Made by a program: the position numbers and the translations under genes. DNA of 28,557 bases from Candidatus Asbonarchaeum danakilense (GTDB lineage: Archaea > Nanohalarchaeota > Nanosalinia > Nanosalinales > Nanoanaerosalinaceae). The notes under the pieces were generated by a model. That model was not told the origin of the DNA. It worked only from the letters and a program-made list of their open reading frames with translations, and made no database searches. The DNA lies in the NCBI GenBank assembly GCA_034190465.1, contig JAXINV010000036.1:1-28557 (forward strand). Direction: 5' to 3'. Of this stretch, positions 1-28,557 are shown in pieces. The number at the start of each line of letters is the position of its first letter. Within the stretch, counting starts at the first letter, position 1.

Positions 1-120
1 TAAGTTCGACTGACTTACATATAAAATTTGTCAGCCGCTACGCCACGCGGTGTTGAGGACACTCTGTCAAGCGGATAGTCCGACCGTTTCGGCTGTGACC
101 GGCAACCATCATGTGCCGCT

Positions 121-1392
121 TTACCGGCGATGCAGCCACCAGAGACCGAGAAACGCCGCGGTAAAGAAGGTGTTCAGTACTGCCTTGTAGTTGAGGCGGA
201 TGCCGCGCTCGATGATATTTGCACTGGACTGTGGTGGAATCATACCGGCTGTTGCGAACAGGAGATGGACGATGACGCCTGTGACGACGGCGGCGACGAA
301 GATGGCTCCGGACAGGATGATGGCAAACTGAGCACCGTAGTATTTCCGGTACGCGTCCATGATGGGAGGGACGATCAGGTCGGCATAGATGTAGCTCAGG
401 ACGGCGCCGAACGGCAGCCCGTTCCCCCAGAGTACGGCAGCGAAGGGAACATTACCGACAGAGCAGACGAACGTTACGACGCCGATGACGGTGCCCAGGA
501 CCGCCGACCATGCTAGAGCCCCGAGACCCAGGTGCTGGCCACTGAACAGGGACAGCCAGACGGATTCTGGCACGAAGGCGGCGATGATCCCTGCAAGGAT
601 GAAGCCGACGAGGATGTCCTCCCAGAGCATCGACCACTCCGACCACTGTTCGTCCGCAAGCCGCTTCCAGCCCTTGATGCTGGTGATGGACTCCATGATT
701 CCTTCCGGATGGTCGTCCGGGTCGAAACTGTCGCGGCAGCTTGTGGAGCAGAAATGGTATGTCCGACCGTCGATCTCCGCGGTCACGGCGCCGTCTTTCT
801 GAATCTCCATCCCGCAGACAGGGTCCCTGACGGTGCTGTCGCCGCTGCCCGCCTGCTGGCGTGCCTGTTCGATGATGCCTTCAGGCACCATCTGTTCAAG
901 CACTACCGCCATGAGGAGGATGAGGATGATACCGCCGACGATGTCAGCGGCGACGAACTGCCAGCCGAGCAGGAGGAAGATGACGACACCGATTTCGATG
1001 ACGAGGTTGGTGGAGGCGAACATGAACGCTGCGAGTGAGGCGCCTGCGGAGGCTCCTTTTCTGAACAGGTTCTTTGCCGTTGCAACGGCGCTGTACGAGC
1101 AGGACGATGAGATGAACCCGAAGAAGGTTGCAAGGCCGAGTTCCCGTGGCCCGGAGTGTCTGAGCGCGTCAGCGATGACTTCGCGTGATAGCCATGCCTG
1201 GACCCCGCCTGCTATAGCGAAACCTAACACCAGCGCCCACCAGGTCTCCCATGCCATGATGAAGGCGAAATGCGCTGCTTCTATCGTCTTTGAGACGAGG
1301 AACTGGTCGAGTGGTTGCTCTGTTGCACTGGTGCCTGTGACGATGGCTGCCAGGGAGATGGCTGTCAGGACGATGTAGTCTCGTCGTTCCAT
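121..1392 (-). CDS. DUF318/ArsP-like permease with internal YHS (TRASH) metal-binding domain
   Basis: Multi-TM 423 aa; SSCSYSAVA and FVCSVGNVPFA repeats typical of DUF318 permeases; central DPVCGM...YHFCSTSC YHS motif. Confidence 0.85.
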   Translation of the reverse strand: MERRDYIVLTAISLAAIVTGTSATEQPLDQFLVSKTIEAAHFAFIMAWETWWALVLGFAIAGGVQAWLSREVIADALRHSGPRELGLATFFGFISSSCSYSAVATAKNLFRKGASAGASLAAFMFASTNLVIEIGVVIFLLLGWQFVAADIVGGIILILLMAVVLEQMVPEGIIEQARQQAGSGDSTVRDPVCGMEIQKDGAVTAEIDGRTYHFCSTSCRDSFDPDDHPEGIMESITSIKGWKRLADEQWSEWSMLWEDILVGFILAGIIAAFVPESVWLSLFSGQHLGLGALAWSAVLGTVIGVVTFVCSVGNVPFAAVLWGNGLPFGAVLSYIYADLIVPPIMDAYRKYYGAQFAIILSGAIFVAAVVTGVIVHLLFATAGMIPPQSSANIIERGIRLNYKAVLNTFFTAAFLGLWWLHRR

Positions 1393-1410
1393 GCTACCCT
1401 CCTGCTGTCT

Positions 1411-3435
1411 TCATAGTTCTTTACGCCGCATCAGCTGGGCGTTGACGGCGACGATGACGGTGCTCGCGGACATCAGCAGCGCCCCGACCGCCGGTGACAG
1501 CAGCAGGCCGAACGGCGCCGCTATCCCTGCGGCCAGCGGGATGGCGAAGGCGTTGTATCCCGTCGCCCAGACCAGGTTCTGCCGCATCTTGCTGTAGCTG
1601 AGTTCGCTGAGCCGGAGCAGCTTGACGATGTCCAGGGGGTTGTTCTTGACGAGGATGATATCCGCGGACTCGACCGCGACGTCGGTCCCGCTCCCAATCG
1701 CGATACCGACGTCGGCACGCGTCAGTGCCGGTGCGTCGTTCACCCCGTCGCCGACCATCGCGACCTTCCGGCCCTGGTCGAGCAGTTCCTGCACCTTTTT
1801 GTCCTTGTCCTCGGGCAGGACCTCGGCGAAGTACTGGTCGATGTCCAGCTCGTCCGCGACGGCCTTCGCTACGTCCTCGCTGTCGCCTGTCAGCATCGCG
1901 ACATCGAGCCCCATGTCGTGAAGTTTCCTGACAGCTTCCCGGCTCTCGTCCCGGATGACGTCAGCCAGTCCGACGGCTGCGACCGCCCTCCCATCCCGGA
2001 ACAGGTAGACGACGGTCTCGGCGTCTGATGCCGCCTCCTCTGCGAAGCTCGCGAGTTCCTCGGGCACGGTGAAGTCGTTAGCCGCTGCGAGGTTCGGGCC
2101 GCCGACGTACAGCTCCTCGCCGTCGATCTTCGCTCTGACCCCTTTGCCCTTGATTGCCTCGAACCCGTCGGCGTCCGGGACGTCGAGGTCGCGTTCACCG
2201 GCCTTCCTGCGTATCGCCTGGGCGATGCTATGCTCTGAGTCTGCTTCGACGGCCGCCATCAGCCGGAGTGCTACGTCCTCGTCGAGACCTTCGGTCGCTG
2301 TCGCTGTCACGCCCATCTCGCCCTCTGTCAGGGTGCCGGTCTTGTCGAACATGATGGTGTCGAGCTTTCTGGCTTCCTCCATCGCGATCCGGTCCCTGAC
2401 GAGGATACCGTTCTTGGCGGCGAGGGAGGTGTTGATCGCGACGACGAGCGGGACGGCGAGCCCGAGCGCGTGCGGGCAGGCGATGACGAGCACGGTGACG
2501 GCCCGCTCGATGACGGTCGCCTGGAACCCGACGGCGAGCAGCCAGCCGAGCGCTGTGACGAGTCCGGAGCCGACGGCGATGTAGAACAGCCAGCCGGCGG
2601 CCCTGTCTGCCAGCGCCTGTGTCTCGGATTTGCTCTGCTGCGCTTCCTCGACGAGCCGCATGATGCCGGAGAGCGCGGTCTCGTCGCCTGTGGCGGTGAC
2701 CTCGACCTGGAGGCTGCCCTCGTTGTTGACTGTACCGCCGATGACCTCGTCGCCGGGCTCCTTGTCGACGGGCCTGGATTCGCCGGTGATCATGGATTCG
2801 TCGACGCTCGACTCGCCGTCGACGACCTCGCCGTCGGCGGGGATGGAGCTCCCGGGCCGGACGAGCACCCGGTCACCTTCTTCGAGCTCCTTGACGGGCA
2901 CTTCCTCGGTGCCGTCGTCGGTGATGCGTTCGGCGGTGTCGGGCATCAGCTTGGCGAGTTCGTCGAGGGCGCCTGAGGCCTTGCGGATGGACCGCATCTC
3001 GATCCAGTGCCCGAGCAGCATGATGTCGATCAGGGTGACGAGCTCCCAGAAGAAACTGGCCTCGGTGGGCAGGAACAGGGCTGCGATGCTGTAGATGAAG
3101 GCGACGGAGATGGCGAGCGAGATGAGCATCATCATGCCGGGTTTCCTGTCGTCGAGCTCGCCTTTCGCCATCTTGAGGAACGGGAGTCCGCCGTAGAGGA
3201 AGACGATGATGGAGAAGGCGGTGGTGACGTATCCGCTCCCGGGGAATGCGGGCATGGTGAACCCGAGCAGGTCCTGGATGAACGGGCTGTACAGCAGGAC
3301 GGGGATGGAGAGCAGTGAGCTGATCCAGAATTTCCGGCGGAACATCAGTTCGTGGTGGCGGTGGCTGTTGCCTTTCCCGCTGCTGTGGCTTTCGTGCTGC
3401 TCGCTGCCGTCGTGCTGGTGGTCGCTGTGATCCAT
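1411..3435 (-). CDS. copB: Copper-transporting P1B-type ATPase (CopB type)
   Basis: His-rich N-terminus, [22 protein letters not shown] and YN motifs; ATG at 3435 preceded by SD GAGGTGA. Confidence 0.93.
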
Positions 3436-3469
3436 GCAGGTCACCTCGTCTTGATTGAGGGTGTCGCTT

Positions 3470-3736
3470 TCACTCGTCGTCCGGTGCCGTGAACCGCTGG
3501 TAGAGGTGGTAGGCGCCGAGCAGTGCGAGCGCCCAGAAGATGAGGCCAGGGATGACGCCGAACCAGCCCATGCCCCACATATTGTAGCCCATCATGTGGG
3601 CGCCGTTGTGCATCCAGCTGCCGTCGCTCCACATCATGCCGTGGCTGTAGTCGCCTTGGTCGCCGGTGCCGTGGGCGAGGGCAGTGTTGATGACGGCGAG
3701 GAATGCTGCCAGGATGGCGGTGAATTTCCGGTTCAT
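3470..3736 (-). CDS. Small His/Met/Gly-rich membrane protein (putative Cu-binding)
   Basis: Signal peptide, then [27 protein letters not shown], then a TM helix; upstream GGAGA; co-oriented with copB. Confidence 0.7.
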
Positions 3737-3778
3737 GGTCTCTCCTTTGTCTGATCTCTTTTATGAGTGCCGAATCGG

Positions 3779-4411
3779 TCAGCAGTCGCCGACCCAACCG
3801 CCTTTCCCGGTGGCGATGCCGCGGTATTCGTTGCTTGCGAGGTTGATGAAGGAGGGCTCTGTTCCGCGCTGCTGTAGCGCCCTGAACTTTGCCTTGCTCT
3901 GGTCGGGGAAGAACCGGGTCTTCCATTTTGCTACCTCCTGGAAGATCTCTGTGTTGGTCATGGAGGTCTCCTGGAGCAAGTACTTCGTCAGGCCACGCAT
4001 CGCTACGGCGTGACTGCAGCCGCAGCCACCCGTTCCCTTTCTGGTCACGACGGAGCGTGCCCCGCAACAGTATTCGCAGGAGATTCCCCCGTTCATCTTG
4101 TACAGGATGTGGATCATGCGATCCTGTGTTCTCTGGTCCAGGTTCCGGCTGTCCTCCGCGGCGAGTCTGCGGATCGTCTCCTGGGCTTTCTGGGGGGTTG
4201 CTGGTGACACGCTGTCAAATGAGACGCCCAGCTTCGAAGCGTAGGACGGGGTGCCGTTCGGGAGTTCGAATGACGCTTCAGACGCGGGGGGTGCCGTTCC
4301 CGCCCGATTGCCTGTACTCCCGGTGAGGATGAGTCCTGTGTTGAGGAGGGTGACTGCCAGGGTCGCGGCGAGCAACCCTGTGAATAGCTGCGATGTGTCT
4401 TCAGCAATCAT
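3779..4411 (-). CDS. Membrane-anchored protein with CEYCC...CGCSH motif (putative metal-binding)
   Basis: N-terminal TM after MIAEDT (ATG 4411, ~27 nt from TATA at 4438-4445); Cys/His cluster; first gene of the copper operon. Confidence 0.7.
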   Translation of the reverse strand: MIAEDTSQLFTGLLAATLAVTLLNTGLILTGSTGNRAGTAPPASEASFELPNGTPSYASKLGVSFDSVSPATPQKAQETIRRLAAEDSRNLDQRTQDRMIHILYKMNGGISCEYCCGARSVVTRKGTGGCGCSHAVAMRGLTKYLLQETSMTNTEIFQEVAKWKTRFFPDQSKAKFRALQQRGTEPSFINLASNEYRGIATGKGGWVGDC

Positions 4412-4445
4412 ATCGAAATAAGATATGTCCTGGCCAGTTATATAT
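4409..4445. promoter_or_regulatory. Divergent promoter: TATA (TTATATAT 4438-4445) and palindrome CATATC-N7-GATATG (4409-4427), a candidate PadR operator
   Basis: AT-rich 57-bp gap between divergent starts 4411 and 4469; perfect 6-bp inverted repeat overlapping the leftward start codon. Confidence 0.55.
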
Positions 4446-4468
4446 GTTGCGGCCGCCAAGTTGGCTTT

Positions 4469-4870
4469 ATGCCTGATGACATCGATGTCTCCCATGTGGT
4501 CCGCCTGTACACGCTGCTGCTCCTACAGGGGGAGCCGCGGCACGGCTATGAGATCATCAAGCGGATCGGCGAGCTGACCGGCGATGAGCCCAGCACGTCC
4601 CAGGTCTACCCGTTTCTCAGCAAGCTCGCGGATGAGGAACTGGTCGCTGTCGAGGAGACGGGGCCGCGCGGGAAGAAGCGGTATGAGCTCACAGGAGAAG
4701 GTGAATCGTTCGTCGCGGACCAGGTGGCGTCGCTGGGCGAGATGCTGTCCGCGGCTGTCGAGGGCAGCGTCGAGGAATGCGCCCACTGCGACTGCGAGAT
4801 ATACGATGGTGGTGTCGAGGTCGATGGCGAGATGTACTGCTGCCGGCACTGTGCTGCGGCCGATGACTAG
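4469..4870 (+). CDS. PadR-family transcriptional regulator with C-terminal Cys-rich metallothionein/TRASH-like domain
   Basis: HGYEIIKRI...VYPFLSKL...KKRYELT winged HTH; CAHCDC...YCCRHC tail. Confidence 0.88.
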   Translation: MPDDIDVSHVVRLYTLLLLQGEPRHGYEIIKRIGELTGDEPSTSQVYPFLSKLADEELVAVEETGPRGKKRYELTGEGESFVADQVASLGEMLSAAVEGSVEECAHCDCEIYDGGVEVDGEMYCCRHCAAADD

Positions 4871-6543
4871 TCCTGGTCATCTTCTCCCTCAAGCAGCCCT
4901 TCTTCCTCGGCGCGTTTCCGCCACTGTTCCTTGGCCTGTGTACCGCGGACGACGCTCTCGCCCTCTTCCAGGTTGTCGAGCTGGATGTCGAGCTCTTCTA
5001 TCAATTGCTCGCCGATGGATTCGTTGATGGTGCCGCGCCGCACGGCGTCCATGATCGCGCTCTTCTCCTGGTTGAGGACGACGCGCTCACCGCTGTGAAT
5101 CTCTTCCTCGCGGATCCCAGGGTTCTGCTCCAGCAGGCGTGAGATCGCGGTGCTGAGATCGTCTTTCTGCTTCTCATACTCCTGCTTGCATTCCTTGAAG
5201 ACGATGTAAGGGATGCTGCCCTTCTTATAAAGGTCTTGAAGTGCGTCAAGTGCGCTGTCGACGGCCCGTGCTTTGCCGAGAAGTAGTTCGTACAGTTTTT
5301 CCTCGTCTTCCCGGCGGTTCACGCCGAGCCGGTCGAGGAAACCGGCCATGGAGAGGCCCTGCACGGTGAGACTGAGCGCGGCGACCCCGAAGACCATGGC
5401 CTGGAGCTCGGCGAGATGTGGAACGTCGGACAGGCCGAGGACGAGTGCGATCGGGATGGATGCGTGCAGCCCGCTCCATACCATGACGTGCATGTAGTCC
5501 CGCGGGATCGGGTTGGAGATGAACCGGTTCACGACGGTGGTGATCGGGTAGACGGCGGCAGCCCGGGCGAACAATGTCAGGAGGAACGCGCCGGCGATCA
5601 GGTTGGCGTGCTGGATCAGCTGGCCGACCGGGGTCTTGGCCCCGATCATCAGGAAGATGAATGTGTTGACGAGGAAGGCGGCGGTTTCCCAGGTGTCGAA
5701 GACGGCGATCTTGGTCTGTGGGCTCATCGCCTCCTCTGCGCCGCGGTTCCCGAGAAGCAGTGCGGCTGAAACGGTGGCGATGACGCCTGAGACGTGCAGG
5801 TAGTGCTCGGCGATGAGGAAGCTGCCGTAGGCGAGCAGGATGGTGAGGACGATCTCGGTCATGTGCTCGTCGAGGTCCTTCATGGCCTTGTAGACGGCGT
5901 AGCCGGCGATACCGCCGACGAGAAGACCTCCGATGCTTGTAACGGCGATTTCGCCGAGTATGCCTGCGAGCCGGCCGGGGGTGAAGGCGGCTGCCAGCTC
6001 GAAGCCGGCCTGCTGTGATTCGCGGACCAGGCCGAGGATGACGGTGAACAGGACGACGCCGATGCCGTCGTTGAACAGGCTCTCCGCCTCGACCAGGGTT
6101 GAGAGGCGCTCGGGGGCGCCCACCTCCTTGAACAGGGCGAGGACGGAGACAGGGTCCGTGGGAAGGATCATGGCGGCGAACAGCAGAGAGATGAGGAGCG
6201 GCAGCCCGAGCAGCATCGAGCCCAGCCAGCCGAGCAGCAGGACGGACCCGATGAGGCCGATGACCGCCATGGCGGCGACGGGGTGCAGGTTACGCCGGAG
6301 ACTGTTGAGGTCCATGGTGGCGGCGCCCTCGAACAGCAGCGGTGGCAGCAGGACGAGGAAGATGATGTCGTGGGAGAGCTGGATGTCGAAGCCGACGCCC
6401 AGGACGGAGACGCCGATGCCTGCAAGCAGGAGGGCGATGGTGTAGGGGAACCGTCCGATCTTGGCGACGACGATGCCCACCCCGGCGGCTATGAGGAAGA
6501 TGGTGAGTATCTCGAGTTCGACAGCTGCGATGGCCGCAGTCAT
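4867..6543 (-). CDS. CPA1-family Na+/H+ antiporter (NhaP/NhaK-like)
   Basis: LLPPLLFE, PTDPVSV, ESLFNDG and HVSGVIA motifs; ~12 TM helices plus a cytoplasmic tail. Confidence 0.92.
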   Translation of the reverse strand: MTAAIAAVELEILTIFLIAAGVGIVVAKIGRFPYTIALLLAGIGVSVLGVGFDIQLSHDIIFLVLLPPLLFEGAATMDLNSLRRNLHPVAAMAVIGLIGSVLLLGWLGSMLLGLPLLISLLFAAMILPTDPVSVLALFKEVGAPERLSTLVEAESLFNDGIGVVLFTVILGLVRESQQAGFELAAAFTPGRLAGILGEIAVTSIGGLLVGGIAGYAVYKAMKDLDEHMTEIVLTILLAYGSFLIAEHYLHVSGVIATVSAALLLGNRGAEEAMSPQTKIAVFDTWETAAFLVNTFIFLMIGAKTPVGQLIQHANLIAGAFLLTLFARAAAVYPITTVVNRFISNPIPRDYMHVMVWSGLHASIPIALVLGLSDVPHLAELQAMVFGVAALSLTVQGLSMAGFLDRLGVNRREDEEKLYELLLGKARAVDSALDALQDLYKKGSIPYIVFKECKQEYEKQKDDLSTAISRLLEQNPGIREEEIHSGERVVLNQEKSAIMDAVRRGTINESIGEQLIEELDIQLDNLEEGESVVRGTQAKEQWRKRAEEEGLLEGEDDQD

Positions 6544-6549
6544 CTTCGA

Positions 6550-6963
6550 TCACTTGACGATGACGGTTCCGGTGTGCTGTGAGAGGACGTGGTTGTGGTA
6601 GCCCCAGGTCCCGGTCTTGTTGAAGGTGAAGCTGTAGGTCTGAGTCATTTTACAGGCATCGAACCGCTCATCCGCGGTCTCAGCGTTGCCGCAGTGCTGG
6701 CTGAGGCGGGTGCCCGCGTACTCGGTGTGTGTCGGGTGGACATCGGAGGCGACCCACATCCGTGGTCCCTGGCTTTTCCAGGTGACGGTCTCTCCTTTCT
6801 GGATTGTGATGGTCTGTGGGAAGAACCCGCTCTGGTTGTAGATCACGACGTTGTCCTCGCTCGCGTTGATCGCTGGCTCCGGGTTCTCCGGTGTCTGGTT
6901 CGACGTACAGCCGGCGACCGTGACGGCCACGAGGACCAGGCCAAGAAGGATGTATCGTCGCAT
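6550..6963 (-). CDS. Cupredoxin/plastocyanin-like lipoprotein
   Basis: Lipobox VAGC; F.PQTITIQKGETVTW...ASDVHPTH...YSFTFNKTGTWGYHNH...GTVIV cupredoxin pattern. Confidence 0.8.
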   Translation of the reverse strand: MRRYILLGLVLVAVTVAGCTSNQTPENPEPAINASEDNVVIYNQSGFFPQTITIQKGETVTWKSQGPRMWVASDVHPTHTEYAGTRLSQHCGNAETADERFDACKMTQTYSFTFNKTGTWGYHNHVLSQHTGTVIVK

Positions 6964-6992
6964 CGTACCCTCTTCGTTGCGCCGCGCTGCAT

Positions 6993-7550
6993 TTATAGCT
7001 TTGGCCTGTCAGGCAGGTCGCCGTCCCAGCGGAGCCATAACACCCAGTACCCGAAGACGAGGAAGGTGAGGCCCCACCGCCACAGGAAGGTGTGGATGAA
7101 CGCGTAGTCCATCTGCAGCACCTCGACGGCGTAGACCATCGAGGTGATCCGGACCAGGTTGCCGGTGACGACGATGACGACCCCGCCGAGGATGCCGATG
7201 AGGCGTTTCCGTGCTGCCTCACCACGGACGGCGAGCACCAGTCCGACGACGGCGATCATCGACTTCCAGCCCGTCGAGTCCGTCGACACGTTGACGGTGA
7301 GATGCTCCGCGGCCAGGTACGGGCCGCTGTGCGCGGTGTCGAGCCCGACCAGGCCGAGCAGCTGGCTGGCGACTGTGGCGTTCAGTTCTCGGAGCCAGAC
7401 AGGGTTCCAGCCCTGCCACAGCAGCAGGTACAGCGGCGCTGCCAGTACCGTGAACAGTGTCAGAAAGAGGAGAACATCCCACAGCCGCTGGTTTTGCTGG
7501 GAGAGCTGTTCCTCGAACGCCTGTTTCCGTTCGCGAAGCTCTTCGATCAT
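6993..7550 (-). CDS. Exosortase/archaeosortase-family protein (catalytic Cys position is Ser)
   Basis: TM protein with VSTDSTGWKS, GNLVRI and FIH motifs; ATG at 7550 overlaps the upstream stop. Confidence 0.75.
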   Translation of the reverse strand: MIEELRERKQAFEEQLSQQNQRLWDVLLFLTLFTVLAAPLYLLLWQGWNPVWLRELNATVASQLLGLVGLDTAHSGPYLAAEHLTVNVSTDSTGWKSMIAVVGLVLAVRGEAARKRLIGILGGVVIVVTGNLVRITSMVYAVEVLQMDYAFIHTFLWRWGLTFLVFGYWVLWLRWDGDLPDRPKL

Positions 7551-8668
7551 CCGCGCTCCCTGTATTCGTCCAGCCACTCCATGAATGTTTCGGTGTTGTC
7601 CTGGATCGCGTCCAGCACCCGGTCGCTGTCCACGATGTAGAATTCGTCGAGCTTCAACCCTTTCAGGTCGCGGTAGTCGACGGCCTTGATCCCGTGCTCG
7701 CGGTAGAACTCCGCGTCCTGATCCTTCTCCACGATGACGGCCCTGAGGTGTTCCGGCGGTTCGACGCGGAGGTTCTTCCTGACGAACGCGATGCTGTCGT
7801 CCTGCTGTTCGAGGTCCTCCCGGCTCTCACAGATCGGGTAGACGTCCTCGCCCGCCGTGACGAACCGGAGCGCCTGCAGGTACCGCTCCAGCCGGTTCTC
7901 CAGTGACCGTTTCTGGTTCTCCAGCTTTTCGACCTGCGTCTCCAGGTTCTGTGCACGCTGCTTCCACTTCTGGACCTTCTCGTCCCGCAGCGCCTGCTGG
8001 TTACGTTCCTGCTCGAGCTCATCCTTTGCTTCCTGCGCCCGGTCACGTTCTTCCTCGAGCTGGTCCTGATAGTCCCGCAGCCGTTCGATCTCCTCCCGCT
8101 TTTCCTCAAGCTGTTCGCGGTAGTCTCTGGCTGTCTTTTCCCAGTCGATCTGTTCGGCGTGGACTGGCTGTTCTTCGTCCTCCTCGGTTTCTTCCTGCTG
8201 GACGGCGTCGATGACCTGCTGGATGGACCGATCACCGGCGAACGACTGCTCCAGCACGGTCTCGAACCGGTCTCTTACTCCTGCCTGCTCTGTCTTCCGT
8301 CTGACCTCGTGGATGAAGTCGCTGTGCGCCCGGTACGCCCGGACGGCGGCGGCGAGCGCGTCCTTCGCGTGGGTGTCCATGCCGCTGGTGTCGTGGTCCG
8401 CGATTAGGTCTTCCTTCTCCTGCTGCCCGAGGTCGTTTTCAGGCACGAACAGCTGCGCGCCGAACGTGGAGGCCAGCTTGGCGACCAGCGACGGCGCGGG
8501 CGTGACGTCGGTGGCGATGAGAAGCGGCTTGCCCTGGGAGATGATGGAACGGGAGACCTGGCTCCGCGGGAAGTCCTTCCGGCTCTCCCAGGTGACGAGC
8601 CCGCCGTCGAGGTCGAGGATGGCGACGGCTGTCGTCGTGCCGGGGTCGACACCGACGATGGTTAGAAT
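7547..8668 (-). CDS. DUF460-family protein (RNase H-like N-terminus plus coiled coil), probable ATT start
   Basis: Frame extends 74 codons upstream of the GTG at 8446, giving ILTIVGVDPGTTTAVAILDLDG...IATDVTPAP...; also HAKDALAAA; long coiled coil; SD GAGGTGA 4 nt before ATT. Confidence 0.8.
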   Translation of the reverse strand: MLTIVGVDPGTTTAVAILDLDGGLVTWESRKDFPRSQVSRSIISQGKPLLIATDVTPAPSLVAKLASTFGAQLFVPENDLGQQEKEDLIADHDTSGMDTHAKDALAAAVRAYRAHSDFIHEVRRKTEQAGVRDRFETVLEQSFAGDRSIQQVIDAVQQEETEEDEEQPVHAEQIDWEKTARDYREQLEEKREEIERLRDYQDQLEEERDRAQEAKDELEQERNQQALRDEKVQKWKQRAQNLETQVEKLENQKRSLENRLERYLQALRFVTAGEDVYPICESREDLEQQDDSIAFVRKNLRVEPPEHLRAVIVEKDQDAEFYREHGIKAVDYRDLKGLKLDEFYIVDSDRVLDAIQDNTETFMEWLDEYRERG

Positions 8669-8678
8669 CGTCTCACCT

Positions 8679-10880
8679 CTATCCGTACTGTTTGTCGAGT
8701 ATCTCCTTTATGCGTTCCGCCTTGCCCTCGCCGATGCCGTCCACCTTCTGCAGCTCGGTCTCGGAGGCGGCGAACACGTCCCTGACCGATCCGAAGTGCT
8801 GGAGAAGGCGTCCGGCGAGCTTGTCGGAGACGTTGGGCAACCCGGCGACGATGTACTTCTGCAGCTCGGTCTCTGACCGCGGTGAGCGCTCGCCCCGGAT
8901 GGTGACCTCCCGGTCCTGCTCCTCCTGCTCCCGCTTCGCCAGCGCGACCAGTGTGTCGGCGGTCTCCTTCTCGTCGCCGGTCCACAGGATCGGGACCTGG
9001 TAGTCGAGCGCGATGGAGGACAGCGCGCCCCGGATGGCGTTGGGATGCACGTCCCGGTGCCCGTACAGGTCCTCGCCCTCGATGAGCAGGACCGGCTGGT
9101 CGAACTGGCCTGTCATTTCTTTCAGCTGTGGGAACAGCCGCTGGTCGATGATGGAGTCGACGAAGTCGGCGGCGGATTTCCGCTCGACGGCGGTCCGGTC
9201 GGAGACGAGGAAGTCCGCGACCTCGAGCCGTTTCGTCCTGACGGTGGCCTCGCGCTGGGACAGTTTCTTCGCCAGGGTGTTCTCCCGGTCATCGGCGTAG
9301 ACGACCAGCGTGACGCCGTCCTCGTCTTCCTCGCTGTAGCTCTCCAGTGTCTTCTGCCCGCCCTGGACGTCCATGGAGTCGTCCTTCAAGTCTTCGAGCA
9401 CATCCTGCATCCTGTCTTCCTTGTTCTTGGCGCTCCAGTAGTATGCCTCGTCGCGGGTGTCCTCAGCCATGAGGACATAGATGTGGCCCTCCTCCTGTCT
9501 GCCTGTCCTGCCGCGGCGCTGGATGGTCCGGACCTCGGACGGGACGGGCTCGTAGAACACGACGTAGTCGACGGCAGGGATGTCGAGGCCTTCCTCGCCG
9601 ACGCTGGTGGAGACGAGGACATTGAAGTCGTCGTCCCGGAACCGGTCCAGGATCTCGATCTGCTGTTGCTGTGTCATGCCGCCGTCCTGCTGGCCCTTAA
9701 ACTTCTCAGGCTCGATGTGCGGCTGGTCCTCCAATGCGTCGTGGATGATGTCGACGGAGTCCCGGTACTGTGTGAAGACGATGGCGGTGTCGTCGCCTGT
9801 CATTTTTTTGGACAGCAGGTCCTCGAGCTCCTGCATCTTAGGGTGGCGCTTGTCGTTCTTGTGCATCCATTCGGTGACCGCTATGGCGTTCTTGAAGTCC
9901 TCGTCGTCCAGCAGCCGCTTGGCGGCCTTGGAGCCGGGGTCGTTCTTCATGTTCTCGAGGAAGTCGTACAGGTTCTCGACGCCCTGTGTCTCGAGCAGTT
10001 CGAGGGCGTGGTCGACCTTCATCGCTGCGGCGATCCGCGAGATCGCCTGGTACAGTTCGGGGTCGTCGCTGGATGAGAGCTGCTTCCGTATCTTGCTCCG
10101 CGCCTTGAGCAGGTCCTTCCGGTTGGACGAGCCGTTCAGGAAGCCCTTGTCCTCCAGCTGCTTGACGCGCTTCCGCTTGGCCTGCTCCAGGTGGTTCTTG
10201 ACGCGTTCGAAGTGCCGGTCGAGTGAGACCTTCTTCCAGTTGACCTCCTTCCGCTGGACGTACGGTTTGACATCGGGGTCGTCCTCGGTCCGGACCTCGA
10301 TGTTGCCCAGTTTCAGGTTCTCGGCGACTTGCTCGATCTTGTCCCGGTCGCCGCCGGGTGAGGCGGTCAGGCCGAGGATCCGCGGGTCGTCGGCCTTCTT
10401 GTGGTATTTGTCTGCGATGAAGCTGTAGGGGTAGTCGCCGGTCGCGCGATGGCATTCGTCGAACACGACGAGGGAGAACCTGCTGAGGTCGAGGCGGTCG
10501 GCGATGATGTCGTTCTCGACGACCTGCGGCGTGGCGAAGAACGCACCGATTTCGTTCCAGACCTCCTCCCGCTTCTCGGGGCGGGTGTCGCCGGTCAGGA
10601 CCTCGAAGATGTCGGTGCCGTTGTCCAGCGCCCGCTGGAAGCTGTCCCGGTGCTGCTCGGTGAGCGGTCGGGTCGGGGCGAGGACGAGGATGTTGGAGCC
10701 GGGATGGTCCTCGAGCCGCTTGGCTGCGAGGATGATGGCGACGGCGGTCTTGCCGAGGCCGGTGGGCAGGACGCAGAGCGTGTTCTCGTCGGCCGCGCTT
10801 GCAGCGATCAGCTCCTGGTACGTCCGGGACTCCAGCGTCTCGTCCTTGAGGTTCGGGTGCTCGATGTAGTCGTCCGGCAT
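8679..10880 (-). CDS. hef: Hef helicase/nuclease (FANCM/Mph1-like SF2 helicase plus ERCC4 nuclease and HhH)
   Basis: LPTGLGKT, DECH, TASPG, EEGLDIP, QRRGRTGR, ERKSAADF and C-terminal HhH motifs; ATG at 10880. Confidence 0.93.
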   Translation of the reverse strand: MPDDYIEHPNLKDETLESRTYQELIAASAADENTLCVLPTGLGKTAVAIILAAKRLEDHPGSNILVLAPTRPLTEQHRDSFQRALDNGTDIFEVLTGDTRPEKREEVWNEIGAFFATPQVVENDIIADRLDLSRFSLVVFDECHRATGDYPYSFIADKYHKKADDPRILGLTASPGGDRDKIEQVAENLKLGNIEVRTEDDPDVKPYVQRKEVNWKKVSLDRHFERVKNHLEQAKRKRVKQLEDKGFLNGSSNRKDLLKARSKIRKQLSSSDDPELYQAISRIAAAMKVDHALELLETQGVENLYDFLENMKNDPGSKAAKRLLDDEDFKNAIAVTEWMHKNDKRHPKMQELEDLLSKKMTGDDTAIVFTQYRDSVDIIHDALEDQPHIEPEKFKGQQDGGMTQQQQIEILDRFRDDDFNVLVSTSVGEEGLDIPAVDYVVFYEPVPSEVRTIQRRGRTGRQEEGHIYVLMAEDTRDEAYYWSAKNKEDRMQDVLEDLKDDSMDVQGGQKTLESYSEEDEDGVTLVVYADDRENTLAKKLSQREATVRTKRLEVADFLVSDRTAVERKSAADFVDSIIDQRLFPQLKEMTGQFDQPVLLIEGEDLYGHRDVHPNAIRGALSSIALDYQVPILWTGDEKETADTLVALAKREQEEQDREVTIRGERSPRSETELQKYIVAGLPNVSDKLAGRLLQHFGSVRDVFAASETELQKVDGIGEGKAERIKEILDKQYG

Positions 10881-10943
10881 CGGGAGAAGCTGGTGGTGCA
10901 AGATTGATAAGGCTGAGCTGTCGGTTCCGTGACGACCGCTACG

Positions 10944-12230
10944 TCATTCCCGTCCGTGCTTGAGGGCTGTCGGCGTCCCTCCGGCGTGCCACGAGATGCG
11001 CGGCCTGATCCTGAGGGAGTAGACCCGCTCGGAGTTGTCGTCCAGCGCGATGGCGGCTCCCTTCACTCTCGGCAGGTTGTCGATGTAGGTTGAGAGGTCG
11101 TACCGCATGTAAGTCTGCATGATGCTCTTCAGCGCCTCGATGTCGCTCTTGGCGGTGAGCCGATGGGAGAGAACGATGTCACACTGGCTGAGCGCGTCGG
11201 GATCAAGCTTGTACGGCTGCTGAGTGGCGAGGACGAGCGATACGCCTGGTTCACGGCCGATCTTGACCCAGGACAGCAGTGGGTCGGAGGCCGGGGTCTC
11301 GTGGTCGTTGGGGATGAACTGGTGGGCCTCGTCGATCAGCATCCAGACGATCGGGGATTCTGAGGTCTGGATGCCTTCCATCTCTTCCATCTCTTCGATC
11401 CGCTTGGATGCCATCCGTTCGCGCAGGACTTTCTTGGCGAGCAGTCCGACGACGAGCGACCTGACGGACCATGAGCCCCGAACGTCGCCGAACAGGGAGA
11501 GGTCGAGGACGGAGAGGCTTCCACGACGGGTGAAGGCGTCGATGTCGGTGCCGTCCTTGTCGAAGATGCCCCACTCCCGGGCGGCGGACAGCCGGTTGAT
11601 GAGGCCTTTCCGGACCTCATCCTTGAAGTCGCCCTGGGTCTCGGTGTATTCGATCATCTCCTCGAGGCCGTAGTCGGTGCCGTGGTCGTTGCGCAGGTCG
11701 CGAAGGACGCGTTCGAGGAGGATGCCGCGGGGCTCGTTCATCTCGATGTCGAACGCCATCGCCCAGTCGCCGCTGGACAGGTCGCCGGGCTTGATGGTGA
11801 AAGTTTCGTCGAACGGGATGTCCCGCTCGCGGAACGTGTCGGCCTGGCCCTCGGGGATGAACAGTTCGATCTCCATGCTCTCGGGCTTGATGTCCCATTT
11901 GTCCAGCAGGACCGCATCGTCTTCGTTGGGGAATTTCATGCTCCAGTAGATGCCCATGGAGTCGATGATGATGCCGGAGATGTTGTTGGCGACGTCCTCG
12001 TCGGCTGTGAGAAGTTCTTCTGCCATGACGCCGAGGCTGTACGACTTGCCTGTGCCTCGCTTGCCGAAGACGCCGATGACGTGCGGACGGGCTATGTCCA
12101 TCCGGATGGGGTTGGCGGTGGTGGCCTCCTGTTTCTCGCCGACGAGGTGCTTGCCGATGTAGCCGGTGCCTGCCTCGGCGCCGAACTCTTCGATGTCTTC
12201 GTCGCTCCGTCCGATGGTGATCTTCGGCAT
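10944..12230 (-). CDS. HerA/FtsK-superfamily ATPase (DUF87-like)
   Basis: Walker A GKRGTGKS, IIIDSMGIY, Walker B LIDEAH, GREPGVSLVLATQQP. Confidence 0.85.
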   Translation of the reverse strand: MPKITIGRSDEDIEEFGAEAGTGYIGKHLVGEKQEATTANPIRMDIARPHVIGVFGKRGTGKSYSLGVMAEELLTADEDVANNISGIIIDSMGIYWSMKFPNEDDAVLLDKWDIKPESMEIELFIPEGQADTFRERDIPFDETFTIKPGDLSSGDWAMAFDIEMNEPRGILLERVLRDLRNDHGTDYGLEEMIEYTETQGDFKDEVRKGLINRLSAAREWGIFDKDGTDIDAFTRRGSLSVLDLSLFGDVRGSWSVRSLVVGLLAKKVLRERMASKRIEEMEEMEGIQTSESPIVWMLIDEAHQFIPNDHETPASDPLLSWVKIGREPGVSLVLATQQPYKLDPDALSQCDIVLSHRLTAKSDIEALKSIMQTYMRYDLSTYIDNLPRVKGAAIALDDNSERVYSLRIRPRISWHAGGTPTALKHGRE

Positions 12231-12271
12231 CGCTGCTTATCTGTTCTCGCTGTCAGGGTAAAAATGTTTGT

Positions 12272-13663
12272 TCAGTCCGGGGTGACGGTCACTTCGATGA
12301 AGTCAGCGCCGCTCACGACGTTGAAGGACATGGTGTAGTCGACGACGCTGATGGGACGGAGATGCGCGGTGACGCTGCCGGTGGGTAGACCGAGGCCGGT
12401 CCGCTCGACGCTCGTGTAGCCGAACCCGTACGCTGAGGTCGTCCGGCTGTTGATCCGGGCGCTGATCGACGGATCGGTGAGTGTGGTGTCGCTGTCGGTG
12501 TTCTGGTGCCGCACAAGGAGATTATCCGTTCGGAAGAAGCTCTGGTCGTAGATGAGCGTCCTGTACCGTGCTTTCAGCTCTTTGTCGCTCATGGGGTAGC
12601 TGTAGACCGCGGCTTCGTCGATAGCACCGTTGAATTCCTGGCTCGGCGCGCTGTGGTAGGAGCCGATGACGATGCCCCGCCCGCTGTTGACCTGGGTGCT
12701 TGCGGAGCCATTCCAGTCGCTGAGGTCGCCGTTCAGGTACAGCGAGGTGTTGTCGCTGCTGTCGTCGAACCGGAGGGCGACGTGATGCCATTCGCCGACT
12801 TCGTCACTCCCGAACTGTCGGCTGGTGACGGTGGCGGTCTGTGTCCCGTCCCGTATCGTTCCTTCAAGCCGGCCATCGTTGAAGTGGAGCTGGAAACCCT
12901 CTTGGATGCTGCCGCTTGCATCGCTGACGATGATAGCGTTGTTCGGGTTGCTTCCAGGGGCCTCGTCAAGGCGGAACCAGGCCATCACTGTGATGGAGCC
13001 GTTGATGCCGAGGTCTGGAGCGGTCGCGAAGTCGTTGCTGCCGTCGAACAGCAGGCAGTTCCCGACGTAGCAGCCGGATGTTCGTTCGGGGTCGTTGCCG
13101 TCGGTGCCGGACGTGCTGCCGAGGGTTCCGTTGTTGCCCTTGCCGGACTGGTCGACGAGGGTCTGTCCACGTCCTTCGGCGTTCCAGTAGCCGACGAGCC
13201 CTGCCGCGGGGCCCTGTCCGATCTTCCGGATGCAGGCGCTGATGTGGTCGTTGCGAAGCCGCCAACATTCGACGCCGTTGACGGTGGTTATGTTGACATT
13301 GACGCTAGCTCCGGCGGATATGCGTATGTTACCGACTGTACGTGAGCTTTTTGGAGATATTATGGGGCTTTCTGTGTCTATGAGGTATTCTATCGTGTTG
13401 CTTCCGGGGTCGATGCGCAGCCGTCCTTTAGAGAACCGTAAGGTGCTCTGGACGGTCGTTCCTTCACCTGTCTCGGTGACGGCCTGAATCACGTTGTTGA
13501 GCTCGCCGAGCGAGTCCATCATCTGGTTGATGGCGCGGGTATCGCCGAGGTTGTCGGTGATGCTCATGACGCCTGTGACAAGGATGGCGATGACTGTCGC
13601 TCCCACGCCGAGGTAGATGGCGCCGCTGATGAGGGGTGAGACTGCTTTACGAGATGCTTGCAT
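12272..13663 (-). CDS. Type IV pilin/archaellin-like (class III signal) protein with LamG domain
   Basis: RKA|VSPLISGAIYLGV class III signal; GLVGYW...DQSGKGNNGT...FDGSND...WHHVA...FNGAIDE LamG/ConA motifs. Confidence 0.8.
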   Translation of the reverse strand: MQASRKAVSPLISGAIYLGVGATVIAILVTGVMSITDNLGDTRAINQMMDSLGELNNVIQAVTETGEGTTVQSTLRFSKGRLRIDPGSNTIEYLIDTESPIISPKSSRTVGNIRISAGASVNVNITTVNGVECWRLRNDHISACIRKIGQGPAAGLVGYWNAEGRGQTLVDQSGKGNNGTLGSTSGTDGNDPERTSGCYVGNCLLFDGSNDFATAPDLGINGSITVMAWFRLDEAPGSNPNNAIIVSDASGSIQEGFQLHFNDGRLEGTIRDGTQTATVTSRQFGSDEVGEWHHVALRFDDSSDNTSLYLNGDLSDWNGSASTQVNSGRGIVIGSYHSAPSQEFNGAIDEAAVYSYPMSDKELKARYRTLIYDQSFFRTDNLLVRHQNTDSDTTLTDPSISARINSRTTSAYGFGYTSVERTGLGLPTGSVTAHLRPISVVDYTMSFNVVSGADFIEVTVTPD

Positions 13664-14642
13664 TGATGGACACCTGTTTTTCGCCTGTCTGCTGGTTGAC
13701 GCCTGTGTTTGTGTAGGTGAGCTGGTAGAAGCCTGGTGCGAGTGAGAGCCTGTTGACGAGGTCGATGTTTTCGTAGTGGAGTGACAGCTTCACGAGGATG
13801 TCCTCGGCGAGTTCGAATGCGAAGTTGGGGTTGAACTGGCTCATGAAGTTGTTCTCGCGGATGAGCCGGAACCGCTGCTCGATGTCGAACCGGGTGCCGA
13901 TGGTGAAGGGCAGGAACCACTGGAGGTCGGCTGCGGTGAACAGGGTGATGTTGAGCTTCGCCCGGTTGCCCTGGCTGCCGCTCCTGACCATCTGAGGGAG
14001 GCCGCCGCCACCGACGATACCGGTGATACGCTCACCTTTCGTCACTGCCGCGTAGCCGGGCTCGTCTGTCGATGTGTTCCCGCCTTCGAAGGTACCGATG
14101 TTGCCGTTGGTGATGAACTGGGTGTTGCCGCCCATCGTGAACTCGTAGGCGACTGTTGCGTTCTGGAACAGTGCCCCGCAGACCTGCCAGGGGTAGTGGC
14201 CCGGCCTGGCGATGTGCTGTTCCTCGGGGCTGTAGATGGAGACGATCGGCTCGGAGTTGCCGCTGCATGTCCTGCGGACGCTGGTCGCGAGGTTCGCTGC
14301 ACAGAGGACGTAGTCGTACCGCTCCTCGTCGGGCGCCAGGTGTGTCTGCCCGGAGTCGGGGTCGTAGAAGGAGAGCACTGGGTTCCGAAGCCGCTGATTG
14401 CAGCTCTGTGCGATGTTGACCCCTTCGACATCCTCGGAGGCGCAGACAACTTTTCCGTCCTGGCCGTACGAGCCGGTGAAGTCGGCATAGTGGCCGGGTC
14501 CTGCTGCGTGGGCGTTGGTGGTGTTGGACATGGAGAACAGCGCGGTCTCGTCGGTGCCGCAGCTGTCCCGGAGGGTGAAGTCCAGGGCGGCTCCGCTGCC
14601 TGCAAGCAGGATGACCACGAGGACGGGGACGAACTTCCGCAT
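13647..14642 (-). CDS. Secreted protein with three Cys/His-containing repeats
   Basis: Signal peptide MRKFVPVLVVILLAGSGAA; three C-x(5-8)-hhS-x(5-8)-H...Y...hC units; overlaps the start of the pilin-LamG gene. Confidence 0.7.
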   Translation of the reverse strand: MRKFVPVLVVILLAGSGAALDFTLRDSCGTDETALFSMSNTTNAHAAGPGHYADFTGSYGQDGKVVCASEDVEGVNIAQSCNQRLRNPVLSFYDPDSGQTHLAPDEERYDYVLCAANLATSVRRTCSGNSEPIVSIYSPEEQHIARPGHYPWQVCGALFQNATVAYEFTMGGNTQFITNGNIGTFEGGNTSTDEPGYAAVTKGERITGIVGGGGLPQMVRSGSQGNRAKLNITLFTAADLQWFLPFTIGTRFDIEQRFRLIRENNFMSQFNPNFAFELAEDILVKLSLHYENIDLVNRLSLAPGFYQLTYTNTGVNQQTGEKQVSINASIS

Positions 14643-14706
14643 GGTAAAAGACAGGGTTATCACGGGTTATAATGGTTGCGGCACAGCCGGGCCACGTGGC
14701 CTCATA

Positions 14707-15315
14707 TCAGCGGAGCGATGTGTTGGAGTACGGGTAGGTGCACCCGGTGAGCTGTTCGTAGAAGCCGACGGTCTTGACACCCTGGTAGATGGTGCCGTTG
14801 TAGATGGTGACGGGGATGCGGGTGGCGCCCTGCTGGAGCAGGGTCTGCCTGGTCTGGTTGTCCATCTCGACGTAGATGTCCTGGACGGCGTTCGCCCCGC
14901 CAAGGATCTGGATCTGTGCGCGCGTGGCGTTCCGGCTACTGTCGCCGACGATCCGGATCGGTCTGCCGCTGAGGCAGCTGATGAAGTCCTGTCGTGCAGC
15001 GGCTGTTTGTGTAGCCTGGGTGATGTTGACTGGGTTCTGGATCAGGAAGCTGCCGTCCTTGGTGACGTAGATTTTGTTCAACTGTCCTTGCTGGGAGACG
15101 ACGACCTGATACAGGCTGCCGGACGCGGAGGTTACGGAGACGATCTCGATAGTCTGTCCCTGCGCCTCGAAAATCTGCTTGACCTGGTCGGCTGCTTCGT
15201 CCTTCCCGATCTGCTGTGTGCTGGTGGTGTAGAACAGGAGGCCGAAGATGAGGACGACGATGCCGACTGCACCGAGGACGCGCTCGGCAGAGATGGGAGG
15301 ACGGATCGTGTCCAT
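14707..15315 (-). CDS. Membrane-anchored DsbC-N/thioredoxin-like protein lacking CxxC
   Basis: TM helix, SLYQVVV...IYVTKDGSFL, FISCL...IPVTIYNG...LTGC; TATAAA at ~15339-15344 favours ATG 15315 (alternative start 15339). Confidence 0.6.
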   Translation of the reverse strand: MDTIRPPISAERVLGAVGIVVLIFGLLFYTTSTQQIGKDEAADQVKQIFEAQGQTIEIVSVTSASGSLYQVVVSQQGQLNKIYVTKDGSFLIQNPVNITQATQTAAARQDFISCLSGRPIRIVGDSSRNATRAQIQILGGANAVQDIYVEMDNQTRQTLLQQGATRIPVTIYNGTIYQGVKTVGFYEQLTGCTYPYSNTSLR

Positions 15316-15400
15316 GAAGGGTTCTGGTGGACCCGACATTTATAGATGCTTGCGTTGCGGCGGGCGAAGGGATTAAAGCATCGGCCGCCCAGTAAGGAGT

Positions 15401-15574
15401 ATGACGGAGAAGGAAGCGGCCGATGCCCGGGATGCGTTGCTTGAGAAATTGGTGAAGACGGCCTCTGATCGCGGGCTCCGGCTGGAACTGGAGTTCGATG
15501 ATCAGGAGATGGCGGTCGGTGACAGTTCGCTGACGCTGAACGGGAAGACGATCATCGAGGGCGATGAAGGATGA
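15401..15574 (+). CDS. Small acidic hypothetical protein (57 aa; not in the ORF track)
   Basis: MTEKEAADARDALLEKLVKTASDRGLRLELEFDDQEMAVGDSSLTLNGKTIIEGDEG; TATA-like ATTAAA at ~15372 and AGGAG upstream; ATGA overlap with the next gene. Confidence 0.7.
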   Translation: MTEKEAADARDALLEKLVKTASDRGLRLELEFDDQEMAVGDSSLTLNGKTIIEGDEG

Positions 15575-15801
15575 TGCGTGCCACACTATTCTCGAACGAG
15601 AGGAAGACGTTCGAGGTGGAGGAGACGGAGGACAGGATCCTGCTCCAGCTGCACAGTGCCTGGGAGGCGCTCCACCTGATTGGTGTGGCGCTGGCGTTCC
15701 GCCGGTTCAGGAAGGAGACCGCGCAGGAACGCGAGGAGCAGGAGGAAGGCATGGAGAAGGATGTAACGGTGAAGTACGGGCCGTTCCAGTGGACGTTCTG
15801 A
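15571..15801 (+). CDS. Hypothetical protein (76 aa)
   Basis: Acidic ORF coupled by ATGA overlap; typical codon usage. Confidence 0.6.
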   Translation: MMRATLFSNERKTFEVEETEDRILLQLHSAWEALHLIGVALAFRRFRKETAQEREEQEEGMEKDVTVKYGPFQWTF

Positions 15802-15805
15802 GGTT

Positions 15806-16144
15806 CTAGTGGAGGTGGAACGGGTCGTGGACCTCGACGACCTCGAGCCGTCGCCCGATCAGGTAGCCGAGAACATAGATTGCGGCGACTTCCAACAGGT
15901 TGAGTGTGAGGAATAGCTGCAGGAACCCGATCAGGGCCAGTGACACGATGCCGGCGGTGATGTTGTCCTCGAAGTAAGCTCGTTTGATCGTGCCGATGAC
16001 GAAGCCGGTGAGGAAGCTGACGATGATGCTGGCCGGCAATCCGAGCTTGGACAGTGTGAACCAGCCGAGCAGCCCGGCCGGTACGGAGATGATGGCGACG
16101 AGTACGAAGAAGAACGCGATGCCGGTGGCGATGGTCCGTGCCAT
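15806..16144 (-). CDS. Small multi-pass membrane protein
   Basis: About 4 hydrophobic helices; ATG 16144 lies ~25 nt from the AT-rich box at 16164-16177. Confidence 0.65.
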   Translation of the reverse strand: MARTIATGIAFFFVLVAIISVPAGLLGWFTLSKLGLPASIIVSFLTGFVIGTIKRAYFEDNITAGIVSLALIGFLQLFLTLNLLEVAAIYVLGYLIGRRLEVVEVHDPFHLH

Positions 16145-16209
16145 GACACGCAACTATGCGGCGTTTTATTTAATAAACCTGCAGCATCCACAGGCAGGTG
16201 GCGATACTG

Positions 16210-17121
16210 ATGTTCTGGCGTGATGATACGACGACCCAGTTCAGCTTTTTCGGTGGCAAGGGCGGTGTGGGAAAGACCTCGGTCTCTGCGGCGACCGCGC
16301 TGCGCCGGGCGAAGGACGGGGAGACGGTGCTGCTGATCAGCACGGATCCTGCACATTCGGTCTCGGACGTGTTCGACACGGAGATCGACGGTGAGGCGGA
16401 GATCCGGGACAACCTGTACGCGGTGGAGATTGACCCGGAGGAGGCGGTGGAGCAGTACGAGGATGAGATGGCGATGGAGGATGTGCCGGACGCCCTGGAA
16501 GGGATGAACATGCTGTCGAAGACGCCGGGGATGGACGAGATGGCGGCGTTCAACCAGTTCATGAAGTACATGCGGTCGGACGAGTACGACCACATCGTGT
16601 TCGACACGGCGCCGACCGGCCACACCCTGAACCTGCTGCAGCTGCCGGAGCTGATGGATTCGATGGTCGGCACGATGCTGAAGATGCGGATGCGGATCTC
16701 TGGCGCGATGGATATGGTCAAGGGGCTGTTCGGCGGTGACGACGAGGACGATGACGAGGAGGATCCGGGCGTGAAGCAGCTGAAGGAGATGAAGGAACGG
16801 ATCGAGGAGGCGCGCGAGCTGCTGAAGAGCGATGCGACCTGTTTCAACTTTGTGCTGATCCCAGAGACGATGTCGGTCTATGAGACGGAACGGGCGATCG
16901 ATGCGGTCAGGGAGGAGGATATAGCTGTCGGGAAGCTGTACATGAACAAGGTGTTACCGGCGAACGAGGACTGTGCGTTCTGTTCGGCCCGGCGTTCGAT
17001 GCAGCAGGAGAACATCGCTGCGGCGCGTGACCGGTTCGGCGAGCTTGTTGAGATCCCGCTGTTCCGTGAGGAGGTCCGCGGGCTGGAGATGCTTGAGACG
17101 ATGGGTGAGCACCTGGGTTAG
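16210..17121 (+). CDS. ArsA/GET3 (TRC40)-family ATPase
   Basis: GGKGGVGKT, STDPAHS, PGMDE, DTAPTGHT; Met-rich helical insert; C-terminal CAFC zinc motif. Confidence 0.9.
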   Translation: MFWRDDTTTQFSFFGGKGGVGKTSVSAATALRRAKDGETVLLISTDPAHSVSDVFDTEIDGEAEIRDNLYAVEIDPEEAVEQYEDEMAMEDVPDALEGMNMLSKTPGMDEMAAFNQFMKYMRSDEYDHIVFDTAPTGHTLNLLQLPELMDSMVGTMLKMRMRISGAMDMVKGLFGGDDEDDDEEDPGVKQLKEMKERIEEARELLKSDATCFNFVLIPETMSVYETERAIDAVREEDIAVGKLYMNKVLPANEDCAFCSARRSMQQENIAAARDRFGELVEIPLFREEVRGLEMLETMGEHLG

Positions 17122-17786
17122 AGCCAGCCGCGGGTGAGTGCGAAGACTGCGAGGCTCATCGCGACGATGAACAGCCAGATGACAGTGTTCCACCGCAGGA
17201 CTTTCTTTCCGTCGACGGGGCCGAACGGCACCATGGCGAACAGTGCGAGCAGGGCGTTGATCTCGCCGCCGATCAGGAAGATGTTCCGCTCGAGGCCGAA
17301 CATGGGGACGAGCGGGGACAGCATGACGAGCCCCATACCGACGGTGAGGTTGACGAGCGGTCCGATGGAGGCGATGATACCCATCTGCTGCGGTGACAGG
17401 TTGATCTGCCACCGTCCGGCGCGCTCGGTGTACTCAGAGCTGATGACGATGCCGCCGACAGCGGCGAAGACGACCCCGAGGAAGGAGCTAAGGATGGCGA
17501 TGACGATGCCTGGCGGCCATATCTCGTAGGTGGCGTAGCTCTCGAGTGCCCGCGACGTGCCTTTCTGTGCCATCTCTTTGGCGACGAGGGAGAGGCCGAC
17601 GACGACGCCGGTGATGAGGAAGTATTTGAGGAAGGATGGCTGGAGGACGAAAGAGAACGTTCTGTCGCCGCCGAAGACGGTGAGGGTGAAGGCGAAGCTG
17701 AGCGCGACGGCTGAGACGATGAGGTCCCGGACCTCTTCTGAGGTGTGCTCGTAGGCGGTCTGTCCTTCGCCGCTGATGATCTTCAT
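17118..17786 (-). CDS. M50/site-2-protease-like membrane protein, catalytically degenerate
   Basis: EVRDLIVS..., IASIGPLVN and P.GPVDG.KV fold motifs; HExxH replaced by KEMAQ. Confidence 0.75.
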   Translation of the reverse strand: MKIISGEGQTAYEHTSEEVRDLIVSAVALSFAFTLTVFGGDRTFSFVLQPSFLKYFLITGVVVGLSLVAKEMAQKGTSRALESYATYEIWPPGIVIAILSSFLGVVFAAVGGIVISSEYTERAGRWQINLSPQQMGIIASIGPLVNLTVGMGLVMLSPLVPMFGLERNIFLIGGEINALLALFAMVPFGPVDGKKVLRWNTVIWLFIVAMSLAVFALTRGWL

Positions 17787-18259
17787 GTTGCCAGCTCCAG
17801 GGCGTTGTTGACGTCGTATTCGGCGCCGTCACGCTCGATCTGTGGGAAGTCCTGGATGGTGTCGATCGGGAGTCCGACCGCACCTGTCTCGTATTTCCTA
17901 TCGACGACCTCCCACGGGACGAGGTAGGCCTTCCGTGCTTTGCCGCGGCCGCGTTTGAGTTCGACCGCTAGGAATCCTTTTCTCCCGGAGCGGTTTAAAA
18001 ATTCCGTTATCCGCTCGACCTGGTGCCGGTCGTTGGCCTCGGAGAAGTGCTGGGAGAAGTACAGTGTGTTGTTCTTCGAGGTCTTGAGCGATTTGTTCTC
18101 CACGCCGAGGTAGTAGTCGTCGTACGGGGAGTCGACGAGGATGTCGAGGAACTGGCTGCTGAAACGGTGCTGTTTCCGCCTGTAGGCGATTCCTTCGAGG
18201 CCGCTGTCGTCAAAGTAGCGGTTGAACGCCTTGACCAGTTCCCGCTCGAAGTCTGTCAT
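17783..18259 (-). CDS. PD-(D/E)XK nuclease, Holliday junction resolvase-like
   Basis: FERELV...DILVDS...GVENKS...Q...FLAVE pattern; ATG 18259; stop overlaps the next start. Confidence 0.7.
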   Translation of the reverse strand: MTDFERELVKAFNRYFDDSGLEGIAYRRKQHRFSSQFLDILVDSPYDDYYLGVENKSLKTSKNNTLYFSQHFSEANDRHQVERITEFLNRSGRKGFLAVELKRGRGKARKAYLVPWEVVDRKYETGAVGLPIDTIQDFPQIERDGAEYDVNNALELAT

Positions 18260-18281
18260 GGTTAACGGTTGGTTGCGTGGG

Positions 18282-18899
18282 TTAATACGTCTTTTCCTCG
18301 ATGATGTTCTGGATGCCGTCGAGGTGCCCGGCACCGACGAAGGCAAGGACGTCGCCGAACTCTTTCTCAAGTTCTATCAGCCGCGCTGCCATGACCTTGT
18401 TCCGCTCGGCGAGCAGGACGCGGTACAGGCCGGGGAAGGAGACCTGGAGTCGGGTGGTGAGCTCGCGGATGGTGTCGCGGTCGGGAACGCTGTCGATATC
18501 GATGCCGCTGCCGGGGAGGAACATGCCGATGAGGAGGAAGCCGGCGAGTTTGAACTTCTCTAGGACGCTGATCTGCTGCAGCCGCTGGACGGTGACGGCG
18601 ATGTCCTGGTCGATGAGTGCTACGGGCAGGCCGCGCCGCTCCGCCTCTGCGGCGGCTGTCAGCAGTTCCTGGCCAGGGGTGATGCCGGTCCGCTCGCTAA
18701 GGTGCTGCTGGATGTACTGGATGAGGGAGATGAGCGGGTTCCTGAGGCTGTAGTCGGCTTGGCGCTGCTGTTGCAGTGCCTGGAACCTGCGCGGGTCAAG
18801 TTCGACGGCGACGATGGCGGGGTTGTAGTCGTCGATGCTGGAGGCAACGTCGTCGACGCTCTCCTGGGAGATGTGCGATGTGCCGATGAGTCGTATCAT
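18282..18899 (-). CDS. TraB/PrgY (Tiki) family protein
   Basis: IGTSH, VAVELD..R, PGQE, IDQDI, ERN..MA and VGAGH..GI motifs. Confidence 0.88.
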   Translation of the reverse strand: MIRLIGTSHISQESVDDVASSIDDYNPAIVAVELDPRRFQALQQQRQADYSLRNPLISLIQYIQQHLSERTGITPGQELLTAAAEAERRGLPVALIDQDIAVTVQRLQQISVLEKFKLAGFLLIGMFLPGSGIDIDSVPDRDTIRELTTRLQVSFPGLYRVLLAERNKVMAARLIELEKEFGDVLAFVGAGHLDGIQNIIEEKTY

Positions 18900-18920
18900 G
18901 GTACGGAGGATGAACAGTAG

Positions 18921-19185
18921 TGGGAACGCCGCGGATGGGACGTGCTGAAGGTGCAGGGGACCGGTGGCCGCTCTCCCTGCTGCGACCCCCTGAACGCAGG
19001 TCCTACGGCTTAGGGCTGCTCCGGTCAGGGTCTGACCCGGTTCACCGCAGTACCTGCCCCAGGGGACAGCAGATCGACGATTGGCCGCCGGGCTGCAGTC
19101 TCCAGCAGCGTCCTCTCCGTCGGCTTCGACCCCGCTGTTGAGGGCTTGCGGTGACAGGGGGCCCCAAGTCCCCCGGTCTATCCCG
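18921..19185 (-). ncRNA. ffs: SRP RNA (7S), ~265 nt, apparently without helix 6
   Basis: Minus strand begins GGGATAGACCGGGGGACTTGGGGCCCCCTGTCACCGCAAGCCCTCAA (archaeal Alu domain); helix 8 GGGTCAGACC...GGAGCAGCCC preceded by GGTGAACC; 3' end GTTCCCA pairs with the 5' end; TATA upstream. Confidence 0.9.
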
Positions 19186-19207
19186 TTGGAAGAGTATGCG
19201 GCAAGCC

Positions 19208-19216
19208 TTTTTAAAA
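19208..19216 (-). promoter_or_regulatory. TATA box of SRP RNA gene
   Basis: TTTTAAAAA on the minus strand ~23-31 nt upstream of the RNA 5' end. Confidence 0.7.
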
Positions 19217-19235
19217 CTGCGACAGTTCCCGTGTC

Positions 19236-19847
19236 TCAGTTTCTGACGGGGGCGGAGGTATTCGTCCGGTAGACCTCGAGTTCGACGTGGTTCGGGACGG
19301 TGAAGGGATTGTAGATGCCGACGGTGAACCTGGTGAGGTTCTCAGGGCTGATGGTGATGTTGCCGCCCGGATCCGTGACCCTGACGAGGTAATCAGCATC
19401 TGTCTGGTTCCGCGTGGCGTTGAGGAATTCTTCGGTCCGCCACAGGGAGATCTCGACGGCGTGATCGGCCTTCCAAGAGATGGTAAAGTTCTTTTGGGCG
19501 GTGAAATTGTAATAGCCGAACCGCCGTGGTGGGACGTTGTTGTCGCTGTAGACGTAGTAGGCACGGCCTTCGATGGGACCGGTGTCGTCATTGAGAAGGA
19601 GGAACCCGCCGGCGCCCAGGAGGATGGCGATGCTGAGCGTAAGGCCGATCCACTGCCAGGGAAGCCTCTTCAGGTCGTAGATGGTGGGTTTGTTCCGCGT
19701 GTAGTAGACGAGGATAACAGTGAGGCCCCCGCTGCCGATCATCGCTGGCGTGGAGGTGATGTTGAGGAGGGAGAGGAGAGAGTACCCGAAAAAGATGCCG
19801 ACGACGAGACTTGCGAGGTAGACGCCACCGGATCGCAGCCAGCCCAT
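19236..19847 (-). CDS. Hypothetical membrane protein (3 TM plus extracellular beta domain)
   Basis: Three hydrophobic helices, then a beta-rich domain with several NxT/S sequons; shares the AT-rich box at 19881-19888. Confidence 0.65.
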   Translation of the reverse strand: MGWLRSGGVYLASLVVGIFFGYSLLSLLNITSTPAMIGSGGLTVILVYYTRNKPTIYDLKRLPWQWIGLTLSIAILLGAGGFLLLNDDTGPIEGRAYYVYSDNNVPPRRFGYYNFTAQKNFTISWKADHAVEISLWRTEEFLNATRNQTDADYLVRVTDPGGNITISPENLTRFTVGIYNPFTVPNHVELEVYRTNTSAPVRN

Positions 19848-19910
19848 GTTGGTTGCCCCGCTCCCTGATTCCCGTGCATGTTTAATAATCTGCCGCGTGC
19901 ATGGGGAGCT

Positions 19911-20090
19911 ATGCAGGACGACTGCGCTGTCTGTGGGAAGAATCTCTCGAAGTCGGGCGACCCGATCGTGTACCAGAACGATGATGAGCCCAAGTACGTC
20001 TGCTCGCCGGGCTGCGGACGGACGCTCCGTCTTGTGGAGTCGCTTGAACAGGTGGTGGATGCGCTTGAACGGGAAGATACCTCTGACTAG
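19911..20090 (+). CDS. Small Zn-finger (TRASH-like) protein
   Basis: MQDDCAVCGK...YVCSPGC; TTTAATAA at 19881-19888 upstream. Confidence 0.65.
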   Translation: MQDDCAVCGKNLSKSGDPIVYQNDDEPKYVCSPGCGRTLRLVESLEQVVDALEREDTSD

Positions 20091-20275
20091 CTCTCAAGCA
20101 GGTCAACGATCTTCTGGTGACAGTCGCTGCACAGTTGGACCTGAATACCTTGGACGTCGTGGAAGTCGATGTCGCCGGGCAGGCCGCAGTTGTCGCAGAA
20201 TGTGTCGTAGTCCTTCGCTGAGAGGACGGTCGCGATTTTCTCTTCCAACCGTCGTGGCATGTCCCCGAGTCCCAT
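20087..20275 (-). CDS. Small Zn-finger protein (CxxC...CxxC)
   Basis: CDNCG...LCSDC; TATAAA at ~20301-20306, 25 nt upstream of ATG 20275. Confidence 0.6.
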   Translation of the reverse strand: MGLGDMPRRLEEKIATVLSAKDYDTFCDNCGLPGDIDFHDVQGIQVQLCSDCHQKIVDLLES

Positions 20276-20347
20276 ACAGGGTTGTGTCGCACTGCCAGCA
20301 TTTATATCTTCGATCATTTTTTAAGCGTCGCCGGTGAAGCTGCAAGC

Positions 20348-20935
20348 ATGGAACCGGAACGGTTCTATACGGAGATCGCAGCGGCCTATGATGCGGACAA
20401 CAGCTGGGAGCAGCTGCCGGACAGCTACATCGATGTCGTGGAGCGTTTCACCGATGCTGTCAAGGAGGGTGCGGTCCTCGATGCTGGCTGCGGACCGGGC
20501 CGTGATACGGAGTATTTCGAGGACGAGGGCTTCGATGCGACCGGCGTGGATCTGGCCGCGGGGATGGTGGAGTACGCGGACGAACACCGTGAGGGGGAGT
20601 ACCTGCGCGGGGATCTCCGCGAGCTCCCGTTCGACGACCGAGCGTTCGACGGTGTCTGGTGCAATGCGGCGGTGTTCTTGCTGCCCTGGGAGGAGATGCA
20701 AGGGGCGGTGGACGAGCTGTACCGGGTGACGGACGACGGCGGGGCGGCCCAGATCAGTTTCAAGCTGGGTGAGGGGGAGCTCCAGAAGCAGCGGGACGAC
20801 AACGAGGTAACGCAGTACCTGGTGACGGACGAAGGAGTCCGTTCGATGCTTGAAGAGGCAGGCTACGAGGTTGTGGACGCGGAACACCACGAGCTACCCG
20901 GGTTCGCGTTCGGCAACTACTTCGTGGAGCGGTGA
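20348..20935 (+). CDS. Class I SAM-dependent methyltransferase
   Basis: VLDAGCGPG, GVDLA..M, GDLRELPF...FDGVW motifs; TTTTTAAG upstream. Confidence 0.88.
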   Translation: MEPERFYTEIAAAYDADNSWEQLPDSYIDVVERFTDAVKEGAVLDAGCGPGRDTEYFEDEGFDATGVDLAAGMVEYADEHREGEYLRGDLRELPFDDRAFDGVWCNAAVFLLPWEEMQGAVDELYRVTDDGGAAQISFKLGEGELQKQRDDNEVTQYLVTDEGVRSMLEEAGYEVVDAEHHELPGFAFGNYFVER

Positions 20936-21007
20936 CAGCTATGTCGATGCTGAAGATCTGCTGGCCGGATGCGCTCACGTTGGAGCGGATGGAGGCGATG
21001 ACGTGAG

Positions 21008-21358
21008 TCATGCGATGTCTGCCTGGTCCAGCAGCTCCTGGTACGGGCTGTCGGGGATGTCGTCGAGGTCGTAGTCGAGCTCGTCGGCTGCCTGGCCGTC
21101 CATGCGGTCGAGGCTGTGGGTCTCCGGCGTGACGAGCAGGGGTGTGCCGTCGCCGTCGAAGGTGTAGCTGTCGAAGAACTCGGCAACGGCGTCGCCGGCG
21201 CTGTCGATGCTGGTGTAGAGGCCGGCGTCGTCGCCGTCGGTGACGACGTACAGTTCGATGTCCTCTTTGTCGGGGTCCTCGGCGGGGCTGAACGCGCCGA
21301 CGGTGGTCTCAACCCTGCCGACGAGGACGCGGTACTGGTCGTCCTGTTTGTCGTACAT
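21008..21358 (-). CDS. Acidic hypothetical protein
   Basis: MYDKQDD... very D/E-rich ORF; TTTATAA at 21381-21387 shared with the divergent gene. Confidence 0.65.
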   Translation of the reverse strand: MYDKQDDQYRVLVGRVETTVGAFSPAEDPDKEDIELYVVTDGDDAGLYTSIDSAGDAVAEFFDSYTFDGDGTPLLVTPETHSLDRMDGQAADELDYDLDDIPDSPYQELLDQADIA

Positions 21359-21416
21359 GCGGGACGGTTGGCTGCCAAGATTTATAATGCTGACCGGCAA
21401 GTGACAACGTGGTACG

Positions 21417-21803
21417 ATGAGGCTGCCGATCGTTGGAGACATGTTCGAGAGCGACGGGCTGGATCAGGTGTACGGCCACGGACGGACGCTGGACCAGGCC
21501 GTCGAGGCGGCGTACGACGCGCTTCCGGTGGACGGCCACGTCGAGGTCGTCGAAGGGTCGTGGACGGACCTGGCGACCCGTGAGACCTACGACCCGGACG
21601 AGCCCGACACCGCGACGGAGACGGCGGATGGCTACGGGCTGAAGGCGGTCGAACTGACGTACTGGCAGGATCCGTGCTATGATCCGGACGCCGGCAGCGG
21701 CGGATCGGAGCCGTACCACCCGCTGGATGAGCTTGAAGGTGTCGACCACCCGAACGATGGACTGTCGGGTGTCAGGCATCCGCTGGACAATTTCCCGGCC
21801 TGA
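21417..21803 (+). CDS. Acidic hypothetical protein
   Basis: D/E-rich ORF divergent from a shared TATA; start 21417 or 21441. Confidence 0.6.
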   Translation: MRLPIVGDMFESDGLDQVYGHGRTLDQAVEAAYDALPVDGHVEVVEGSWTDLATRETYDPDEPDTATETADGYGLKAVELTYWQDPCYDPDAGSGGSEPYHPLDELEGVDHPNDGLSGVRHPLDNFPA

Positions 21804-21804
21804 T

Positions 21805-21990
21805 TCATGCCTGGTTCTGCTGTCTTCGCTGGAAGAAGATGTATGCGAGGGAGAACGCTATCCCGCCGGCTGCACCGGTGATCGCCTGCCCGATCAGGTT
21901 TTCGTCGAACAGGACACCGATGAGGATGTAGATGACGACCCAGAGCACGACGATGCCGAGGCCGCGGAGCCAGGGGTTTGAACGGTCCAT
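21805..21990 (-). CDS. Small 2-TM membrane protein
   Basis: 61 aa, two hydrophobic helices; ATG 4 nt after the tRNA-Cys 3' end. Confidence 0.6.
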   Translation of the reverse strand: MDRSNPWLRGLGIVVLWVVIYILIGVLFDENLIGQAITGAAGGIAFSLAYIFFQRRQQNQA

Positions 21991-21994
21991 GGAG

Positions 21995-22065
21995 AGCCGG
22001 GACTGGGATTTGCACCCAGGTTATCCGCTCTGCAGGCGGACGCATCACTACTCTGCCATCCCGGC
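21995..22065 (-). tRNA. tRNA-Cys(GCA), no encoded CCA
   Basis: GCCGGGA/TCCCGGC acceptor stem, TCCGC-CTGCAGA-GCGGA anticodon arm, CTGGG-TGCAAAT-CCCAG T arm, U73 discriminator. Confidence 0.93.
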
Positions 22066-22177
22066 ATTGGCCGGATGGCGAGGGGAGCACCGTCAGGTGC
22101 GTCCCCGTGGAAACTCCTGTCGGAGTTTCTTTGATCGAGTGAACCGTTGCGGTTCATCGAATCTGCCATCCCGGCAT
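22052..22177. repeat. 16-bp perfect direct repeat TCTGCCATCCCGGCAT (22052-22067 and 22162-22177), matching the tRNA-Cys 5' end
   Basis: Exact duplication with 110-bp period. Confidence 0.95.
22068..22175 (-). ncRNA. Unrecognised structured RNA / pre-tRNA-Cys leader (closing stem plus three hairpins)
   Basis: GCCGGGATGGCAGA...TCGCCATCCGGC closing stem; hairpins TGAACCG/CGGTTCA, GAAACTCC-GACA-GGAGTTTC and GGGGA.GCACC-TGAC-GGTGC.TCCCC; TATA at 22203-22210. Confidence 0.65.
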
Positions 22178-22202
22178 CTGGCGTAGGGATTGGGTTACAG
22201 TC

Positions 22203-22210
22203 TTTTTAAG
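22203..22210 (-). promoter_or_regulatory. TATA box driving structured RNA plus tRNA-Cys
   Basis: CTTAAAAA on the minus strand ~28 nt upstream of 22175; no TATA near 22090. Confidence 0.6.
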
Positions 22211-22228
22211 CCACCGTCCGGAGGTACG

Positions 22229-22891
22229 TTACTCCCGGCTGCCCAGGAGCTGGAGCAGGTGGATGAAGATGACGATGAAGTCGATGTAGAGGCTGATCGC
22301 GCCGCCGACAGGACCGAACTCGTTCTTCAGAATCTTTGACATGTCGTACAGCACGAACAGCGAGAAGATGACGATGGTGCCGACGTTGATCGCGAGCTGG
22401 ATGCCGGAGGGGAACTGTCCGACGATGAACTGCAGCAGGCTGAGCCCGATCAGGCCGAACACTGCCATGATGAGGAACATACCCATCGGGCGGAAGTCTC
22501 TGTTGGTGAACCAGACCACTGCGGCCAGTCCAAGCATGATGAAGCTGGTGATGACAAGGGCCTGGCCGATGACGATCGGGTTGGCGGCCAGATAGATGGC
22601 GATCAGTGGTGAGATGAAGACGCCCTCAACCACGGCGAAGGCGATGGCGAAGACGATGTTGAACGGATAGCTCTCGCGGAACGCCCTGGCGCCGTAGATC
22701 ATCCCGATCTGGACGCCGAACAGGAGCAGCATACCGATGAGACCCATCCGCGCGACCGCCATCCAGGCGCCGGACGCGGCCATCCAGTACGTCACGACAC
22801 CGGTGATGAGGAGCATGAAGCCGAAGATCGGGAGCGTCTTCTGCAGGAACTGCTGCCGGGCCTCGGCGGGATAATTGGTCACGTCGAACAT
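22229..22891 (-). CDS. Bax inhibitor-1/YccA family membrane protein
   Basis: About 7 TM helices; FSLFVLYDMSKI and AISLYIDFIVIFIHLLQLL motifs; ATG 22891 with upstream TTTTTAA. Confidence 0.88.
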   Translation of the reverse strand: MFDVTNYPAEARQQFLQKTLPIFGFMLLITGVVTYWMAASGAWMAVARMGLIGMLLLFGVQIGMIYGARAFRESYPFNIVFAIAFAVVEGVFISPLIAIYLAANPIVIGQALVITSFIMLGLAAVVWFTNRDFRPMGMFLIMAVFGLIGLSLLQFIVGQFPSGIQLAINVGTIVIFSLFVLYDMSKILKNEFGPVGGAISLYIDFIVIFIHLLQLLGSRE

Positions 22892-22925
22892 CGCAGGGAA
22901 CAATGCCCGGTGCAACCATTAAAAA

Positions 22926-23747
22926 TTATCCGTCGAGGTCGACCTGCTGCAGCCGCATCCCGCCTGCCTTCTTCCCGATCCCGGTCTGCACGTCGATCCC
23001 GGTGATGTCGCCGAACGCGTTGCTGGTGATGGAGACCTCGAACCCACGGACCGCGTCCCAGATCCGTTTCAGGAAATTTTCAGGTTGATGATTTACCGCA
23101 AGTACGTCGCCTTTACCGGGGAAGTCATCGCCGCCCCGAACCGACGCGGCGTGGACGTTGTCAGCGCCGCGGCCGTACACTTCCTGTGCCACGGTGCCGA
23201 CGGTCTTGCCGGATGCGATGACGTCGTCGACGATCAATACGTCGTCGCCGTCGAGTTCGGCGCGTTCGTCCCAGGTCTCCGTGATGCTGACATCTTGATC
23301 GTGTCGAGAGTAGTGAGAGTACCGCATCACGACCTCGTCCGCGTCCAGGTGATCGGTCGCGACGTACAATGGAGGGATGCCGCTGCCGTAGATTCCGATG
23401 ACGGTATCGTACTCGTCTTCGTCGAACGTCTCCCGGATCTCGTCGTAGAAGTCGTCGAGTTCCTCCGATCCCGGCTCGATCCGGTAGTCGCTGTTGCTTA
23501 TCCGGCCGCCAGCCTCTTGTATCGCTTCCAAGTCGTAGTCGTCCTCGTATTCTTCCATGTCCGGCAGGTCGGCCTCGCCGTGCAGGTAATGGAGCAGCGG
23601 CCGTCCGTCGTCCTCGTAGGTCGCGACAGCGGCCTCATCTGAGGTGTCGCTGTGGTACGCCGGGTCGAGCTCGCTCTTCGCCCTGCTGAACACGGTGTTT
23701 GCCAGCCGGGCGATGTCCTCGTCGGCCAGATCAGGCGCGGTAGCCAT
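22926..23747 (-). CDS. Type I phosphoribosyltransferase-fold protein
   Basis: PRPP-binding loop VLIVDDVIASGKT; VIGIYGSGIP; acidic N-terminal extension. Confidence 0.75.
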   Translation of the reverse strand: MATAPDLADEDIARLANTVFSRAKSELDPAYHSDTSDEAAVATYEDDGRPLLHYLHGEADLPDMEEYEDDYDLEAIQEAGGRISNSDYRIEPGSEELDDFYDEIRETFDEDEYDTVIGIYGSGIPPLYVATDHLDADEVVMRYSHYSRHDQDVSITETWDERAELDGDDVLIVDDVIASGKTVGTVAQEVYGRGADNVHAASVRGGDDFPGKGDVLAVNHQPENFLKRIWDAVRGFEVSITSNAFGDITGIDVQTGIGKKAGGMRLQQVDLDG

Positions 23748-25200
23748 CGAAGTCGTCCTCCATCAGGACGTGGACGGTCTGCTCCTGTTTGCTGATCATC
23801 GGGCTGAAGCTGTAATGCGTTTTCTTGTCGTTCAGCCCGCGCAGCGCCATGGAGGTGTCCCGGTTCGGGTTGATCTCCCGGGCGTGCTTGATCCTGCCGT
23901 CCCTGGTCCCGCTGACGACGTAGTCGTGGCCGTTGTCCAGGCCCCAGCGGACCGATGCCAGCGCCTCGGCGTGGAGCACGTCGCCGTAGTTCTCGAAGTC
24001 GCAGGCGCCGTCCGGTGCACCCCCCTCTCTGCCGGGCTTGTACGGGATCTCCCAGGTGTCGACGCCGAAGACGTCTCTGCCACTGGCGTCGAGGTCGTAG
24101 TTTCGTGTCATGCCGACCCATTCATCTTCATCCCCGCGTCTGAAGCCGAGGATCGTGGTTCCATCGTCTTCGGCCCAGTCCTGGAATTCGTTGTCGTCTT
24201 CCTTATAGTTGCGCTTACATGTGCCGAGGTCGCTGTGGATGTTTGCCATGATGGACGGGTCCTGGATCTCGAAGATCTCGTAGTCGTGTTCCTCCAGTGC
24301 ATCGACCGCCGCGGCGGCGTCGAACCTGTTCGCCGCGTTGTACCGTCCTTGCAGCTCGTCCTGGAATGATTCGTCCTTGTTCTGCGCGATGCACTGGCCC
24401 TGGAACACCATGTCGTCGATAACCTCGTCGTAGAGGTCGTCCCGGTCGGCGTCCTCCTCGATACCGAGTTCGTCAAGGTAGTCCGGATCCGGCTCGTCCT
24501 GGATGACGTCCAGCCCATCTGCCACCTGCTCGGCCCGGTCGCCGTCGATCTCGTCCAGCAGGAAGTCGCCGAGGCCGGCGATCAGTTCCTCCTGGATGCT
24601 GTACGGGTCCAGGTCCTCGGTTCTGTAGACCTGTTCCACGTCGCTGGCGACCCGGTAGTCGGGCAGCACGCCGCGGAGCCCATCGTTGAGGACCTGGTCG
24701 GCGATGGCGGCAGGGTCTGTGAGGTCATTGACGTAGTGCTGCCGCCCTGCCTCGACGGCATGGTCCTGGAATTCGTTGTATGCTTCTGCTGCCGTTTCGG
24801 CGTCGTAGTGCGCCATCAGCCGTTCCTCGATGTCGATATCGTCGTACTCTTCCTGGACTGCGTCTATATCGATCTCATCCCGGACCTGGTCGGCCCTGAA
24901 CGTGTCGTAGACCTGGCCGCGGCCGATGTCACGCGCCCTGTAGAACGGTCGTGCTGCCCGGAACGGGTAGCTGCCCTCGCCGACAGCGATGAGAGCGCCG
25001 GTCGTCGTCCAGAGACCTCCGAGAAATGCAACGACCGGTTCGCCTGAACTGGCTGCAGCAGCTGTTCCTGTTCCTGCTATGACTGTCCCGCCTGCTGCGG
25101 CGTCCTCGAACTTGACCTTATCTGTTTCAACCAGCCGTTCCAGACCGTTTTCCACTTTCTGTTCGACGGTCTCGATGACCTCATCGATGCGGGAGGACAT
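23731..25200 (-). CDS. Large acidic hypothetical protein with N-terminal hydrophobic hairpin
   Basis: 489-aa D/E-rich ORF from ATG 25200; TATA-like TTAAAAA at ~25223-25229; overlaps the PRTase start. Confidence 0.75.
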   Translation of the reverse strand: MSSRIDEVIETVEQKVENGLERLVETDKVKFEDAAAGGTVIAGTGTAAAASSGEPVVAFLGGLWTTTGALIAVGEGSYPFRAARPFYRARDIGRGQVYDTFRADQVRDEIDIDAVQEEYDDIDIEERLMAHYDAETAAEAYNEFQDHAVEAGRQHYVNDLTDPAAIADQVLNDGLRGVLPDYRVASDVEQVYRTEDLDPYSIQEELIAGLGDFLLDEIDGDRAEQVADGLDVIQDEPDPDYLDELGIEEDADRDDLYDEVIDDMVFQGQCIAQNKDESFQDELQGRYNAANRFDAAAAVDALEEHDYEIFEIQDPSIMANIHSDLGTCKRNYKEDDNEFQDWAEDDGTTILGFRRGDEDEWVGMTRNYDLDASGRDVFGVDTWEIPYKPGREGGAPDGACDFENYGDVLHAEALASVRWGLDNGHDYVVSGTRDGRIKHAREINPNRDTSMALRGLNDKKTHYSFSPMISKQEQTVHVLMEDDFDGYRA

Positions 25201-25399
25201 GCTCACTGGTTCCCGACCAACATTTTTAATTGTTATCCTCGAGTGACAACAACCTCCTGCCGCACGCTTTTTAAGCCTGCCTGTCCCGTTGTGAGACAGG
25301 TCGATACAGATGGACGCCATGCGCAAGGGTGGACGTTTTTGTCCGCGACGGCTCTGAGACGATGCAAACGATGACTGATTCTGCCAGCGGTGGTGCTCG

Positions 25400-26833
25400 A
25401 TGACCCTGCAGGTCTACAATTCGCTCTCCAACGAGAAGGAGGCGTTCCAGCCGCTGCAAGACGGTCTCGTCGCGATGTACGTCTGTGGCCAGACGGTGTA
25501 CGACTACATGCACATCGGCCACGGCCGGACGTACATCGCGTTCGACGTGATCCGCCGCTACCTGGAGTTCAAGGGCTACGCGGTCAAGACGGTGATCAAC
25601 ATCACCGACGTCAACGACAAGATCAACGACCGCGCGGAGGAGGAAGGCCGCGAGCCGCGCGAGGTCGCGGACGAGTACGCCCGCATCAACCTGGAGGACT
25701 TCGAGGAACTGGGCGTCCACGCGGACGCCTACCCGAAGGCCTCGGAGTACGTCGACGAGATGATCGAGACGGTCGAGGCCCTGATCGAGAAGGGGCTGGC
25801 GTACGAGTCGCAGGGCAACGTGTTCTTCGACGTCCGGGAGTTCGCTGACTACGGCAAGCTGTCCAACCAGGAGCTGGAGGACATCTCCGGTGACCGCGAC
25901 GACATCATGGCGATGGACGCGAAGAAGCACCCGGAGGACTTCGTCCTCTGGCGCTCCAGGTCGAGCGACGATACGAACGGCCCGACCTGGGACAGTCCCT
26001 GGGGCGAGGGCGTGCCGGGCTGGCACATCGAGTGCTCTGCTATGTCCTCCAAGCTGCTCGGCGACCGGTTCGACATCCACGGTGGGGGCAGCGATCTGGT
26101 GTTCCCGCACCACGAGGATGAGATCGCGCAGGCGGAAGGCGCGACTGGCGAGGAGCCCTGGGTCAAGTACTGGATGCACTCCGGGCTGGTCCGGATGGAG
26201 GAGGACAAGATGTCCAAGTCCCTCGGCAACTTCGTCCCGACCCGCGAGCTGCTGGAGGAGTACGATCCAGGGGTGTTGCGGCTGCTTGTCGCCTCGACGC
26301 ACTACCGCAAGCCGCTTGACTATTCTGAAGAGAAGCTCGAGGAGGCGGAGCAGAACCTGGCGAAGCTGCGGAACGCGCGCAACAACCTGGAGGCTGAGCT
26401 GAACAACGTCGCGTTCGTCCCCGACAAGTTGGACGACCACGATGTTGAGACGCTTGACAAGGTGTTCGAGCTCCGGGAGCGGTTCATCGACGCGATGGAC
26501 GATGATTTCAATACGCCGGAGGCGTTGAAGAACCTGTTCGAGCTGGCTTCAAGGGCGAATGCGTACGTCAACGATGACAGGGCGTCAAAGCGCCCGGTCA
26601 TTGAACGCGCGTTGAAGGAGCTGCATGAACTGGCCTGGGTCGTCGGTGTGCTCGGTGAGGAGGCGCAGACCGGTGAAGAGGCCAGCGCGTTCATCGATCT
26701 GGCGGTCGATGCCAGGGAGAAGGCCCGGGAGTCGGAGCAGTACGAGTTGGCTGACTGGATTCGCGACCGGCTGGCGGAGAAGGGGGTCGAGCTGGAGGAT
26801 ACCTCGACGGGGACGCGGTGGACTAGAGGGTAG
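25400..26833 (+). CDS. cysS: Cysteine--tRNA ligase
   Basis: YVCG.TVYD..HIGH, PGWHIECSAM, HGGG.DL.FPHHE, KMSKS, MDDDFNT and AD.IRD.L motifs. Confidence 0.97.
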   Translation: MTLQVYNSLSNEKEAFQPLQDGLVAMYVCGQTVYDYMHIGHGRTYIAFDVIRRYLEFKGYAVKTVINITDVNDKINDRAEEEGREPREVADEYARINLEDFEELGVHADAYPKASEYVDEMIETVEALIEKGLAYESQGNVFFDVREFADYGKLSNQELEDISGDRDDIMAMDAKKHPEDFVLWRSRSSDDTNGPTWDSPWGEGVPGWHIECSAMSSKLLGDRFDIHGGGSDLVFPHHEDEIAQAEGATGEEPWVKYWMHSGLVRMEEDKMSKSLGNFVPTRELLEEYDPGVLRLLVASTHYRKPLDYSEEKLEEAEQNLAKLRNARNNLEAELNNVAFVPDKLDDHDVETLDKVFELRERFIDAMDDDFNTPEALKNLFELASRANAYVNDDRASKRPVIERALKELHELAWVVGVLGEEAQTGEEASAFIDLAVDAREKARESEQYELADWIRDRLAEKGVELEDTSTGTRWTRG

Positions 26834-26916
26834 TCCCCTCGTCTTCGTCGTCCTCGTCGATCAGTTCGGCGGCGCGGTCGCCCAGGTAGCCTTTGATCTT
26901 TTCTTTTTGTTCCTTC

Positions 26917-27357
26917 TTACTGGTCTTGTTCTTCGTCATCTGTATCACCGAGTGACTCGACCGTTGCTTGGAAGTCCTCGCTGTCCACGTTTAAAGGTTT
27001 TATGTTGAGGTAGCCGTCGTGCGAGATGAACACGGCGACCTTCTCACCGCGGAACCCGATGTCGAACAGTCCGAGGCCGAGCAGGTCGCGGCAGAGTCCG
27101 ATGGCGTCCTCTCGAGGGATCTCGGTCTCGTCCTCGATTTCGTACTGTTCCTCGAACACGTCGAGTGGGATCTCCAGTGCGTCGTAGTATGGGAGTGGCA
27201 TGCTGGATTCATCGATGACGAGTTCGAGGGTGTCCTCGTCGAATGCGTCGAAGACGTCCTCGACGAGGTTGGCGTACTGGACTGGCTTCGGTACGAGGTA
27301 CAGGTCGACGGACTTGTAATCGCCCCGTACTGCTGTGTCGACGTCGAGTTCTTCCAT
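26917..27357 (-). CDS. Acidic hypothetical protein
   Basis: 146-aa D/E-rich ORF; GGAGA SD-like and TTTTA upstream. Confidence 0.65.
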   Translation of the reverse strand: MEELDVDTAVRGDYKSVDLYLVPKPVQYANLVEDVFDAFDEDTLELVIDESSMPLPYYDALEIPLDVFEEQYEIEDETEIPREDAIGLCRDLLGLGLFDIGFRGEKVAVFISHDGYLNIKPLNVDSEDFQATVESLGDTDDEEQDQ

Positions 27358-27460
27358 GGCTGTGTCTCCTTTTTGGGGAGGAAGGTAAAAAGATGATGGG
27401 TTGTTCGTTTGGAGGGCACACTCGCCAACTGGTTTAAGCGGTCGGTACCCCTATTGGTAT

Positions 27461-27919
27461 ATGGACGTTGAGAAGATCCGATATATGGTCCTGGCCACGG
27501 CCCCCGATTACAGGGTCCGTGCGGCGGCGATCGCGGCAGTGTTTGCGGACACGGTCACGACGATCTATCTGCTCTACCTGTCAGGGCTGTCTGTCACTGA
27601 GTTCAACCCGCTGGCCATGCTCGCCAGGTTCGGGTTCGTCGGGGAGGTCCTGTTCATGGCGGTGCCGCTGTTCGCTGTGATGCTGCTGCTCTACCTTCCC
27701 GGCATCCTCGGCGATGCTGTGGGGCTTTCGAACGTTTTTGTTCATCTCTTCGCCGCTGGCATCAATATCAGCCACCTTTTCGGGATGCCGCTGGAGCACG
27801 CTGTCGGTGTATCGGCTCAGCAGGCATACATCTTCGCTATCACTGCCTCGTCCGGGATCGGTGCGTTGTGGTACCTTCCCCGGATGCGTGACCGGATGCA
27901 GCAGTATCAGTCCCGGTAG
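27461..27919 (+). CDS. Membrane protein (DUF5658-like)
   Basis: DTVTT...G...EFNPL motif and 4 TM helices; TTTAAG at ~27433. Confidence 0.6.
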   Translation: MDVEKIRYMVLATAPDYRVRAAAIAAVFADTVTTIYLLYLSGLSVTEFNPLAMLARFGFVGEVLFMAVPLFAVMLLLYLPGILGDAVGLSNVFVHLFAAGINISHLFGMPLEHAVGVSAQQAYIFAITASSGIGALWYLPRMRDRMQQYQSR

Positions 27920-28347
27920 GTCTCGATAAGCAGGAAGACGATGAGTAGGAGGACGTCCATCCCGTACCAGCACACGGGAATACCCATTCTGACGCATTCA
28001 GGGTAGAGGTCGGTGCCGTAGCTGAAGTCGAGCGGGTAGAGGAAGTTGTACGGGTTGGAGATGGTGTCGAACAGGAGGTGGATGGAGAAAGCGCCGAGCA
28101 GCAGCCGTGCATACTTCTGGAGCCGGTCTGCAAGCAGGATGGCGGCAAGACCGATTACTGGCAGCAGGAGGGCGGAGTGGCTCCATGAAGCCCGCTCTGC
28201 GAGAGCGATATGCGGGTTGACCAGGTCGGGCAGCACGCCGAAGAACCCGACGAGCAGTACGGTCCTGTAGGAGTGATTGACGCCCCTCCAGAGGCCGTAC
28301 AGCCGCAGCGCGACGATCGGCGCCAGGATGTGGGTGATCGGCAGCAA
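27907..28347 (-). CDS. Membrane-bound metal-dependent hydrolase (YdjM/DUF457-like)
   Basis: TH...LPDL...SHS...HLLFD motifs; TTG start immediately after the tRNA-Gln discriminator. Confidence 0.75.
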   Translation of the reverse strand: MLPITHILAPIVALRLYGLWRGVNHSYRTVLLVGFFGVLPDLVNPHIALAERASWSHSALLLPVIGLAAILLADRLQKYARLLLGAFSIHLLFDTISNPYNFLYPLDFSYGTDLYPECVRMGIPVCWYGMDVLLLIVFLLIETYRD

Positions 28348-28557
28348 TAGCCCGGCCCGGATTCGAACCAGGGGCAGGAGGTGTCTCCACCACACGCCGT
28401 TGTGTCAGGGTTCCGGCCGGTTCGCGGAGCGAACCGGTCCCTTCTACTCACTTGCTTCTGGAGGAAGCAAGTTCGAACAGCAGTCTTTCGGACCTGCTGT
28501 GTCGCGAAGCGTGCGAGTGCCAAAGCCTCCTATGTTTGACCGCTACACCACCGGGCT
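28348..28557 (-). tRNA. tRNA-Gln(TTG) with 137-nt intron at 37/38 (intron 28383-28519)
   Basis: AGCCCGG/CCGGGCT acceptor with archaeal A1-U72; GGAGG-CTTTGG|A-CCTCC anticodon arm; TTCGAAT T-loop; bulge-helix-bulge at the junctions. Confidence 0.92.

What the first reader, a model, noticed from the sequence alone, without database searches (positions are those of the whole stretch)
22052..22210. Multi-hairpin RNA upstream of tRNA-Cys that duplicates, and could sequester, the tRNA 5' end
Seen: the only TATA box (22203-22210) points to a start near 22175, 110 nt upstream of tRNA-Cys. That start carries an exact copy of the tRNA's first 14 nt (16-bp direct repeat). The ~108-nt element folds into a closing stem (GCCGGGATGGCAGA with TCGCCATCCGGC, two bulges) around three clean hairpins and ends ...GGCCA, giving a cloverleaf-like shape. 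The 3' strand CTCGCCATCCGGC can instead pair across a CAAT loop with the 5' strand of the real tRNA, which would block the acceptor and D stems. Inference: it is (a) a conformational switch or chaperone leader controlling tRNA-Cys maturation, (b) an independent tRNA-derived ncRNA or tRNA mimic released from the precursor, or (c) a mini-element inserted at the tRNA 5' end with target duplication. It matches no family I recognise.
Basis: partly seen in the sequence, partly recalled or inferred. Interest (0 to 1): 0.85.

Follow-up and report, generated by a model that had tools for sequence, protein, structure and literature searches.

The report
Tiny hairpin insertion restoring tRNA start
The folded stretch in front of this salt-lake archaeon's cysteine tRNA gene is a 110-base protein-free insertion that repeats the gene's first bases so the gene stays intact; a close relative lacks it exactly, and similar units flank both ends of many tRNA genes in this lineage and share parts with its tRNA introns.

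Summary
In detail: a 16-bp direct repeat, three hairpins and a closing stem (z -8.1), with no Rfam match. A syntenic contig of a close relative carries the precise empty allele (skips exactly 110 nt across the 16-bp repeat). The unit is present at tRNA-Cys in 11 of 52 related genomes and varies within four genera. Its hairpins H1-H3 occur in different combinations. The same design (promoter, dead 5' copy, hairpins, anti-copy, intact tRNA) precedes 8 of 38 tRNAs in this genome, sometimes as arrays. Mirror units follow tRNA 3' ends, and one follows the thermosome gene. Hairpin H2 also lies in 12 of 46 canonical tRNA introns, 11 of them 8-10 nt before the 3' splice site. No splice motif was found at the Cys unit, and no mobilising enzyme is linked. 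The two RNA conformers are real in silico, but a regulatory role lacks support. I found no description in nine literature searches. This scan had noted similar units before, in other DPANN/CPR DNA and at 3' ends in this genome.

The parts
22203..22209 (-). TATA-like box of the tRNA-Cys gene, 34 nt before copy 1; transcription start inferred near 22180-22184
   Evidence: spacing matches unit-free G000 tRNAs; start not mapped
22162..22177 (-). Copy 1: tRNA nt -2 to 14, the original gene start left behind as a dead fragment (distal arm of the 16-bp direct repeat)
   Evidence: retained in the empty allele; first bases mutated in G014, G037, G049
22052..22161 (-). The 110-nt inserted unit as defined by the empty allele (register ambiguous by 16 nt; equivalently 22068-22177)
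   Evidence: joint 22051 to 22162, skips 110, 16 shared letters, run X4 record 17
22135..22160 (-). Hairpin module H1 (also in Cys units of G019, G014, G027, the Ser(UGA) unit of G000, L273 and one G000 Arg intron)
22110..22129 (-). Hairpin module H2 (GAAA...TTTC type; also in 3' units, canonical introns and behind the thermosome gene)
22082..22106 (-). Hairpin module H3 (sole hairpin of the Cys units of G029, G024, G058)
22070..22082 (-). Anti-copy: imperfect complement of tRNA nt 1-14/15; pairs with copy 1 or with the real tRNA 5' strand
22066..22069 (-). 4-nt linker (loop of the alternative hairpin); its last two bases belong to the repeat
22052..22067 (-). Copy 2: proximal arm of the direct repeat, forms the 5' end of the intact tRNA
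21994..22065 (-). Intact, intron-less tRNA-Cys(GCA), the only tRNA-Cys called in the assembly; no 3' unit follows it
22229..22915 (-). Upstream neighbour, Bax inhibitor-1 family membrane protein; not part of the unit
   Evidence: syntenic in the empty-allele contig

Best explanation
The 110 nt are a protein-free DNA insertion unit of a lineage-wide family that lands just inside an end of an essential gene and brings a fresh copy of that end, so the gene survives. SHOWN: the unit is precisely present or absent across a 16-bp direct repeat; copy 1 sits at the normal distance from the promoter; hairpin modules H1-H3 are combined differently between units; units accumulate in tandem; a mirror form exists at tRNA 3' ends and behind a protein gene. 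INFERRED, RNA level: the unit is transcribed as a long 5' leader. The anti-copy pairs with copy 1 before the real tRNA start is made, which keeps the dead copy away from the acceptor stem, and RNase P then cuts at the true +1 (22065), releasing the leader as a by-product. This pairing is probably what selection maintains. INFERRED, DNA level: I favour target-templated copying, in which the gene end and its complement are copied by strand switching at a nick in the looped-out single strand while small hairpin cassettes enter at the break (about 0.45 within this explanation). The main alternative is a tyrosine recombinase acting in trans on the folded single strand, where copy:anti-copy rebuilds a duplex att site (about 0.35); other routes take 0.2. 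Loss and tandem gain follow from slippage or recombination between the direct repeats. The enzyme is not identified.
For: Precise empty allele in a syntenic contig of another study, about 95% identical by my count from its mismatches. Cys unit in 11 of 52 genomes with readable upstream DNA, 3 families, present/absent within genera g1, g13, g17, g19. 5' copies at 8 of 38 G000 tRNAs and 18 of 111 tRNAs of five relatives, against 2 of 1300 shuffles. Arrays of three different units before tRNA-Leu in G000 C13 and tRNA-Cys in L273; exact 58-nt tandem copies in G001. Mirror 3' copies at 13 of 33 G000 tRNAs (2 of them across N-gaps, so doubtful) against 6 of 1300 shuffles. The same H2-plus-end-copy design behind the thermosome gene, which no tRNA-processing role explains. 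Strong GAAA/GAAC-type hairpins: 19 of 31 lie within 300 nt of tRNAs, 2.4% of the genome. The anti-copy fits its own tRNA allele better than the mean of other alleles in 8 of 11 units; 6 pairs change on both sides, 0 of 500 shuffles. Anti-copy:copy 1 pairing 0.84 before copy 2 is transcribed. RNase P RNA is present elsewhere in G000, just under the family cut-off.
Against: No mobilising gene is linked. G000 has one tyrosine-integrase match, on an unrelated contig, and no Y1 transposase or reverse transcriptase match. All 11 integrase loci that had a tRNA, of 30 examined, lie on the 3' side. Direction (gain versus precise loss) is inferred from the distribution; no tree was built. G000 and G019, of different families, share the whole H1-H2-H3 unit at 79%, which fits transfer or old age. 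Leu anti-copies keep mismatches to their local tRNA at nt 9 and 11 across genomes, which argues against pure local templating. In 3 of 11 Cys units the anti-copy does not favour its own allele. At equilibrium the G000 precursor is predicted to adopt the trapped fold (anti-copy on the real tRNA, 0.91), so harmlessness relies on folding kinetics or tertiary structure that the model ignores. Covariation counts rest on 2-4 sequences for H1 and H2, on a structure drawn from these same sequences. No RNA data.
Confidence: 0.68

Rival explanations
1. Regulatory switch or chaperone leader: the anti-copy toggles between copy 1 (tRNA folds, RNase P cuts) and the real tRNA 5' strand (maturation blocked), tuning tRNA-Cys levels.
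For: The two conformers are within 4 kcal/mol in G000 and nearly equal in 5 of 9 units computed. The fold changes as the transcript grows. Leu units often add a third segment that locks the anti-copy in a pseudoknot (6 of 6 pairs in 11 of 17 units, with a different but matching pair of segments in G029), a sign of selection on structure.
Against: Absent from 41 of 52 genomes and from a close syntenic relative. No conserved sensor element; modules swap freely. The same design occurs at tRNA 3' ends and behind the thermosome gene.
Confidence: 0.12
2. Shrunken remnant of a classical tyrosine-integrase island that integrated through a 5' tRNA fragment (pTN3-like), with the cargo deleted.
For: The fragment and gene have the configuration that Islander uses, and 159 of its 3919 islands have 5' fragments. 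pTN3-like att sites are 5' halves. Integrases occur in 43 of 70 genomes of the phylum. One contig has 1328 other letters at this tRNA's +1.
Against: The copy stops at nt 12-15, short of the anticodon loop, T loop or T/acceptor junction named by Islander. All 11 Cys units are 55-114 nt, and no longer 5' copy lay within up to 1.5 kb of any Cys gene examined. Integrase loci with a tRNA were all 3' (11 of 11). The anti-copy and the thermosome case are unexplained.
Confidence: 0.1
3. Independent ncRNA or tRNA mimic released by RNase P with its own function.
For: Very stable four-way junction (z -8.06) with a CCA-like end in G000. Unassigned, highly expressed hairpin ncRNAs are reported in a cultured nanohaloarchaeon (PMC10266531).
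Against: No Rfam or ARAGORN call. Length, arm number and 3' end are not conserved. The five published ncRNA sequences, read by eye in the supplement, do not start with a tRNA 5' copy.
Confidence: 0.06
4. Non-canonical D-arm intron: copy 1 is exon 1 and the 110 nt are spliced out by EndA.
For: Removing 110 nt at any register in the repeat gives the same tRNA. The minimum-energy fold puts copy 1 in the acceptor stem. EndA is encoded. H2 is shared with canonical introns.
Against: No canonical bulge-helix-bulge at any register in 11 of 11 Cys units, against 34 of 44 canonical introns scored the same way. Copy 1 has lost G1 or C2 in 3 of 11 units.
Confidence: 0.04

Closest known systems
tRNA-targeting integrative elements (Islander islands, PMC4383910; archaeal pTN3-type 5'-half att sites, PMC8371274; tRNA gene fragments, PMC9897764)
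   Same: The target gene is split and restored, a displaced end fragment lies in the same orientation, an empty site exists, and elements accrete in tandem.
   Different: 110 bp against the 2-200 kb that Islander accepts and 9-23 kb in the Thermococcaceae cases. No integrase. The fragment ends at nt 14. It carries a complement of the fragment. The tRNA keeps its own promoter, whereas pTN3-type integration puts it under the integrase promoter. It also acts at a protein-gene end.
Archaeal BHB tRNA introns and intron transposition in Thermoproteales (seen through the abstract, methods passages and section 2.5 of bioRxiv 10.64898/2026.10.13.758758)
   Same: Small structured inserts in tRNA genes, shared between isotypes; H2 is in 12 of 46 canonical introns here, against 6 of 5000 random windows.
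   Different: No BHB at the Cys unit, the tRNA is complete without splicing, and there is a target duplication plus anti-copy.
MITEs and small intergenic repeats (CIR about 110 bp, RPE, REP; table seen in PMC3184786)
   Same: Short, non-coding, palindromic, closed by an imperfect inverted repeat.
   Different: The closing repeat derives from the target and differs at each locus; the duplication is 16 bp; no second copy of the whole unit in the genome; no cognate transposase found.
Integron cassettes (attC) and Xer-exploiting folded single-strand att sites (recalled, no call)
   Same: Imperfect inverted repeat with unpaired bases around a variable hairpin region, and arrays of different units at one site.
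   Different: The stem is built from the target gene itself; no recombinase is linked; the defining sequence boxes were not tested.

Membership tests
Tyrosine-integrase island at a tRNA gene | Intact tRNA plus displaced end fragment in the right configuration | tested here: met
Tyrosine-integrase island at a tRNA gene | Precise empty target exists | tested here: met
Tyrosine-integrase island at a tRNA gene | Integrase gene within or overlapping the element | tested here: not met
   110 bp, no Pfam match in overlapping frames; sole G000 integrase on C45
Tyrosine-integrase island at a tRNA gene | Crossover in anticodon loop, T loop or T/acceptor junction | tested here: not met
   copy ends at nt 12-15 in 11 of 11 Cys units; subsites
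Tyrosine-integrase island at a tRNA gene | Excised circular form | not testable with these tools
   only contigs could be laid
Archaeal BHB tRNA intron | Bulge-helix-bulge at the junctions | tested here: not met
   0 of 11 Cys units at any register; 34 of 44 canonical introns pass
Archaeal BHB tRNA intron | Splicing endonuclease encoded | tested here: met
Archaeal BHB tRNA intron | Spliced or circular RNA product | not testable with these tools
   no RNA holder listed
MITE | Several near-identical dispersed copies | tested here: not met
   whole unit single in G000; only modules recur
MITE | Element-specific terminal inverted repeats | tested here: not met
   closing stem follows the local tRNA sequence and differs by isotype
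MITE | Cognate transposase with the same ends | tested here: inconclusive
   Y1 transposase in 4 of 70 genomes, none among the 11 with a Cys unit; DDE families not searched
tRNA or known structured ncRNA | Match to a curated covariance model | tested here: not met
Regulatory 5' leader (switch) | Two mutually exclusive folds | tested here: met
   (secondary-structure model only)
Regulatory 5' leader (switch) | Conserved at the locus among relatives | tested here: not met
   11 of 52 genomes; empty in a close relative
Integron-type cassette | attC core boxes and a linked integron integrase | not tested
   resemblance recalled only

The most novel reading that the evidence does not exclude
These units are an undescribed class of protein-free, end-restoring mobile mini-elements in which copying the target end and its complement is part of the insertion chemistry. 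They attack single-stranded loops of tRNA genes and ends of other essential genes. D-arm and T-loop hits survive only with a duplicated end, while anticodon-loop hits survive as BHB introns. The shared H2 module at a fixed distance from the point where tRNA sequence resumes would then mark a DNA-level route of tRNA intron gain in archaea.
Probability: 0.3. Interest if true: 0.85.

Novelty: new variant of a known kind. Interest (0 to 1): 0.62.

Why it matters
How archaeal tRNA introns arrive is stated to be open in a 2026 preprint on Asgard archaea, which found no general route. Here one hairpin module sits 8-10 nt before the 3' splice site in 11 of 12 introns that carry it, and 3-7 nt before the resumed T-loop copy in seven 3' units. 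There is also a filled/empty allele pair, so the question becomes testable in a lineage with cultured members. The units show that streamlined DPANN genomes host very small selfish or tolerated DNA at essential gene ends. In practice they can be mistaken for novel ncRNAs or CRISPR-like arrays, and they appear to break assemblies at tRNA genes.

Tried and rejected
5S rRNA and RNase P RNA as identities: both are encoded elsewhere in G000 and the element matches neither. Assembly artefact: rejected. Nested model (a working tRNA inside a broken one): no 3' fragment follows this tRNA-Cys. Hidden D-loop introns without duplication in G000: a T-arm scan outside called tRNAs gave only contig-end and gap-side copies and coding matches. 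BHB in other-isotype units: 7 of 19 scored canonical at some register, apparently from self-complementary words inside the repeat; 10-24 registers were tried per unit and no null was run, so I do not count this. Autonomous partner: GIY-YIG in 13 of 70 genomes, LAGLIDADG in 49 of 70 (mostly in long frames), reverse transcriptase in 7 of 70, Y1 transposase in 4 of 70; I did not inspect most of these loci, and none was seen inside a Cys unit. The metagenome scan for the tRNA-Cys start gave 3 loci, none with a clear unit. The Pro pattern hit only G000 of 70 because its spacing window was narrow. Expression: no RNA holder listed. The sigma-70 promoter scan is uninformative for an archaeon. The conformer script stopped after 9 of 11 units. 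The Leu pseudoknot count on the automatic alignment was weak (12 of 500 shuffles for covariation; the third segment was misaligned in the G029 rows).

Full report
CONTEXT. The window is contig C3:1-28557 of G000, a 1.2-Mb, 61% GC, 92% complete archaeal assembly. I infer a Nanohaloarchaeota-type DPANN archaeon from the small genome, the archaeal SRP RNA, salt-lake holders and an equivalent unit in a record titled Ca. Nanohalalkaliarchaeum (L273). The tools gave no name for G000.

OBSERVATION. Contigs from two samples of one study carry the unit in one piece; one of them may be the source.

IT IS A PRECISE INDEL. Of four runs laid, run X4 (another study) has a contig syntenic over the whole 1.7 kb, about 95% identical by my count (81 other letters in about 1576 aligned), that skips exactly 110 nt across the 16 shared letters. 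Run X5 has one contig with 1328 other letters between the tRNA +1 and the upstream gene, and one low-depth contig with a variant of the proximal part of the unit. In the phylum, 59 of 70 genomes matched the query. I read 59 loci: 54 gave a tRNA-Cys 5' end and 52 genomes had at least 140 nt upstream. Eleven of the 52 have the unit. It is present in some and absent in other members of genera g1, g13, g17 and g19. These genomes are related, so the counts are not independent.

IT IS MODULAR AND NOT SPECIFIC TO tRNA-Cys. Cys units are 55-114 nt. G000 and G019 have H1+H2+H3, G014 has H1+H2, G027 has H1, and G029, G024 and G058 have H3. In G000, 8 of 38 tRNA calls that passed a T-loop filter (46 called) have a 5' copy of 13-23 nt upstream. 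In five relatives, 18 of 111 do (for three genomes only the best 30 of 32-36 tRNA matches were fetched). Where a TATA-like box could be assigned, the first copy usually follows it by about 32-42 nt, the distance normally seen for tRNA +1. Copy 1 is therefore the original start and copy 2 came with the insertion (inference). Arrays of three different units precede tRNA-Leu in G000 C13 and tRNA-Cys in L273. A Leu repeat pattern hit 11 of 70 genomes.

MIRROR UNITS. Downstream of tRNAs the order is reversed: linker, anti-copy of the T loop and T stem (usually with one extra or mismatched base), hairpin, then a copy from about nt 53 to the 3' end. 3' copies scored at 13 of 33 G000 tRNAs (two across N-gaps), 10 of 27 in G001, 7 of 24 in G029, 4 of 25 in G024, 2 of 26 in G014 and 2 of 6 in G019 (one hit each in G014 and G029 is a neighbouring tRNA), against 6 of 1300 shuffles. 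This tRNA-Cys has none. The same design, H2 followed by a copy of the last codons, lies behind the thermosome gene on G000 C11. That case points to a DNA-level process aimed at ends of essential genes rather than to tRNA processing.

LINK TO INTRONS. H2 occurs in 12 of 46 canonical introns, 15 of 138 downstream flanks and 6 of 138 upstream flanks, against 6 of 5000 random G000 windows. In 11 of the 12 introns it ends 8-10 nt before the 3' splice site. In 7 of 18 downstream H2 hits it ends 3-7 nt before the T-loop copy. One G000 Arg intron holds an H1-H2 pair like that of this unit. The Cys unit itself is not an intron by the motif test: 0 of 11 units have a canonical BHB at any register, against 34 of 44 canonical introns, although EndA is encoded.

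RNA BEHAVIOUR. Folding growing transcripts gives anti-copy:copy 1 pairing of 0.84 before copy 2 exists, and anti-copy:copy 2 pairing of 0.91 at equilibrium for the full precursor. The trapped fold is 4 kcal/mol more stable in G000, strongly favoured in 4 of 9 units computed and roughly equal in 5. Since this is the only tRNA-Cys called in the assembly, the native fold must win often enough, probably through folding order and tertiary contacts (inference). Pairing appears to be maintained: 6 pairs change on both sides in 10 aligned units (G015 left out), 0 of 500 shuffles, with few sequences per module and a structure drawn from the same sequences. The anti-copy prefers its own tRNA allele in 8 of 11 units. 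Many Leu units add a third segment that pairs the D-stem part of the anti-copy as an H-type pseudoknot (11 of 17 at 6 of 6 pairs, best partner chosen by scan); the formal count was weak. I read this as selection to keep the dead copy and anti-copy occupied. A recruited regulatory role remains possible.

MECHANISM. No enzyme was linked. G000 has a single tyrosine-integrase match, beside Cdc6-like genes on C45. Integrases occur in 43 of 70 genomes, including 8 of the 11 with a Cys unit; the other three are 73-82% complete. Of 30 integrase loci, 11 had a tRNA and all 11 lay 3' of it. Y1 transposase, reverse transcriptase and GIY-YIG searches showed no pattern. Because units match many isotypes, local alleles and a protein gene, I favour target-templated copying over a prefabricated att site. 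The conserved mismatches in Leu anti-copies and the 79% identical unit in two families show that finished units also persist or move as wholes.

COMPARISON WITH WHAT IS KNOWN. It works like a tRNA-targeting integrative element in miniature but fails membership (no integrase, 110 bp, crossover subsite). Papers seen: PMC4383910, PMC9897764, PMC3184786 and PMC8371274 as passages; PMC10266531 as passages plus a supplement search; bioRxiv 10.64898/2026.10.13.758758 as abstract, passages and section 2.5 (its supplements are closed). None of these passages describes such units. Nine full-text searches listed nothing that does, judged from titles and abstract starts. Subscription journals are largely missing from the library, so an earlier description cannot be excluded. 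Integron attC, Xer-exploiting sites, RNase P cleavage at +1 and archaeal TATA spacing are recalled, not from a call.

EARLIER SCAN NOTES. Unchecked notes describe similar units in CPR bacteria and other small archaea, and the 3' units in this genome. They are not counted as support. I had recorded the insertion reading and the intron link before seeing them.

VERDICT. A real feature: a protein-free, end-restoring insertion unit, not a dedicated tRNA-Cys regulator or tRNA mimic. New variant of a known kind, interest 0.62. The empty allele and the shared intron module make its origin testable.

Noticed in passing
window 21994-22065 and tRNA-Cys of 54 loci: D-loop and T-loop covary: 47 of 54 tRNA-Cys genes have AG in the D loop with G in place of U55, 6 have the usual GG with U55, 1 was unresolved.
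   Followed up: partly
G000 C11, L423:1859-1950: H2 hairpin plus a copy of the last codons directly behind the thermosome gene, with further inverted copies.
   Followed up: partly
L349:1445-1618 and L350-L362, L145: Leu 5' units often form an H-type pseudoknot with an A-rich loop; three different units stand in tandem at the end of G000 C13.
   Followed up: partly
window 22065-22227 and 21803-21819 in runs X5 and X4: One related contig has 1328 other letters at the tRNA +1; another has 249 letters replacing 15 near 21803. The sequences were not retrievable.
   Followed up: no
L033:1565-2316 (G020): A frameshifted reading frame that looks like a LAGLIDADG endonuclease (label recalled, not scanned) runs up to the tRNA-Cys +1, without a tRNA 5' copy.
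   Followed up: partly
L186:454-7000 (G000 C10): About 6.5 kb of thioredoxin, cupredoxin and ArsR genes with no integrase match lie between tRNA-Ser(CGA) and its 3' fragment, which is followed by a 3' mini-unit.
   Followed up: partly
G000 C5:47218 and C11:36858: Two identical tRNA-Pro(CGG) genes with nearly identical 5' and 3' units on different contigs.
   Followed up: no
G000 C11:6754-6936; L150 (G029): Intron-containing tRNA that reads as Ile with a UAU anticodon (ARAGORN calls it Tyr(ATA) in G000 and Ile(TAT) in G029).
   Followed up: no
window 28347-28557: tRNA-Gln(UUG) with a 137-nt hairpin-rich intron, cut by the window end and an assembly gap; several G000 N-gaps and contig ends fall at tRNA flanks, so units are probably undercounted.
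   Followed up: no
window 18918-19188 and 25400-26833: Archaeal SRP RNA, and a cysteinyl-tRNA synthetase gene 3.3 kb from tRNA-Cys on the opposite strand.
   Followed up: no
G000 C16:18800-19000; L257:401-480: Clusters of similar hairpins with no tRNA called nearby.
   Followed up: no
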